The notes: generated from the sequence alone by a model not told the origin. A stretch of DNA of 64,000 nt from an uncultured Candidatus Saccharibacteria bacterium (GCA_964453405.1 CAYVOF010000003.1:4286-68285), one strand, 5' to 3'. Shown: positions 1 to 64,000, numbered from the stretch's first letter. Program-made: numbers and translations.

Positions 1-262
1 AACAAGTGACTTTTACGTCAGTGTAATATTGAGGATGGATTGCTGTTTTCATGTTTCTAGATTAGATTTCCGCCACGCTGTGGGCTTTGCCCTATACGTA
101 GCAATTAATTAGAACTTTAATCATTATAGTACTACTTGCGCGTTTCGTCAAGGCCTGCTATACTTTTACGGTAATTAATCAAACATACTTTGCATTAACT
201 CCTGTCGCTTTGGGCCCACTGGCTAAAGAACGACCCGCAAAGTAGAAGTTAAAGGAAACAAT

Positions 263-994
263 ATGAAAGACATTAGTCTATTAGACCTGCTTAAAAGCGG
301 GGCACATTTTGGGCATAAAACATCCCGTTGGAACCCAAAGATGAAGCCGTATATTTTTGCATCTCGCAATAACATTCACATCATTGATTTAGAAAAGACT
401 CGAGCGAGTCTTCAAAAGGCAACAACTTTCGTCGCTGAAATTGCTAAATCAGGTGGAACAGTTTTGTTTATCGGCACCAAGCGCCAATCTCGCGAAATTG
501 TTAAGCAACAAGCAGAAGCCTGTGGTATGCCTTACGTTAACTTACGCTGGTTGGGTGGAACATTCACTAACTTCCGCACAATTCAAAAAACTGTTCGTAA
601 GTTAGAAAAGTTACAGCAACGCAAAGATTCTCCTGACTTTGAACAAAAGTACACTAAAAAAGAACGTCTCTTAATCGAACGTGAAATCGAAAAGCTTACA
701 AAGTTGTTCGAAGGTATAAAGAACATGAAGCGAATTCCACAAGCTGTATTTATCACTGATATTCATCACGACAATATTGCTCTCACAGAAGCTCGCAAGA
801 TGAAGGTTCCAGTAATTGCTATTACTGATACCAACACTGATCCAAGCTTGGTAGATTATCCTATTCCAGCTAATGATGATGCTAGCAGTGCCGTATCATT
901 GATCACTGAATTTATTTCTACAGCTGTTAAAGTAAACAAGACTGTAGAAACTTCTGCACCAGCACCAGTCGTGGAAAAAACAGAAGTAGCTTAA
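263..994 (+). CDS. rpsB: 30S ribosomal protein S2
   Basis: N-terminal LLKSGAHFGHKTSRWNPKM and overall S2 architecture. An AAGGAAA RBS precedes the ATG. Confidence 0.95.
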   Translation: MKDISLLDLLKSGAHFGHKTSRWNPKMKPYIFASRNNIHIIDLEKTRASLQKATTFVAEIAKSGGTVLFIGTKRQSREIVKQQAEACGMPYVNLRWLGGTFTNFRTIQKTVRKLEKLQQRKDSPDFEQKYTKKERLLIEREIEKLTKLFEGIKNMKRIPQAVFITDIHHDNIALTEARKMKVPVIAITDTNTDPSLVDYPIPANDDASSAVSLITEFISTAVKVNKTVETSAPAPVVEKTEVA

Positions 995-1035
995 CCAGCT
1001 CGTTTATCAACAAAAAGAATTAACTATTTATAAAA

Positions 1036-1620
1036 ATGTCTGACGCAAATACAATTAAACAACTTAGAGAACAAACTGGCGCTGGAATTATGGATGTAAA
1101 AGAAGCCTTAACCGAAGCTGGTGATGATGTAGAAAAAGCTGTTGAGATTCTCCGAAAAAAAGGATTAGCTAAGCAAGCTAAAAAAGCAGATCGCGCTGCT
1201 AACGAAGGTATCGTTGAAAGTTACATTCACGCAGGTGGCCGCATTGGTGTGTTAGTAGAAGTAAACTGTGAAACCGACTTCGTAGCTCGCACAGATGACT
1301 TTAAAGCTTTAGTTAAAGAAATCGCGCTACATATTGCAGCTGCAAACCCATTATATATTTCTAGCGAAGATGTTCCAATAGAAGTAATCGAAAAAGAAAA
1401 GGAAATTTATAAAGAACAGTTTGCTGGCAAGCCTGATGATGTAATTGCAAAAATGCTTGAAGGCAAGATTGCTAAGTACTACGAAGAAGCTTGTCTACTA
1501 AATCAGCCGTTCGTCAAAGATGGGGATAAAACCATCGGCGAATTGCTCGGAGAAGCAACTGGAAAGATGGGGGAGAATATTCAGGTCCGCCGCTTTACCC
1601 GCTATATGTTGGGAAATTAA
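1036..1620 (+). CDS. tsf: elongation factor Ts (short ~194-aa form)
   Basis: Sits immediately downstream of rpsB, the conserved rpsB-tsf pairing. Carries the UBA-like N-terminus IKQLREQTGAGIMDVKEAL. Confidence 0.9.
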   Translation: MSDANTIKQLREQTGAGIMDVKEALTEAGDDVEKAVEILRKKGLAKQAKKADRAANEGIVESYIHAGGRIGVLVEVNCETDFVARTDDFKALVKEIALHIAAANPLYISSEDVPIEVIEKEKEIYKEQFAGKPDDVIAKMLEGKIAKYYEEACLLNQPFVKDGDKTIGELLGEATGKMGENIQVRRFTRYMLGN

Positions 1621-1633
1621 TCTATCAAAACAA

Positions 1634-1670
1634 AAAGACCTTGTGTCGCTAACGCGTTCGAGGTCTTTTT
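1634..1670 (+). terminator. rho-independent terminator after tsf
   Basis: AAAAAGACC...GGTCTTTTT hairpin followed by a T-run. Confidence 0.6.
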
Positions 1671-1734
1671 AAACCAAATTTTTAATCAATTTAGAATTAT
1701 AGGCTATAATGTAGGTAATTAATTTTGCCCAAAA

Positions 1735-2514
1735 GTGCCTTATAACACTATCATGAACATAACTTTTATTGTCTCGATTGTTGGGGTGATTTTGATGGTC
1801 CTACGTCGCCTTCCCGAAGCAACAGTTGCAGACAAACAAGCCAAAATTAATAAACAAACTTCTGTGGTATCTGCTACCACTGCAGGCTCTTTATTGTTTG
1901 CCAAAGGTTTGCCTGTTAAGGCTTATTCTAAAACTAAAGTCTTGTTCAAATTGATTGGCCACAAGATTTGGCAATTCTTGCTAGAAGCAAAAGGTCTTAA
2001 GCAGGCTCCAAAGATTAGTTACAACTTTCAAAAAGTGTTTTCTAAAATCAAGTCTGACGCTACAACTCCTTTAGTTAAGGATGAAAAATACTATATAAAT
2101 CTTATTAAGCGTAATCCAAAAGATGATTCATATTACGACCTGTTAGGGCAGTACTACTTAGAAGAAAAGAAAATGGAAGACGCGCAAAATGTATATGAGT
2201 ATTTAGTCAATCACGCACCAACACAAACTACATATTGGGTGCGCTTAGGGTTGGCGGCGCTATTCTTAAAAGATTTTAAAAAGGCCGAACATGCTTATCA
2301 AAAAGCTGTGAATTTAGATCCTACTAACCCGAGTCGGTTTTATAATTTAGCTTTATCACAGCAAGGGCTTAAAAAGTTTAATCTCGCTGTCACTGCTTTA
2401 AAAAAAGCTTTAGAGTTGGAACCAAAAAACCAAAAATATATTGATTTTCATTTTGAGATGGAGTCTAAAGCCAAGGTGGCAGTTCCTCTTGAAAATATTC
2501 ACAAAAAGCAGTAA
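1735..2514 (+). CDS. TPR-repeat protein with N-terminal TM helix
   Basis: Hydrophobic N-terminus, then degenerate TPR units (YYDLLGQYYLEEKKMEDAQNVYEYLV..., AEHAYQKAVNLDPTNP). Confidence 0.6.
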   Translation: MPYNTIMNITFIVSIVGVILMVLRRLPEATVADKQAKINKQTSVVSATTAGSLLFAKGLPVKAYSKTKVLFKLIGHKIWQFLLEAKGLKQAPKISYNFQKVFSKIKSDATTPLVKDEKYYINLIKRNPKDDSYYDLLGQYYLEEKKMEDAQNVYEYLVNHAPTQTTYWVRLGLAALFLKDFKKAEHAYQKAVNLDPTNPSRFYNLALSQQGLKKFNLAVTALKKALELEPKNQKYIDFHFEMESKAKVAVPLENIHKKQ

Positions 2515-2543
2515 ACTAATTGAGTTACTTGCACGCGCTACAT

Positions 2544-2619
2544 GCCGTTGTAGCTCAGTTGGTAGAGCATCTCCATGGTAAGGAGAAGGTCTGCGGTTCG
2601 ATCCCGCACAACGGCTCCA
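2544..2619 (+). tRNA. tRNA-Thr (anticodon GGU)
   Basis: Cloverleaf folded by hand. Acceptor GCCGTTG/CAACGGC, anticodon loop A-T-GGT-A-A, T-loop TTCGATC, 3' CCA encoded. Followed by a hairpin plus T-run at 2623-2650. Confidence 0.85.
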
Positions 2620-2789
2620 GAAAACAGTCTTCAAAAGAAGGCTTTTTTTTGATGCAAAAGTGTGCTTGACAAAATACCATAAACATGGTACTCTTAGATG
2701 TTTGTTTGCAACATAACAAACCACCCTGGTCCAAAAAAGTCATAAGTGACTGCAGGATTGGGATGAAATCTCTACTGGAGGAAAATCAA

Positions 2790-3854
2790 ATGCCAATTTC
2801 ATTTGAATTTTTGGTGATAGTTTTAGCGATAGTTTTTTTCGTGCTGTATCTGTTATGCAATTTCGGCTTAGAACCACTTGTGATAAATGCCGCTAACAAG
2901 CGACTGCTTGTGATAGAGGGGCGAAATAATGTTTATGCAGTATGTAAACTCAGTGATTATCTTTTGCAAGCAGGAAAGGATGATGCAATGAGTTTCGCAT
3001 ATGAAAAAAAGACACAAAGCTTACCAGTTAAAGTTAAAGAGACTATGATCTTCACAGATCAAGACCTCCCACAACGCACTGGCACTATAGAGGACATGAA
3101 TAAGTTGATCCAGGAAAATTACCCAATGATTTACGGATCTCCTCGCGGTCATTACCATGGTGTTAAACGACACTTATTTGTGCCTTTTGTGGAAACAGCA
3201 ATCTACTCAGAGATTGAGCAGAAAACTTTTTACACCAAAATTATAAGTCTTGAAGAGGCTCATAAAAAAGTCTATGGTTATGCTGCTGATGAAAAAGTAG
3301 GAGTTGCTAGAAAAGTTTTTAATTACTTCGTAAAGCAGTTTGCGGATGAACGAAGTGAAACGAAATCGATCGTAAAGTTGCGACAAAGTCTTGCCTTGGC
3401 AACCATTTGCGCTGGTGGTTTAGTACTTATTCAGCACGCAGACTGGATTATAAAAAAATTACCAAACCCTACAAAAACTTCCACTTCACTTAAAATCGAA
3501 AATGGTAAAGTGGTTGCAGAAACGATCGCTGCACCCCCCGGTACTATCCCTATGATGCCAGACGACACCATGAAAGGCGGTAATATAATCGATCTTTGTA
3601 TCATTGTCGAAGCTCCTAAGTATGCTGGGAATGGATTATCTATGGTTAGAGTGAAACGAAAGTTTAATAACGATGACACTTTTGATATTCTAACTATTGC
3701 TTCTCCAGAATACATTCCGGGTGCTGAGGTTTTAGTCCGAAGTAGTCTGATTAGAGGCTCTGGAAATGTCAACGTACTGGAGTTTTGGATTGTTTCTCAA
3801 GAGGAAGCTGATGCATTAGTTTCGACTGGTCACTTTAACTTTCGTGAACCGTGA
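2790..3854 (+). CDS. hypothetical membrane-anchored protein
   Basis: GGAGG RBS 8 nt before the ATG at 2790 (MPISFEFLVIVLAIVFF...). The ORF track starts it at 2685. TGA stop. No recognisable family. Confidence 0.5.
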   Translation: MPISFEFLVIVLAIVFFVLYLLCNFGLEPLVINAANKRLLVIEGRNNVYAVCKLSDYLLQAGKDDAMSFAYEKKTQSLPVKVKETMIFTDQDLPQRTGTIEDMNKLIQENYPMIYGSPRGHYHGVKRHLFVPFVETAIYSEIEQKTFYTKIISLEEAHKKVYGYAADEKVGVARKVFNYFVKQFADERSETKSIVKLRQSLALATICAGGLVLIQHADWIIKKLPNPTKTSTSLKIENGKVVAETIAAPPGTIPMMPDDTMKGGNIIDLCIIVEAPKYAGNGLSMVRVKRKFNNDDTFDILTIASPEYIPGAEVLVRSSLIRGSGNVNVLEFWIVSQEEADALVSTGHFNFREP

Positions 3855-3876
3855 AATTAGATCCAGTGCTGGATCC

Positions 3877-3906
3877 CCGACTCAAACAAGAGTCGGGTTT
3901 TTTTAT
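3877..3906. terminator. bidirectional terminator between convergent genes
   Basis: CCCGACTC-aaacaa-GAGTCGGG followed by TTTTTTT. Confidence 0.5.
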
Positions 3907-3918
3907 TTCACAAAAAAT

Positions 3919-4935
3919 TCAGGCTACTGTCTCTTCGGTCTTAGCAGGAAAAATTTCTCTAAACCTGGTGTGTATAGCATCCAAATTTTTTACTAAGGTT
4001 TCATCTAACTTAAAAGATGGATTATCTATGTTCGGGTGCTTCATGGCATTTATTTGATCAAATAAGGATTTAAAAAAGGTAAGGGCTAATTGTTTTTCTA
4101 AATCAGAAATCTCTTCAGAATCAGGGTTTGTATATTCGTCCAAGATACCATTAAGCTGTTCAGTGTTAAGTGCAAAGTAAAAAGAAGGTAAGTGTTCGAT
4201 GGGAGCACCTAATAATTTTCGCTCGGTAATTTCAAGTCCAAAATTGATATCAGAACCCCCATTCCATAACTGGTGGAGCTGCTTTTGTTTTTTACTTTCT
4301 AATCTTGAATTTGATCCAGACTGGTATTCAGGTCCAGTGTGAACAGTATCGAGAGCAAAAATAATTTTCCCGGTTTTCTCGTCAATAAAAAATAGGTCTG
4401 TTCCATTAAAAATATCATCAAAATCGGTGGCGCCGACAACTTTAAAATCTTTTCCAAAGACGCGGTTGAGCAATACTGTGGCAGCCATTTCTAATTGTCG
4501 GTTCTTCTCTAGATTTTTTTCTTGTTCCCAATACTCCAATACTTGATCCAAAGTGGGTAGTTCAGTTAGTTTGTACTTGGTTTGATAGGCCTGTTGAATA
4601 AAGTTTATTTCTTCTTCGTTAAGATCAGATCTATCATCATCCATGTGATCACGAATGGCTAACTTTTTACCAATAAAAGTGATTTGGCGACGTTTTATGG
4701 CGTCAATAAATTCCTTATTTTTGTCTTTATCACCATAAAAACGTTTTTGAATACTACATTCATCATTTAAGAGGTTGTCGATGCCATACTTTTCCTTAAA
4801 ATCAGAGTTAAAAGCCTTGGCGTTAATAGACAGTTTACTTTGTAGTCGCTCAGAAGTTAGCTCTGATTTTTCTTTTGTTGAGAGGGGATATCTGGCTTCT
4901 TGCGGGACATGACCACTAGTTTCTGTAAAAGGCAT
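3919..4935 (-). CDS. hypothetical protein (338 aa)
   Basis: Long intact ORF co-directional with the upstream HD gene. No family recognised. Confidence 0.55.
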   Translation of the reverse strand: MPFTETSGHVPQEARYPLSTKEKSELTSERLQSKLSINAKAFNSDFKEKYGIDNLLNDECSIQKRFYGDKDKNKEFIDAIKRRQITFIGKKLAIRDHMDDDRSDLNEEEINFIQQAYQTKYKLTELPTLDQVLEYWEQEKNLEKNRQLEMAATVLLNRVFGKDFKVVGATDFDDIFNGTDLFFIDEKTGKIIFALDTVHTGPEYQSGSNSRLESKKQKQLHQLWNGGSDINFGLEITERKLLGAPIEHLPSFYFALNTEQLNGILDEYTNPDSEEISDLEKQLALTFFKSLFDQINAMKHPNIDNPSFKLDETLVKNLDAIHTRFREIFPAKTEETVA

Positions 4936-4985
4936 TGATTTAGTAGAATTCTTAATTTATCTAATTATATCAAAAAAAGACCAAA

Positions 4986-5585
4986 CTAGTTGGCCTTACT
5001 CCGTATCGCTCCAGCCCATGGATCATTTTCGGCGAGAGGGTATTCCGGTACCACTCTAGCACTACATACGTCCATCATGTGACAAAAGCCAGCCAGCTCG
5101 TTCATAACTCGGCCGCGTTCGTTGTATTTATCAAATTCACCTTCAACATATTTAAATGCGTTAAGCAGCTGTTTGGTAAGTGAAATGAAGTACTCTCGAA
5201 TCTTGGCTAACCTGAACTTGTGTTGAGCAACCTTTGATCGCAAACTGGGGATTACCTCAAGATCTCCTTTTTTATTACGACGGTACTTCCACGGTTTTTC
5301 TATGTCGTGAATAAACAGAATAAGTAAGACATCTGACAGACTAAAGTTAACCGGTCGGCCGGTTGAAAGTAGTGTGGCATAGAAGATCACCGCGTAATTC
5401 ATTATTTCAACGAGATGATCGAGATAGCCTCCAGGCCAGGCTTGGTGATTATGAACCGAACCATACGCTTCTGTAAAAAGCTTGCGGTTGTTATGCAACA
5501 GCATCTTACAGCCGATGCGATTGGGTTCATCTATTAGCTCAAGTAATTCGTCTATGGTGAGACGAGTAGGTTGTTTATTGTTCAT
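4986..5585 (-). CDS. HD-domain phosphohydrolase (YfbR-like nucleotidase fold)
   Basis: H...HD motifs (SVHNHQAWPGGYLDHLVEIM, LILFIHDIEKP) arranged as in HD 5'-deoxynucleotidases. Confidence 0.55.
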   Translation of the reverse strand: MNNKQPTRLTIDELLELIDEPNRIGCKMLLHNNRKLFTEAYGSVHNHQAWPGGYLDHLVEIMNYAVIFYATLLSTGRPVNFSLSDVLLILFIHDIEKPWKYRRNKKGDLEVIPSLRSKVAQHKFRLAKIREYFISLTKQLLNAFKYVEGEFDKYNERGRVMNELAGFCHMMDVCSARVVPEYPLAENDPWAGAIRSKAN

Positions 5586-5640
5586 TATTCCTCCTGTAAG
5601 ACTAATTATTCTAACCTAAATTAGTCTGGTTAGCAATACA

Positions 5641-5670
5641 AAAACACCTCAAAATAATTGAGGTGTTTTT
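5641..5670. terminator. perfect inverted-repeat terminator downstream of tRNA-Tyr (minus strand)
   Basis: AAAACACCTC-aaaataatt-GAGGTGTTTTT. Confidence 0.5.
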
Positions 5671-5672
5671 GC

Positions 5673-5759
5673 TGGTGGGCAGGACAGGATTCGAACCTGT
5701 GAAGGCACAAGGCCGGCTGATTTACAGTCAGCTGCGTTTGACCGCTTCGCTACCTACCC
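5673..5759 (-). tRNA. tRNA-Tyr (anticodon GUA), long variable arm
   Basis: Reverse complement folds as GGGTAGG...; anticodon stem GCTGA/TCAGC with loop C-T-GTA-A-A. Long variable arm, T-loop TTCGAAT, CCA encoded. Confidence 0.85.
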
Positions 5760-6050
5760 AAATTACTAACTTCAAAATTCTACCTTATTTTGGTAGTTTT
5801 GGCAACTGCTAATGGTCTATATAAAGAAGAAAAACGCTTGTGAGAGCGTTTTTATATGGTAAGATGCGTGGTTCTACTTGCCCTGAGATAAATCGCTGGT
5901 AAAGTAGAATTCGCGCATTAGTGGAGGGTTTAATCCCTCCTGAGGATTTTTGGTAGGATTACTTTCGTAACTACTTTTATCTTAAGGCGTAATCTAGACA
6001 AAGTCAAGGAGATATGTTAAACTTTGAAAGTTATTTATGCATCTACCCGG

Positions 6051-6126
6051 GCCGGCTTAGCTCATCCGGTAGAGCAACGGTTTTGTAAACCGTAGGTGGT
6101 CGGTTCGAGTCCGACAGCCGGCTCCA
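6051..6126 (+). tRNA. tRNA-Thr (anticodon UGU)
   Basis: Acceptor GCCGGCT/AGCCGGC, anticodon stem ACGGT/ACCGT, loop T-T-TGT-A-A, T-loop TTCGAGT, CCA. Confidence 0.85.
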
Positions 6127-6153
6127 GTTTATAGAAATATTAAATTTGATAAT

Positions 6154-6309
6154 ATGTCACAAGATCACAGAATTCAGTTGGAATGCACAATCTGCCGCAA
6201 TATCAATTACAACAGCACCAAGAACAAAAAGAATACCCAAGCGCGCTTGGAGATCAAGAAGTTCTGTAAGCACTGTAAAAAGCAGACTCCGCATAAAGAA
6301 ACTAAATAA
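6154..6309 (+). CDS. rpmG: 50S ribosomal protein L33
   Basis: Hand translation gives [51 protein letters not shown], the Cys-x2-Cys...Cys-x2-Cys L33 signature. The 52-aa gene falls below the ORF-track cutoff. The track's 6146..6379 ORF is the wrong frame. A terminator hairpin sits at ~6316-6340. Confidence 0.85.
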
Positions 6310-6397
6310 AATAATTTCCACTTTAAGTGGATTTTATTTTACTTTGAGGAAATTTTTAGCAAAACTTGAGGATGTGTAAGGTATAATTAGTTTAGGA

Positions 6398-7072
6398 GTG
6401 ATTAAATATATGCAGAGATACAATCAAGAAACCAAACAAGAAAGTTTTCAATTGCGAAAGAAGGGTTATTCCATAATGGCCATTTCCAAAGAATTAGGGA
6501 TTGCTAAGAGTACAGCCTCGTTATGGGTTAGAAATGTTAAGCTTGACACTGAAGCTATTACGACGTTATCAAAAAATCAAAAGATAGGAAGACAAAAAGG
6601 AATCAATTCAAGACAACTTAGACTGTCCAGAGCATATAATTCTATCCAAAATATTGTTACAAATGATTTGAGTAATAAAGATTTGGACATTTTGACTAAG
6701 AGGTTACTCTGCTCATTCTTATATTGGTGCGAAGGGTCAAAAGCCAGAAGTGAGTTAAGGATAACCAACTCTGATCCAAAACTAATAACTGTATTCTTGA
6801 GATTATTCAGAGAGTCATTTTACTTGGATGAAAGTAAATTTGCTGCAACACTTCACCTGCATGAATACCATGATAAAAATGAAAGGTTGCTTTTTTGGTC
6901 AAACCTCACTAAAATACCTAAGAATCGTATAGGAATTTATAATAAGCCAAATACTGGGAAACGCAAGAAAAAAGACTACCCAGGGTGTATTGCAATTCAT
7001 TATTATGATGTAAAGATGTATGATATTTTAACTGCTTATTATACAAAGTTTTATGAAAATATGGGGGCGTAG
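6398..7072 (+). CDS. HTH-domain protein of unknown function (224 aa)
   Basis: N-terminal resolvase/transposase-like HTH (KKGYSIMAISKELGIAKSTASLWVRN). The last 10 nt overlap the 5' end of tRNA-Trp. It sits at the proximal edge of the cassette array. Confidence 0.5.
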   Translation: MIKYMQRYNQETKQESFQLRKKGYSIMAISKELGIAKSTASLWVRNVKLDTEAITTLSKNQKIGRQKGINSRQLRLSRAYNSIQNIVTNDLSNKDLDILTKRLLCSFLYWCEGSKARSELRITNSDPKLITVFLRLFRESFYLDESKFAATLHLHEYHDKNERLLFWSNLTKIPKNRIGIYNKPNTGKRKKKDYPGCIAIHYYDVKMYDILTAYYTKFYENMGA

Positions 7073-7136
7073 TGTATCGGTCGCACAAATCTCTCCAAAA
7101 GATTTAGGTCGGGTTCAATTCCTGACGCCCCTGCCA
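7063..7136 (+). tRNA. tRNA-Trp (anticodon CCA)
   Basis: Acceptor GGGGGCG/CGCCCCT, anticodon stem AATCT/AGATT, loop C-T-CCA-A-A, T-arm TCGGG-TTCAATT-CCTGA, CCA encoded. Followed by its own terminator hairpin. Confidence 0.85.
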
Positions 7137-7195
7137 CAAGAATCACCGCATAATTGTGCGGTGTTTTTGTATAGGGCAAGTGGAGGTTAGAACTA
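7110..7195 (+). repeat. array repeat R0 (founder copy: tRNA-Trp 3' half + terminator + inverted arm)
   Basis: GGTTCAATTCCTGACGCCCCTGCCA, then CACCGCATAATTGTGCGGTG-TTTTTGT, then ATAGGGCAAGTGGAGGTTAGAACT. Confidence 0.8.
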
Positions 7196-7260
7196 AGTGA
7201 CACAACCAAAATAAAAAAGCTACCGACTTTGATCAGTAGCTTTCACAAAAAGATATCACT

Positions 7261-7833
7261 TTACAGAGAGTAAAAGAAGTAAAGAACTTCTTTAGAAAAC
7301 TTTGTTGGCGGACCATTATGCCATACGTACAATTCTGTCCCAGCGAAGGTAAAACCTTTTCGAAGAAAAAGTTTGCACGCGGAATGTTTAGTTGTATCCA
7401 TTTCTACCCTTATACCATCGCAGTTAGGTTCTTCATTAGCGATTCGTATTAACTCGTCGATAAGAGCATCGGAACAACCTTTGCCTCTAGCTTCGCTAGC
7501 AATAAGGATTCCCCAAACAATCATCACCTTAGTCATTTTTCTCTGTTTCCAAGAGGCGAGCACCCAACCCAGTGGTTTGTCATCTGAACAAACGACTAAA
7601 GCGATATACTCAGGATTATTGATATTAGGAAGAACTTCTTCTGTAATACCTTTGTAGTGGGTAGACTCGATAGTTACTGGTTCAGATAGCTCAACTTCAC
7701 TTAGATCTAGAGTGCTACCATTTAAAGCTAGGGAAAACATTTTGGTGCTAGCTCCAGTATAATTAAGTTTTTGAAGTTCGATACAATCCTGCTCAGTTGC
7801 TTTCCTTACACTGATATTTTTAGAATCATTCAT
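7261..7833 (-). CDS. GNAT family N-acetyltransferase (cassette 1)
   Basis: GNAT core (ALVVCSDDKPLGWVLASW...IASEARGKGCSDALIDELIRIA). GGAGG RBS upstream. Confidence 0.75.
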   Translation of the reverse strand: MNDSKNISVRKATEQDCIELQKLNYTGASTKMFSLALNGSTLDLSEVELSEPVTIESTHYKGITEEVLPNINNPEYIALVVCSDDKPLGWVLASWKQRKMTKVMIVWGILIASEARGKGCSDALIDELIRIANEEPNCDGIRVEMDTTKHSACKLFLRKGFTFAGTELYVWHNGPPTKFSKEVLYFFYSL

Positions 7834-7972
7834 TATTATTTCCTCCAGAAATAAGATTTATATGATATTTCATTATACTATATATTATTAGTTATGTCAA
7901 GTTAGTTTGCATGCGCTCACTTACAGTAATTATAAACTACTTCTAAGTTTTATAATCCAACTTAGTGCAAAT

Positions 7973-8060
7973 AGTTCTAACATCCTCCACCACGCACTGC
8001 CAGCAAAAGCGTCGCATATCTGTGCGGTGTTTTTGTATGGGGCAAGTGTAGGTTAGAACT
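7973..8060 (+). repeat. array repeat R1 (full: left arm + terminator + right arm)
   Basis: AGTTCTAACATCCTCCACCACGCACTGCCAGCAAAAGCGTCGCATATCTGTGCGGTGTTTTTGTATGGGGCAAGTGTAGGTTAGAACT. Confidence 0.85.
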
Positions 8061-8093
8061 GCCGTGGTATAATACAATCAATTAAGAATACAT

Positions 8094-8708
8094 ATGAATA
8101 AAATATTATTATCTATTTCAATTGTTCTTTTCTTGGCAGTAGGTTGCAATCAATCACAACCAAATTCTATTACAAATCCATCTACACAAGATGCAATAGT
8201 GAAAACATCTAATTGGTTGATTTATGGCGATATAAAAATGGGGTATCAGATTAAATATCCTACTGAATTAGTTGCCAGACGTGTTGGTGGAGCATATACA
8301 GGAACCGCAAATAAGGTCCTAAAGGATGATGTGGTCTTTTCCCTATCTTCAGATTGGGCAAAACAGGATGCTATAAGTGAATCCGATACGAAAAGGTGTG
8401 GCAATGACTTTTGTACAGCAACACCGTTTACTCCCATGGGATTGTATCTGAATGTATTCAACAATAGCTCAGTAGGGGGAGGTTACGACGAAGCTGCATC
8501 CCTTTACGCAGCACATAAAGATATTATCAAGGGCTATTTATCGGAATGCACAGCCAATTCAGGGATTGTTCCCCAAGACAAAGCACCTGCAAGTATTTAC
8601 ATAAAACAGATTGAGCCTTCCAAATTCGTTATGGTATGCGCAACCCAAGGCTATGAATCACAAGCCCAGGCAATGTTAAGCACTTTCAATTTTACCAATG
8701 GTTTATAA
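8094..8708 (+). CDS. lipoprotein (cassette 2)
   Basis: Signal peptide with lipobox LAVGC (MNKILLSISIVLFLAVGCNQS). Confidence 0.6.
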   Translation: MNKILLSISIVLFLAVGCNQSQPNSITNPSTQDAIVKTSNWLIYGDIKMGYQIKYPTELVARRVGGAYTGTANKVLKDDVVFSLSSDWAKQDAISESDTKRCGNDFCTATPFTPMGLYLNVFNNSSVGGGYDEAASLYAAHKDIIKGYLSECTANSGIVPQDKAPASIYIKQIEPSKFVMVCATQGYESQAQAMLSTFNFTNGL

Positions 8709-8767
8709 CTTTCATATAAGACAATTCAATTTGCTGGCTCATGAACACACAATTGGCCAATAATGTA

Positions 8768-8833
8768 AGTCCTAACATCCTCCACCACGCCCTGCCACAA
8801 AAGCACCGCATAATTGTGCGGTGTTTTTGTTTT
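8768..8833 (+). repeat. array repeat R2 (left arm + terminator, no right arm)
   Basis: AGTCCTAACATCCTCCACCACGCCCTGCCACAAAAGCACCGCATAATTGTGCGGTGTTTTTGTTTT. Confidence 0.8.
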
Positions 8834-8866
8834 AATAAAAAAAGGGAAGAGTTGCTTCCCATAATA

Positions 8867-9361
8867 TTATCCCCAAATTTTGACATAGATTTTCTTACCC
8901 GAAAAATTATCTTCCTGGTCTTTTTGTTCAAATTGGGTGCCGCAATTTTCGCATTTGTAAAACCCCCAACCTTTATCGTCATGCCCCCAGAGCTTTTGCC
9001 TCTTTTGCTTACATACAGGGCAATCGACACAGTACCAATTTTTTCGGTTTGACTCCGCCTGATGCATTCTCGATAGCAACAGTTCACCGCGTCCAGTCAG
9101 GGAATTCAACTCATACGACTTCATTGCTGTTAGTAACTCAATTAAAGAGCCACTTTCCCCACAATCTGTAACAAATTTGTTTTTTGCGATATCAATATGA
9201 ATGTTACACCCAAACATTTTACAATCTGTGATGACACACCTACCGTGCCAATTCCCGTCCTTGCCCGAATGGCCGTAGGTGTCGAACTCGAATGGTGTTC
9301 TAGTATCAGTAAGCTTTGATTTTGCTGTATCCATTTCGTCCTCCTCATTGAATTTGTCCAT
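8867..9361 (-). CDS. Cys-rich zinc-ribbon protein (cassette 3)
   Basis: Several CxxC pairs (CVDCPVCKQ, CENCGTQ). Start chosen at MDKFNEEDEM; the longer track ORF runs into repeat R3. Confidence 0.5.
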   Translation of the reverse strand: MDKFNEEDEMDTAKSKLTDTRTPFEFDTYGHSGKDGNWHGRCVITDCKMFGCNIHIDIAKNKFVTDCGESGSLIELLTAMKSYELNSLTGRGELLLSRMHQAESNRKNWYCVDCPVCKQKRQKLWGHDDKGWGFYKCENCGTQFEQKDQEDNFSGKKIYVKIWG

Positions 9362-9407
9362 AAATATATCATAGGTCTCAAATATTGACAACTTGCATTT
9401 GTATAAT

Positions 9408-9495
9408 AGTTCTAACATCCTCCACCACGCCCTGCCAGCAAAAGCACCGCATATTTGTGCGGTGTTTTTGTTTGAGGGCAGACAGGAATTGAACT
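9408..9495 (+). repeat. array repeat R3 (full, alternative right arm)
   Basis: The left arm and terminator are as in R1. The right arm GAGGGCAGACAGGAATTGAACT is an inverted copy of a tRNA-Trp-like T-arm/3' end (GTTCAATTCCTG...). Confidence 0.85.
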
Positions 9496-9498
9496 GCT

Positions 9499-10476
9499 GT
9501 GGTATTATTTAATAAAGAATTTAACATTGTGTATATGACTGAAAGAACAAACAATATCAATTTAGAAAACATCGGTATCAACAAAGAGAAAAAGGATATC
9601 CAGTCTGAAAAGCCCATCTTTATAATTTATCGAGAGAATGATCTCTATCGAGATTTTGTACCCAAGCTAGTAAAAAAATTAGAAGAGATGGGTAAAAAAG
9701 TAGAGGTAGAATCCTTCAATCGTGACCAAAATATAGATGAGATTGAACAAAAAGGTTCTGTACTTCTACCCCGCGAAAAGCGAAATGAAATAGCTCTAAA
9801 TACTACAGTCATTATGGATAATACTTCCGCAGAGGCGGTAGGCATGTGGCAACGTCAAGATATAAATCTTGATGACTTAGTAAATCAAATTTACTCCGAT
9901 GTATATTTAGGAAAAGAATTTAACGAACCAAGTCAACTTGAAAATAAAGAAAGTACTTCCTATTCCGAACTGCTAAACATTTTAGGTGGACTTATAGAAG
10001 AAGTGCGAAAAAACTACCCTAATTTAAATACTATAGCCTTAATAAATAATTCATTTGATGTACACGATAAGATTAAGAATACAGACGCAGAGTTACTTGA
10101 TGGGCTAGAAAATAATTTAGAGGCTTTCAACAATTGGGAACGGATGAATACAGAGAGGAAAGGTGCACATGCAGAAAGTCGAGAAATGCGGATATTAATA
10201 AATAGATTGAGTAAACTTATACCAACCGAAAATATTATTGTTTATGACCAGATTACAGATTTTGACAATGACGGACATACTCTAGTTATAGTAGATAGGC
10301 ATCATGTATCTGATGAGGCAAGACTTGAAAAAGCAGGGAAATACCGAATTATTCTTCCGATAGCTAGCGCTATGGAAGATATGGCAAAAAGTGGGCTTTT
10401 GAATCTACCCGAAGAAAAAATTGACCAAAAGCTTTCAGAATTTTTAGAAAGTAAATTTGGGAGTAATGGTCAGTAG
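9499..10476 (+). CDS. hypothetical protein (cassette 4)
   Basis: Intact 325-codon ORF. The start is uncertain: GTG at 9499 or ATG at 9535 (MTERTNNINLENIG). Acidic, no family recognised. Confidence 0.5.
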   Translation: MVLFNKEFNIVYMTERTNNINLENIGINKEKKDIQSEKPIFIIYRENDLYRDFVPKLVKKLEEMGKKVEVESFNRDQNIDEIEQKGSVLLPREKRNEIALNTTVIMDNTSAEAVGMWQRQDINLDDLVNQIYSDVYLGKEFNEPSQLENKESTSYSELLNILGGLIEEVRKNYPNLNTIALINNSFDVHDKIKNTDAELLDGLENNLEAFNNWERMNTERKGAHAESREMRILINRLSKLIPTENIIVYDQITDFDNDGHTLVIVDRHHVSDEARLEKAGKYRIILPIASAMEDMAKSGLLNLPEEKIDQKLSEFLESKFGSNGQ

Positions 10477-10500
10477 CTTGGGCTGCTATACGGTTAATTG

Positions 10501-10566
10501 AGTTCTAACATCATCCACTACGCCCTGCCACAGAGACACTCAACGAAAGTTGGGTGTTTTTGTTTA
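10501..10566 (+). repeat. array repeat R4 (left arm + substituted terminator)
   Basis: AGTTCTAACATCATCCACTACGCCCTGCCA, then a different hairpin CACTCAAC-GAAA-GTTGGGTG, then TTTTTGTTT. Confidence 0.8.
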
Positions 10567-10659
10567 TATGATCGTAAGCTATTGACTCCTACCCGATTTA
10601 TTTGTATAATATTTAGTCTTTAAAATAGACGGAAATCAAAGTTTTTTAGGAGGATATTT

Positions 10660-11805
10660 ATGAAAGAAGCAGTTGCTCCAAAGCGACCAGTCGTGAGGGA
10701 GTTTGAAGTAGAGATAACGCAACTTAACTGGCGTAGTCGCGTTCAGGAAAAAGTTGTTCCGGAAGTTATACCAGACGATATGTTTTACGAAACATCTGAT
10801 CTGGTTAATAAGTTATATCCGGGTAAAGAAATAGTTCATCTGGAACACCCTACAGTTTTTGGTCAACACAATGAAGGTAAGGGAACTTACAGCCTGTTTT
10901 TTAAAACACTGCAGATGTGCTTCAATAAGCACTTTCCATTTGCTTTTAAACCAGAAGCGTTGTGGTACTTAATAGTTCATGAAGTTGCTCAAGCAGTTCT
11001 TCTTAATCCGGAACGTTATCGTTTGTATTTCAGTAATTCAGACGAGCGTCAGGAGATCAAGCTCGATGTTGAATTAGGTCAAGGTGCGAAGATTGAAAAT
11101 TGGGGACCTCATATAATTCAACTTTCAAAATTATTGAAAGAGCAAATTCCTTCTGGTATTGGAGATTTGTTTGCAACTCAGTTTTCAACTTCAACTCCGG
11201 TCAGTGATTCGGCTATGGCTATTACACTGATGCAATCCGCAAGCCCGTTTTACGATTATCGTATGCGTTTATGTTGTGGACTTCCTTTGCTTCGTCTTGA
11301 TGGTCAATCAGGTGACTATGCAGTTTTAGTTGAAAGCGCTAAAGCGCTTAAAACAATCTTTAAGAAAGATCTTGGGTTGTATTTTGATCATCTTATTCCT
11401 GTTCTGGAAAAAATTGCTGATCAAGCGTCGGGTGCGCCAATCGATCATGAGTTTTGGGGATCGTTGTATAATCTGGACAGTGGTTCCGGAGGAAGTAATG
11501 GTTCGGATGGTCTTGGCGGTTGGATGGCATCGTTCATTAATTACTTGCGAGTAGTAAAAGGGAATTTGAATGAAGAGCCTCAAGCTGTAATGCAGGCTAA
11601 GCGTCTTGAGTATTATGATTGGAAAGATAACGACAAGAATCGTATTTCCATAGGTCAAGTTCCTAATCATGTGTCGTCAGTGGACTTTATTTTAGATGAC
11701 TACGGTAAAGAAACTCCAATGCGCTTTATCGGGGGAATGTTATCCGCAGAGGTCATCGATGGGTTTGTTACTCCAGGACTCTCTTATGGAGTTTTGGTAG
11801 ATTAA
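10660..11805 (+). CDS. hypothetical protein (cassette 5, 381 aa)
   Basis: Strong AGGAGG RBS. Gly/Ser-rich internal linker. Its own terminator hairpin lies at 11828-11860 (ATCCTTGG...CCAAGGATTTTTTT). Confidence 0.6.
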   Translation: MKEAVAPKRPVVREFEVEITQLNWRSRVQEKVVPEVIPDDMFYETSDLVNKLYPGKEIVHLEHPTVFGQHNEGKGTYSLFFKTLQMCFNKHFPFAFKPEALWYLIVHEVAQAVLLNPERYRLYFSNSDERQEIKLDVELGQGAKIENWGPHIIQLSKLLKEQIPSGIGDLFATQFSTSTPVSDSAMAITLMQSASPFYDYRMRLCCGLPLLRLDGQSGDYAVLVESAKALKTIFKKDLGLYFDHLIPVLEKIADQASGAPIDHEFWGSLYNLDSGSGGSNGSDGLGGWMASFINYLRVVKGNLNEEPQAVMQAKRLEYYDWKDNDKNRISIGQVPNHVSSVDFILDDYGKETPMRFIGGMLSAEVIDGFVTPGLSYGVLVD

Positions 11806-11971
11806 ACGATCTAAACAACTAGACTTAAATCCTTGGATTTTATCCCAAGGATTTTTTTGTTATTCTTAATACAGAAACCAAGATTTATCACCTCATGAAA
11901 TTATTGGATTTATAAAAAAGTCGATATAAGATGCGATATCAAATATTGTTTATAACGATTTTGGTATAAAT

Positions 11972-12032
11972 AGTTCTAACATCCTCCACCACGCCCTGCC
12001 ACAAAAAAACTCCTTGTAAGGAGTTTTTTTGT
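11972..12032 (+). repeat. array repeat R5 (left arm + substituted terminator)
   Basis: AGTTCTAACATCCTCCACCACGCCCTGCCACAAAAAAACTCCTTGTAAGGAGTTTTTTTGT. Confidence 0.8.
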
Positions 12033-12043
12033 ATAAAATGAAA

Positions 12044-12334
12044 TTATTCTTGACCCGTTTTGATTTCAATGGTTTTGCTTCCCACAGGAGCAGCTTTACA
12101 TCTTCTCATATCAGGAGATCCATACCCATTATCAGGACATATTGTGCCGTTTCTGCAATACCAATCTCCGTGAGGGGAATCGTATTGAGTACACAGGTAT
12201 GAAGGTTCAATATACGCTTTACTATTCAATCCAGCTTTATGAAAAGGTAATCCATATTGTGACCCGTAAATTAGACCTATTACTAAGCCCCCAATCGAGA
12301 GCAGGATACCGTATAAGGCTTCTTTTCTTTTCAT
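12044..12334 (-). CDS. small secreted/membrane Cys-rich protein (cassette 6)
   Basis: N-terminal TM helix, then 5 Cys in 60 residues. 96 aa. Confidence 0.45.
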   Translation of the reverse strand: MKRKEALYGILLSIGGLVIGLIYGSQYGLPFHKAGLNSKAYIEPSYLCTQYDSPHGDWYCRNGTICPDNGYGSPDMRRCKAAPVGSKTIEIKTGQE

Positions 12335-12491
12335 TTTAATGAATTTAATTCTGATAGCTTAATTGTAATTATTATTTTCTTAAATCGCAAGTGGATAACT
12401 TATTTTGTTTTTTATCTTAGTACTAAGCTCATTGCTTATATTCACATTTATCTAAAATCGGATTCTCAAATAAGATTTGATTAGTATAAAT

Positions 12492-12579
12492 AGTTCTAAC
12501 ATCCTTCACCGCGCCCTGCCAGCAAAAGCACCGCATTTTGTGCGGTGTTTTTTGTTTGAGGGCAGACGAGAATCGAACT
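12492..12579 (+). repeat. array repeat R6 (full, alternative right arm)
   Basis: AGTTCTAACATCCTTCACCGCGCCCTGCCAGCAAAAGCACCGCATTTTGTGCGGTGTTTTTTGTTTGAGGGCAGACGAGAATCGAACT. Confidence 0.85.
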
Positions 12580-12597
12580 TTTTGATATAGTTGATTT

Positions 12598-13254
12598 ATG
12601 AAAACAGTTTTAATTACAGGGGTCAGCAGGGGAATTGGGAAAGCTTTGGCTCAAAAGTTTTTAAACGAAGATTACCAGGTAATAGGAACAACTACAGATG
12701 GATTGATAGAATGGCAACACGATAGTTTAAATGTGTTTCCTTTAGATTTATCAAAAGAAGAAAGTATAAAGAGCTGTGCCTCGGAAATTATTAAATTGAA
12801 CAAGCAGATTGATATTCTCATCAATAATGCTGGTATATGGTCTGGTGGTGAAGACGACCCAATGATATATATGGATACTTTTCGTAGGACGATGGAAGTA
12901 AATGTATTTGGCACAGTAGATTTCAGTGAAAGAATTATTCCTATAATGGTAAAGATTGGGCATATTATTAACATCAGCTCGAGAGCTGGCTCAATGTCGT
13001 ATGTGCATGATGCTGAATACCCAGACTACAAGATTTCTAAAGCAGCATTAAATATGGTAAATCGTATGTGGGCAATTAGAATGAAGGACCAAATTATTGT
13101 TTCCTCAGTTCATCCAGGCTGGGTTAAAACGGATATGGGTGGAGATGAGGCTGATATCTATCCAGAAGAGGCAGCTGAGGATATATATAACTTGGCAATA
13201 TCCAAACCTGAAACAGGACAATTTTGGTATAAAGGGCAAAAGTTTAGTTGGTAG
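12598..13254 (+). CDS. short-chain dehydrogenase/reductase (cassette 7)
   Basis: TGVSRGIGKA cofactor motif, NNAG, and catalytic YKISK (YxxxK). Confidence 0.8.
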   Translation: MKTVLITGVSRGIGKALAQKFLNEDYQVIGTTTDGLIEWQHDSLNVFPLDLSKEESIKSCASEIIKLNKQIDILINNAGIWSGGEDDPMIYMDTFRRTMEVNVFGTVDFSERIIPIMVKIGHIINISSRAGSMSYVHDAEYPDYKISKAALNMVNRMWAIRMKDQIIVSSVHPGWVKTDMGGDEADIYPEEAAEDIYNLAISKPETGQFWYKGQKFSW

Positions 13255-13263
13255 TTTGTAGAG

Positions 13264-13351
13264 TAGTTCTAACATCCTTCACTACCCCTGCCAGCAAAAG
13301 CACCGCATATTTGTGCGGTGTTTTTGTGTGGGGCAAGTGGAGGTTAGAACT
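13264..13351 (+). repeat. array repeat R7 (full)
   Basis: AGTTCTAACATCCTTCACTACCCCTGCCAGCAAAAGCACCGCATATTTGTGCGGTGTTTTTGTGTGGGGCAAGTGGAGGTTAGAACT. Confidence 0.85.
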
Positions 13352-13416
13352 GTATCTAATTTTTGACGTCAGTTTAAAAATCATATATTATGAACTTAAG
13401 ATAATCATAAATTTGT

Positions 13417-13629
13417 ATGTCTACAAAAACTTTAGAAAAAATGGTAAAAAATCTCTCTTCCGAAGTAGCCACTCTACGCTCTTTGGTGATTAGTGTTGTC
13501 CGAGAAGAGAAAGACCCAGAAGGAGAATACCGTTCTAAGTTTGTTAAAGACATTCTGAAAGCAGTAAAAGAACCTGTCGTATATGAGTTTAAAGGAAGTA
13601 AGGATTTTCTAAAACTAATTCGTAAGTAA
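13417..13629 (+). CDS. putative antitoxin (cassette 8, gene 1)
   Basis: 70-aa ORF ending 2 nt before the RelE/ParE-like toxin gene. Family not recognisable. Confidence 0.5.
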   Translation: MSTKTLEKMVKNLSSEVATLRSLVISVVREEKDPEGEYRSKFVKDILKAVKEPVVYEFKGSKDFLKLIRK

Positions 13630-13631
13630 TA

Positions 13632-13895
13632 ATGCGAGTAGTTTACACTGAAAAGTTTTTAGCTCAAGCAAAAGAACTTCCTAAAGAAACACAAACTAAA
13701 CTAGCAAGACTATTAGGATTATTAGCAGTAAATCCATTTAATCCTTTATTGCACAGCAAGCGACTCACTGGTAAACTTTCTCAAGAATATTCATTTAGAA
13801 TAACTAGGGATTGGCGAGTCATCTTTATATTCATTTCCAAGGATACCATCAAACTAATTATGGCTCGGCATCGTAAAGACGTTTATCGAAAATAG
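13632..13895 (+). CDS. type II toxin, RelE/ParE (YafQ-like) family (cassette 8, gene 2)
   Basis: Typical C-terminal signature: ...SQEYSFRITRDWRVIFIFI...IKLIMARHRKDVYRK. 87 aa. Confidence 0.7.
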   Translation: MRVVYTEKFLAQAKELPKETQTKLARLLGLLAVNPFNPLLHSKRLTGKLSQEYSFRITRDWRVIFIFISKDTIKLIMARHRKDVYRK

Positions 13896-13981
13896 TTCTA
13901 ACATCCTCTACTACGCCCTGCCAGCAAAAGCATCGCATATTTGTGCGGTGTTTTTGTATGGGGCAAGTGTAGGTTAGAACT
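13894..13981 (+). repeat. array repeat R8 (full, last copy)
   Basis: AGTTCTAACATCCTCTACTACGCCCTGCCAGCAAAAGCATCGCATATTTGTGCGGTGTTTTTGTATGGGGCAAGTGTAGGTTAGAACT. Confidence 0.85.
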
Positions 13982-13997
13982 GGTGTATAACAAATCT

Positions 13998-14711
13998 ATG
14001 AATAGTGAAATAGAAAAACTGATTGAACAGGGTGAGATTGCCCGAGAACAAGATGATTTTCAAACTGCGTTAGTGAGTTTTGATAATGCTATGATTGAAT
14101 CGCTCAAAATTAATGACTATGCTTTAGCGGTTAACGCATTAGGGCATCATTTGCTAGTTTACGATAGATTATATAAACAGACGCAAAATCCTTCGTTTTT
14201 GGAGATGATGTTTATGGACACTCAAACAGGGTTGCGATTGGCAGAAAAAAATAATTTGCACGGACAACCCTTGGCGTTAATGACGATGCGTAGCGCAGAA
14301 TATTATTTGGACACCAAGGATTTTGTGCAAGCCGAACAGCTTTTTCAAAAGGCTTTTGATGAACTAACCCAAGACCAAAATGTTACTAACGAAGAACGGG
14401 CAGAATATTTAGGTCACTTAGCCGAAGCCGTGATCTATCAAGGGGATGTTAATCGATCGAAATCAATTTTTATGAAAGCACATCATTTACTTGAGCAGCA
14501 CTCAAATAAATTAAGAGACTTTCATAAACTAGTTATTCAAAGTGGGTTACTTATGAGAGAAGTTTACGGCTTATATTTAAATCATAAGGTTATTGAAGCT
14601 AAAGAATTAATAAAACAAATCGAACCGTTAGCGGTTAAGTTAAAAAATGAGCATAATATGGACGCGAGATATAATCAGTGGGTTGAGCTTAATGCTAAAT
14701 TGAATTCTTAA
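13998..14711 (+). CDS. TPR-like all-helical protein (distal cassette)
   Basis: Start at MNSEIEKLIEQ; the track's 13941 start lies inside repeat R8. Helical-repeat composition. Confidence 0.55.
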   Translation: MNSEIEKLIEQGEIAREQDDFQTALVSFDNAMIESLKINDYALAVNALGHHLLVYDRLYKQTQNPSFLEMMFMDTQTGLRLAEKNNLHGQPLALMTMRSAEYYLDTKDFVQAEQLFQKAFDELTQDQNVTNEERAEYLGHLAEAVIYQGDVNRSKSIFMKAHHLLEQHSNKLRDFHKLVIQSGLLMREVYGLYLNHKVIEAKELIKQIEPLAVKLKNEHNMDARYNQWVELNAKLNS

Positions 14712-14809
14712 AAATTATTTGATGCAAAATACAATTGACCAAACAGTTTGTAAAAGAGAACTAGGAATCACCTATATCTATATTCCCAATACATAGGTAT
14801 AATAGGTAT

Positions 14810-15202
14810 ATGTCAGCTTTTGAAAAGGAAAAAATCTTTGTTGAGTTAAGAAAGTACCATTTGGAAGAATTCCCAAAACCTCTGGCAACTGAGCAAATGA
14901 CTACTCTTTTAACTGAATATAAAGAAATCGAAGACGCTATTGTCAGCATGATTTTTGGCTTGGTTAATGGTAAGACGGAATTTGTAGATTTTAGGACTCA
15001 ACTTAAAGATTTTAATAAAAAAGTAAAACCTGGATTAACTACAGACAAAGCTGAGACTTCAAATCGTGAACTATTTCTTTCCAAATCTTTTCAACTTTCA
15101 AATATTCTAGATATTGCTTCTGGAGGAAACTTTAAGCTCCGACCGATTCGTAAACCAAAAATTATTCGCAGCACTAATCCCCGCGAAGTCATAGAAAATT
15201 AA
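14810..15202 (+). CDS. hypothetical protein (130 aa)
   Basis: Intact ORF with a TATAAT-like box upstream. No family recognised. Confidence 0.45.
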   Translation: MSAFEKEKIFVELRKYHLEEFPKPLATEQMTTLLTEYKEIEDAIVSMIFGLVNGKTEFVDFRTQLKDFNKKVKPGLTTDKAETSNRELFLSKSFQLSNILDIASGGNFKLRPIRKPKIIRSTNPREVIEN

Positions 15203-15253
15203 ACCGCTAGCCTAGCTTGCGGTTTTTTGATGCATTTTTGATATAATACAAAT

Positions 15254-15802
15254 ATGAACAAACTCGAAGCAAAAGTCTTATTTGATCAAGCCTTAGCCCA
15301 CAAAAATGAGCACAAATGCAGTGCGGCTCCCTATGAACAGTTCGAAAAACTGGAAGAAATTGTGGAAAGGGTAAATCCAAAAACCATTTTAGAAATTGGA
15401 ACGGGAATTGGTTTTAGTGCTGTTGTCATGGCTTCGGTTGTGCCAAATTGTCACATTGATACGATCGAAAAAGACCCTGTGCATGTAGCTACTGCTCGCG
15501 ACTTTATTCATCTTCAGGGTTTTCAAACCATTACAGTTTTAAATGATATCGCCGAAGTTAAATTGCAAGATTTAGTGCTAGAGAATAAATCGTATGATTT
15601 AATCTTTTTTGACGGTCATCAGATTCACCAGGAATTCTTGCCTCATTATGAAAAACTGCTCAAACCAGGTGGAATTTTAATTCTCGCCAACACACATTTG
15701 AACAGTAAAACCAGTCCAGAGTTTTTTGATCAACTAGTTCATAACGGCAATTGGGAAATCGCTAATCAATTTGATGACACTATTGTCGCTCATCGAATTT
15801 AG
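15254..15802 (+). CDS. class I SAM-dependent O-methyltransferase
   Basis: ILEIGTGIGFSAVVMA (motif I), IDTIEKD, and FDLIFFDG, a family-3 O-MT-like arrangement. Confidence 0.7.
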   Translation: MNKLEAKVLFDQALAHKNEHKCSAAPYEQFEKLEEIVERVNPKTILEIGTGIGFSAVVMASVVPNCHIDTIEKDPVHVATARDFIHLQGFQTITVLNDIAEVKLQDLVLENKSYDLIFFDGHQIHQEFLPHYEKLLKPGGILILANTHLNSKTSPEFFDQLVHNGNWEIANQFDDTIVAHRI

Positions 15803-15822
15803 TTTGAGAGTTAAATAAATAT

Positions 15823-16197
15823 ATGTCAGACAAACAGTTAGAAGTATTAGCTACGGAATATGCTGAGTTAGCTAAGGATAAAAATATCGACGCAGCTACT
15901 TTGATGATCAATGCTTTACAGCAGCAGGATCAAAATCGACTCACTCCTAAAACCCGCCGCATAGCATTTTTGATTTCCTTAGGTGTTCCGCCAGTTGGGT
16001 ATCTTTTGGCACTATATTATTTTTTCTTTAAGGAAGAATCTGACGCTAAAACAACTGCTTACTGGTGTGCGGCATTAACTACAATTTCTTTGGTTGGTTC
16101 GATTGTTTTCTTTAATCTAATACTAAGCGGATCTGGGCAAAGCGTTGAGCAGATTCAACAAATTAAGCCATCTGATATTTATGAATTAGTTCAATAA
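15823..16197 (+). CDS. hypothetical membrane protein
   Basis: Two predicted TM helices. Confidence 0.45.
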   Translation: MSDKQLEVLATEYAELAKDKNIDAATLMINALQQQDQNRLTPKTRRIAFLISLGVPPVGYLLALYYFFFKEESDAKTTAYWCAALTTISLVGSIVFFNLILSGSGQSVEQIQQIKPSDIYELVQ

Positions 16198-16239
16198 TTC
16201 ATCTGTAAAGTATGCTAAAATATATTAAAAGTTAAAATA

Positions 16240-16653
16240 ATGTTGTCACTTTTTACTATAATTGAAAACAGAATTCGTCGATGGTTTAGTCATCGCCCAA
16301 TTTTTTATGGATTTTCTGCCGGTGTAGGTATTGTACTTTTTTGGCGCGGGGTTTGGCACACTATGGATATGATTATGATGCACGTTACTCATTGGCGATT
16401 TGGATCTGAAATGGATTTCACAGGTTACTTATGGTGGGATGGACCGTTATCATTATCACTAGGGTTTCTAATTTTACTGTTTACTGGCGTGTATGTTTCG
16501 AGCTTAATTGGGAATGAAGTGATCCTTTCCGGGTTACGTGGCGAAAAGCAATTAACAGAGATGACAGAAAGAGAATTAAAAACCGAAGCAGGTGCAATCG
16601 CCAAGCTTCAACGCACTTTAGACGACCTTAAAGATCATATTAAAAAACACTAA
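16240..16653 (+). CDS. hypothetical membrane protein with C-terminal coiled coil
   Basis: Predicted TM helices followed by a charged helical tail. Confidence 0.45.
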   Translation: MLSLFTIIENRIRRWFSHRPIFYGFSAGVGIVLFWRGVWHTMDMIMMHVTHWRFGSEMDFTGYLWWDGPLSLSLGFLILLFTGVYVSSLIGNEVILSGLRGEKQLTEMTERELKTEAGAIAKLQRTLDDLKDHIKKH

Positions 16654-16660
16654 TTAGTAG

Positions 16661-17350
16661 ATGAATTTAAATCATTTAGCAATAATTCCTGATGGCAACC
16701 GAAGATGGGCGAAAGCTCGTCTTTTATTACCATGGCAAGGCCATGTTGAAGGAGTACAGCGTTTTTGGGAGCTCGCCGAGTATTGCGCTCAGACTGGTAT
16801 AAAACACCTAACTTTTTGGGCCGGCTCATACAGTAATTTACAAAAGCGCAGTAAGGCTGAAGTAGATGTATTGTATAAATTATTAGGTGATGAACTTTCT
16901 AAGCCAGAATTACTAGAAAAGCTAAATAAGAATAAAACTAGTTTAAGAGTAATCGGTGAATGGCCAGATTTTGCTCGAGACGAAAAGTTGGCCGAGGTAT
17001 TAGCGGACGTCGAAGCAAAAACTAAAGATTTTTCTGAACACCACGTTACCATTTTGTTTGGTTATGACGGTCAACGCGAAATGCTTTCCGCTGTACAAAA
17101 GTTGCGGGATAATTGGGGAGAAGTAACTAAAGAGAATCTACAAGCTAACTTATTAACCGCTTCCTTACCAGAAGTTGATTTAACAATTCGCACTGGCGGT
17201 GAACCACACTGGTCTGCAGGATTCTTGATGTGGCAAACAGCCAACAGTCAATTTTATTTTACAGACCAACTATGGCCGGACTTTAAAGTTCCGGAATTAA
17301 AAAAAGCGCTCGAAGATTTCGAGCGCCGTGAACGACGGTTGGGTAAGTGA
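16661..17350 (+). CDS. uppS: undecaprenyl-diphosphate synthase
   Basis: IIPDGNRRWA signature. TGA stop. Confidence 0.85.
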   Translation: MNLNHLAIIPDGNRRWAKARLLLPWQGHVEGVQRFWELAEYCAQTGIKHLTFWAGSYSNLQKRSKAEVDVLYKLLGDELSKPELLEKLNKNKTSLRVIGEWPDFARDEKLAEVLADVEAKTKDFSEHHVTILFGYDGQREMLSAVQKLRDNWGEVTKENLQANLLTASLPEVDLTIRTGGEPHWSAGFLMWQTANSQFYFTDQLWPDFKVPELKKALEDFERRERRLGK

Positions 17351-17360
17351 TCAAGCTGAA

Positions 17361-17576
17361 CTATTTGTGTTCAGCTACTGGACCCATTTCATAAGTAACA
17401 GTGATAAAGTGCAAAGTTCCGCTAGTTATTTGTCCTTGCCAATGAGTAACGGTATGAGTTGTCGATGTGATCTTTTTGAATTTCCCATCCTTCGGGCTAG
17501 ATCTTTGCCATCTTTGAATGGCTTTTATAACATCTTCGTATCTTTCCCCCTGAAATCCTTCAATATTTTCCATATT
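17361..17576 (-). CDS. hypothetical small protein (71 aa)
   Basis: GGAGG RBS before MENIEGFQGERYEDV. Second gene of a two-gene minus-strand unit. Confidence 0.4.
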   Translation of the reverse strand, partial: NMENIEGFQGERYEDVIKAIQRWQRSSPKDGKFKKITSTTHTVTHWQGQITSGTLHFITVTYEMGPVAEHK

Positions 17577-17587
17577 TCCTCCAATAT

Positions 17588-17896
17588 TTATTCCAGTCCT
17601 CCACCCATTTTGCTGTGGGGGTGTGATGTTTCTCCAAAATCTTCCGAAGCTACACATACTTCCTTGCCATTACAGCTGTTTATATAAGTAGCCATTGTAA
17701 GTAATACCAAAGTTTTTTGGACTTCATCAGTAACATTTGCCAAAACACCAATATTAAATATTAGGTTAAGCCGTTGATCAACATTGAGTAGAGTGTCCTG
17801 ATTAATCATATCGACTAGTCTACTCACACCTATTTGTTTCATCATCTCAGGTTGAGAATTTACCATTACCTCTAAAATATCTTTAATTTTATACAT
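17588..17896 (-). CDS. hypothetical small protein
   Basis: AGGAGG RBS 6 nt before the ATG (reverse complement of ...ttcctcct...). Confidence 0.5.
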   Translation of the reverse strand: MYKIKDILEVMVNSQPEMMKQIGVSRLVDMINQDTLLNVDQRLNLIFNIGVLANVTDEVQKTLVLLTMATYINSCNGKEVCVASEDFGETSHPHSKMGGGLE

Positions 17897-17973
17897 TGGT
17901 TCCTCCTAAAAATTTATCTTAAAACTAAAAACAAAAACACATAACAAAAAATGTTGTTGTGTGTTTTTGTTTT

Positions 17974-18323
17974 GCTTCAAGCAGACTCGTAAGCCGAATT
18001 TAGTTTCTAAGCGATAATCAATCTGGGACTGTTGTTGCCAACAGCCTCGTGCTGTCTACCTAATTTGACATTGCACTCAAGTAAGAGTTTAGCCGTTTCA
18101 TCCGCTATGTTGCCATAACGATTAATCCGCACTTTTAAGGGTGTGGACTCCATTACATTTCTGCGTTGGCGTCACTGTTCGCATCTCATAAGTTACCTTA
18201 GACGGGGGTTACCCGCTACTAGTTGTTCATGACTCTATAGAGGCCATCAACGTGAGTGTTCGGACTTTCCTCTGCAGCTGGACTTGCGCCTAACTGAAGT
18301 AATCGCTCGATCTGCTTAAAGCC
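17974..18323 (-). ncRNA. rnpB: RNase P RNA (bacterial type A-like)
   Basis: On the minus strand, GAGGAAAGUCCGAACAC (P4 5' strand with bulged U) pairs with AAAUUCGGCUUACGAG near the 3' end, as in E. coli GGAAAG(U)CCGGG/CCCGGCUU. P1 is CUUUAAGCAGAUCG/CGAGUCUGCUUGAAG. AAAAGUGCGGAUUAA resembles the P10-12 GGUGCGGUAAGA block. ~350 nt, GC-rich, no ORF. Terminator hairpin at 17935-17972. Confidence 0.65.
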
Positions 18324-18328
18324 TCAAT

Positions 18329-18357
18329 ATAATGCCATAGTTACTAGGTTTTGTCAA
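18329..18357 (-). promoter_or_regulatory. sigma70-like promoter for rnpB
   Basis: Minus strand TTGACA, 17 nt, CATTAT, placing the transcription start site near the predicted 5' GGC of rnpB. Confidence 0.4.
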
Positions 18358-18386
18358 TGTCAAACTGCTTAGATCAATGGTATAAT
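18357..18386 (+). promoter_or_regulatory. sigma70-like promoter with extended -10 for the GT4 gene cluster
   Basis: ATGTCA, 18 nt, TGgTATAAT. Confidence 0.4.
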
Positions 18387-18406
18387 ACATAAATAAATAG
18401 GCTAAT

Positions 18407-19540
18407 TTGGCTTATTCCTGTTTTATTAACCTAAATATTTTGAAAACTTCCCAAGTAATCTTAGCTCACGACTCTTTTACTCAATACGGTGGAGCGGAAC
18501 GCGTTATTGGCGCTATCGCCGAAATTTATCCATCATCAGAAATCTACACTTTAGCGGTTGATCCAAGAATTGCTAAACACTTTCCTGGACACAAATTTAA
18601 AACTAGTTTGGTTCAATTTTTTTATTCTATTGTTCCAAAGTTGCAGTGGTGGTTTCCGTTAGCACCAGTTGCTTTAAGATTGCTTAAACTCGAACCAACT
18701 AAAGTTGTAATTAGTAGTAGTTCTGCTTTTATGAAAGGATTGCGCAAACCAGCTGGAAGTATTCATATTGATTATTGTCATACACCGACTCGATTCTTAT
18801 GGAGTGATGTTGTATATGCGGCTGGTGAGGTTCCAAAAGTGATGCGTGGATTTATGCGGATGTACTTACGTTGGTTGCGTCGTTGGGATCTTGCAGCAGC
18901 TAAGCGCGTAGATTATTTTGTAGCTAACTCCAAAGAAGTTCAACAACGCATTAAAACATACTACAAACGGGACAGTGAACTTATTTATCCTTTCATCGAT
19001 GTAGATTTTTGGCACGCGTCTGTAAGCAAGCAGGATTACTTTTTAATGGCTGGCCGCATTACTCCATATAAAGGTTATGAAAATATAATTAAAATTTTTA
19101 ATGAACTGCAAATCCCTTTGCATGTAGTTGGTGAAGGCCGCTACGCCGCATACCTAAGATCGATTGCAAAAAGTAATATTACTTTTTTGGGAAAAGTTTC
19201 TGATACAGTTTTGCGCAATCAGTATAGCGGTGCCAAAGCATTTATTTATCCTCAAATAGAAGACTTTGGACTTATGCCCCTCGAGGCCGCTAGCTGTGGT
19301 ACACCAACTATTGCTTTGGCAAAAGCCGGAAGTTTGGAAACCGTAGTTCTACAAGTGACAGGTGAGTTAATTGAACAATTTGATTTTCAAACCTTATCAC
19401 AGCTAATTAAGAACTGGGACCAATCAAAATATGACGAAAATAAAATGCGTGAGCACGCTAATAAGTTTAGTAAGCAAATTTTTAAAGAAAAGATTGCGCG
19501 ATTTGTAGAACAGCGTATTACTGAAAAGGAGATGAAATGA
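18407..19540 (+). CDS. glycosyltransferase family 4
   Basis: GT4 fold (…ILAHDSFTQYGGAERV…, C-terminal EDFGLMPLEA). Non-ATG start: TTG at 18407, or more likely TTG at 18440 (MKTSQVIL). Confidence 0.7.
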   Translation: MAYSCFINLNILKTSQVILAHDSFTQYGGAERVIGAIAEIYPSSEIYTLAVDPRIAKHFPGHKFKTSLVQFFYSIVPKLQWWFPLAPVALRLLKLEPTKVVISSSSAFMKGLRKPAGSIHIDYCHTPTRFLWSDVVYAAGEVPKVMRGFMRMYLRWLRRWDLAAAKRVDYFVANSKEVQQRIKTYYKRDSELIYPFIDVDFWHASVSKQDYFLMAGRITPYKGYENIIKIFNELQIPLHVVGEGRYAAYLRSIAKSNITFLGKVSDTVLRNQYSGAKAFIYPQIEDFGLMPLEAASCGTPTIALAKAGSLETVVLQVTGELIEQFDFQTLSQLIKNWDQSKYDENKMREHANKFSKQIFKEKIARFVEQRITEKEMK

Positions 19541-20652
19541 ACATTACCATAGATTTGCGTAGCTTACATACTTCAGAGTTCAGTGGTGTCGAATATTCTT
19601 CGGTGCAAATAATTGAACAACTTTTAGAGCTCGATAAACATAATCATTATTTACTTTTCTACAACGGCTTTCAAAAAAAGTCCTTTGATCAGTTTCATTT
19701 TGTAAATGGAAAGTTTAAACAAACCCGAATTCCAAATCGCTTTTTAAACTTAAGCTACAAGTTTTTACACTGGCCAAAGTTAGAAAGCTTAACTAATGGT
19801 AACCAAATAGTCTTATTACCCAATCCGAGCATGGTACGACTGCGCTCTACTACCAAACTAATTCTAGTAGTGCACGACTTGTCACCAGTATTGATGCCGC
19901 AAATGTATTCTTGGAAGGATCAACTTTGGCACAAATTAATTAACATTCCAGCACTTTGCAAGCGCGCCGATAAAATTTTGGCTGTGTCAGAATATACTAA
20001 ACAATCGCTAATAAAAGAATTTGGAATTAGTCCGGATAAAATTCAAGTTGGCTTACTTGGAATTGATCATGATCGATATCATTCTGATTTACCTATCGGG
20101 TTATTGCGGCGGGTTCGCAATATTTATAATTTACCAGGCGAGTTCATTTTATTTGTTGGAACCTTAGAACCACGCAAAAATTTGCCAGCTCTAATCAAAG
20201 CTTTTGAGGCTTTAAAAAGCGATCAAACTTTAGTAATTGCAGGTAAACTTGGTTGGCGTTACAGTGAAGTTATGAAGATGATCGAGAACAGTCCTAAACG
20301 CAAACAAATAATATACTTAGGCTACATTCCAGAGGAACATAAACCTGCGTTAATTAAATTAGCGCGAGTGTTTGCTTGGCCAAGTTTGTACGAAGGATTT
20401 GGTTTACCCGTACTAGAAGCCATGGCTGTTGGTACACCGGTGTTAACTTCGAGTGTTACATCTCTACCAGAAGTAGTTGGGGATAGCGCACTAACAGTTA
20501 GCCCGTATAATGTCTCAGAAATTGCTCGGGGCTTGGAAGTATTGCTAACCGACCAGGCGGTGCGCGATAATTACATACAAAAAGGCTTGGAACGCAGTAA
20601 AAATTTTACTTGGCAACACACTGCGCAAGTGCTTTATAATTTATTAACCTAG
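19537..20652 (+). CDS. glycosyltransferase family 4
   Basis: EPRKN...[17 protein letters not shown] motif. The ATG overlaps the upstream TGA (ATGAAATGA). Confidence 0.8.
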
Positions 20653-20655
20653 ATT

Positions 20656-21816
20656 ATGAAGATAGGCTTTGATTTTAGAATGGGTGGGAGTATAAATGCG
20701 GGAATTGGCCGTTATAGTTTTGAGTTACTCAAAGCGATGCTAGAACGTAATAAGCAAGTTAACAGTCCGGATAATTTTGTAGTCTTTTATAATTCCAATA
20801 ATGTTAACATTGATGACTTAGAAGTTTTAGAAAATTTAGGGGCGGAACTAATGGAAGCCAATTTTAGACACTATTCTTTAGGTGAGCAATTCTTTTTTCC
20901 ACGCTTACTTAATAAGTACAACTTTGATTTAGTTCATTTTCCTAACTTTAATGTTCCAATTTTTTACAAAGGTAAGTATGTCGTGACTATTCATGATATG
21001 GTGCATCATCAGTTAAGCGGTCATAAAAAGAGTCGTTATTATAAATTTTTGGCTTATAAATATATTATTGCTCAAGCCGCTAAGCGATCCGAAGCAATCT
21101 TTACAGTTACCGAAGCAGCAAAAAAAAGTATCACTCAATTATTAAGCGTTGAATCCGACAAAGTTATAGTTACTTACGAAGCCCCAGGTCAAATAATAAA
21201 AAACCCTGGAGATTTTACCAAACTTAAAGAAACTTACTTAATTAAAGGTCCCTACTTACTTTTTGTGGGATCGTTAGAGCGTAAAAAGAATATCATAAAC
21301 CTCTGTTTAGGGTTTGATAAGTTAATTTCTAAATATCATTATGATTTAGATTTAGTTTTATTGGGTAAAGTAGATCCTTACTATCCAGAAGTCAAAGAGC
21401 AAGCTTTGACTATTCAAAATAGCAATCACTTAATTTTTACCGGCTATGTAAACAATATAGATCAAGCAAATTTTTATCAAAACGCGTTTGGTTTTATAAC
21501 CGCTTCGATGCACGAAGGATTTGGTTTACCAGGATTAGAAGCTATGCAGTACGGTATCCCTGTGCTAGCAAGCAATATTGAAGTATTTAACGAAGTATAC
21601 GACAATGCAGCAATATATTTTGACGGCTTAAATCCTGATGATATTGCTGATAAAATACAATTACTGGTTAGCGATCAGCCATTTTATGAATCTATGCAAA
21701 AAAAAGGTTTAAAACGGGCAAGTTTGTTTTCTTGGGAACGGGCCGCTGATCAAACTTTAAAGGTATATCACTCACAACCAGCACCAGCACTAAACTTAGA
21801 ACCAGAACTCGAATAA
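20656..21816 (+). CDS. glycosyltransferase family 4
   Basis: HEGFGLPGLEAMQYGIPV motif. Confidence 0.8.
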   Translation: MKIGFDFRMGGSINAGIGRYSFELLKAMLERNKQVNSPDNFVVFYNSNNVNIDDLEVLENLGAELMEANFRHYSLGEQFFFPRLLNKYNFDLVHFPNFNVPIFYKGKYVVTIHDMVHHQLSGHKKSRYYKFLAYKYIIAQAAKRSEAIFTVTEAAKKSITQLLSVESDKVIVTYEAPGQIIKNPGDFTKLKETYLIKGPYLLFVGSLERKKNIINLCLGFDKLISKYHYDLDLVLLGKVDPYYPEVKEQALTIQNSNHLIFTGYVNNIDQANFYQNAFGFITASMHEGFGLPGLEAMQYGIPVLASNIEVFNEVYDNAAIYFDGLNPDDIADKIQLLVSDQPFYESMQKKGLKRASLFSWERAADQTLKVYHSQPAPALNLEPELE

Positions 21817-21822
21817 TTATTT

Positions 21823-22965
21823 ATGTCTTATCCATCTAACCCAAAGTATGTTGTTTTAGCCGGAGGTCTTACAGGCGGACCAATCGCTCCACTTTTAGGC
21901 GTGGTTAATTTTTGGCGTACAAAAGACGAACGAATCACTCCGGTAATAATTGACGTTGCTCACAGTTTTGGCCAAGCAATTTCGGATAAACATCAAATTA
22001 AATTTTTTAGAATAATAACTGGTAAGCTTCGTCGCTATCGAACATGGAAAAATTTACTGTTTCCGTTGTGGTTGTTCATCGGATTTATTCAGTCACTATT
22101 TATTTTATACAAAGTTAAACCACGAATTGTTTTAGGTGCCGGAGGTTTTGCACAATTGCCTGTGATGTATGCAGCTTGGATCTTGCGAATTCCGAGAGTT
22201 ATTCACCAACAAGATGTTTTGGTAACAATGTCAAACCGTTTATGTTCGCCAATTGCAAATATCATTACTACAACTTTTGAATCTTCAATCAGAGATTTTT
22301 ATCAAGAAACCGGATTAGGTTCAAAGTACATCAAAGGAACGAAAGTTTTTTGGACGGGCAACCCATCGGAATATGAACACTTTGACTACAATAATAAAAA
22401 ACAATTACAGCTTCCTCAAAACATCCAACTTCATAATGAGTTGCCAGTATTGCTAGTGTTTGGCGGTGCCAGTGGAGCTCAAGGAATCAACATACCAATT
22501 ATCAAAGCTTTGCCAGAGCTAATTAAAGTTGTACAAATTATTCATGTTACAGGACCCAATAATGAACACCCAACGGCCTCGACCAACTATCATCCAATTG
22601 AACTATCAAAAAATATGGCAGCACTATATAATGCCGCAGATTTAGTCATAGGCCGTGCTGGCATTAATACCCTCACAGAGTTGGCAGAATTCGAAAAACC
22701 GAGTATAATTGTGCCGATGCCAGATTCTCATCAAGAATTAAATGCAGAGTTGTTGTATAACTGTAAAGCCGCTTTGATTTTGGATCAGAGTAATTTACCA
22801 CCGGATATTTTAATACGATCCATCCGCAAAGTCATGTTTGATGCTGATTTGCAAAAAAATTACATTACCAATATGCGCAAATTGTTTCCAAAGAAAGCTT
22901 CAAGTAATATTGTAGATTTAATAGAAAAACTATTAGCCACTCGCAATGCCAAACAAAAAAAATAA
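21823..22965 (+). CDS. MurG-like GT28 glycosyltransferase
   Basis: N-terminal VVLAGGLTGG...PRIVLGAGGFAQLP and C-terminal GGASGAQ...ADLVIGRAGINTLTELA match the MurG two-domain layout. Divergent, so the substrate is uncertain. Confidence 0.55.
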   Translation: MSYPSNPKYVVLAGGLTGGPIAPLLGVVNFWRTKDERITPVIIDVAHSFGQAISDKHQIKFFRIITGKLRRYRTWKNLLFPLWLFIGFIQSLFILYKVKPRIVLGAGGFAQLPVMYAAWILRIPRVIHQQDVLVTMSNRLCSPIANIITTTFESSIRDFYQETGLGSKYIKGTKVFWTGNPSEYEHFDYNNKKQLQLPQNIQLHNELPVLLVFGGASGAQGINIPIIKALPELIKVVQIIHVTGPNNEHPTASTNYHPIELSKNMAALYNAADLVIGRAGINTLTELAEFEKPSIIVPMPDSHQELNAELLYNCKAALILDQSNLPPDILIRSIRKVMFDADLQKNYITNMRKLFPKKASSNIVDLIEKLLATRNAKQKK

Positions 22966-23995
22966 CGTCAAAGTCGGTCTAGCTTTTAGCGGCGCTTCAA
23001 CTCGTTCTATTTTTTATATTGGTTTTTTAGAAGTATTAAAGGAAAATGATTTTCCAATCGATTATATTGCAGCTTTGTCCGGTGGTACTATAGTAGCAGC
23101 CAGCTTTGCCAGCGGCACAATGCACAAGCTTAAAGAGATGGCTTTTAAAATTAATAAAGAAGTAATCTTTAGTTTGATCGAAAGAAGCAAAGGTAAAGGC
23201 GGTTTGTACCATTTGGATAGAGTAGAGGAACTACTCCGCAGTTTTACTAAAAATTATAACTTCGAAGATGTTACTCCACGACTAGGTTTTATTGCCACAG
23301 ACATTGTTGCTGGTGAAGAAGTAGTTCTGCAAGTTGGAGATTTAGCTCAGGCGGTTTGTGCTTCATGTTCATTACCAGTTGTATTCCAGCCGCGTGAGTG
23401 GGGAAATAAAGTTTTAGTTGATGGCGGAATTATTAACATTGTTCCAGGTAATGTTGCCAGACAGGCTGATATGGATTTAGTAATTGGGATTGATCTCCGC
23501 GCCACCCGGCATATTTTTAGCCCATGGCAAATTTTAGCGCGCAGAATTGTAAATAAAATAAAAACTCTTATTTGGCCGGAGCAGGTAGAAAAATTATGGC
23601 AATTAATATTGAATAAATTTCGTTTATCAGACTTTTGGCAAAATAATTTTTATTTAGGTCAATCTGGGCACAAACTAAAAGGGACAAATCTATTCACTGT
23701 GATTGGTCGTTCATTGGATATTGCTATTAAAGCTCAGCAGGAACAAGACCCGAGTGGTAATTTTGATTGTGACTTAATTATTTCGCCTGAACTAGAAATT
23801 CCTTTTTGGAAGAAGATGCTGTTTATTCGATTCGCGCATATCGCTAATACTCGGGATTATTATTTAGAAGGACGTAAAGCTGCAGAAGAAAATTTGCCAA
23901 AGATGTGGCAACTACTGAAAAACAAGGAATTATCAAAACTAGAGACTCCCATTGTTGCACAAGAAGAAATGTTAAAGCAATTATTTACAAAATAG
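22946..23995 (+). CDS. patatin-like phospholipase
   Basis: GLAFSGASTRS (oxyanion G-rich loop), ALSGGT nucleophile elbow, VDGGIIN (DGG). Confidence 0.75.
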   Translation: MPNKKNNVKVGLAFSGASTRSIFYIGFLEVLKENDFPIDYIAALSGGTIVAASFASGTMHKLKEMAFKINKEVIFSLIERSKGKGGLYHLDRVEELLRSFTKNYNFEDVTPRLGFIATDIVAGEEVVLQVGDLAQAVCASCSLPVVFQPREWGNKVLVDGGIINIVPGNVARQADMDLVIGIDLRATRHIFSPWQILARRIVNKIKTLIWPEQVEKLWQLILNKFRLSDFWQNNFYLGQSGHKLKGTNLFTVIGRSLDIAIKAQQEQDPSGNFDCDLIISPELEIPFWKKMLFIRFAHIANTRDYYLEGRKAAEENLPKMWQLLKNKELSKLETPIVAQEEMLKQLFTK

Positions 23996-23997
23996 CC

Positions 23998-25419
23998 ATG
24001 AACTTAACTGAACAATCAAAAATTTATTTTATAGGAATTGGTGGCATCGCTATGTCTGCTGCGGCTGGTATAGCTAAGGAGTTAAAATATGAAGTCTCCG
24101 GAAGTGACAGTAAGGCTATTTATGACCCTGCTAAATCTGTCTTAGATGAGCTAGATATTCCTTATAACGTTGGTTATGATGCCTCACATATAACTCCAGA
24201 ACTGCAGTTGCACGGCATTTTTATTGCGTCAGCTGGGGAGGATCTCTCCAATCCAGAAGTTGCTTATTTGCGAGAACATGACATGGAAATTAATTCCTTG
24301 AGCGAACTGTTATTTGAGCTGTCAAAAAATCAGTTGCGCATAGTCGTGACTGGCACTCATGGTAAATCCACTACTACAGCCATGCTAGGACAAAGTTTAA
24401 AGCAAATCGATGATAGTTCTTTTATGACCGGCGCAGTACTTCAAGATACAAAACGCAATTTTTATTTTGGCGACGGTCATTATTTTACCTTTGAGGGCGA
24501 CGAATATAAGGCTTTGTTTGATGACCCGACCCCGAAGTTCCAGCAATATAAACCTGATATTGTTGTTTTAACAAATTTGGAATTTGATCATCCGGATATT
24601 TTCTCTTCCGTCGAAGAAATAAAAGCTGAGCTAGCAGAATTATTAGACAAGATGCCAGATGACGGTATAATTTTTTACAACGCTGACGCAAGTGAGCTAA
24701 TCAAGACTGTTCATCACAGTAATTTAGGACAAGTAAGTTTTGGTTTGCATAACCCGGCAGATTTTATTGCGACTAATATTCAAACTTTGCCAGAGAAGAC
24801 TAGTTTTACTGTTGAGCGGGTTGACCCAGTTAGTAAGCAGCAATCTACAGAAGAATATAACATCAATGCCTTTGGTCAGATGAATGTATACAATGCTTTA
24901 GCTGTAATAACTACTTTACGCACTCTAGGATTCAGCCATGAACAAGTTCAGATGGGATTAGATTCTTACCATGGAATTAAGCGCCGTTTTGAATATTTAG
25001 GTGAACATAAAAACGCAAAAATCTTTGATGATTATGCTCATCACCCAACCGCTATCAAAGAAACTTTATCCGCTGCCCGATTGCGCTTTCCGCAATCTAG
25101 AATTTGGGCAGTGTTTGAACCTCATACTTTTAGCCGCACTAGCACAGTTTTAGAGAACCTAGCAAAAAGTTTTGAATCAGCTGACAAAGTCTTATTGGCA
25201 GAAATTTATCCGGCACGAGAAAAGAAAACAGACAACTCTATTACCGGACAGCAAGTAGTAAATGAAATTTCCAAAACTCATTCGGATGTTCGCTTGGTCG
25301 CTGATAAGCAGTCGGCTTTTAATATTCTAAAAACAGAATTAGAGCCCAATGATGTGGTAATAGTCATGGCAGTCGGCAGCTTTAATACTCTTGGTAACGA
25401 ATTGGTTGATTTAAAATAA
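23998..25419 (+). CDS. murC: UDP-N-acetylmuramate--L-alanine ligase
   Basis: IYFIGIGGIAMSAAAG and VTGTHGKSTTTAML. Start at MNLTEQ, not the upstream in-frame extension. Confidence 0.85.
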   Translation: MNLTEQSKIYFIGIGGIAMSAAAGIAKELKYEVSGSDSKAIYDPAKSVLDELDIPYNVGYDASHITPELQLHGIFIASAGEDLSNPEVAYLREHDMEINSLSELLFELSKNQLRIVVTGTHGKSTTTAMLGQSLKQIDDSSFMTGAVLQDTKRNFYFGDGHYFTFEGDEYKALFDDPTPKFQQYKPDIVVLTNLEFDHPDIFSSVEEIKAELAELLDKMPDDGIIFYNADASELIKTVHHSNLGQVSFGLHNPADFIATNIQTLPEKTSFTVERVDPVSKQQSTEEYNINAFGQMNVYNALAVITTLRTLGFSHEQVQMGLDSYHGIKRRFEYLGEHKNAKIFDDYAHHPTAIKETLSAARLRFPQSRIWAVFEPHTFSRTSTVLENLAKSFESADKVLLAEIYPAREKKTDNSITGQQVVNEISKTHSDVRLVADKQSAFNILKTELEPNDVVIVMAVGSFNTLGNELVDLK

Positions 25420-25424
25420 TTACT

Positions 25425-26519
25425 ATGGAGATTTTAGAAAATATTCCCTTAGCTCGTTATACAACTTTTTATATCGGCGGTCCTAGTCGGTATTTAATTT
25501 TTGCGTTGGAAGTAAAAGATATTATTGAAGCAATAAATTTTGCTAAAGATAAGCAATTACCTTACTTAATTATTGGTGGCGGAAGTAATTGTTTAGTTAG
25601 CGAGAAAGGTTTTGTTGGAATCACAATCAAGATTGAAAATTTAGGTATGGATTTAGTTGAAGAAACTGATCAAACCGTAACTCTAAAAATTTCCAGCGGA
25701 GAAAAGTGGGATGATGTTGTTCGTTTTGCAACCAAAGAGAACTGGTGGGGAATAGAGAATTTGTCCCACATACCAGGCTGCACAGGTGCCTTAACTGTGC
25801 AGAATGTTGGCGCATATGGACAAGAGGCGAGTCTGGTAGTTAAAGAAGTGGAAGTAATTGACACAAAGGATAATCAAATTAAAACTTTATCTAATGAGCA
25901 AATAGAATTCGATTACAGAAAAAGCATTTTTAACAGCATTCAAAAAGGACGTTATATAATTTTATCTACGACTTTAGTATTACAAAAACAACCGCAACCT
26001 AATTTAAGTTACGGAGATTTATCTAAAAAATTTGCGGATAATGTAGAACCAACAATAAATCAAATTCGCGAAGCTGTAATTCAAATTCGCAATCAAAAGT
26101 TTCCTTACCCAGATTCACCCGAGAGAGGTAATAGCGGTTCATTCTTTAAAGGTCAGATTTTGACCGAAGATCAATTCAATTTACTCTTTGAAAAACTCAA
26201 AGCAAACTTCTCAGAAGAAGTAGTAAGTAGATTACAATCTATGCGTGATCGCTTACAAGTCAAGCAAGGATACAAGACCCCGTCAGCATTTTTAATCGAG
26301 CTTTGTGGTTTTAAAGAGCTCACCATTGGTGGAGCAAAAATTAACCCCAACCAACCAGCTATAATTATCAATTATACTGGCACTGCAACAAGCTCGGATG
26401 TATTAGCGTTGTATAAGCAAGTAAGCAGTGAGGTCTTTAATAAAACAGGGGTAAAATTAGGAATTGAACCTGAGCTAATTGGCTTCGATCAAGAAGAATT
26501 GACCAACCTAATGGTATAA
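25425..26519 (+). CDS. murB: UDP-N-acetylenolpyruvoylglucosamine reductase
   Basis: YTTFYIGGP...IIGGGSNCL FAD-binding N-terminus. Confidence 0.85.
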   Translation: MEILENIPLARYTTFYIGGPSRYLIFALEVKDIIEAINFAKDKQLPYLIIGGGSNCLVSEKGFVGITIKIENLGMDLVEETDQTVTLKISSGEKWDDVVRFATKENWWGIENLSHIPGCTGALTVQNVGAYGQEASLVVKEVEVIDTKDNQIKTLSNEQIEFDYRKSIFNSIQKGRYIILSTTLVLQKQPQPNLSYGDLSKKFADNVEPTINQIREAVIQIRNQKFPYPDSPERGNSGSFFKGQILTEDQFNLLFEKLKANFSEEVVSRLQSMRDRLQVKQGYKTPSAFLIELCGFKELTIGGAKINPNQPAIIINYTGTATSSDVLALYKQVSSEVFNKTGVKLGIEPELIGFDQEELTNLMV

Positions 26520-26540
26520 TTAATATAGAAAGGAAACCTT

Positions 26541-26873
26541 ATGAATATTAATATCAAAGCCACTAATACCACCCTTACAGATTCGATTCGTGCCAATGTT
26601 CAAGCTAAACTAGAGCCTTTAGAAAAGTTTATCCGCCCAGAAGATGTCATTCACCTCGAATTAGCAGAAGATACCAAGCACCACAGCGGTCAATTCTTTC
26701 ATGTCGATATTCAAATTAGCCCACGCGGATTTTACGCCGAAGCTCGCGCTAATGATTTTTATGAAGCCATGGATCTATTGGTTCCAAAAATTAAGCACCA
26801 ATTCACTAAAGAAAAAGATAAGAGTTTGAGTCTTCGCAAGAGATTGGGTAAATGGTTCAGTAAAGGACAATAA
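26541..26873 (+). CDS. hpf: ribosome hibernation-promoting factor (RaiA/HPF family)
   Basis: MNINIKATN...HVDIQISPRG matches the S30AE fold. A bidirectional terminator hairpin lies at ~26886-26912 (AACAGCTG-gcaa-CAGCTGTT). Confidence 0.8.
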   Translation: MNINIKATNTTLTDSIRANVQAKLEPLEKFIRPEDVIHLELAEDTKHHSGQFFHVDIQISPRGFYAEARANDFYEAMDLLVPKIKHQFTKEKDKSLSLRKRLGKWFSKGQ

Positions 26874-26919
26874 AATATACAAAAAAAACAGCTGGCAACA
26901 GCTGTTTTATAAATTTACT

Positions 26920-27258
26920 TTAGCGAACATTTTTGCCGCCAGTTTGAATATAATCATCGATAACACCACAAGCATTATCGAATTCCTCGTGAATATATCC
27001 AAATTTTGCTAAACGTATACTCCACTTGTAAGTGTCGATTTCAACACCTTCTGAGTCTAGTAATACTGACAATAGAGCTAGTTTGTAGATCGTGTCCGCT
27101 AATTGAGGACCAAGCGGATCCTGGTAAGGAGTACATAGCTCTCTATCTCTTTCGAGCCGACGTTTATATTGTTCCCGCTTAGATCTTAGAAAGTCCAAGT
27201 CACTATGTGGCATTAACTTTATGATCGGTGCTTCTTGATTTAAAATAGTTTCTTCCAT
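26920..27258 (-). CDS. hypothetical protein (112 aa)
   Basis: GAGGAG RBS. Second gene of a minus-strand pair. Confidence 0.5.
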   Translation of the reverse strand: MEETILNQEAPIIKLMPHSDLDFLRSKREQYKRRLERDRELCTPYQDPLGPQLADTIYKLALLSVLLDSEGVEIDTYKWSIRLAKFGYIHEEFDNACGVIDDYIQTGGKNVR

Positions 27259-27277
27259 AATAGTTTACTCCTCGGCT

Positions 27278-27604
27278 TTAACTAAAGTTGTTGACAGACA
27301 TCAGGATTAAGCCGTCATGGCCCATCGAGTTGTTTGTAGTAAAAATACTGCCAAGTGTTTCGTCATCTTTTATTAATGACATTGATCTGGGGTCACCTTT
27401 GATCTGGCAATCAATACCTTCGGAGTTTTTTAATTCCTCAGCGATAACCTTATAAATCTCAGTAGTATCGACTGGCTTTTCTGCGACAAATCTAAATCAT
27501 CTCTCATCTCCAGATTTGAGATAATTTTTTTGAAGCTTTATATCCGGGAATTTTGATTCGACGAGCTTGCCAAGCCCTTCTGTTATATCCAATATGTTAT
27601 CCAT
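27278..27604 (-). pseudogene. 108-codon ORF interrupted by a single in-frame TGA (codon 36)
   Basis: GGAGG RBS before MDNILDITEGLGKLVESKFPDIKLQKNYLKSGDER, then TGA, then FRFVAEKPVDTTEIYKVIAEELKNSEGIDCQIKGDPRSMSLIKDDETLGSIFTTNNSMGHDGLILMSVNNFS. There is no alternative start after the TGA. Its stop is followed directly by the RBS of the next gene. Confidence 0.4.
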
Positions 27605-27721
27605 AGTTTCCTCCTTAACTAACCACGAAGTATAGCGAAAACCAGCTAAACCGTCAATATGGCCATTTATTGTTAAAATCCTCCGATTTAGGTATACTAA
27701 ACAGGTACTATTTTATACATT

Positions 27722-30481
27722 ATGTCTATATTTAAACGTGTTTTTTCATTTGCTTCTTCGGATCCGCTAACCAAATATAGCGCTGAATTGGCTAAAATTA
27801 ATGGCTTTGCAGAAGAAGTTGCTAAGCTCTCCGATGAAGAACTAAAGCAAGAAATTGCTGATTTTAAAACTGAGCTTACCGAGATTAAAGATACCCAGGC
27901 TGTTATTAAGAAATTAGTTGAAATCCGTCCGCGCGTGTTTGCCTTAACCCGTGAAGGTGCAAAGCGCGCCATTGGTCAATTCCATTACGACGTACAAATT
28001 GTCGGAGGGATCGCTCTGTCCGAAGGTACGATTGCCGAAATGAAAACCGGTGAAGGTAAAACTTTAACTGCTACTTTACCATTGGCGCTTTATGCTTTGG
28101 CTGGACGCGGCGCACACATTGTAACTGTTAACGATTACTTAGCGCGGTGGCAGGCAAGTTTGATGGGAAAAGTTTTCCATCAACTTGGACTATCAACTGC
28201 AAGCATTCAACACGAAGCCTCCTTTTTATACGACACTACTTATCAGCCTGAGCAGGAAGAAATTGATGCGCTCGAAGGTGGTACTCAAGGTTTGGTTTTG
28301 GATGTAAAACATATGCGTCCAATTACTCGTCGCCAAGCATACGAAGCTGATATCACTTATGGTACCAACAATGAATATGGTTTTGATTACCTTCGCGACA
28401 ACATGGTGCAATCGATGGACCAACTTCGTCAGCGTGATTTGTTCTATGCCATTGTGGACGAAGTCGACAGTATTTTAATTGACGAAGCTCGTACACCATT
28501 AATTATTTCGCAGCCTGACACCGAACCAACTGACAAGTACTACCAATTTGCCAAGATGGTGGATCGTCTTCAAGAAGAAGTTGATTATACTGTAGATGAA
28601 AAACACAAAGCTGCCAGTTTAACTGACGATGGTATTAACAACATCGAAAGTATTTTAAAAATTCCTAATATTTATGACACCAGCCAAGGTGTGACTACTT
28701 TACACCATATCGAACAAGCTTTGCGTGCCAAAACTTTGTTTAAAAATGACCGTGATTACGTTATTCGTGACGGTGAGATCATTATTGTAGATGAATTCAC
28801 TGGTCGTTTGATGTTTGGTCGTCGTTATAGTCAGGGTCTTCATCAAGCTATTGAAGCCAAAGAGAACGTAAAGATTCAACAAGAAAGTAAAACTTTAGCA
28901 ACTATCACATTCCAGAATTTATTCCGTTTGTACGACAAATTGTCTGGTATGACTGGTACTGCCAAAACCGAAGAAGAAGAATTCTTTAAGATTTATCAAT
29001 TACATGTTTTGCAAATTCCTACTAACCAGCAAATGGTTCGCGAAGATTTGTCAGACTTGGTGTTTAAAAATGAAGCTGGCAAGTTTGCTGCAATTGCAAA
29101 AGATGTTAAAGAACGCAACAAACGCGGTCAACCGGTATTGATCGGTACTGTAAGTATCGCCAAAAATGAACTCCTCGCTGAACATCTTAAAAAAGAAGGC
29201 GTTCCTTTTGAACTGTTGAACGCTAAAAACCACGAACGTGAAGCGCAGATTGTAGCACAGGCCGGTCGGTTTGGTGCTGTAACTTTGGCTACCAACATTG
29301 CTGGTCGTGGTGTGGATATTCTTTTGGGTGGTAACCCTATTGATAAAGAAGAAGCGGCTAAAGTGCGAGAAGCCGGTGGTTTAGCTGTAATCGGTACCGA
29401 ACGCCATGAATCTCGCCGTATTGATAATCAGTTACGTGGTCGTGCTGGACGTCAGGGTGACCCAGGGTTGAGCCGTTTTTACGTATCCATGGAAGATGAC
29501 CTCATGCGCCTATTTGGTGGTGGTCGTATGCAAGGTTTAATGGAAACTCTCAAGGTACCGGACGATCAACCGATCGAAGCTAAGATGGTGTCCCGTTCAA
29601 TTGAATCTGCACAAAAGAAGATCGAAGGCATTAACTTTGACACTCGTAAGAGCGTGTTGGAATTTGATGACGTCTTAAACCATCAACGTAAAAATATTTA
29701 CACTCGTCGCCGCAACTACTTGGCTGGTTTAGAAAAAGAAGGCAAAGAGGATAATTTGATTCGCCAAGAAGTATTAGAACTTATAAAGAGAGACTTAACC
29801 GAAACTATAACCTTTAATTTAGGTAGTTTAGAACTGGATGAAGCTTTACCAAAAATTTTTGAAGTTGCCAGCGGAATTTTGCCAACTCTAAACGCTAACA
29901 AGCAAGCATTGATTAACGAAGCAATGAGCAATGCCGCTGATCGAGAATTTGTATTGATTGATGAACTAAATAAGCTTGCCGAAGAAGAAATGATTGCTAA
30001 AGCGGCAGAAGTTGGGGACGAACTCTATGATAACGTTCTTCGTTCTTTGATGTTGTCTTCAATAGATCGCTTATGGATGGAGCATTTAGATACAATGGAT
30101 CACTTACGTGACTCGGTACGTTTACGTGGTTATGGTCAACGCGATCCATTAGTTGAATATAAAAAAGAAGGTTACGCATTATTCCAAACTTTACTGGCCG
30201 AAATCGACAAGCAAGTTGTATCCGCAGCTTTGCGTATTGGTGTGCAAGTTCATGAAGAAAATGGACAGACTCATCAGCACATTACTTTGTCAGGCGGCGG
30301 TGCTCCAGAAGCAGGTAGTGCTAATAACAGTGGCGCTGTCCAACAAGCTTCGCTTGAGCCAGAGGACCCACGCGCAGCCGGCATTGGCCGCAATGATCAG
30401 TGTTTTTGTGGAAGCGGTAAGAAGTATAAAAAGTGTGGATTGCTTAATACACAAGAGCATCAACAGAATTTGGCAAAGTAA
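27722..30481 (+). CDS. secA: preprotein translocase ATPase SecA
   Basis: 919 aa; DEAD motor motifs (TGEGKTL, DEVDSILIDEARTPLIIS) and a C-terminal zinc finger CFCGSGKKYKKC. Confidence 0.95.
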   Translation: MSIFKRVFSFASSDPLTKYSAELAKINGFAEEVAKLSDEELKQEIADFKTELTEIKDTQAVIKKLVEIRPRVFALTREGAKRAIGQFHYDVQIVGGIALSEGTIAEMKTGEGKTLTATLPLALYALAGRGAHIVTVNDYLARWQASLMGKVFHQLGLSTASIQHEASFLYDTTYQPEQEEIDALEGGTQGLVLDVKHMRPITRRQAYEADITYGTNNEYGFDYLRDNMVQSMDQLRQRDLFYAIVDEVDSILIDEARTPLIISQPDTEPTDKYYQFAKMVDRLQEEVDYTVDEKHKAASLTDDGINNIESILKIPNIYDTSQGVTTLHHIEQALRAKTLFKNDRDYVIRDGEIIIVDEFTGRLMFGRRYSQGLHQAIEAKENVKIQQESKTLATITFQNLFRLYDKLSGMTGTAKTEEEEFFKIYQLHVLQIPTNQQMVREDLSDLVFKNEAGKFAAIAKDVKERNKRGQPVLIGTVSIAKNELLAEHLKKEGVPFELLNAKNHEREAQIVAQAGRFGAVTLATNIAGRGVDILLGGNPIDKEEAAKVREAGGLAVIGTERHESRRIDNQLRGRAGRQGDPGLSRFYVSMEDDLMRLFGGGRMQGLMETLKVPDDQPIEAKMVSRSIESAQKKIEGINFDTRKSVLEFDDVLNHQRKNIYTRRRNYLAGLEKEGKEDNLIRQEVLELIKRDLTETITFNLGSLELDEALPKIFEVASGILPTLNANKQALINEAMSNAADREFVLIDELNKLAEEEMIAKAAEVGDELYDNVLRSLMLSSIDRLWMEHLDTMDHLRDSVRLRGYGQRDPLVEYKKEGYALFQTLLAEIDKQVVSAALRIGVQVHEENGQTHQHITLSGGGAPEAGSANNSGAVQQASLEPEDPRAAGIGRNDQCFCGSGKKYKKCGLLNTQEHQQNLAK

Positions 30482-30485
30482 AACA

Positions 30486-30749
30486 ATGAGTACCGTCACG
30501 AAGAAAATTCAAACAAAATACTTCGAACTAATATTAGCTGGTAAAAAGAATTTTGAGCTTCGATTAAATGATTTTGACATTGAAGAAGGGGACACTTTAA
30601 TTCTTGCCGAGCATGATGAAAACCGAAACCTTACTGGGCGCACTATCGAAAAACAGGTTAGTTATGTCGGTAAAGTAATGATTGATGAATTACACTGGCC
30701 GAAGGATGAAGTTTTAGAGAAGGGGTTGCAGATTATTTCCTTGAAATAA
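30486..30749 (+). CDS. ASCH/DUF3850-like small protein
   Basis: KYFELILAGKKNFELRLNDFDIEEGDTLIL pattern. The track's longer ORF (30153) overlaps secA and is rejected. Confidence 0.45.
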   Translation: MSTVTKKIQTKYFELILAGKKNFELRLNDFDIEEGDTLILAEHDENRNLTGRTIEKQVSYVGKVMIDELHWPKDEVLEKGLQIISLK

Positions 30750-30794
30750 AAAGAGACCACAATATTTTGTGATCCCTATGTCTTGTAAAGTAAT

Positions 30795-31034
30795 TTACTC
30801 CATATCTACATCTGGAAGTTTTCTTATACCACAGACTTCACAAAACCAACCAGTACATCCTAACTTTTTGATTCCTTGATCCTCATGTTTTGTGAAAGCA
30901 ATAACTCTTCTCATGTACATCTTACAATGTCGATGGAATAATGTAATGCTTCCCAAAACTTCTTTCCATTCACCACGTCGATAAGTATCAGATTTCCAGT
31001 CATTTTGGATTGGTGTAGACTTTAAATAACTCAT
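30795..31034 (-). CDS. small Cys-containing hypothetical protein
   Basis: AGGAGG RBS 6 nt before the ATG. 79 aa. Confidence 0.5.
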   Translation of the reverse strand: MSYLKSTPIQNDWKSDTYRRGEWKEVLGSITLFHRHCKMYMRRVIAFTKHEDQGIKKLGCTGWFCEVCGIRKLPDVDME

Positions 31035-31100
31035 TACTACCTCCTATGATCTCTATTTTGAATTACTACTGACATAAAAGTATACAAATAAACCTCACTA

Positions 31101-31658
31101 ATGTCAATACTAAATAAACAAAATTCATTACAAACCATTACTACAGAAATTTTAGCTTGCCCCATTTGTATAAAAGCAGGAAAAAGCAAACTAGTTCCGG
31201 GTGAAGGCAGTGCTAATGCAAAAATAGTTTTTGTTGGTGAAGCACCAGGTAAAAATGAAGTTATTACCGGACTACCGTTTATTGGCCAAGCTGGAAAACT
31301 ACTAGATTCTTTATTAGCAACAATCAAATTAGATCGAAAAGATATTTTTATTACTAGTGCGGTAAAGTATTTACCCAAAAAATATATCACTCCAAAGCCA
31401 AAGGATATCGAACATGGCCGCATTCATTTGTTTAAGCAGTTGGATGTGATTCAACCTAAAGTAATTGTATTGCTAGGAAATATCGCAGCACAGGCTGTAT
31501 TAGGAGAAAAGTTTTCTATCGCAGAACAGCACGGCACTTTTATAAAAAGTAATAATCTAATTTACTTTTTAAGCTATCATCCCGCCGCGCCATTATACAG
31601 TCCAAAACTTCGCGAAGTAATTACGAAAGATTTCAAAGAGTTAAAAAAATATGTCTAA
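31101..31658 (+). CDS. uracil-DNA glycosylase, family 4
   Basis: ACPICIKAG...IVFVGEAPGKNE...GLPFIGQAG motifs. Confidence 0.8.
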   Translation: MSILNKQNSLQTITTEILACPICIKAGKSKLVPGEGSANAKIVFVGEAPGKNEVITGLPFIGQAGKLLDSLLATIKLDRKDIFITSAVKYLPKKYITPKPKDIEHGRIHLFKQLDVIQPKVIVLLGNIAAQAVLGEKFSIAEQHGTFIKSNNLIYFLSYHPAAPLYSPKLREVITKDFKELKKYV

Positions 31659-34236
31659 ACACCGTTTACCAAGTCATGTAAAACCTCTTAAATACCAATT
31701 GCAAATTGTCCCAAATTTGTCTGAGTTTACTTTTACAGGAAGTGAAAAAATTCAATTAAAAATTTCAAAATCAACCACAGAATTAACTTTGCACTCTTTG
31801 GATTTGCAAATTACTTCGGCTTTATGGAAGGCGGGGAAATTAGAGTACAAATCAGTTAAAATTATTTTTGACAAAAAATCCGAAACAGTAAAATTTATTT
31901 TCACCAAACCAATAAGCGGAAATGGTATCTTAGAATTAGAATTCTCCGGTCTAATTATCGACGGACTCCAAGGATTTTATCGCAGCAAGTATGTTCAGAA
32001 TAAACAAGAAAAATATCTAGCAACTACTCAGCTCGAAGTGACTGATGCACGACGATTCTTTCCATGTTTTGACGAACCTGCACACAAAGCTATATTCCAT
32101 GTCTCTGTAGTCGTTCCAAAAAAATTACAAGTTATTTCTAATACAATCGAATCCCAAGTGCTACCACATCATGATCCGCATTTAAAGATTGTCCACTTTG
32201 CCGCAACGCCAAAAATGTCTACGTACTTATTGGCATTAATAATTGGTGAGCTTGAGCATGTTCAAACTAAGTCTAAACGAGGTGTAAAAATTCGCATCCA
32301 TACAACAGTAGGTAAAAAATCTCAAACTAAATTCGCCTTAGACGTAACGAAACGCGCATTAGACTACCTCGAAGACTATATTGGTATCCCATATCCACTA
32401 CCAGTTTTGGATCTTATTGCCATTCCAGATTTTAGTGCTGGTGCAATGGAAAACTGGGGCGCAATCACTTTTCGAGAAACTGCGCTATTAGTAGATGAAC
32501 AACACACCACTTTTATTGGCCGCCAGCGCGTTGCCGAAGTTATTGCACACGAACTGGTTCACCAATGGTTTGGTAACTTAGTTACCATGGAATGGTGGAC
32601 ACATCTCTGGCTTAACGAGAGCTTTGCTACTTATATGGCTTATTTAGTAGTGGACAAATTGTTCCCTGGGTGGAATTTTTGGACCAAGTTTGTACTTCAA
32701 GAACAAAGCATTGCCTTAAGTAAGGATGCATTACATACTTCGCAACCAATAGAGGTCGAAGTCAAACTACCTAGCGAAATTTCGGAAAGCTTTGACCCGG
32801 CAATTGTTTACGCCAAAGGTGCAAGCGTAATTCGCATGCTTGCAGGGTATATTGGCCCAGAAGATTTTCGAACCGGACTCTCTTACTATCTTAAAAAGCA
32901 CTCGTACAAAAATACCGAGTCTGTTCATCTATGGGATGCATTCGAAAAATCTTCTGGTAAACCTGTCCGCAAATTTATGGCAACTTGGACTAAAAAAATT
33001 GGTTATCCAGTTGTAGATGTAGAAATAAAAAATGTGAACAATAAAAGTTATTTACTTACTTCGCAAACAAAATTTAATCAACTTCCTAAAAAAACTAAAT
33101 CAAACCAATTATGGTCGGTGCCGTTGCTTCCAATTTTTAATCCAAAATCAGAACAAAGTTTAAATTACACACTAATCAAACAGTCGCAAAAATTTACGTT
33201 TCCAATACAGCAAGAGTTATTCAAACTTAATTATTTAGAAGAAAGTTTTTTTATCACCAATTACAGCCCATCTTTGCTGTCAAAAATCTTTCTAGAACTT
33301 CGAGAGCAAAATATCTCTAGCATAGAAAGACTAGCCATTGTCAGAAACGCATTTTTACTAGCTAAATCAGGTCATATACCAACGGATGTCTATTTAGAGA
33401 TGCTTTCTTATCTCAACAACGAAACAAGCTATATTGTTTGGTCGCAAGTTGCTAACGATCTGTATCAATTAGGTCAGTTAACTTTTGCTACTAAAGCCAC
33501 CGTCTCATTTGCGAATTTTCAAAAACAAATTTTTAGCAAGTTAATTGAACATAAAGAAATCGGCTTTAAGCCTAGATCATCAGAATCACACAATCATAAA
33601 ACTTTGCGTGCATTGGCCTTTATGGAATCAGGTTTAGCTGGCTATAAACCCAGTATTAAACAAGCAAAACGGTTGTTTATGATTAAAAAATCTGGTAAAA
33701 ATATCGAAGCAGATTTGCGATTGTCAGTGTACTGCATTATTGCTAAATGGGGGAGTCAAGCTGCCTACATTCAACTGCTAAAAATTTATCGAGAAACTTC
33801 ATTAGCTCAAGAAGCTCAACAAGTTTTACTTGCTTTGACTTATTTAGGTAATTCAAACTTACAAACCAAAGCATTAAAATTATTTTTTAGCACCGAAGTA
33901 CGCGATCAGGATCGAACTATGGTTTTAGGGCAAGCATTAAATAACCCTTCTCTAAAAAATCAGGCATGGCAAGCCGTTCAAAGCAACTGGCCTATGCTAG
34001 AGAAAAAATTTGGTGCCAACAAAGGACTGGGTCGGATTATCTCAGGTGCAAGTAGCTTTAATTCGACAAAAGAGCTACAAGCTTTTACTCAATTTGCTAA
34101 AACTCATAATCTATCCACGGCTAAACAATCAACAGCTCAAACCAAAGAAAAAATTCAAATTAAAGTCGCTTGGAAGGCTCGTGATCTAGAATTAATTACA
34201 CGATATTTAAAGCAATATAGCAAGGCTAAAAAATAG
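31651..34236 (+). CDS. pepN: M1-family aminopeptidase N
   Basis: GAMENWG exopeptidase motif and HELVHQWFGNLVT-x18-E zinc site. Confidence 0.85.
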   Translation: MSKHRLPSHVKPLKYQLQIVPNLSEFTFTGSEKIQLKISKSTTELTLHSLDLQITSALWKAGKLEYKSVKIIFDKKSETVKFIFTKPISGNGILELEFSGLIIDGLQGFYRSKYVQNKQEKYLATTQLEVTDARRFFPCFDEPAHKAIFHVSVVVPKKLQVISNTIESQVLPHHDPHLKIVHFAATPKMSTYLLALIIGELEHVQTKSKRGVKIRIHTTVGKKSQTKFALDVTKRALDYLEDYIGIPYPLPVLDLIAIPDFSAGAMENWGAITFRETALLVDEQHTTFIGRQRVAEVIAHELVHQWFGNLVTMEWWTHLWLNESFATYMAYLVVDKLFPGWNFWTKFVLQEQSIALSKDALHTSQPIEVEVKLPSEISESFDPAIVYAKGASVIRMLAGYIGPEDFRTGLSYYLKKHSYKNTESVHLWDAFEKSSGKPVRKFMATWTKKIGYPVVDVEIKNVNNKSYLLTSQTKFNQLPKKTKSNQLWSVPLLPIFNPKSEQSLNYTLIKQSQKFTFPIQQELFKLNYLEESFFITNYSPSLLSKIFLELREQNISSIERLAIVRNAFLLAKSGHIPTDVYLEMLSYLNNETSYIVWSQVANDLYQLGQLTFATKATVSFANFQKQIFSKLIEHKEIGFKPRSSESHNHKTLRALAFMESGLAGYKPSIKQAKRLFMIKKSGKNIEADLRLSVYCIIAKWGSQAAYIQLLKIYRETSLAQEAQQVLLALTYLGNSNLQTKALKLFFSTEVRDQDRTMVLGQALNNPSLKNQAWQAVQSNWPMLEKKFGANKGLGRIISGASSFNSTKELQAFTQFAKTHNLSTAKQSTAQTKEKIQIKVAWKARDLELITRYLKQYSKAKK

Positions 34237-34309
34237 TCCAAACTTTTTGCATAATTCTTTAAAATTGAATATAATTCCTAGGAGATTATGTAACGATTAA
34301 ACAATACTT

Positions 34310-35797
34310 ATGAAACCATTTATGAAGAGAGTTTTGGTTTTTTTATTTGTAATTTTGCTGGGCGCTGGAGCAGCTTGGATTGCTTACCCTCACGGCAGCA
34401 GAATTAACTTAGAAAAATTAAAGATCAATTACAAAAAAGATTTCTTTGTCCACTTAGGACTCGACCTTAAAGGTGGAGCGCATTTAGTTTATAAAGCTGA
34501 TTTTAAAGATATTGCGGAAGGGGATAAAAAAGACGCTATTACCAGTGTTCGCGACACTATTGAGCGCCGTGTTAACAGTTTTGGCGTGTCCGAACCATTA
34601 GTGCAGGTACAAGGAACTGATCAGATCGTAGTTGAACTTCCAGGGGTTAGCGATGTAAACGAAGCAATTAACCAGATCGGACAAACTCCGTTATTGGAAT
34701 TCCGCACACAAGGCGACCCTAATGCACCACAGAATGCTACTGTCGTGGATGGAAAGGTTACTATTGACCCGCTTTCTAACTGGAATAAGACTGGTTTGTC
34801 AGGTAAACAGCTTAAAAAAGCAACCGCTGATGTGCAACAAGGTCAAAGTGCTGTTAGTTCTAATATTGTTGTGCGTCTTCAATTTGATGACGAAGGAACC
34901 AAACTATTTGCTGATATCACAAAAGCAAACTTAAACAAACAAGTTGCAATTGTTCTTGATGGCCAAATCATTAGTGCGCCAACAGTTCAAAGCGCGATTA
35001 CAGATGGAGAAGCCATTATTTCTGGTAACTTTACTGCTGACGATGCCAAGCAATTAGCAACTCGTCTAAACTCTGGTGCTCTACCAGTGCCAATTAGTTT
35101 GATTTCGCAGCAAAATGTTGGTGCAACACTTGGACAAGAATCAATTCAAAAATCTTTGATTGCTGGTTTAATTGGTTTATTGCTCGTTGTATTGTTTATG
35201 ATTTTCTTCTACCGATACCCAGGCTTGTTGGCAGTATTAGCACTTTTAATTTACACTCTACTATCTATTGCGGTTTTCAAGATTGGAGTATCTATTGCGG
35301 CTATTATTTTGGTGGGTATATTCTTTATGTTAGGCATTTTAGTCAGCAGTTGGTTTGGGGCCTTAGCATTACTCAGCTATATTATTTTGATGCTTATCCC
35401 TAATGGCTTACAACCAGTTACATTAACTTTGGCTGGAATTGCTGGATTCATTCTCTCTATAGGTATGGCTGTAGATGCCAACATCTTGATTTTCGAAAGA
35501 ATGAAAGAAGAAATTCATAATGGTAAAGAACTCACAAAAGCTATCGAAGATGGATTCGACCGTGCGTGGCTATCAATTCGTGATTCGAACGTCTCTAGTT
35601 TAATCACAACATTCATCCTATACATGTTTGGTACTCCGAGTATTAAAGGTTTTGCGATTACCTTATCAATTGGTATTTTAATTTCAATGTTTAGTGCAAT
35701 TACAGCTACTCGAACATTCCTCAGATTATTAATGACTAAGCGAATTTCCAAAATGCCCTGGCTGTTTGGAACAAAGCTTAAAAAATCTAACAGCTAA
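34310..35797 (+). CDS. secD: protein-export membrane protein SecD
   Basis: Periplasmic domain plus C-terminal 6-TM block, followed directly by secF. Confidence 0.9.
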   Translation: MKPFMKRVLVFLFVILLGAGAAWIAYPHGSRINLEKLKINYKKDFFVHLGLDLKGGAHLVYKADFKDIAEGDKKDAITSVRDTIERRVNSFGVSEPLVQVQGTDQIVVELPGVSDVNEAINQIGQTPLLEFRTQGDPNAPQNATVVDGKVTIDPLSNWNKTGLSGKQLKKATADVQQGQSAVSSNIVVRLQFDDEGTKLFADITKANLNKQVAIVLDGQIISAPTVQSAITDGEAIISGNFTADDAKQLATRLNSGALPVPISLISQQNVGATLGQESIQKSLIAGLIGLLLVVLFMIFFYRYPGLLAVLALLIYTLLSIAVFKIGVSIAAIILVGIFFMLGILVSSWFGALALLSYIILMLIPNGLQPVTLTLAGIAGFILSIGMAVDANILIFERMKEEIHNGKELTKAIEDGFDRAWLSIRDSNVSSLITTFILYMFGTPSIKGFAITLSIGILISMFSAITATRTFLRLLMTKRISKMPWLFGTKLKKSNS

Positions 35798-35800
35798 TAT

Positions 35801-36694
35801 ATGAAATTACTTAATTACTACCGTTACTTTTTTATTGCTTCGTTTGTAATCTTGATCGTAGGTTTAATTTCTTTAGGGGTATTTGGCTTAAAATTAGGAA
35901 TTGATTTTAAAGGTGGTTCTGTTACTGAACTACAATTTAATCAAGAAGTTAACATTGATAAAGTAAAAGAAGCTGTTAGTAAGCAGGGAATTGATAACCC
36001 GCAAGTTCAATCTACGGACAACAACGGAGTTATCATCAGATCTGCAGAACAGAATGAAGAAAAACATAAAGCTCTACTGACTTCATTAAAAACTGACGTA
36101 GGCGATTTTACAGAAAAAAGTTATGAGTCAATCGGACCGATCGTAGGGAAGCAACTTACTCAGCAAGCTCTATATCAATTACTACTAGTATCATTAGGGA
36201 TCATCTTTTACATTGCCTACGCTTTTCGCAAAGTTACCAAGCCGATTTCTAGCTGGCAGTTTGGTGTTGCAGCAGTTTTAGCGCTTGTTCATGACTTGTT
36301 AGTAGTATTGGGAATATTTTCTATCCTTGGACACTTCTGGCACATCGAAGTCGACAGCATGTTCGTAACAGCGATGCTAACCGTACTAGGTTTTTCAGTT
36401 CACGATACCATTATTGTGTTCGATAGAATTAGAGAAAACCTACGAGTTTACGCCGGGCAGAGTATTGAGTTCGTTGTTAATCACAGCATTTCACAAACTT
36501 TAGTTCGTTCTCTCAATACTAGCTTGACCGTACTGCTTGTTTTGCTCGCACTTCTATTATTTGGCGGAGAAACCATTCGATACTTCGTCTTAGCTCTCTT
36601 TATCGGTATCATTGCTGGTACATATTCTTCTATTTTTGTGGCCAGTCCAACACTTGTACTGTGGCAAAATTGGAAACAAAAACGTCGAAAGTAA
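35801..36694 (+). CDS. secF: protein-export membrane protein SecF
   Basis: SecF TM topology, adjacent to secD. Confidence 0.9.
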   Translation: MKLLNYYRYFFIASFVILIVGLISLGVFGLKLGIDFKGGSVTELQFNQEVNIDKVKEAVSKQGIDNPQVQSTDNNGVIIRSAEQNEEKHKALLTSLKTDVGDFTEKSYESIGPIVGKQLTQQALYQLLLVSLGIIFYIAYAFRKVTKPISSWQFGVAAVLALVHDLLVVLGIFSILGHFWHIEVDSMFVTAMLTVLGFSVHDTIIVFDRIRENLRVYAGQSIEFVVNHSISQTLVRSLNTSLTVLLVLLALLLFGGETIRYFVLALFIGIIAGTYSSIFVASPTLVLWQNWKQKRRK

Positions 36695-36727
36695 AAAAAT
36701 CCCCTTATTTAAGGGGTTTTTTTTGCA
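36695..36727 (+). terminator. rho-independent terminator after secF
   Basis: AAAAAAATCCCCTTATTTAAGGGGTTTTTTTT. Confidence 0.6.
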
Positions 36728-36746
36728 AAAATGGTATAATAAATAT

Positions 36747-36775
36747 TTGACCAACTCAAATATATATGTTATAAT
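36747..36775 (+). promoter_or_regulatory. near-consensus sigma70 promoter with extended -10
   Basis: TTGACC, 17 nt, TGtTATAAT, ending ~22 nt before the ATG at 36797. Confidence 0.5.
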
Positions 36776-36796
36776 TTTGTATATTAACATTTTGAT

Positions 36797-37885
36797 ATGG
36801 GAATTTTAGATACAATCATCGACACACATCAGCGAGAATCTTTGCAAGAATTTGAGTTAAACTTGATCATTGCCAAGATCCTTGAACCACTAAAAGAGCG
36901 TGAAAAGCTCATTCTTTCAAAGCGCTATGGTTTAAACAATGAACCATTGCAAACGCTTAAGGTTGTAGGCGAAGAACAAGGTTTAACCCGTGAGCGTGTT
37001 CGTCAAATCGAAAAAGAATTACTCAAAAACCTCAAGCGTGGCGTAAACCAACTAGAAGACTTTATTTCTGCTCGTGATTTATTGTTAACTACAATTTCCG
37101 AACACGGTGGATTGATGTCCGAAGAGGCTCTGATTAATTACTTAGGCTATTCCGAAGAGTCTGATATTCAAGCTCTAAAGTTTTTATTGCGCTTAATTAC
37201 CGAAATCGAAGAACATAGCGAAGATGAGCATATCCGACAATCTTGGTCTAAGCTTGGCTTTGACAAAGACTTTTTGCATGACTTTGTTAAGACCACTAAG
37301 AAACTATTAGACAACCACGGACAACCCTTAGACTCAGATAAATTTATCGAAAAATTTGAACAATCAGAATTTTTTAAGAACAACCAAGATAAACTTAGTC
37401 CTAAAGTTGTACTTAACTACTTACAAGCATCTAGCGGCATCAAAAAGAATCCTTATGGTGAATTTGGGTTAGGCCACTGGAACGAAATTAAACCTAAAGA
37501 TGTTGGTGACAAAGCTTATTTAGTAATGAAGCACCACAAAAAACCAGAACATTATTCAGCTATTACTGATTTAATCAACGAACACAACATTGACGGCCGC
37601 AAAGCTTACAAAGAAACTGTTCATAATAAATTAATTAAAGATAAACGATTTGTATTAGTTGGCCGCGGTATCTACGCTCTTACTGAGTGGGGATACCAAC
37701 CAGGAGTTGTTTCGGACATTATCGCCGAAATCCTAAAAGACTCTGGTCAACCTATGACACGTGATCAAATTGTAGAAAAAGTTTTAGAACGCCGCATGGT
37801 TAAAAAGAACACTGTATTAGTAGGTCTTTCTAACAAGAAACTGTTCAAAAAGGTTGGTAAGAACCTTTACGCATTAGTGGCTTAA
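36797..37885 (+). CDS. sigma-70 region-4-like HTH fused to a C-terminal HARE-HTH domain
   Basis: N-terminus LSKRYGLNNEPLQTLKVVGEEQGLTRERVRQIEKELLKNL (region 4.2-like). C-terminus DKRFVLVGRGIYALTEWGY matches the HARE-HTH (RNAP delta-like) signature. Confidence 0.5.
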   Translation: MGILDTIIDTHQRESLQEFELNLIIAKILEPLKEREKLILSKRYGLNNEPLQTLKVVGEEQGLTRERVRQIEKELLKNLKRGVNQLEDFISARDLLLTTISEHGGLMSEEALINYLGYSEESDIQALKFLLRLITEIEEHSEDEHIRQSWSKLGFDKDFLHDFVKTTKKLLDNHGQPLDSDKFIEKFEQSEFFKNNQDKLSPKVVLNYLQASSGIKKNPYGEFGLGHWNEIKPKDVGDKAYLVMKHHKKPEHYSAITDLINEHNIDGRKAYKETVHNKLIKDKRFVLVGRGIYALTEWGYQPGVVSDIIAEILKDSGQPMTRDQIVEKVLERRMVKKNTVLVGLSNKKLFKKVGKNLYALVA

Positions 37886-37928
37886 AAGCATTTAATCAAA
37901 CGCAGAAACAAACACCATATTAAATAAT

Positions 37929-39161
37929 ATGACAAACGGATCTACCTTCGACATAATCTATATATTAAATATTATATGGTTCCTATTCAGTCATGGAGGA
38001 TGGGTCCTTTTTGTTTTGTTGGCAATTTATCTTCTATATCAGATGTATATGGGAGAAATCCAAGGGCAGTATCTAAGTAGTATTGAATGGGTACTTTTAG
38101 AAATTAAGCCTCCTAAGGACAATCCTACCAGTTTTTATAATGCTGAACAGGTCTTTATTCAATTACATCAGTTATTTGATAACTGGACTTTTCAAGAAAA
38201 GTATTTAGAGGGGAAAATAGTATTTACTGTTTCATTTGAAATTGTTAGCTTGGGTGGAAAAATTTCTTATTTAATTCGCGCTCCAAAAAAGCAACAAGAT
38301 TTAATAGAAGCAGCTTTATATGCCAACTACCCAAGTATTGAAATTACCGAAGTTAAAGATTATTTAGAAAATTTTCACTATAGTCCTGATGATCCTCGCT
38401 ATGACCTGTTTGGCGCTGAATTTATACCAGTTAAAAGCCAAGCTTTTCCGATTCGAACTTATCGAGAATTTGAAAGTTTAAAAGGTCCCGAATTAAGCGA
38501 AATTGTGGTTGACCCACTTGCGCCATTGCTAGAAACCTATACCAAAATTGGTAGTCAGGAATTTTACGGTTTGCAAATTATTATTCAACCTGTAATGGAT
38601 AACTCCTGGAAAGAAGAAGTTGAAAATGAAGTTGAAAAAGTATTAGGCGAAAAAACTGTTGTTAGCGCTGACGGTAAAAAAACCAAGGTAAAGAATGATA
38701 TGATGGGTATAGACGAAATTGTTAAACAGCAAGTTACGGCTATGAAAAATAAGCTTAACCGTCCAGGTTTTAGTACCAAGATTCGTTTTTTGCATTTAGG
38801 AACAGCAGAGCAATTTAACAAGAACGCTAAAAAATTGGTGCTAAGTCCGTTCAGAATTTTTTCATCTGGAAACTTTAACAGTCTTAAACCTGCGTTTGGA
38901 CCAAAAAAAGATTACAGAATTTCCCCCAATTTAGAAGCAGCGTATATTAACTATTGGGTTAAAAATAGAAAGAAAGATATTTTTAATGGTTATAAAGGAC
39001 GTAGCACATGGGTAGGTGAAAAAACATTTATTCTTAATACGGAAGAGTTGGCTACTCTATATCACTTTCCGATCACAACACCTGGTTCTAATCAAACAGT
39101 GGAGTCATTGGACACAAAGAAAATCCAACCACCAGCCAACTTACCAATTGATGATTTATAA
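37929..39161 (+). CDS. hypothetical membrane protein (410 aa) upstream of the T4CP-like ATPase
   Basis: N-terminal TM helix pair, then a large soluble domain. No family recognised. Confidence 0.5.
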   Translation: MTNGSTFDIIYILNIIWFLFSHGGWVLFVLLAIYLLYQMYMGEIQGQYLSSIEWVLLEIKPPKDNPTSFYNAEQVFIQLHQLFDNWTFQEKYLEGKIVFTVSFEIVSLGGKISYLIRAPKKQQDLIEAALYANYPSIEITEVKDYLENFHYSPDDPRYDLFGAEFIPVKSQAFPIRTYREFESLKGPELSEIVVDPLAPLLETYTKIGSQEFYGLQIIIQPVMDNSWKEEVENEVEKVLGEKTVVSADGKKTKVKNDMMGIDEIVKQQVTAMKNKLNRPGFSTKIRFLHLGTAEQFNKNAKKLVLSPFRIFSSGNFNSLKPAFGPKKDYRISPNLEAAYINYWVKNRKKDIFNGYKGRSTWVGEKTFILNTEELATLYHFPITTPGSNQTVESLDTKKIQPPANLPIDDL

Positions 39162-39166
39162 ATTTT

Positions 39167-41029
39167 ATGGAAACAACCTCAGGACAACCTAAAGAACATA
39201 TTAATTTCTTCGCTAAGACCAACTTCCGCAACAAGCAGGTGCCTTTTGGTATTAAGCCAGATGACCGACGCCGTCACATGTACGTTATCGGTAAGACCGG
39301 TATGGGAAAAACTTCCATGATGGAAAACATGGTTGTTCAGGATATCCGCAATGGTAACGGAGTTTGTTTTATTGATCCTCATGGCGACTCGATTCAAAAA
39401 CTTCTAGATTATGTACCACCAAGCCGCATTAATGACGTGGTGTATTTTAACCCAGCCGATCAGGACTTTCCGATTGCTTTAAATATTTTAGAATCTGTTG
39501 ATCCTAAGTACCAGCATTTAGTGGCTTCGGGATTGATGGGTGTATTTACCAAAATTTGGGCAGGAGTTTGGTCGCCACGTATGGAATACATCTTAAACAA
39601 CACTATTTTGGCGTTGTTAGATAGCCCAGGCAATACAATGCTTGGGATTGTGCGCATGTACGTAGACAAAAAGTATCGCAAAAAAATAGTTGATGCTATT
39701 AAAGATCCGATGGTCCGAGCCTTTTGGGTAGAAGAATTTGCTAACTACGCCGAAAAGTATCGTACAGAAGCCGTAGCTCCGATTCAAAACAAAGTCGGAC
39801 AATTTTTATCGTCTTCAATTATTAGAAACATTATTGGGCAACCAAAGTCTACGATAGATTTGCGTGAGATTATGGACAACCAAAAAATTCTCTTAATGGA
39901 TTTGTCCAAAGGTAAAGTAGGTGAAGATAGCTCGGCTTTGCTTGGTGCTATGATTATCACCAAACTCCAGTTAGCTGCTTTATCTCGTGTGGATATTCCA
40001 GAACCTGACCGAAAAGATTTTTATTTATACGTAGATGAGTTCCAAAACTTTGTAACAGACAGTTTTGCTACTATTTTGTCCGAAGCGCGTAAATATCGCC
40101 TAAATTTAACCGTTGGCCATCAGTATATCGGACAGTTAACTCCGGACAATAACACTAAAGTGCGCGATGCTGTGTTTGGTAACGTTGGAAGTATGATTGT
40201 ATTTCGTGTTGGTGCTGCTGACGCCGAATATCTAGAAACAGAATTTGAACCAGCATTTACCCCGGTAGATATTGTAAACTTACCTAAGTGGCACATTGTG
40301 TTAAAACTGATGATCAATGGTATCGCTAGTGATCCGTTTACAGCCGTGACTGTTCCTATAAATGAAGAGTGGAAAATAGGGAATGGTGAGAAGATAATTA
40401 AAGTTTCTCGAGAACGATACGCCAATCCTCGCGCTGACGTAGAGGATAAGATCCAGCGTTGGATGGGTACAGAATTTCATGAAGCTTCTGCCGAATCTCA
40501 CAGCTCCGAAAACGGCGAGCAGTCTTTGCGTCGCCAAGAAGCCACCAAGCGTGAATTTAAGCCAAAGCCACCAACTGGTTTTACTAATGCAATGCGTGAT
40601 GCAGCGCAATCTCAAGCTCCAGCACCAAGATCAGAACCTAAAATTCAAGTAGCTGAAGACTTTTTAGAAAGGGTTAAGGCCGTACCTAAGCCTGTTGTTG
40701 AACCTATCGCACCAGCACCTAGACAACTACCAAAACAGCAAGCACCAAAATCTAATGACTCATGGCCCTCTCCAAAAAAGTTTAACACTTCTCCAAAGCC
40801 ATTTAAAAAAGATAATAAACCTGCGAAACCAAAAAAACCTATTAATGATGTATGGAAAACAGTACAAAATTTACAGGACGCCAAACAGGAAGATTTAGCA
40901 GATAATATTGCCAGCGCCATGGAGACAGTATTCTCTTCACCTAAACCTGCTCAAGCAGAACAACCAGTTCAACCAAAACCGCAAGAAAATAATTCTATAG
41001 TGGAAGAAGGTAAGACATACGATTTATAG
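39167..41029 (+). CDS. VirD4/TraD-like type IV coupling protein-family P-loop ATPase (cytoplasmic, no TM)
   Basis: Walker A YVIGKTGMGKTS...CFIDPHGD, Walker B FYLYVDEFQNF, and a T4CP-like RKYRLNLTVGHQYIGQL. C-terminal low-complexity tail rich in P/K/Q. Confidence 0.55.
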   Translation: METTSGQPKEHINFFAKTNFRNKQVPFGIKPDDRRRHMYVIGKTGMGKTSMMENMVVQDIRNGNGVCFIDPHGDSIQKLLDYVPPSRINDVVYFNPADQDFPIALNILESVDPKYQHLVASGLMGVFTKIWAGVWSPRMEYILNNTILALLDSPGNTMLGIVRMYVDKKYRKKIVDAIKDPMVRAFWVEEFANYAEKYRTEAVAPIQNKVGQFLSSSIIRNIIGQPKSTIDLREIMDNQKILLMDLSKGKVGEDSSALLGAMIITKLQLAALSRVDIPEPDRKDFYLYVDEFQNFVTDSFATILSEARKYRLNLTVGHQYIGQLTPDNNTKVRDAVFGNVGSMIVFRVGAADAEYLETEFEPAFTPVDIVNLPKWHIVLKLMINGIASDPFTAVTVPINEEWKIGNGEKIIKVSRERYANPRADVEDKIQRWMGTEFHEASAESHSSENGEQSLRRQEATKREFKPKPPTGFTNAMRDAAQSQAPAPRSEPKIQVAEDFLERVKAVPKPVVEPIAPAPRQLPKQQAPKSNDSWPSPKKFNTSPKPFKKDNKPAKPKKPINDVWKTVQNLQDAKQEDLADNIASAMETVFSSPKPAQAEQPVQPKPQENNSIVEEGKTYDL

Positions 41030-41035
41030 ACACAA

Positions 41036-41070
41036 TCAAAAACAGCCACAAATTAATGTGGCTGTTTTTG
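41036..41070. terminator. bidirectional terminator between the ATPase gene and trxA
   Basis: AAAACAGCCACA-aattaa-TGTGGCTGTTTTT. Confidence 0.5.
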
Positions 41071-41079
41071 ATTTGAAAA

Positions 41080-41403
41080 TTATTCTAGATGTTTTGCTAG
41101 CTCGGCTTCGATAGTAGCTTTTGGAGCTGCTCCTACGATTTCACCTACGATCTGTCCGGCTTTAAAGAACTTCATAGTAGGGATACTGAGGATATTATAT
41201 TGCTGGGTTAATTCAGGCTCTTCATCTACATTGACTTTAGCCACAACAAGCTTTTCAGGATAAGCCTCGGCAAGTTCAGTTACAATTGGGCCTAAAATCT
41301 TACACGGACCACACCAAACTGCCCAAAAATCTACTAAAACTACCTTATCAGATTTGAGCACATCTTGGTCAAAATTAGCTTTTGTTACTTTGATTTCATT
41401 CAT
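41080..41403 (-). CDS. trxA: thioredoxin
   Basis: WAVWCGPCK active site. 107 aa. Confidence 0.9.
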   Translation of the reverse strand: MNEIKVTKANFDQDVLKSDKVVLVDFWAVWCGPCKILGPIVTELAEAYPEKLVVAKVNVDEEPELTQQYNILSIPTMKFFKAGQIVGEIVGAAPKATIEAELAKHLE

Positions 41404-41521
41404 AAATTTAGTTTAATGATGCCTAATCATTTTATTAAAATTTAAGGTTGGTGTCAATAATTCAAAATAAGGTGATAAAAAATTAAAGACTAGATTTATC
41501 TAGTCTTAATATTGAATTTGC

Positions 41522-41944
41522 TTATGTTGTCAGGAACTCAAAAAACTCCTCTGAGATCCTTAACTCATTTGCAGGGAATAATTCCCATAATTCTATGGTT
41601 CTGTGGTGTACCATCGGAATAATCTTATGAGTTAAATCTGGGGCTTTTACCTTCATAAACACACTAGGAATATATAATATTGAACCCTTTTTGGAAGGAA
41701 AAGAAAATAATAATACTTTCCCTGGGATGTAAAAGCCATACCCAGTTTGAATTAGCATTTTCTCTTCTATATTGCGAATTAACTCTTCTCCGATGTTAAG
41801 ATCTGTAAATTTAAAAAACTCTTTCGACGTTGAGCAGTCAGGGACATTCTCCATTCCAAAAATCATTTCTGCAATATACTGAAAAGCTTTGGGAACTCTA
41901 TCATTTGCCGATGGACTAACATATCCAAAAACATCATCGGGCAT
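41522..41944 (-). CDS. hypothetical protein (140 aa)
   Basis: Intact ORF. The RBS is ~30 nt from the ATG, so the start is uncertain. Confidence 0.4.
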   Translation of the reverse strand: MPDDVFGYVSPSANDRVPKAFQYIAEMIFGMENVPDCSTSKEFFKFTDLNIGEELIRNIEEKMLIQTGYGFYIPGKVLLFSFPSKKGSILYIPSVFMKVKAPDLTHKIIPMVHHRTIELWELFPANELRISEEFFEFLTT

Positions 41945-42107
41945 TTCTGAAATTCTTTGAACCGTAACTATCTATCCTCCTAAATTATCTTGATCAACGA
42001 GACATATCATTAAATCATCAATTTTTGATATTGTCAATTACTCCATGATTTAGCCTAAGCTTAATATGGGTTTGCACAAAACCTAAATCAACCTTATCAT
42101 TACTGTA

Positions 42108-43037
42108 ATGTTGAGAATTTTAAAGTTCATATCCCTAAGCATAGTTGGCGTTTTGCTCCTGTATGGAGTGTCTTTTTTGTTTTCTAATGCTGGCCTGAGT
42201 CCAAGCAATGAATCTAAAACTATTACAGGTCAAATCGATGAGGTTAAAAATAAGGCCTCAAGTTACATACTTTCCAACAAGGACATTCCTGAGGTCAAAG
42301 CAGCCAGTTACGAAGTTGTAGATTTATCTAATAATCAAGTACTTCTGAGCAAACGGCCTGACAGCGCATTATTAGTAGCCAGTCTAACCAAACTAATGAC
42401 TACTTGGATCGTACTTAACTACGGCAAACTTAACGACACATATCAAATTACTGCTCAAGATGTAAAGTCATTCAGCCCCTCCCTGGGTTTAGTAGTAGGA
42501 GATAAAGTATTAGTTTCAGATTTGCTAAATAGCATGCTAATTGGTTCAGCCAATGATGCAGCTTTGTCTTTGTCGCACTACGTAGAGAAGAAGCAAACCA
42601 AAACTTTTGCTGACCTGATGAATCTAGAGGCACAAAGTTTAAACTTAACCGATACTCGTTTTAGCAATCCAAATGGTTTTGACAGTGACACAAATTATTC
42701 TTCTAGTAATGATCTTAAAATTTTATTTGCTAAATTGAATGAACGTCACGTTTTTGATTCTACCTCACGAGCCACCAGTTACTCCTTTTCTGGATTACTG
42801 CAAAAAACTTACAAAATTTCGGCTACAAATGTATTGCTCGCCAAGTACAAAGACCTCTATGCAGTCAAAACTGGTTTTACAAATGAGGCTCAAGGGAGCA
42901 TGATCAATTTACTCAAAATCGGACAAAAACAGTACTTAATTATTGTATTAGGTAGTCCTGATAGGGAAGCAGACACACTAGAACTTAGGCAAATTATTTT
43001 AGATTCTAACTTAAGCAATCGTAACGGTAATATATAG
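42108..43037 (+). CDS. D-alanyl-D-alanine carboxypeptidase (peptidase S11, PBP5/6-like)
   Basis: SxxK (ASLTK), SxN (GSANDA) and KTG (KTGFT) motifs, with an N-terminal signal/TM. Confidence 0.8.
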   Translation: MLRILKFISLSIVGVLLLYGVSFLFSNAGLSPSNESKTITGQIDEVKNKASSYILSNKDIPEVKAASYEVVDLSNNQVLLSKRPDSALLVASLTKLMTTWIVLNYGKLNDTYQITAQDVKSFSPSLGLVVGDKVLVSDLLNSMLIGSANDAALSLSHYVEKKQTKTFADLMNLEAQSLNLTDTRFSNPNGFDSDTNYSSSNDLKILFAKLNERHVFDSTSRATSYSFSGLLQKTYKISATNVLLAKYKDLYAVKTGFTNEAQGSMINLLKIGQKQYLIIVLGSPDREADTLELRQIILDSNLSNRNGNI

Positions 43038-43060
43038 AACAATATGGTATAATAAATCTA

Positions 43061-44101
43061 ATGATCACAGATTTATTAATCAAAATTTTCTCGCTAACCA
43101 CGATTGCTTTTTTGTTTGCTATTGCCATTACACCATTTGTGACTAATATTCTGTATCGGTTTAATTTAGGCAAACAAATTCGTAATGATGGCTCTACGCC
43201 ACTGTTTTCGCGCATGCATGCTGGCAAAGAAGGTACTCCAACCATGGGTGGAGTGATTGTTTGGGGAACAACTTTAGTCCTAGGAACGGTGTTTTGGATA
43301 TTTGACCGCGTTGTTGGTATAGAAAATTTCCATATTCTCAATTTTTTAACACGTAAAGAAACCTTATTACCACTGGGTGCCTTGCTCGGAGCTGCGGTTG
43401 TAGGTTTAATGGATGACTATTTAGATATTCGTCGCTTAGGACACATGGGTCGTGGTTTTAGGTTTCGATTTAAAATCCTACTCTATACTGCTGTGGCTTT
43501 AATTGGAGCCTGGTGGTTTTACTACAAACTTGGTTTTGATTTTTTGCATATTCCTTTTTATGGCGACATTACTTTAGGTTGGTTGTTTATTCCTTTTTTC
43601 TTGTTGGTAACAATTGGAACCAGCTTTGCGGTTAACCAAACTGATGGTTTAGATGGATTAGCAGGCGGCGTTTTGCTAATTGCTTTTATTTGTTTTGCTC
43701 TGATTTCTTTCATGCTAGGAAAAGACAACTTAGCGGCGATGCTAGGGGTGGTCTCTGGTTCGCTGCTAGCGTTTTTATGGTTTAATGTTCACCCCGCTAG
43801 ATTCTTTATGGGGGACACAGGCTCGATGGGGCTTGGTACACTGCTTGCCATCGTAGCGTTCCTTACTAATAGTGTCTTGTTACTACCATTAATAGGTCTC
43901 GTATTTATTGTGGAGGCGGGTAGCTATTTTATTCAACTCTTTTGGAAAGTAGCTTTTAAGAAAAAGTTCTTCTTATCAGCACCCATTCATCATCATCTCG
44001 AAGCTATAGGTTGGCCAGAAGCGAAAGTCACAATGCGATTTTGGATTCTTTCGAGTATTGCTGGAATTATGGCTATTATTATTTTCTTCTTAGATCGCTA
44101 A
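43061..44101 (+). CDS. mraY: phospho-N-acetylmuramoyl-pentapeptide transferase
   Basis: DDxxD (MDDYLDI), NQTDGLDGLAGG, and FFMGDTGSMGLG. Confidence 0.9.
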   Translation: MITDLLIKIFSLTTIAFLFAIAITPFVTNILYRFNLGKQIRNDGSTPLFSRMHAGKEGTPTMGGVIVWGTTLVLGTVFWIFDRVVGIENFHILNFLTRKETLLPLGALLGAAVVGLMDDYLDIRRLGHMGRGFRFRFKILLYTAVALIGAWWFYYKLGFDFLHIPFYGDITLGWLFIPFFLLVTIGTSFAVNQTDGLDGLAGGVLLIAFICFALISFMLGKDNLAAMLGVVSGSLLAFLWFNVHPARFFMGDTGSMGLGTLLAIVAFLTNSVLLLPLIGLVFIVEAGSYFIQLFWKVAFKKKFFLSAPIHHHLEAIGWPEAKVTMRFWILSSIAGIMAIIIFFLDR

Positions 44102-44104
44102 ATT

Positions 44105-45664
44105 ATGTATTCATTGGTAATTAAAAATGCGACTGTCATCGATGGTTCTGGTAAGCTGGGCGCTATTCAGGATGTAGCAGTTGAAGACGATAAGATTGTT
44201 GCGGTCGGACCAAATATCACCACAGGTGGGAAAACTGTTTTTGATGGCGCGGGCTTAATTTTAGCACCGGGCTTTATTGATATTCAAAACCACAGCGACA
44301 GTTATTGGCAGTTGTTCGACAACCCTCCTTTACACAGCTTGGTCACACAAGGATTCACTACTATCTTAGTTGGGAATTCTGGATCAAGTTTGGCGCCGTT
44401 AATTTCGGAACATAGTATTTTGTCGATTCAAAAATGGAAGCCGCTAACTGGTATAAACATAGATTGGCGAACCTACCCTGAATACAAGCAACATATGCTG
44501 TCCAACACCTACGGCACCAATGTAGCCACTATGATTGGCTATTCTACAGTACGACGTGGTATGTTGGGAGACTCTGATAAATCTCCATCCAAAGCCGAAA
44601 TGGACTCAATCCTCGCTGTCCTAGAAAAGTGTTTATTAGATGGGGCAAAAGGAATTTCTGTAGGTTTGCAATACTCGCACGAACTAAATGTCACTCAAGC
44701 TGAACTATTTAGCTTAGCCGAACTCTGCGCAAAGCACGACAAGTTATTTTCTGTAGCTATGCGCCGCGAAAGCAAAACAATAGTTAGCTCTGCCCAAGAA
44801 CTTTGCGCTATTGCCGAACAAACCGGAGTCAAACTTAAAATTTCACATTTAAAAATTCGTTACAAAGAAAATAGCTTATTACTGGTTGACTTGCTCGACA
44901 CTATCGAATCCAGTTGGCATCGCGGGGCAAAAATTATGTTTGATTCGTATCCATATGACTTTACCTGGCAACCACTGTTTAACTACTTACCAAACTGGGC
45001 AGTTGAAGGCGGTCGCAAACCATTACTAGAAAGACTTCAATCACCAGACACTCGGGATAAAATTTTGACTTATCTTCGTAATCATTCAGCGAATATTGCA
45101 GAGTTGATTATTGCTTCTACTGGCCAAGGATTAAAAGTAAATGGTCGCACCATGTCGAGCATTGCCAAGGATATGAATCTCACCAGCGAAGAAGCTGTGT
45201 TAAACATTGTTCAAGCAGGTGGTAGCGGGACATTGGTTTTTGATCATTGCATCGACCCAAAGATGGTAGCTGTATTTAATAATCACAGTTTGGGATTGAT
45301 CGCCACAAGTGGGGGAGGATTTAATTTAGAAAATGTTACTAACTTAGTTCATCCACGAAGCTTTGGAACAGCTACAAAGTTTTTGCATAACGTAATTGAA
45401 AAGAAAGAAATAGCTTTAGAGGAAGCTATTGCAAAACTCACCAGCCGACCAGCACAAATGATTAATTTAGATAATCGTGGTTTAATTAAAACCGGCAATT
45501 TTGCAGATTTAGTTTTATTTGATCCTCTAGAAATAAACTCTTTGGCTAGTATAAATAACCCTTACCAATACTCACTCGGAATTAAAGCCGTTTGGGTGAA
45601 TGGCAAATTAACTGTGAGAAGTTCCAGTCCATTAGGTACTCAAGCAGGGCAATTTTTAAGTTAA
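44105..45664 (+). CDS. amidohydrolase (D-aminoacylase-like)
   Basis: IKNATVIDGSG...APGFIDIQNHSD metal-binding N-terminus of the amidohydrolase-3/D-aminoacylase family. Confidence 0.65.
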   Translation: MYSLVIKNATVIDGSGKLGAIQDVAVEDDKIVAVGPNITTGGKTVFDGAGLILAPGFIDIQNHSDSYWQLFDNPPLHSLVTQGFTTILVGNSGSSLAPLISEHSILSIQKWKPLTGINIDWRTYPEYKQHMLSNTYGTNVATMIGYSTVRRGMLGDSDKSPSKAEMDSILAVLEKCLLDGAKGISVGLQYSHELNVTQAELFSLAELCAKHDKLFSVAMRRESKTIVSSAQELCAIAEQTGVKLKISHLKIRYKENSLLLVDLLDTIESSWHRGAKIMFDSYPYDFTWQPLFNYLPNWAVEGGRKPLLERLQSPDTRDKILTYLRNHSANIAELIIASTGQGLKVNGRTMSSIAKDMNLTSEEAVLNIVQAGGSGTLVFDHCIDPKMVAVFNNHSLGLIATSGGGFNLENVTNLVHPRSFGTATKFLHNVIEKKEIALEEAIAKLTSRPAQMINLDNRGLIKTGNFADLVLFDPLEINSLASINNPYQYSLGIKAVWVNGKLTVRSSSPLGTQAGQFLS

Positions 45665-45667
45665 CTT

Positions 45668-47062
45668 ATGACCATAGAAGATTTACAACAAAAAAAAGTT
45701 GCTGTGTTGGGATTTGGTCAAGAAGGCCAAGCCATTGCTGAATATTTGATTAACCATAAAATTGCGCCAGCGATTTATGATGGCAAAGATTTAGCTAGCT
45801 GGAAGCCCGCTAACCTAGCCAAGTTACAACACTTAAAACTAACAGCTAATTGTGCGGAAGATTTTATTGACCAAGCTATTAATCAGGTGGATGTAATTTT
45901 TCGTAGTCCCGGGATCAAAATTTCTGATGATCAATACAATATTGCTGACAAAAAAAATCTTTTAATCACTAGTCAGACTCAGTGGTTTTTTGAACACTGC
46001 CCAGCCAAAATTATTGGCGTAACTGGTACAAAAGGAAAAGGTACAACGGCAAGTCTGTTATACAAAATGCTTGTAAAGCAGTTTACTGGATCAAACCAAA
46101 TTTTTTTGACTGGCAATATTGGAAAAATTCAACCTTTAGAATTTTTAGAAAAACTGACTGAGATTGATTTGGTAGTTTATGAACTATCTAGCTTTCAATT
46201 GCAGAACCTGTTGCTAAGTCCGCAAATCGGAATTTGCTTGATGGTGACATCTGATCATTTAGATTATCATCATGACTTAACAGAATACCACTCGGCTAAA
46301 TACGCGGTTTCTAAATTCCAAAATAAGTCCGATGTTTTGATTTATAACGCTGATTACGAAGCAACTCGACATATTGCTCAGCAAGGCCAAGGCCAAAAAT
46401 TAGCAGTGACTAAATTAGAAAAGCTCCCGACTGAATTTGGTACAAAAATTTTTGCAGAACAAGAAAAGATTGATATCCATCTACAGTCTGGCAAAGGGCT
46501 AATACTCGCAACTCAACCGCGTTTATTAATGGGCAAACATAATTTGGAGAATATAGCCGCTGCAAGCACTGCGGCAGCGATTCTAGAAGTGAGTTCAGAA
46601 AATATCCAACAACAAATTCAAACCTTTGCAGGATTAGAGCATCGTTTACAATTTGTTTCCGAAGTAGGTGGAGTAAAATATTATAATGACTCGGTTTCTA
46701 CTAATCCTGACACTACAATTGCTGCGATCAAATCTTTCGAGCAACCAATCATTCTAATTGTTGGTGGTGCGGTTAAAAATTTAGATTACACAAACTTAGT
46801 GAACGAAATTATTACCGCCGAACATATTAAAGCAGTAGTGACCATGGGTCCAGCAGGTGAAGTAATAAAAAGGCTGCTGTTAGAAGAAAACTTTGATAAG
46901 CCAATGTCCGGACCATTATATGAATTTAAGCAAGTAGTAGATTCAGCTAATAAGTTTGTTGCAAGTGGCGACATTGTGTTACTCAGCCCAGGCGCGACCT
47001 CTTTTGACATGTTTAATAGCTACGCAGAACGAGGAGATCAATTTATAAAATTAGTATCGTAG
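45668..47062 (+). CDS. murD: UDP-N-acetylmuramoylalanine--D-glutamate ligase
   Basis: VAVLGFGQEGQA and GVTGTKGKGTT, located between mraY and ftsW. Confidence 0.85.
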   Translation: MTIEDLQQKKVAVLGFGQEGQAIAEYLINHKIAPAIYDGKDLASWKPANLAKLQHLKLTANCAEDFIDQAINQVDVIFRSPGIKISDDQYNIADKKNLLITSQTQWFFEHCPAKIIGVTGTKGKGTTASLLYKMLVKQFTGSNQIFLTGNIGKIQPLEFLEKLTEIDLVVYELSSFQLQNLLLSPQIGICLMVTSDHLDYHHDLTEYHSAKYAVSKFQNKSDVLIYNADYEATRHIAQQGQGQKLAVTKLEKLPTEFGTKIFAEQEKIDIHLQSGKGLILATQPRLLMGKHNLENIAAASTAAAILEVSSENIQQQIQTFAGLEHRLQFVSEVGGVKYYNDSVSTNPDTTIAAIKSFEQPIILIVGGAVKNLDYTNLVNEIITAEHIKAVVTMGPAGEVIKRLLLEENFDKPMSGPLYEFKQVVDSANKFVASGDIVLLSPGATSFDMFNSYAERGDQFIKLVS

Positions 47063-47066
47063 ATTC

Positions 47067-48176
47067 ATGACTAAAGGAAAATCAAAAATTAATTATTCCA
47101 TACTTGTTCCTACGATAGCTTTGCTATTGATTGGTTTAAGCACGCTTTGGTCCGCCTCTACAGCAGAGTCACAACAAAATTACGGGAACTCTAGTTATTA
47201 TTTGATTCACCAGCTAACTAGGGGAGTATTATTAGGGTTAATTGGCATGTACTTTTTTAGTAAGTTTGACTATCAAAAACTAAAAAAGCCAGCAGGAATT
47301 TTTATTGCTGCTGTGTTAGTTCTTTTGGTGTTAGTAAAGATGCCTGGTCTTGGCGTGACAGCCAATGGTGCCACGCGATGGATTAGCTTTGGACCTATTT
47401 TTTTTCAACCAGCAGAATTAGCCAAGTTAGCTTTGGTAATATACTTAGCTGCTTGGACAGCAAAGCCTAACAAAGGCAGCTCTAACAATTTTTGGGAATC
47501 TATTTTTCCGCCATTATTAATTTTAGGAGTTATGTCCTTGTTGGTAATCTGGCAACCTGATTTGGGTTCGACTATTTCTTTAGTCTCAATTGCAATGGCT
47601 ATGTTTTTTGCTGGGGGCGCCAAGCTTAAATATTTAGCATGGGTGACGGCTTCTGGAATTGTAGGAATTTTAGGATTAGCATGGCTGGAACCTTATCGAT
47701 TACAGCGCTTAACTGTTTTTCTTAATCCAGGTGGTGACACATTAGGAATTGGCTATCAGATTAACCAGGCCTTGATTGCCGTGGGCAGTGGAGGATTATT
47801 TGGCTATGGGTATGGTTTTTCGAGACAAAAACATTTTTACCTCCCCGAAACCATCAATGACTCAATTTTTGCTATAATCGCAGAAGAGCTTGGATTCATT
47901 CGAGTTACTCTAATCCTGCTTATCTTTGCCTTTCTACTCTATAAATGCTTGCAAGTGGCTCTAAAAAGCAATGATAATTTTGGAAGAATGCTTGCCTTTG
48001 GAATTACTGCTATGATTGGGATTAACGTGATTATTAACGTGGGTGCCATTATTGGCCTAATTCCGTTAACAGGTATTCCTTTGCCATTCTTTAGTTACGG
48101 AAGTACTGCAATGGTTATTGCGCTATCTGTGATTGGAATACTGTTGAACATTTCAAAACAAAATCGCGCGACTTAA
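47067..48176 (+). CDS. ftsW: SEDS-family peptidoglycan glycosyltransferase FtsW
   Basis: 10-TM SEDS pattern (RWISFGPIFFQPAELAKLALVIYLA) in the dcw position. Confidence 0.8.
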   Translation: MTKGKSKINYSILVPTIALLLIGLSTLWSASTAESQQNYGNSSYYLIHQLTRGVLLGLIGMYFFSKFDYQKLKKPAGIFIAAVLVLLVLVKMPGLGVTANGATRWISFGPIFFQPAELAKLALVIYLAAWTAKPNKGSSNNFWESIFPPLLILGVMSLLVIWQPDLGSTISLVSIAMAMFFAGGAKLKYLAWVTASGIVGILGLAWLEPYRLQRLTVFLNPGGDTLGIGYQINQALIAVGSGGLFGYGYGFSRQKHFYLPETINDSIFAIIAEELGFIRVTLILLIFAFLLYKCLQVALKSNDNFGRMLAFGITAMIGINVIINVGAIIGLIPLTGIPLPFFSYGSTAMVIALSVIGILLNISKQNRAT

Positions 48177-48196
48177 TTAGCAGCGCAAAAATATAA

Positions 48197-50365
48197 ATGA
48201 AAAAAACTGTAAAAATTATTCTTCACCATAGAGTAAACCAACAGGTGCACACGAACCGAGTTTTTTCATTTTGGAAAAGTTTAAATCAGTTATTTGCAAC
48301 TCTACTTAATGTTGTAGTCGGTGCAAGTTATTATGTAGGGGTATTTATTTTATCTATTCCCAAGTGGCCAAAATTAATAATAAGACTTTTTACTTACGCG
48401 AAACCGATTACTTTTAGCAGACCTAGCTTCAAAAAAGCTCTTGGCTTTGCTTTGCTTGTTATATTTGCTATGACACCAATCTTGCTACTACGTGTAGCGT
48501 CTGAAGGACAAAAAATTGGTGGCCGTGTATTAGGAATTAGTGATTCAGTAATTAACGATGTTAACTCAGCTCAAGACGCCCTTAAACGACAAGATTTTAG
48601 TACAGCGCAAAATAATTTTGCTAGCGTTTTAAATAATCTCAACTCAGTTCAAAGCCAACTTGATCAATCGAGTATATTTTTAAAATCTATAACAAAGTTT
48701 GCACCAGCTAGCTACAACACTTCCAATGCCTTAGAAGCTGCGCAACTTTTAACTGAATCTGCTCAGATCGGTAGCGGTATTCTTGTTCAAGTTGATCAGT
48801 TTCGTTTCTCTCCAGGGGGGTTAGCAATGGCAGATGGTAAGGATCCCAAGCAGGCGTTAATCAACATCAACAACGATGTAAAAAATATTGATGCCAAACT
48901 AACTCGAGCAAATCAATTACTAGCACCATTAGACAGTAGCTCTTTGCCGGCCAACTACCAAGCACCACTTAAAGACAGTCAAAGTGTAGTAGCGGAACTA
49001 AGCAATCAAATGCACTCCCTGCAAGCTGCTTCTGATTTACTGACTAATTTGCTGTTAGGTAACAAAAGATTTTTGGTTCTATTGCAAAATAATAATGAAC
49101 TCAGAGCAACGGGTGGCTTTATCGGTACTATTGCTCAAGGTCAATTGTCTGACAGCGCCATTAAAAATCTAGATATTCGTAGTGTGTATGATTTAGATGG
49201 ACAAATGATGAACTGGATAACACCCCCCTATCCCATGAGAGCCGTTAATAACCGCTGGTTTTTGCGCGACGCCAATTGGCTAGCTAGTTTTCCGGATAGC
49301 GCTCAAAGGCTCAGCGTGATGTACGAAATAGAGGGAGGCGAAACTCCAGATTTAGTGCTAGCAATCACTCCAGATTTTTTTATTGACCTGCTCAATAAAA
49401 CTGGACCAATAACTTTACCACGTTACAATGTGACGGTTTCGAGTACAAATTTTATTGAACAGATCCAAACTACTACTTCGGTGGCTTATGATAAAAACCT
49501 CAACCAGCCAAAACAACTTTTAGCAGACTTATACCCGATATTGCTCCAAAAAATTGGCCAAGATAAAGCTGGAATTTTAGGCCTACTAGAATTGGTTCAA
49601 AAAAATCTAACCGCTAGAAACTTGCTGATTTACTCCAGAGATCCGGCATTGCAACAAAAGTTAACAGACTTTAGATGGACTGGGGAGCTTTCTTCTACTG
49701 ATAAAGATTATTTGCAGATCAACAGTTCTAATTTGGGTGGAACAAAAACCGATCGAGCATTAGAAAGATCGGCAAAAATTCAAACTACTTTGCAATCTGA
49801 CGGCACAATAATCGATCAAGTAAGTTACACAGTTACCAATCCATTACCTAACAGTTCAGGATTACTTAATCGCAGTTTTTTGAGATTCTATGTTCCGCAG
49901 GGTAGTAAAGTTTTGGCGGCCGATGGTTTTTCAGAATTAGCCATGCCTGAACTAATAAAAAACCAAAAATATACCAGTGATACAATGATTGATAATTGGA
50001 ACCGTAACTTACAGTATGACCAAAGCCATAAAATTTATACTGGTCAAGAAAGCGACAAGACAGTAATTGGCAGTTGGCTAGAAGTAGCAGGTGGTCAAAC
50101 TAAAACTGTCACCATTACTTATATGCCGAATTTTAAAATTCAAAGCTTAGACAACTACAGCTTGTTATGGCAAAAACAAAGCGGAATGATGCCGTTTTCG
50201 GTCAGCCAGCAAATAACTCACGAAGAGAAGAGTATTCTATGGGATAATTTAGGTAGTCAGAGTCGGGAAGTTGATAAAAGTAATGATCAAGTAGTAGGGT
50301 GGAAATTAAAAAACTTTAACCAAGATCAATTTATAGGTTTAGTTTTGAGTAATAGGACGAAATAA
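48197..50365 (+). CDS. DUF4012-like membrane-anchored extracytoplasmic protein
   Basis: N-terminal TM, then LLQNNNELRATGGFIGT, which I recall as DUF4012-type. The family assignment is tentative. Confidence 0.45.
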   Translation: MKKTVKIILHHRVNQQVHTNRVFSFWKSLNQLFATLLNVVVGASYYVGVFILSIPKWPKLIIRLFTYAKPITFSRPSFKKALGFALLVIFAMTPILLLRVASEGQKIGGRVLGISDSVINDVNSAQDALKRQDFSTAQNNFASVLNNLNSVQSQLDQSSIFLKSITKFAPASYNTSNALEAAQLLTESAQIGSGILVQVDQFRFSPGGLAMADGKDPKQALININNDVKNIDAKLTRANQLLAPLDSSSLPANYQAPLKDSQSVVAELSNQMHSLQAASDLLTNLLLGNKRFLVLLQNNNELRATGGFIGTIAQGQLSDSAIKNLDIRSVYDLDGQMMNWITPPYPMRAVNNRWFLRDANWLASFPDSAQRLSVMYEIEGGETPDLVLAITPDFFIDLLNKTGPITLPRYNVTVSSTNFIEQIQTTTSVAYDKNLNQPKQLLADLYPILLQKIGQDKAGILGLLELVQKNLTARNLLIYSRDPALQQKLTDFRWTGELSSTDKDYLQINSSNLGGTKTDRALERSAKIQTTLQSDGTIIDQVSYTVTNPLPNSSGLLNRSFLRFYVPQGSKVLAADGFSELAMPELIKNQKYTSDTMIDNWNRNLQYDQSHKIYTGQESDKTVIGSWLEVAGGQTKTVTITYMPNFKIQSLDNYSLLWQKQSGMMPFSVSQQITHEEKSILWDNLGSQSREVDKSNDQVVGWKLKNFNQDQFIGLVLSNRTK

Positions 50366-50367
50366 CT

Positions 50368-51993
50368 ATGACAAAAGCTTTCAAATTTTTTAACCGTTTT
50401 GAACAAGATTTTCATCTTGGCCGTGCTACTGTAATCATCGCTATCCTAGCTTTGCTTTCTCGACTAACTGGTTTTCTGCGAGACATGCTATTAGCCTCAA
50501 ATCTAGGACTAAGCACTCAAACTGATATTTATTTTACAGCCTTTAGAGTTCCGGACTTTATTTATAACTTGCTAATTTTAGGTACTCTAAGCGCTGCTTT
50601 TGTTCCAATATTCACTAAGTACTACCTTAAAGATAAAGAAGATGCTTGGCGAATGGCTAACTCTGTGTTTAATATGGCCCTAGCTGGTATGACCTTAATC
50701 AGCCTCGTAGTATTTATATTTGCTTATCCATTAACCCAACTAGTTGCTCCTGGATTTAACCCCGAAGAAATTGCACAAACTGCTGCATTGACTCGCATCT
50801 TTTTACTTTCGCCAATTATTTTTACAGCTTCGAGCGTGCTATCTAGTACCTTACTGAGTTTTAAAAAATTTATATGGGTTAATACTGCGCCGCTTTTATA
50901 CAACTTAGGAATTTTAATCGGAATAATATTCTTACTACCTCGCTATGGTCTTAAAGGCTTGGCAATCGGAGTAATCTTTGGGGCTCTTCTTCATGTAGGA
51001 ATTCAAATACCGCAGCTCATCCAGTTAGGTTGGAAGTGGCGACCAATATGGGACTGGCGCCACAAAGGCTTACAACAAATTGTGAAGTTATTTGTCCCGA
51101 GATTAATGGGTTTAGATATTTCTTACATCAATTTAATTATTGTTACAATTATTGGATCCACTTTGGCGCGGGGTACAATTGCTGCCTATAACTTTGCTAA
51201 CAATATACAAGCAGTGCCATTTGGAATCTTTGCGATCTCTACTGCTCTAGCTGTATTTCCAGTTATGTCAGAACAGTATGCGAAAAAGGAATTAAAATCT
51301 TTTATAAATACTTTTAATCATGCCTTTGTAAGAATTGTTTATTTAATTTTACCAATGAGCGTATTATTACTATTGCTCAGAGCTTACATTGTTCGTTTAC
51401 TACTCGGATATGGAAAATGTGATTGGGTTTGCACAATTACTACTTTAGATACATTAGGTATATTAGCGTTTAGTTTAATTGCGCAAAGTTTAATCCCTCT
51501 ACTCTCGCGTGCTTTTTACGCCCGTCAAAACACCAAGACACCTGTAATAATTGGTCTCTTCGCTATGGCAATTAACGCGGGTCTATCATACTCACTCTCA
51601 TTTAGTATGGGAATTATCGGCGTTGCAATAGGTTTTGTTATTGCCTCAATTTTTCAGGTGATGATGTTAATAATTTACTTACACAAAAGTATCCAGGCCG
51701 ACCTCAAAAACCTGCAACTTATTAGGGACAGTGATTATTTTGTGGTATTTAATACGGGTAAAATTTTACTGAGCTGTGTGATTACTGGATTCTTTGCTTA
51801 CGGCTTACTCTACTTCTTTAGCTTTGTGTTTAATACTCAAACTGTAATAGGAATCTTTTTACAAACTGGCTTTTCGGTGCTGATAGCGGGTATAGCTTAT
51901 ATAACCCTAACTGCGGCCTTGGGCTTGCCAGATGCGATTAAAATTAAGTCAGCTTTAGCGCGCATGGTGTCGTTCTTGAATGTATCTGCCTAA
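50368..51993 (+). CDS. murJ: lipid II flippase MurJ
   Basis: 14-TM MVF/MviN pattern (AFRVPDFIYNLLILGTLSAAFVPIF). Confidence 0.85.
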   Translation: MTKAFKFFNRFEQDFHLGRATVIIAILALLSRLTGFLRDMLLASNLGLSTQTDIYFTAFRVPDFIYNLLILGTLSAAFVPIFTKYYLKDKEDAWRMANSVFNMALAGMTLISLVVFIFAYPLTQLVAPGFNPEEIAQTAALTRIFLLSPIIFTASSVLSSTLLSFKKFIWVNTAPLLYNLGILIGIIFLLPRYGLKGLAIGVIFGALLHVGIQIPQLIQLGWKWRPIWDWRHKGLQQIVKLFVPRLMGLDISYINLIIVTIIGSTLARGTIAAYNFANNIQAVPFGIFAISTALAVFPVMSEQYAKKELKSFINTFNHAFVRIVYLILPMSVLLLLLRAYIVRLLLGYGKCDWVCTITTLDTLGILAFSLIAQSLIPLLSRAFYARQNTKTPVIIGLFAMAINAGLSYSLSFSMGIIGVAIGFVIASIFQVMMLIIYLHKSIQADLKNLQLIRDSDYFVVFNTGKILLSCVITGFFAYGLLYFFSFVFNTQTVIGIFLQTGFSVLIAGIAYITLTAALGLPDAIKIKSALARMVSFLNVSA

Positions 51994-52011
51994 AAATGCT
52001 AGTATTCTTAT

Positions 52012-53808
52012 ATGCATATCGATTTAGACCAGATTCGCAACTTCTGTATTATTGCTCATATTGACCATGGTAAATCCACTTTGGCAGACCGTTTGCTCGA
52101 GATTACACATACAGTTTCGAGCCGGGAAATGAAGTCCCAGGTTTTAGATCAGATGGATCTCGAACGGGAACGCGGTATCACAATCAAACTGCAACCGGTT
52201 CAAATGGATTATAAGTTAGAAGGCAAAGATTACACTCTAAATCTTATTGATACTCCTGGTCACGTTGACTTTAGCTACGAAGTATCCCGAAGCTTAGCCG
52301 CCTGTGAAGGCGCTATTTTAGTTGTGGATTCTACCCAAGGAATCGAAGCACAGACTTTGGCAAATGCATACTTAGCAATTGAAAATAATTTAACAATTAT
52401 TCCGGTAATCAATAAAATTGATTTACCAAACAGCGACCGCGCTAAAGTTGCCGAAGAAATGAAGTCTGTATTTGGTTTTAAGGAAGAAGAATTTATTTAT
52501 GCTTCTGGTAAATCTGGTGAAGGCGTAGAAGATATCTTAAAAGCAATTATTGCACGAGTACCAGCTCCAACTGGAAAAGCAGAAGAACCATTACAAGCTT
52601 TAATTTTTGATTCTAGTTATGATGCACATCGCGGTGTAATTGCTTATGTGCGCGTAATGAACGGTGCTCTTGAATCTAGACAGAAAATTTTAATGATGGG
52701 CAGTAATACCGAGTCGGAAAGTATTGAAGTCGGTGTATTTAAACCACGCATGTTAAAAGGAGAAGCAATCCCTACTGGAAGCGTGGGTTACATCGTTACG
52801 GGTTTACGCGAAGTCAGTAAAGCCAGCGTAGGGGATACAATAACTTTAATAAAAAATAAAGCAGTAGAGCCACTTGGTGGATACAAACAAGTACGACCTA
52901 TGGTGTACGCAAGTATTTTTCCTGTGTCTGGTGACGACTATCCATTACTTCGCGAAGCTATGGAAAAACTAAAACTGAATGACGCAGCCTTGACCTTTGA
53001 ACCAGAGAATATTCCAAGCATTGGTTTTGGTTTTAGAACTGGATTTTTAGGTTTGCTGCACATGGATATCGTCCAGGAGCGTTTGACCCGCGAATACGAT
53101 TTAGATCTAGTCTTAACCGCACCAAGTGTAGTTTACGAAATCTTAATGAGCACTGGGGAAACCATTACTATTTATAATCCAGCAGGGTTTCCTGATCCAT
53201 CACTTATCACAAGTATTAAAGAACCATGGGCAACGGTGGCGGTTTTGTCGCCAGCACAATATATTGGTCCAATAATGGAAATTGTTAACCAGCGCCGAGG
53301 TATTAGTATGGGCATGGAGTATGTTGGTACAGACCGAGTAGAACTAAAATTTGAAATGCCTTTGGCTACGATTATAATGGACTTTTATGATAAACTAAAA
53401 AGTGTTTCTAGTGGCTATGCTTCACTTAATTACGAAGTAAAAGAGATGCGGATCGGCACTTTGGTTAAGCTAGACATTTTAGTAGCGGGTGAAAAAGTTG
53501 ATGCCCTTTCTGCAATTGTTCACCGTAGCACTGCAGAAAGTGACGGCCGCGAACTAGTATCCAAATTAAAAAAACTAATTCCAAGACAACAATTCGAAAT
53601 TGCAATTCAGGCGGCTATTGGAGGTAAGGTTGTTGCTCGCGAAAGTATCTCAGCATTACGCAAAGATGTAACAGGTTATTTATACGGCGGAGATGTTACT
53701 CGTAAAATGAAATTACTGAAGAAACAAAAAATAGGTAAGAAGCGGATGAAAAAAGTCGGTAAAGTTGATATCCCACAAGAAGCATTCTTAGCCGTTTTAA
53801 AAAAATAG
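52012..53808 (+). CDS. lepA: elongation factor 4
   Basis: IRNFCIIAHIDHGKSTLADRLL G-domain and the LepA C-terminus. Confidence 0.95.
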   Translation: MHIDLDQIRNFCIIAHIDHGKSTLADRLLEITHTVSSREMKSQVLDQMDLERERGITIKLQPVQMDYKLEGKDYTLNLIDTPGHVDFSYEVSRSLAACEGAILVVDSTQGIEAQTLANAYLAIENNLTIIPVINKIDLPNSDRAKVAEEMKSVFGFKEEEFIYASGKSGEGVEDILKAIIARVPAPTGKAEEPLQALIFDSSYDAHRGVIAYVRVMNGALESRQKILMMGSNTESESIEVGVFKPRMLKGEAIPTGSVGYIVTGLREVSKASVGDTITLIKNKAVEPLGGYKQVRPMVYASIFPVSGDDYPLLREAMEKLKLNDAALTFEPENIPSIGFGFRTGFLGLLHMDIVQERLTREYDLDLVLTAPSVVYEILMSTGETITIYNPAGFPDPSLITSIKEPWATVAVLSPAQYIGPIMEIVNQRRGISMGMEYVGTDRVELKFEMPLATIIMDFYDKLKSVSSGYASLNYEVKEMRIGTLVKLDILVAGEKVDALSAIVHRSTAESDGRELVSKLKKLIPRQQFEIAIQAAIGGKVVARESISALRKDVTGYLYGGDVTRKMKLLKKQKIGKKRMKKVGKVDIPQEAFLAVLKK

Positions 53809-53983
53809 AAAAAAATAAAGTTATCAACAGGCCATATTATCAAATTAAAAAATATTGTCAAGAAATTTTTAAAATAAACATTTATAAAAAATATGCGCAA
53901 CCGAAAAGCCCTCAATAGAATAATGATTATCATATCTATACTGATTATCGCCTCGATGATTAGCACCTTTTTACTTTACACTA

Positions 53984-54547
53984 ATGCATAAATTTGCCCA
54001 GCTCGAAGATGAACACTTAAAAAACGTTTACCGTCAAAGTAAATTATTTTTGTTTAAGGGATTTGTCATTCCTTTTGCGAGTTTGTTCGTTCCAACTTAT
54101 TTCTTGTGGAAGTACGAACTGCTAAGTCAATTTAGAACTATAGTTTTATTGGCAGCAATAGTGATCGGTGTATGGTTCTTACGTAATTCTATAATATGGT
54201 TTCGTAATTGTTACGTACTAACCAACCAGAGATTGATTGTTTTTTCTCACGATGGTTTATTTAAACGCACAGTCATAGAAACACCACTAGAAAGAGTTCT
54301 TAACGTAAGTTATAAAACTACTGGTGTAATGTCTGCAATATTTGGATACGGTGATGTCGAAGTCCAGGTAGTGGGTTTGGTAGAACCAATCATCCTTAAA
54401 CATATTTCCAACCCCGCAGGAATCAAAGACTACTTATGGGAAATGCACAAGCGTGTTGTAACTAAACCTATTGCTTTTGATGCAGAAAATCTTGCTCATG
54501 TTCAGGAACAGATTGGTTATACTAAAAAGAATCAGAAGGTTTTATGA
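53984..54547 (+). CDS. membrane protein with bacterial PH (YdbS/YdbT-like) domain
   Basis: Two TM helices, then YVLTNQRLIVFSHDGLFKRTVIETPLERVLNVSY, bPH_2-like. Confidence 0.5.
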   Translation: MHKFAQLEDEHLKNVYRQSKLFLFKGFVIPFASLFVPTYFLWKYELLSQFRTIVLLAAIVIGVWFLRNSIIWFRNCYVLTNQRLIVFSHDGLFKRTVIETPLERVLNVSYKTTGVMSAIFGYGDVEVQVVGLVEPIILKHISNPAGIKDYLWEMHKRVVTKPIAFDAENLAHVQEQIGYTKKNQKVL

Positions 54548-54909
54548 AGCTACCGCCAATATTTTACAACAGAATTTTTTTGATTGGCTTAATAATTGCA
54601 TTTTTAATTTTTGTAGGTTTAGAATATAATCAATACAGACAGCGTAGCAAAATCGATGCCGAAATTGCCGACCTCAAAAAACAGGAAAACGACTTACAAG
54701 GTTCAAACCAGCAACTCGAGCAATCTATTAACTTTTTATCTTCACCAGAATATCAGGATAAATTAGCACGTCTTCAGTTGAACCTAAAAAAGGAAGGTGA
54801 AATAGTAGTCAATTTTTCAGAAAAACCTGAACAACAAGATTCGCAAAATAACAATCATTCTGCCAAATCAAATTTAATTAAGTGGTGGGAATATATATTC
54901 ATTAACTAA
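54544..54909 (+). CDS. septum formation initiator (FtsB/DivIC-like)
   Basis: Single TM plus a leucine-zipper-like coiled coil (IDAEIADLKKQENDLQGSNQQLEQSINFL). Confidence 0.6.
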   Translation: MKLPPIFYNRIFLIGLIIAFLIFVGLEYNQYRQRSKIDAEIADLKKQENDLQGSNQQLEQSINFLSSPEYQDKLARLQLNLKKEGEIVVNFSEKPEQQDSQNNNHSAKSNLIKWWEYIFIN

Positions 54910-54916
54910 GTAATTT

Positions 54917-55870
54917 ATGACCAAACATATGTCGGAAAAAATTGTAGACGAAGAAGTTGAGGTTAGCGAAAGCCGACCAAAAAAAAGAAAACTAGCTAAA
55001 AAACATAAACTACGAATTTTAATCGCTGTTATTGTTATCATTTTAGTCTTAGCAGGTGGATCAGCTTGGCTGTATACTGGGACACTAACTAGCGGTAAGG
55101 AAAAAGTTTTTCGAAATTTGCCTTTGCCAGTAGCAATGGTTCAGTCAACTAACATTACCAGCAAGCAACTTTTTGCAAGAGTAGACTTAGCAAAAAAAGT
55201 GCTAGAAGCTACGGGCCAACCAACAACCGATATTACCGGTCAACTTTTAGATCAATTAATTGAAACTAAAAAAATTAATGTTGTCGCTGATAATCACAAA
55301 GTTAAAGTTAGTGGCGATGACCTAGATAACAGCTACAAAGCAATTCTCAAAAAATTTCCAGACAATGACGAGCAAGAATTTGTAAAGACTCTACAAGAAA
55401 ACTACGGTATGGATATAAATACCTTTAAAAATGAAGTTGTTAGACAACAAGTCTTGCAAGATAATTTAAAGCTGTGGTTTGCTCAACAGGAATCTTTGAA
55501 CAACGACCAGTATAATAAAGCACGTGATCTTATTAAACAATTAGATTCTGGTACCAGCTTTGAAGAGGTTGCTAAAAAGTACAGCCAAGATACAGCTAGC
55601 AAGGAATTTGCCGGAGATAATGGATTTGTTAAATACGGGGACATGTTGCCAGAATTTAAAGCAGCAATTAAAGATCTTTCAGTTGGCAATACTAAAATTG
55701 TCGCCAGCCGTTATGGAATTCATGTTATCAAAGTCAACGGTATCGAAGGGGATAGCGCCAATCAAGATGACCGTAACTACAACCTGATGCAAATCTTTAT
55801 CCAACCAGCAGACTTTAGCAATTGGCTTAAGTCGCAAACTGATTCGATTCGTGCCGTCAAGCTACTATAA
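54917..55870 (+). CDS. parvulin-type peptidyl-prolyl isomerase (PrsA/SurA-like)
   Basis: N-terminal TM. C-terminal PpiC domain (FEEVAKKYSQD...GDNGFVKYGDMLPEFKAAIKDLSVG...YGIHVIKV). Terminator at ~55878-55910. Confidence 0.75.
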   Translation: MTKHMSEKIVDEEVEVSESRPKKRKLAKKHKLRILIAVIVIILVLAGGSAWLYTGTLTSGKEKVFRNLPLPVAMVQSTNITSKQLFARVDLAKKVLEATGQPTTDITGQLLDQLIETKKINVVADNHKVKVSGDDLDNSYKAILKKFPDNDEQEFVKTLQENYGMDINTFKNEVVRQQVLQDNLKLWFAQQESLNNDQYNKARDLIKQLDSGTSFEEVAKKYSQDTASKEFAGDNGFVKYGDMLPEFKAAIKDLSVGNTKIVASRYGIHVIKVNGIEGDSANQDDRNYNLMQIFIQPADFSNWLKSQTDSIRAVKLL

Positions 55871-55928
55871 ATAAACTAAAACCCTGCGAGTTACGACTCC
55901 AGGGGTTTTTTGTTATACTTTAATTTAT

Positions 55929-56002
55929 GCGGGCGTAGTACAATGGTAGTATGCGACCTTCCCAAGGTTGAGACGTGGGTCCGATTCCCATCGTCCGCTC
56001 CA
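55929..56002 (+). tRNA. tRNA-Gly (anticodon CCC)
   Basis: Acceptor GCGGGCG/CGTCCGC, anticodon stem CGACC/GGTTG, loop T-T-CCC-A-A, CCA encoded. Confidence 0.8.
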
Positions 56003-56017
56003 ACTAATTTTTAACCC

Positions 56018-56093
56018 GCCGACTTAGCTCAGCTGGTAGAGCAGCGGTATCGTAAACCGCAGGTCATCGGTTCGATCCCGATAGTCGGCTCCA
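56018..56093 (+). tRNA. tRNA-Thr (anticodon CGU)
   Basis: Acceptor GCCGACT/AGTCGGC, anticodon loop A-T-CGT-A-A, T-loop TTCGATC, CCA. Confidence 0.85.
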
Positions 56094-56112
56094 GAAAAGT
56101 TTATTTAATTTC

Positions 56113-56685
56113 ATGTCCAAACTTCCGAAAGAATCCAAAATAGTTTTCCAAGGTGTAAGTTTTGTAGTGCATCAGTGGCGCCAAATAATGTTCGACAAAT
56201 CGGTGCGAACTTTTGAAGTTGCTCAAAATTTAGATACAGTTTCGATAATTGCGACAAAAGGAAACAAAATTGCTGTGCTTTACCAAAAACAGCCGGGCAC
56301 CAAGTGGTACTACACTTTACCTGGCGGTTATATGGACATCGAAGGTGAAACACCTAAACAGACTGCGCTTCGTGAACTTCTAGAAGAAACCGGACTTAAA
56401 CCCAAAACTATCAAACTATACAAAAAACATACTCGCCTGGGCCGTATCCGTCACACGCTACACATGTTTGTAGCAAATGAATGCGTATATACAGGTCAAC
56501 AGAAGCTTGATGGAGGCGAAATTATTCAGGTTAAATACTACTCATTTGAAAGATTCTTAAAACTGTCAGATAATCCGCATTTTCACAATAGCGAGCTCAT
56601 AATCGAGATGCTTCAGGCTCGACTCTCAAAGGCTGCAGCCAAAAAATTCAAAGCCAAAATATTCGGAAAAGCCTTGTCAAAATAG
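56113..56685 (+). CDS. NUDIX hydrolase
   Basis: Nudix box GGYMDIEGETPKQTALRELLEETGL. Confidence 0.75.
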   Translation: MSKLPKESKIVFQGVSFVVHQWRQIMFDKSVRTFEVAQNLDTVSIIATKGNKIAVLYQKQPGTKWYYTLPGGYMDIEGETPKQTALRELLEETGLKPKTIKLYKKHTRLGRIRHTLHMFVANECVYTGQQKLDGGEIIQVKYYSFERFLKLSDNPHFHNSELIIEMLQARLSKAAAKKFKAKIFGKALSK

Positions 56686-56692
56686 GGCTTTT

Positions 56693-56962
56693 TTGATAGT
56701 TTTAATAGGTATGAGCGACCAAATCCCACCCAATAACGAGAAATACACGCTGACCACAGCAAAAACCCTCGCTATTGCGCTAGAATTTGGTTTTATTATT
56801 GCTATTCCGCTATTAGCCTTCACAATAGCTGGTAAATGGCTCTCGACTAGATATCAAAACGAACTATTTTTATATGGAGGAATTGTGCTCGCTATCATGG
56901 CTAGTACAATATTTCTAGTTTTGAGAATCCGTAAAATCTACAAAGAATTAATTAATAAATAA
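56693..56962 (+). CDS. putative ATP synthase protein I (AtpI/AtpZ-like)
   Basis: Small 2-TM protein immediately upstream of atpB. Confidence 0.4.
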   Translation: MIVLIGMSDQIPPNNEKYTLTTAKTLAIALEFGFIIAIPLLAFTIAGKWLSTRYQNELFLYGGIVLAIMASTIFLVLRIRKIYKELINK

Positions 56963-56972
56963 TAGGCAAGCA

Positions 56973-57824
56973 ATGCTGGCACTTCCACCAATATCAGCTG
57001 AACCGATTTTTTACATCTCAAACTTCGGAGTCACAAATACTATCATCAACTCCACACTAACTATGATTGGGTTTGTGATTTTTGCATTCTTAATTAGGGC
57101 GGCTGTAAAAAAATATGGTAATGGCGCTCCAAAAGGCTTGCTAAACTTTTTTGAATCAATTTTAGAACAGCTCTTTGGCTACTTTGACACTGTTACCGGG
57201 GACCGCCAAAAAACAGTCCGTTTTCTCCCATTAATTGGTGCGCTATTTTTATTTATTTTAGTTTCAAACTGGATTGGTTTATTGCCAGGCATAGGCAGCG
57301 TTGGTCGTTATTTAATGCACGAAGGTCATGTTGAATTGATTCCTTTATTCCGTCCGGCAAATACAGATCTAAACATGACTTTAGCAATGTCTGTAATCGT
57401 TGTAATTACATCCCATGTTTTAGGTATTGCTATGATCGGATTCTTTAAATACGCTAACAAATTTATTAAGCTAGGTGATATCTGGCACGCGCTTAAAACC
57501 TTTAAGCCAATGGATATTGCAATTGCATTTATTGAATTCGGCGTCGGCATATTAGAAGTAATTTCTGAAGTAGCAAAGCTACTATCCCTCTCTTTGCGTT
57601 TGTTTGGAAACATTTTTGCCGGCGAAGTACTACTAACAGTTTTAGCAGGAATTTTGCCAGTATTTTTACCTTTACCTTTTATGGCTCTAGAAATTATTGT
57701 TGGGGTGGTTCAAGCAACTGTATTTGCCATGTTATCATTAGTTTACTTAACTATTGCGACTACAGAGGTTCACAGCCAGCATAGCGCAGAAGAAGGCGAT
57801 CTCGAACCAACGCCAACAGTATAA
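56973..57824 (+). CDS. atpB: F-type ATP synthase subunit a
   Basis: LSLSLRLFGNIFAGE with the essential Arg. Confidence 0.9.
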   Translation: MLALPPISAEPIFYISNFGVTNTIINSTLTMIGFVIFAFLIRAAVKKYGNGAPKGLLNFFESILEQLFGYFDTVTGDRQKTVRFLPLIGALFLFILVSNWIGLLPGIGSVGRYLMHEGHVELIPLFRPANTDLNMTLAMSVIVVITSHVLGIAMIGFFKYANKFIKLGDIWHALKTFKPMDIAIAFIEFGVGILEVISEVAKLLSLSLRLFGNIFAGEVLLTVLAGILPVFLPLPFMALEIIVGVVQATVFAMLSLVYLTIATTEVHSQHSAEEGDLEPTPTV

Positions 57825-57907
57825 AATAGGTGCTGCGCTGATTGGCTTAAAAACTTTAAGGTAATCAGGGCAACGTCTCAAAAACGCGTCCGTTCAAATT
57901 AATTTAA

Positions 57908-58165
<258 letters not shown>

Positions 58166-58184
58166 TTTTAAATTTATAATAGCA

Positions 58185-58901
58185 GTGAAAATCAGCAACC
58201 GAATAAAATCGTTTAGTTTAGTATTGATGTTTGGGCTTCTGTTAGTAAGCACAGCAACTTTTGTTATTCCTAATCATCATGCACAAGCTGCTACTAAAAC
58301 AACAGCAAAACCTATTACAGAAGCTCCGGCAACGGCTACAGAACCAGCCGTCACCTCAGAAACAGAGCACACCACCGAAGCAGAAGAAAAAGATGCTGGA
58401 GTGATTGGCCTATTCGGGTTAAACTGGAAGTTATTTTTAGCGCAGTTAGTAAACTTTGCTATTGTGTTATTTGTATTATGGAAATGGGTATTTAAACCAG
58501 TTGTCGCTGGAATGGATGCTCGCACTAAAAAGATTGAAGATTCACTTAACACTGCAGACAAGGTTAATAAAGAACGTGAAGAATTTGATCAATGGAAGGC
58601 AAAGGAAATGGTTAGTGCTCGCCATGAAGCCACCGCAATTATTGCTGCTGCAAAAACTACTGCTACTCAAACCAAAGATCAAATCTTAGAACAAGCTAAA
58701 CTAGAACAGCAACAAATCTTAGATCAATCCAAGGCTGAGTTAGAATTACAAAAGCAAAAAACTTTAGAAGAAGCTAAGGCTAGTATTGCTGACTTAGTTG
58801 TTCAATCTACAGAAAAACTTTTGCGGGCAAAATTGGACGGCAAAACAGATGCCAAATTAATTAAAACAGTTCTTGGAGAAACTGATCAAGAACTCTCTTA
58901 A
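58185..58901 (+). CDS. atpF: F-type ATP synthase subunit b with ~80-aa N-terminal extension
   Basis: Extra N-terminal TM and an Ala/Thr/Glu-rich linker, then the canonical b TM (LAQLVNFAIVLFVLWKWVFKPV) and a long helix. Confidence 0.8.
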   Translation: MKISNRIKSFSLVLMFGLLLVSTATFVIPNHHAQAATKTTAKPITEAPATATEPAVTSETEHTTEAEEKDAGVIGLFGLNWKLFLAQLVNFAIVLFVLWKWVFKPVVAGMDARTKKIEDSLNTADKVNKEREEFDQWKAKEMVSARHEATAIIAAAKTTATQTKDQILEQAKLEQQQILDQSKAELELQKQKTLEEAKASIADLVVQSTEKLLRAKLDGKTDAKLIKTVLGETDQELS

Positions 58902-58905
58902 CTAT

Positions 58906-59322
58906 ATGGCCGATAAAACTACAACGAAAATTACCATCCAACAATACGCGCAAAGTTTGCACGCAGCGATATCCGATAGCAATCCTAAGGATCACGACAA
59001 AGTTATTGATAATCTGATCAAGATTCTCAAAACTAACGGCGACCTAGGTCATTACGAAAAAATTGTCGACGCTTACGAAAAACTCCTCGAGCAAGAAGGC
59101 AATACCACCAAGATAGAAGTTACTACTACCTCACAGACCGAAGTTAGTCCTTCACTCCTTAAAGAGTTAAATAACTTTGCCCACCAAAGCAAAAAGACGG
59201 AAGTGACAACTAAAAAAGACGATTCTATCATAGGAGGTGTACTCATAAAAGTCGACGACACCCTCATAGACGCAAGTCTAAAAAACCAACTCGATAACTT
59301 ACATTCACATTTACAGAAATAA
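58906..59322 (+). CDS. atpH: F-type ATP synthase subunit delta
   Basis: OSCP-like, sitting between atpF and atpA. Start at MADKTTTK (the track's 58873 start overlaps atpF). Confidence 0.75.
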
Positions 59323-59327
59323 TATAT

Positions 59328-60833
59328 ATGAAGACAGACGCAATAATTCAAAAACTTAAAGAACAGATTCAAGGCTTTGACCCAAAGTCTGATGTTAGTC
59401 ATGTGGGTACAGTTATCGAAGTAGGGGATGGTATTGCCAAGATCTCTGGTTTGTCAGAAGTTAAAGCTATGGAAATGCTTGATTTTGGTAACGAAACTTT
59501 TGGTGTAGCTCTAAACTTAGAAACTCGTAGTGTTGGTGCAATCATTTTAGGAAACTACGAAAGCATTAAGCAAGGAGATACTGTTAAATCTACTGGTAAA
59601 ATTTTGTCTGTACCAGTTGGCGACGCGCTTATCGGCCGCGTAGTTGGTGCGCTAGGTAACCCAAAAGATGGAAAAGGTGAAATTGCTCAAAGCGATTTTT
59701 ATCCAGTAGAAAAGTTGGCTCCGGGTGTAATCACTCGTCAATCAGTTTTCCAACCAGTACAAACAGGTATTAAAGCTATTGATGCCTTGATCCCGATTGG
59801 TCGTGGTCAGCGAGAACTTATTATTGGTGACCGTCAAACTGGTAAAACTGCAGTAGCTATCGACACGATTATCAATCAAAAAGGTCAGAACATGATTTGT
59901 GTTTACGTAGCCGTTGGCCAAAAAGAAAGTAAGATTGCCAAGATCGTTGCTGAATTAGAAGCTCGCGGGGCTATGGAATATAGTATTGTAGTTTCTGCGG
60001 GTGCATCTGAGTCCGCATCACTATCATATATTGCCCCTTACGCCGGTTGCGCAATGGCAGAATACTTCTTAGACCAAGGCCGAGACGTATTAATCGTATT
60101 TGACGATCTATCTAAACAAGCTGTGGCGTATCGCGAAATTTCTTTGTTGCTCCGCCGTCCACCAGGACGTGAAGCATATCCTGGAGATGTATTCTATCTT
60201 CACTCCCGTTTGTTGGAACGAGCTTGTAAGTTGAATGAAGAAAACGGTGGCGGATCTATAACCGCTTTGCCAATTATTGAAACTCAAGCAGGCGATATTT
60301 CTGCTTACATTCCTACAAACGTTATCTCTATTACTGACGGACAGATTTTCTTGGAAGGCGACTTGTTCTACAAAGGTGTTCGTCCAGCTGTAAACGTAGG
60401 TACCTCTGTATCACGTGTAGGTAGCTCAGCTCAAACTAAGGCTATGAAGAAAGTGGCTGGAAAGTTAAAACTTTCGCTAGCTCAGTTCCGTGAATTAGAA
60501 GCATTCGCCCAGTTCGGTTCTGATTTAGATGAAGCAACCGCCACTCAACTCGAACTTGGTCGCCGGTTAACCGAATTAATGAAGCAACCACAGTACTCGC
60601 CAATATCGATGGAAAAACAAGTTGTCGCGCTGTACGCAGTAAACAATGGTTATATGGATGATGTGGAAGTAGAGCAAATCGGAGCCTTTGAAAAAGACTT
60701 ATACGAATTTATGGAAACTCAAGGCAAGGATGTATTGACCGGAATCGCTGATAAAAAAGAATTAACCGAAGAGATCGAAGGCAAATTAAAAACCTCGCTC
60801 GAACAATTCAAGCAAGGTTGGGGAATAAAATAG
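59328..60833 (+). CDS. atpA: F-type ATP synthase subunit alpha
   Basis: [10 protein letters not shown]-loop. Confidence 0.95.
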
Positions 60834-60840
60834 ATACGTG

Positions 60841-60930
60841 TTATTGCCAATAGTAGTGATTGATGCAACCACCGATTGTACAAATAGCAATTATCAACAA
60901 TACGAAACCAATTTTTCTAAGCTTTTCCAT
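60841..60930 (-). CDS. 29-aa lipoprotein-like/TM peptide
   Basis: GAGGAG RBS, then MEKLRKIGFVLLIIAICTIGGCINHYYWQ. Confidence 0.3.
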   Translation of the reverse strand: MEKLRKIGFVLLIIAICTIGGCINHYYWQ

Positions 60931-60944
60931 AGATATTTCTCCTC

Positions 60945-61172
60945 TTAGATTTTCTTCTGAACAAATCGTTTTACTGGTATAGGCTTGATCTTTACTGCCA
61001 AAAACATCAGCACGCAGGTGATAAAACCAGAACCAACAATGATAAGCGCATCAAGGGGTGTAGGGTCGATTCGCTTTTCTGCGACAAGCCTTAGACCGTT
61101 AAAAAAGAATCCAGCGAAAGGGTAAATTATCGAAGCTAACAGAAACGCGTTCATAAATTTCCTCCAAAACAA
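60945..61172 (-). CDS. small 2-TM membrane protein inside the atp operon (opposite strand)
   Basis: GGAGG RBS. 75 aa. Confidence 0.4.
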   Translation of the reverse strand: MFWRKFMNAFLLASIIYPFAGFFFNGLRLVAEKRIDPTPLDALIIVGSGFITCVLMFLAVKIKPIPVKRFVQKKI

Positions 61173-61241
61173 TTATTTAAAACATATATACTATAGCATA
61201 ATTCACATACTTTGTCAAATAACCTCGTATAACTACAAAAT

Positions 61242-62111
61242 ATGCCCTCAACTCAAGAATTAACCAGACGAATAAAGTCCATTAAAAGCACGCGAAAGAT
61301 TACCAAAGCGATGCAGTTGGTTAGTAGTGCCAAAATGCGTAAAAGCCAAGCTGTGGCTTTGTCGAGCCGCACTTACGCTCACTTGGCATGGGAATTAATT
61401 AATAATATTCGGCAATCTGCTCGTGGGCACGCATTAACTGCCAGCTATCCAAAAGCAAAAAAAGTTGGGGTGATATTGATAACAACCAATAAAGGTTTGG
61501 TCGGAGGCTTCAATAGCAATTTGTTCAAAAAATTATTTCTTCAAGAAGAACAAGACAAAGACCTTCAACCCGAGTTAATTACCGAATTAGTAATCATTGG
61601 TCGCAAAGGGCGAGATAGTATGAACAGACTTGGTAAAAAAATTGTGGCAGACTTTCCTAAACTCGACACAACCATTCCAGTCAAAGATGTTTACCCAGTA
61701 GTAAAATTTATCACAGACGCTTACAAAGCAGGGGAGTACAAAAAAGTTTACATAGTCTACAACCACTTTGTATCGATGCTGGTACAGGATCCAAAAGTTA
61801 AACAGTTACTACCGATCGTTCCAAAGTCCGAAAGTAGTACTCACACAATTGCTCGAGGAACACAGTTCGAACCAAATCCAGCTAAAGTGTTAAATCATTT
61901 ACTGCCTCGTATTCTGGAGTCGCAAATCTATCAGGCAATATTAGAAAGTGATGCTTCCGAACATTCTGCTCGCATGATGATGATGAAGAACGCCACGGAC
62001 GCGGCAGGCGACCTAATCGATGACTTAACCTTAACCTTTAACCAACTTCGCCAAAGCAAGATTACTACCGAACTTTCGGAAATCACTGCTGGTCGAATTG
62101 CACTGGAGTAA
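61242..62111 (+). CDS. atpG: F-type ATP synthase subunit gamma
   Basis: Conserved C-terminal helix (ITTELSEITAG). Confidence 0.9.
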   Translation: MPSTQELTRRIKSIKSTRKITKAMQLVSSAKMRKSQAVALSSRTYAHLAWELINNIRQSARGHALTASYPKAKKVGVILITTNKGLVGGFNSNLFKKLFLQEEQDKDLQPELITELVIIGRKGRDSMNRLGKKIVADFPKLDTTIPVKDVYPVVKFITDAYKAGEYKKVYIVYNHFVSMLVQDPKVKQLLPIVPKSESSTHTIARGTQFEPNPAKVLNHLLPRILESQIYQAILESDASEHSARMMMMKNATDAAGDLIDDLTLTFNQLRQSKITTELSEITAGRIALE

Positions 62112-63530
<1,419 letters not shown>

Positions 63531-63553
63531 TTTTAAGGCCCAAAAAAATATTC

Positions 63554-64000
63554 ATGACTAAACTCCACTTAAAATTAATTACCCCTGAGCGCACAGTTCT
63601 TGATGAAGAAGTGGCCAGTTTAACTTGCCCGACGGAATCTGGTGAGATTACCATTTTACCAAACCACACCCCTCTGGTGGCGACATTAACATCAGGCGAA
63701 TTAATAGCTAAATCGAGTTCTGATAAAAATGCTGAACCACATTTTGTTCACGTCGCTGGAGGCTTTATAGAAATTCGTCCCAATAACGAAATCGTCATCT
63801 TAGCAGATGGTGCTGAGCATCACTTTGAAATTGACATTGCTCGCGCTGAGGAAGCCAAAAAAGAAGCAGAAGCAATCATGAAAAATCAATCAATGGCAAA
63901 CGAAGAGTATGCATTGGCCGCTTGGAACTTGCGAAAAAACTTATCGCGTTTACATATTGCACGTAAACATTCTCACCGACGCAAAGCAGGTATCACTAGC
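63554..64000 (+). CDS. atpC: F-type ATP synthase subunit epsilon (3' end runs off the window)
   Basis: MTKLHLKLITPERTVLDEEVASLTCPTESGEITILPNH; no stop before the window end. Confidence 0.75.
   Translation, partial: MTKLHLKLITPERTVLDEEVASLTCPTESGEITILPNHTPLVATLTSGELIAKSSSDKNAEPHFVHVAGGFIEIRPNNEIVILADGAEHHFEIDIARAEEAKKEAEAIMKNQSMANEEYALAAWNLRKNLSRLHIARKHSHRRKAGITS

Follow-up and report, generated by a model that had tools for sequence, protein, structure and literature searches.

Organization of the locus

At the locus described here, which lies within a 64-kb stretch of DNA (the window), two adjacent genes encode a 410-residue protein assigned to PF26449 (DUF8128) and a 620-residue ATPase of the coupling protein (T4CP) type. 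Between the two open reading frames there are a stop codon, a gap of 5 nt and a change of frame (Table 1). Both ORFs, and all of the motifs quoted for them in a first-pass annotation, were read directly from the translation. The PF26449 assignment derives from precomputed Pfam data for P0121, a protein with 100% identity to the 410-residue product encoded in the window.

Table 1. Features of the DUF8128/ATPase locus (nucleotide positions in the window)
Feature	Residues	Nucleotides	Strand	Basis
Terminator-like hairpin and T-run, 3′ of secF		36701..36716	+	
Near-consensus sigma-70-type promoter, TTGACC-17-TATAAT, extended -10 TG, 11/12 matches		36747..36775	+	Consensus match only
Sigma-70 region 4 (aa 29-80) and HARE-HTH (aa 239-298) protein gene	362 aa	36797..37885	+	Pfam
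DUF8128 (PF26449) protein gene	410 aa	37929..39161	+	ORF translation; Pfam
N-terminal hydrophobic TM helix, invariant GG (aa 23-24)	~9-38	37953..38042	+	
Conserved DUF8128 motifs EELATLYHFP and PPANLPI	372-381 and 401-407	39042..39149	+	Invariant columns
T4CP-type ATPase gene	620 aa	39167..41029	+	ORF translation
T4CP-type P-loop ATPase core	1-440	39167..40486	+	
Walker A, GKTGMGKT	42-49	39290-39313	+	Read from translation
Walker B, FYLYVDEF	285-292	40022-40039 (aa 286-291)	+	Read from translation
RKYRLNLTVGHQYIGQL block	308-324		+	Read from translation
Basic low-complexity P/K/A/Q/E/S-rich tail	441-620	40487..41026	+	
Conserved helix in tail	~562-588	40850-40930	+	W563 invariant among close relatives
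C-terminal short motif EEGKTYDL		41003..41026	+	

As judged from sequence, the hairpin downstream of secF probably separates secDF from the genes that follow, and the promoter is a probable start for a three-gene unit composed of the sigma-r4/HARE-HTH, DUF8128 and ATPase genes, the first of which is probably cotranscribed with the pair. The first-pass annotation had placed the pair under a strong promoter region. A near-consensus site does exist, but it sits 5′ of the sigma-r4/HARE-HTH gene, not directly 5′ of the pair, and the regional total of promoter-like sites is not above that of shuffled sequence. The HARE-HTH protein, which that annotation called a regulator, also carries sigma-70 region 4, and its syntenic Southlakia counterpart, SEML1_0294 (annotated 'RpoS', 349 aa), is essential (PMC10633639); a place in the core transcription machinery therefore seems to suit it better than regulation of the pair in particular.

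The wider neighborhood is of the mur/fts/sec kind and includes the dcw/envelope genes for MraY, MurD, FtsW and MurJ, with the SecA gene 7 kb upstream of the pair; GC content and skew of the window are unremarkable. Pfam scans of other ORFs of the 64-kb window, 20 of the larger ones, revealed no VirB4, VirB6, PrgI or relaxase, and tblastn probes for T4SS and relaxase genes, which are of low sensitivity, were negative in the window and in 80 Patescibacteria loci (1.23 Mb in all). This agrees with the initial observation that no other type IV secretion genes lie near the pair.

The downstream gene encodes a T4CP-type ATPase

By its sequence, the 620-residue protein is a T4CP-type P-loop ATPase, as had been proposed. 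In Pfam searches it matched TrwB_AAD_bind at 42.6 bits (cut-off 20.5), DUF87 at 30.1 (above cut-off) and TraG-D_C at 23.4 (cut-off 22); the TrwB_AAD_bind alignment covers profile positions 10–314 of 387. Sequence/profile searches of the PDB gave TrwB (2e-7) and DotL (2e-6) as best matches, with HerA at 8e-3; VirB4 and FtsK chains were absent from the matches, and sequence similarity to TrwB is limited (33 bits). PHROG profile phrog_5156 matched at 2e-60. Among orthologues, the alignment columns that hold the Walker A and B motifs and the RKYRLNLTVGHQYIGQL block are invariant or nearly so. An AF2 model of the ATPase reached a pLDDT of 44.5; the all-alpha domain that T4CPs carry within the nucleotide-binding domain is putative here, as are a hexamer and an interface with DUF8128.

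Assignment of the ATPase to VirB4 was rejected on the basis of a P-loop_TraG score of 13 bits (cut-off 25.8), a TIGR00929 E value of 0.22 and the lack of an AAA_10 match, and assignment to FtsK/SpoIIIE on the lack of matches to PF01580, PF09397 or PF13491.

No transmembrane (TM) segment was found in the ATPase, where Kyte-Doolittle hydropathy over 19 residues peaks at 1.45; the N-terminal anchor is indeed missing, as first noted. The low-complexity, disordered tail of ~180 residues is likewise real, with a pI of 9.3 and a composition of P 13.9%, K 12.2%, A 10.6% and Cys 0. In 39 of 62 orthologues the tail carries a zf_Tbcl_2/TIGR04272 zinc ribbon, CxxC-x17-CxxC. The C-terminal motif of the window protein is a degenerate version of the family's terminal motif, L[KQ]PG[QED]x[IV]x[FL], the strict form of which occurs within the last 20 residues of 23 of the 62 orthologues; shuffling of the tails gives an expectation of 0.07.

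A possible VirB4-like N-terminal domain fold for DUF8128

The DUF8128 protein has one strongly hydrophobic N-terminal stretch (Kyte-Doolittle 2.14), which in the AF2 model (pLDDT 76.9, pTM 0.74) falls within a single long helix spanning residues 9–51. The K+R count rises from 0.57 ahead of the hydrophobic span to 2.79 behind it, which favors placement of the C-terminal domain in the cytoplasm. When the PDB was searched with the model using Foldseek, the top 12 matches were all TrwK/VirB4 (probability 0.99–1.0, E 6e-5 to 1e-3), but TM-scores were 0.31–0.40; no other P-loop ATPases were present among the top 50. Structural matches in BFVD included Bacillus phage G gp156 (1.6e-15) and the VirB4-like gp155 (1.3e-6). 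Sequence-level similarity of DUF8128 to TrwK or gp155 was not found. DUF8128 is thus predicted to consist of a TM helix and a cytoplasmic alpha/beta module that may have a VirB4-NTD-like fold.

Single-chain homologues point to a split coupling protein

Among the 120 top Streptomycetaceae T4CP matches, about 117 combine PF26449 and PF10412 (with PF01935/PF12696) in ~800 residues. When the T4CP of an Embleya plasmid was used in tblastn, it matched the ATPase in 66 sources with ~34% identity over ~400 residues (E ~1e-70). The region containing EELATLYHFP and PPANLPI near the DUF8128 C terminus corresponds to the junction with the ATPase in single-chain homologues, and the motifs line up in the Embleya protein. 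A similar arrangement is found in phages: phrog_5156 (824 positions) spans both window proteins, and the N terminus of phage G gp156 aligns with DUF8128 (hhalign, 94.7%, E 6e-8). Finally, SEML1_0293 of Southlakia epibionticum is a 921-residue single chain with ATPase domains at 402–719, and it matches the window pair both in its Pfam triple and in having an 'RpoS-like' gene upstream. On the basis of synteny and domain coordinates, it is apparently a single-chain DUF8128-ATPase orthologue.

Because DUF8128 and a T4CP ATPase form one chain in Streptomyces/Embleya, phage G and, apparently, Southlakia, we consider it very likely that the two genes of the window are halves of one DUF8128-type T4CP. 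The chain is a single polypeptide of ~800–900 residues in Actinobacteria and some Bacillus phages, and probably in Saccharimonadia; in most Patescibacteria, the window included, it is split into two adjacent genes. The fusions elsewhere also lend strong support to the suggestion that the upstream protein supplies the membrane anchor, and anchoring of the ATPase in trans by DUF8128 is a likely arrangement. The N-terminal helix of DUF8128 would insert in the cytoplasmic membrane, and the soluble ATPase would dock on its cytoplasmic domain and form, by analogy with TrwB, a membrane-proximal hexameric ring. ATP would then drive a polymer, either DNA or an unfolded protein, to a channel in the membrane, and the long basic tail may be a flexible tether for recruitment of the substrate or of an adaptor.

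Several observations were counted against the reading as a split T4CP that serves a T4SS. NCBIfam T4CP models scored far under their cut-offs (TIGR03743, 55.7 versus 366 bits; CD1115-type VirD4, 28.5 versus 250), some loci carry a DUF8128 paralogue with no nearby ATPase, the ATPase core is highly conserved, and the orthology of SEML1_0293 derives from synteny and domain coordinates.

The pair is conserved in position across Patescibacteria

The two genes co-occur in relatives, a check that the first-pass annotation had proposed: the ATPase gene lies directly downstream of DUF8128 in 63 of the 80 loci, which represent many Patescibacteria lineages. The sigma-r4/HARE-HTH gene is directly upstream of DUF8128 in 54/80, and SecD and SecF are upstream of the pair in 51–52/80, in distant lineages. 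MraY is a neighbor in 6/80, and dcw neighbors are conserved in close relatives only. DUF8128 was found in at least 584 species genomes; in 13 of the 80 loci, a DUF8128 paralogue is present with no ATPase within 4–8 kb. An apparent DUF8128-ATPase fusion in one locus (L026) proved to be an artefact of a run of Ns.

The ATPase core is 57–87% identical across the 80 loci. Median identity among 74 distant loci is 62% for the ATPase, 49% for SecD, 44% for SecF and 31% for DUF8128. T4CPs of mobile elements are usually far less conserved than this core, a difference that hints at housekeeping. Shared position and synteny, together with the 62% median identity and intact motifs, point to vertical inheritance under purifying selection and not to an island or remnant. 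We regard the pair as a vertically inherited core gene pair that is dispensable for epibiotic growth in the laboratory.

These data bear on three other explanations. An anti-phage defence ATPase (HerA/MADS mad8-like), or the remnant of a decaying integrated conjugative element, would accord with a PADLOC mad8 match (1.7e-14), weak HerA matches, and the position of SEML1_0293 beside a type II CRISPR-Cas locus. A solo ATPase, 37% identical, also lies among transposases on a Sulfitobacter plasmid. Given the fixed position of the pair in many lineages and in essentially all genomes, its intact catalytic motifs, the unremarkable base composition, and the lack of other MADS, Dnd or NurA components near the pair among the ORFs scanned, we find this explanation highly improbable. 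No more credence can be given to a membrane-tethered unfoldase or translocation ATPase that is tied to SecDF as an accessory of the Sec pathway. The conserved secD-secF-...-DUF8128-ATPase order and the proximity of SecA in the window are what it would predict, but the terminator-like hairpin and a new promoter intervene between secF and the unit, the Southlakia gene adjoins cas9/GNAT genes, and homologues outside Patescibacteria sit with T4SS or relaxase genes and not with sec genes; no homologue built this way is known to handle Sec substrates. An FtsK-like pump for cell division or chromosome segregation is a comparably remote prospect. Its appeal lies in the mur/fts/sec surroundings, membership in the FtsK-HerA superfamily, high conservation, and a P/Q/K-rich linker that recalls that of FtsK. 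The ATPase has no FtsK_SpoIIIE or gamma-domain match, however, the dcw linkage is confined to close relatives, and in Southlakia the essential gene SEML1_0096 encodes a canonical FtsK that has the 4TM, alpha, motor and gamma domains, whereas the pair's orthologue is non-essential.

Possible relationship to the chromosomal T4SS

Patescibacteria account for a large share of bacterial diversity and obtain building blocks from their hosts. Their T4SS gene cluster has no recognizable coupling protein or relaxase, and the T4SS is essential in the one genetically tractable species. Orphan T4CP homologues were reported in this group in 2025 (Quinonero-Coronel et al., PMC12102498); that report lists 5,713 homologues in 2,918 of 3,035 genomes, about two per genome, with 148 near virB4, and a chromosomal, MPF-FATA-derived T4SS in ~80% of genomes. 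The ATPase family of the window almost certainly corresponds to these orphan VirD4-type homologues. The text of PMC12102498 and PMC10633639, as far as it was searched, makes no mention of a DUF8128 partner, a split or fused architecture, synteny with secDF and sigma-r4/HARE, extreme conservation or tail motifs.

The pair had been described as a stand-alone module. Since a chromosomal T4SS is encoded elsewhere in ~80% of genomes and T4CP genes usually lie far from virB4 (PMC12102498), 64 kb is too little to support this conclusion. In its most likely role, at about even odds in our estimate, the pair would work with the chromosomal T4SS as an in-trans coupling or receptor ATPase, and the substrate of this MPF-FATA-derived system would not be piloted by a relaxase. 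Three observations run counter to such coupling. The scans and tblastn probes described above revealed neither T4SS nor relaxase genes in the window and related loci; the Southlakia T4SS genes are essential, yet SEML1_0293 is non-essential and tolerates 82–120 insertions (Wang et al. 2023, PMC10633639); and T4CP homologues are commoner than VirB4 across genomes (PMC12102498). Taken as a whole, the explanation that combines a split DUF8128-type T4CP, the mechanism outlined above and a role with the T4SS is somewhat favored.

Alternatively, the split T4CP may have been exapted as a T4SS-independent, membrane-anchored motor for uptake or export of DNA or RNA that does not use VirB4/VirB6; it might, for example, draw DNA inward behind ComEC or transport nucleic acid from the host. 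T4CP homologues occur in 96% of genomes and VirB4 in 80%, leaving at least 501 genomes without detected VirB4, and the authors themselves raise exaptation (PMC12102498), although incompleteness of metagenome-assembled genomes could account for part of this gap. The lack of T4SS neighbors, conservation typical of core machinery, and a basic tail with a zinc ribbon in most orthologues are also in keeping with exaptation, as is the finding that SEML1_0293 and ComEC are both non-essential in Southlakia (PMC10633639); the last observation is compatible with DNA uptake but uninformative. Against this, comEC, comF, dprA and pilus genes show no linkage to the pair in the window or loci, and all contexts examined outside Patescibacteria in which this architecture occurs are T4SS or relaxase contexts. 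We know of no T4CP that powers transformation. Beyond general DNA-translocase ancestry, we found no evidence for the competence or DNA-uptake function suggested at the outset, and exaptation of this kind seems unlikely. Slightly more doubtful still is a Patescibacteria-wide core motor, outside any secretion system, that moves nucleic acid across or along the membrane. Its substrate would be nucleic acid of the cell itself or DNA or RNA from the host, bound by the zinc-ribbon/basic tail, and the terminal motif would dock a putative channel or adaptor. Such a motor would explain conservation above that of SecD and a spread wider than that of VirB4, and the VirB4-like N-terminal module would mark the pair as a surviving intermediate between VirB4 and classical T4CPs.

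On the preferred reading as a split T4CP, a near-universal 'orphan' T4CP homologue becomes one of two genes in a unit, the other encoding its membrane partner, DUF8128. The unit would descend from one particular class of single-chain T4CPs, found in conjugative elements of monoderms, and it is under unusually strong constraint. It is a testable candidate for the coupling step that is missing or, alternatively, for translocation of an independent kind. PF26449, a domain of unknown function, acquires a likely role and a predicted VirB4-NTD-like fold, and if the fold match is true it would provide a structural link between two paralogous families of T4SS ATPases.

Comparison with known systems

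Among the closest counterparts is the T4CP of the Embleya sp. NBC_00896 plasmid (WP_331738717.1, 812 aa), in which PF26449 precedes PF10412/PF01935/PF12696 in the same order as in the window pair. Like the window DUF8128, it has a TM helix at the N terminus with basic residues after it, and the DUF8128 motifs DPL, QIxxxP, ELAxxxHxP and PPxxxP are collinear. The Embleya protein is one polypeptide, whereas the window version is encoded by two genes. The Embleya gene is preceded by TrbL-like, PrgI and VirB4-like genes and followed by genes for a Replic_Relax relaxase and for an NlpC/P60 hydrolase; in contrast, the window pair resides in a housekeeping neighborhood without T4SS or relaxase genes, and the Patescibacteria ATPase has a long basic tail, a terminal motif and, in most lineages, a zinc ribbon. 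Bacillus phage G gp156 and SPO1 gp27.4 (phrog_5156; 825–906 aa) also fuse a DUF8128-like module to a T4CP-like ATPase, but they are phage-encoded and 23–27% identical; gp156 adjoins VirB4-like and TrbL-like genes, and gp27.4 adjoins Replic_Relax and actin-like partition genes.

TrwB (R388), VirD4, TraD and DotL share with the window ATPase a P-loop nucleotide-binding domain with a TraG-D_C region, and in TraD and DotL a C-terminal extension tethers an adaptor or substrate. Classical T4CPs differ in that their own chain includes a short 2-TM anchor at the N terminus and lacks the ~350-residue VirB4-NTD-like module. VirB4 and T4CPs are recognized paralogues, and the NTD+CTD layout of VirB4 (TrwK of R388; MPF-FATA VirB4-like proteins such as phage G gp155) resembles the two-module layout of the pair. 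A parallel in arrangement for anchoring in trans is offered by pIP501, where the membrane protein TraI has been proposed as the anchor of the TM-less T4CP TraJ (PMC12857230). In both cases a TM-less coupling ATPase is accompanied by a separately encoded membrane protein, but TraI is a small 2-TM protein as opposed to the 410-residue DUF8128, and TraI and TraJ are encoded within a conjugation operon.

The pair is a split coupling protein

Direct reading recovered both ORFs of the pair and all the ATPase motifs quoted in the first-pass annotation, as listed in the table below. The ORFs are separated by 5 nt, and in the orthologue alignment the columns of Walker A, Walker B and RKYRLNLTVGHQYIGQL are invariant or nearly so. 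In profile searches the ATPase exceeded the Pfam gathering thresholds of the T4CP-type families TrwB_AAD_bind (42.6 bits) and TraG-D_C (23.4), as well as DUF87 (30.1), while the NCBIfam TraD/VirD4 models scored far under their cut-offs. When all PDB sequences were searched with a profile of diverse ATPase cores, TrwB (2e-7) and DotL (2e-6) were followed by HerA (8e-3), and VirB4 and FtsK were absent among the matches. The ATPase has no membrane-spanning segment (top 19-mer hydropathy 1.45), bearing out the proposal that it lacks a transmembrane anchor of its own.

Features of the three-gene unit and its surroundings
Feature	Position	Strand	Basis
Protein with sigma-70 region 4 (aa 29-80) and C-terminal HARE-HTH (aa 239-298), 362 aa	36797-37885	+	domains
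DUF8128 membrane-protein ORF, 410 aa	37929-39161	+	ORF reading
ATPase ORF, 620 aa	39167-41029	+	ORF reading
ATPase Walker A, GKTGMGKT	aa 42-49		translation
ATPase Walker B, FYLYVDEF	aa 285-292		translation
ATPase block, RKYRLNLTVGHQYIGQL	aa 308-324		translation
140-aa ORF between thioredoxin and S11 peptidase genes	41522-41944	-	

The upstream protein matched nothing in local copies of Pfam, NCBIfam and PADLOC. A database protein identical to it carries a precomputed Pfam assignment to PF26449 (DUF8128), a name for which we found no paper in the searchable full-text literature. It has a single strongly hydrophobic stretch near the N-terminus (aa ~9-38), centred on an invariant GG, and the positive-inside rule, together with fusions elsewhere, places the DUF8128 domain probably in the cytoplasm.

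Relatives outside Patescibacteria join the two modules in one chain. In the 824-position profile PHROG 5156, positions 29-254 match the membrane protein and 396-815 the ATPase (E 2e-60). Likewise, residues 31-169 of phage G gp156 (825 aa) match the DUF8128 profile (hhalign 94.7%, E 6e-8), with the ATPase matched further on. The closest relative on an Embleya (Streptomycetaceae) plasmid is an 812-aa T4CP whose ATPase-like part, from residue ~413, is ~34% identical to the Patescibacteria ATPases (E ~1e-70), and the DUF8128 motifs DPL, QIxxxP, ELAxxxHxP and PPxxxP are collinear in its N-terminal part. Comparison of DUF8128 with single sequences by hhalign was weak (22% for SPO1 gp27.4, 7% for the Embleya protein), and it is the precomputed annotations that settle the latter link: with the Embleya T4CP as query, ~117 of the best 120 matches were ~800-aa Streptomycetaceae proteins carrying PF26449 and PF10412 (with PF01935/PF12696 in some). 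Because such single-chain relatives carry both modules, the pair is a split, DUF8128-type form of a recognisable T4CP class. Its genes are tightly linked, its catalytic motifs are intact and, as had been noted from the sequence, it has no T4SS nearby, judging by Pfam scans of 20 of the larger window ORFs and by tblastn probes of low sensitivity. The single-chain relatives also lend good support to the earlier guess that the membrane protein anchors the ATPase, and anchoring in trans has a precedent in the arrangement proposed for TraJ/TraI of pIP501 (PMC12857230). An apparent 1016-aa natural fusion in one Patescibacteria locus (L026) was rejected as an artefact, since a stretch of Ns lies within the ORF.

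The Embleya gene sits in a textbook monoderm conjugation cluster comprising TrbL_4-like, PrgI (VirB3), VirB4-like (P-loop_TraG, AAA_10, TraC_F_IV), T4CP, Replic_Relax relaxase and NlpC/P60+SLT hydrolase genes. In Bacillus phage G (L081, 798-6362), gp156 adjoins TrbL_4/VirB6-like gp153 and VirB4-like gp155 in a miniature T4SS-like set. Bacillus phage SPO1 (L082, 1774-7284) has a compact module in which the fused 906-aa gp27.4 adjoins gp27.9, an actin-like partition protein (ALP_N, Alp7A-like), and gp27.3, a Replic_Relax relaxase-type protein; it is a plasmid- or conjugation-like DNA-handling set within a lytic phage. The closest non-Patescibacteria relative of the window ATPase in the plasmid collection is a solo 395-aa protein (37% identity, E 1e-92) on a Sulfitobacter mediterraneus plasmid (L083, 7010-8197). 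It lies among transposases and a recombinase without a DUF8128 gene, a setting that may reflect horizontal transfer.

Predicted fold of DUF8128

An AlphaFold2 model of the DUF8128 protein (pLDDT 76.9, pTM 0.74) comprises a long N-terminal helix, then alpha/beta domains and a disordered C-terminus. In a Foldseek search of the PDB, chains of TrwK/VirB4 from the R388 T4SS took all of places 1-12 (E 6e-5 to 1e-3 at probability 0.99-1.0), with modest TM-scores of 0.31-0.40 and an output that does not give the aligned region. The top 50 contained no other P-loop ATPases, which makes the N-terminal domain specific to VirB4 the probable matching part. In BFVD, phage G gp156 (1.6e-15) and its relatives led, and gp155, a VirB4-like ATPase whose P-loop begins only at aa ~330, came sixth (1.3e-6), which supports the predicted fold match independently of the PDB search. 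At the sequence level there was no link to VirB4: the DUF8128 profile had no match in PDB sequences, and hhalign against gp155 was negative. The resemblance is thus a fold-level lead, short of proof. No relatives came to light when IMG/VR viral contigs were searched with the DUF8128 alignment.

The ATPase tail

The low-complexity tail described in the first-pass annotation is indeed 180 aa long, rich in P, K, A, S, Q and E, with a pI of 9.3. Orthologue tails range from ~70 to 360 aa, 47 of 62 being basic, and 39 of 62 contain a CxxC-x17-CxxC zinc ribbon (PF23477 zf_Tbcl_2 / TIGR04272; for example aa ~470-494 in L007 and ~459-483 in L010). The window ATPase has no ribbon and its tail no Cys; the ribbon has been lost in this lineage. 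A terminal motif, PG[QEDKR]x[IVTAS]x[FLIM], occurs in the last 20 residues of 23/62 orthologues, against 0.07 expected from shuffled tails, and is present in the window as the degenerate EEGKTYDL. The AlphaFold2 model of the ATPase was poor (pLDDT 44.5, pTM 0.22, from an alignment of 26 sequences at 63% identity or more), and its sole part with pLDDT 62-74 is a tail helix (aa ~562-588) in which W563 is invariant among close relatives. The C-terminal extensions of TraD and DotL bind adaptors, and by analogy the tail may tether a substrate or adaptor.

Genomic setting and conservation

Gene content in the window is all housekeeping: besides the three-gene unit it includes glycosyltransferases, MurG/C/B, SecA, M1 peptidase, SecDF, thioredoxin, S11 peptidase, MraY, MurD, FtsW, MurJ, LepA and ATP synthase, and base composition is uniform throughout. 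A terminator-like hairpin 3′ of secF, together with an 11/12 promoter match ahead of the sigma-r4/HARE gene, points to a transcription unit of that gene, DUF8128 and the ATPase. Of the strong promoter proposed earlier there is just one near-consensus site, which lies upstream of the HARE-HTH gene, in a region with no excess of promoter-like sites. HARE-HTH is the fold of RNAP delta, and the sigma-r4/HARE-HTH protein looks like a core transcription factor, of an unusual type, in Patescibacteria; its syntenic counterpart in Southlakia epibionticum (SEML1_0294, annotated RpoS, 349 aa) is essential (Wang et al. 2023, PMC10633639). The 140-aa ORF had no Pfam match and no tblastn counterpart in any of 80 related loci; it may be restricted to this lineage, or no gene at all.

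When one genome per species was scanned, DUF8128 turned up in at least 584 of them, and an exhaustive representative search gave 2,737 clusters at 50% identity. The 80 loci kept are all titled as, or resemble, Patescibacteria MAGs of many lineages. Co-occurrence of the two genes, on which the first-pass annotation had staked its proposal, is frequent: the ATPase lies directly downstream of DUF8128 in 63/80 loci and less than ~650 bp away in a further 2; another 2 loci run into a contig edge, and in 13 the DUF8128 protein is a longer paralogue and the 4-8 kb downstream contain no ATPase gene. These paralogues (L029 7935-9449, L068 7929-9353 and 11 others) are 474-504 aa with an extended C-terminus, and that of L029 has a duplicated PPxNLP motif; either their ATPase is encoded elsewhere or they use another partner. 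Many "binchicken" MAG records (L001, L002 and others) bear the title "uncultured Gammaproteobacteria" or "Candidatus Saccharibacteria"; since their secDF/DUF8128/ATPase synteny is of Patescibacteria type and their ATPases are 57-87% identical, the taxonomy given there looks mistaken or no more than a placeholder.

Upstream of the pair we found SecD in 51 loci, SecF in 52 and, directly before DUF8128, the sigma-r4/HARE gene in 54; a Sec-linked role is unlikely, as is one in defence. Identity to the window, as a median over 74 distant loci, was highest for the ATPase core (62%), followed by SecD (49%), SecF (44%), the sigma-r4/HARE protein (36%) and DUF8128 (31%), and ATPase cores were at least 53% identical in all pairwise comparisons. 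By these comparisons the pair is inherited vertically under strong constraint and not as a mobile island. That it is a mobile-element remnant is unlikely, and we rejected this reading on the conserved synteny and sequence conservation.

Patescibacteria T4CPs and the role of the pair

VirD4-type homologues are already in print for Patescibacteria: 5,713 were reported across 2,918 of 3,035 genomes, only 148 of them near virB4, with VirB4 present in 2,417 genomes and T4SSs derived from the monoderm MPF-FATA class, almost always without a relaxase (Quinonero-Coronel et al. 2025, PMC12102498). The authors raised T4CP exaptation as a possibility. The partner protein, origin, anatomy and conservation of these T4CPs appear undescribed in the published accounts.

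In Southlakia, the apparent single-chain counterpart SEML1_0293 (921 aa) has the same Pfam triple as the window ATPase, at residues ~400-720, and lies directly 3′ of the essential 349-aa "RpoS" gene, so that its position matches the sigma-r4/HARE synteny (PMC10633639). It is non-essential (82-120 insertion sites), as is ComEC, while the T4CP-like paralogue SEML1_0142, T4SS genes and canonical FtsK (SEML1_0096) are essential (PMC10633639). The existence of this FtsK led us to reject the pair as an FtsK substitute, and an FtsK-like function is unlikely. SEML1_0142 (1019 aa, "TraM recognition domain-containing protein") has a P-loop region at 381-800 whose closest ECOD domain is FtsK 2iut, and the small gene upstream of it, SEML1_0141, is also essential, unlike SEML1_0293 (PMC10633639). 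A second paralogue fits with about two T4CP homologues per Patescibacteria genome.

We favour, at roughly even confidence, a role in which the pair serves the chromosomal T4SS in trans, because every non-Patescibacteria context of the DUF8128+ATPase architecture examined is a T4SS or relaxase context, and because the Patescibacteria T4SS shares monoderm ancestry and has no T4CP of its own. DUF8128 would anchor the ATPase at the membrane, the ATPase would act as a TrwB-like hexamer feeding a polymer to a channel, and the tail would recruit substrate or adaptor. In well-studied systems pilus biogenesis does not require the T4CP, and on that basis the T4SS could be essential while the T4CP is not. 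The chief alternative is the first-pass proposal of an independent nucleic-acid translocase, for which the distribution of the pair beyond that of VirB4, the extreme ATPase conservation and the zinc-ribbon/basic tail can be cited; we consider it rather improbable. What that annotation observed was confirmed, and its interpretation was supported in part. Compared with T4CPs as a known kind, the window pair differs in being split, chromosomally fixed and unlinked to a T4SS.
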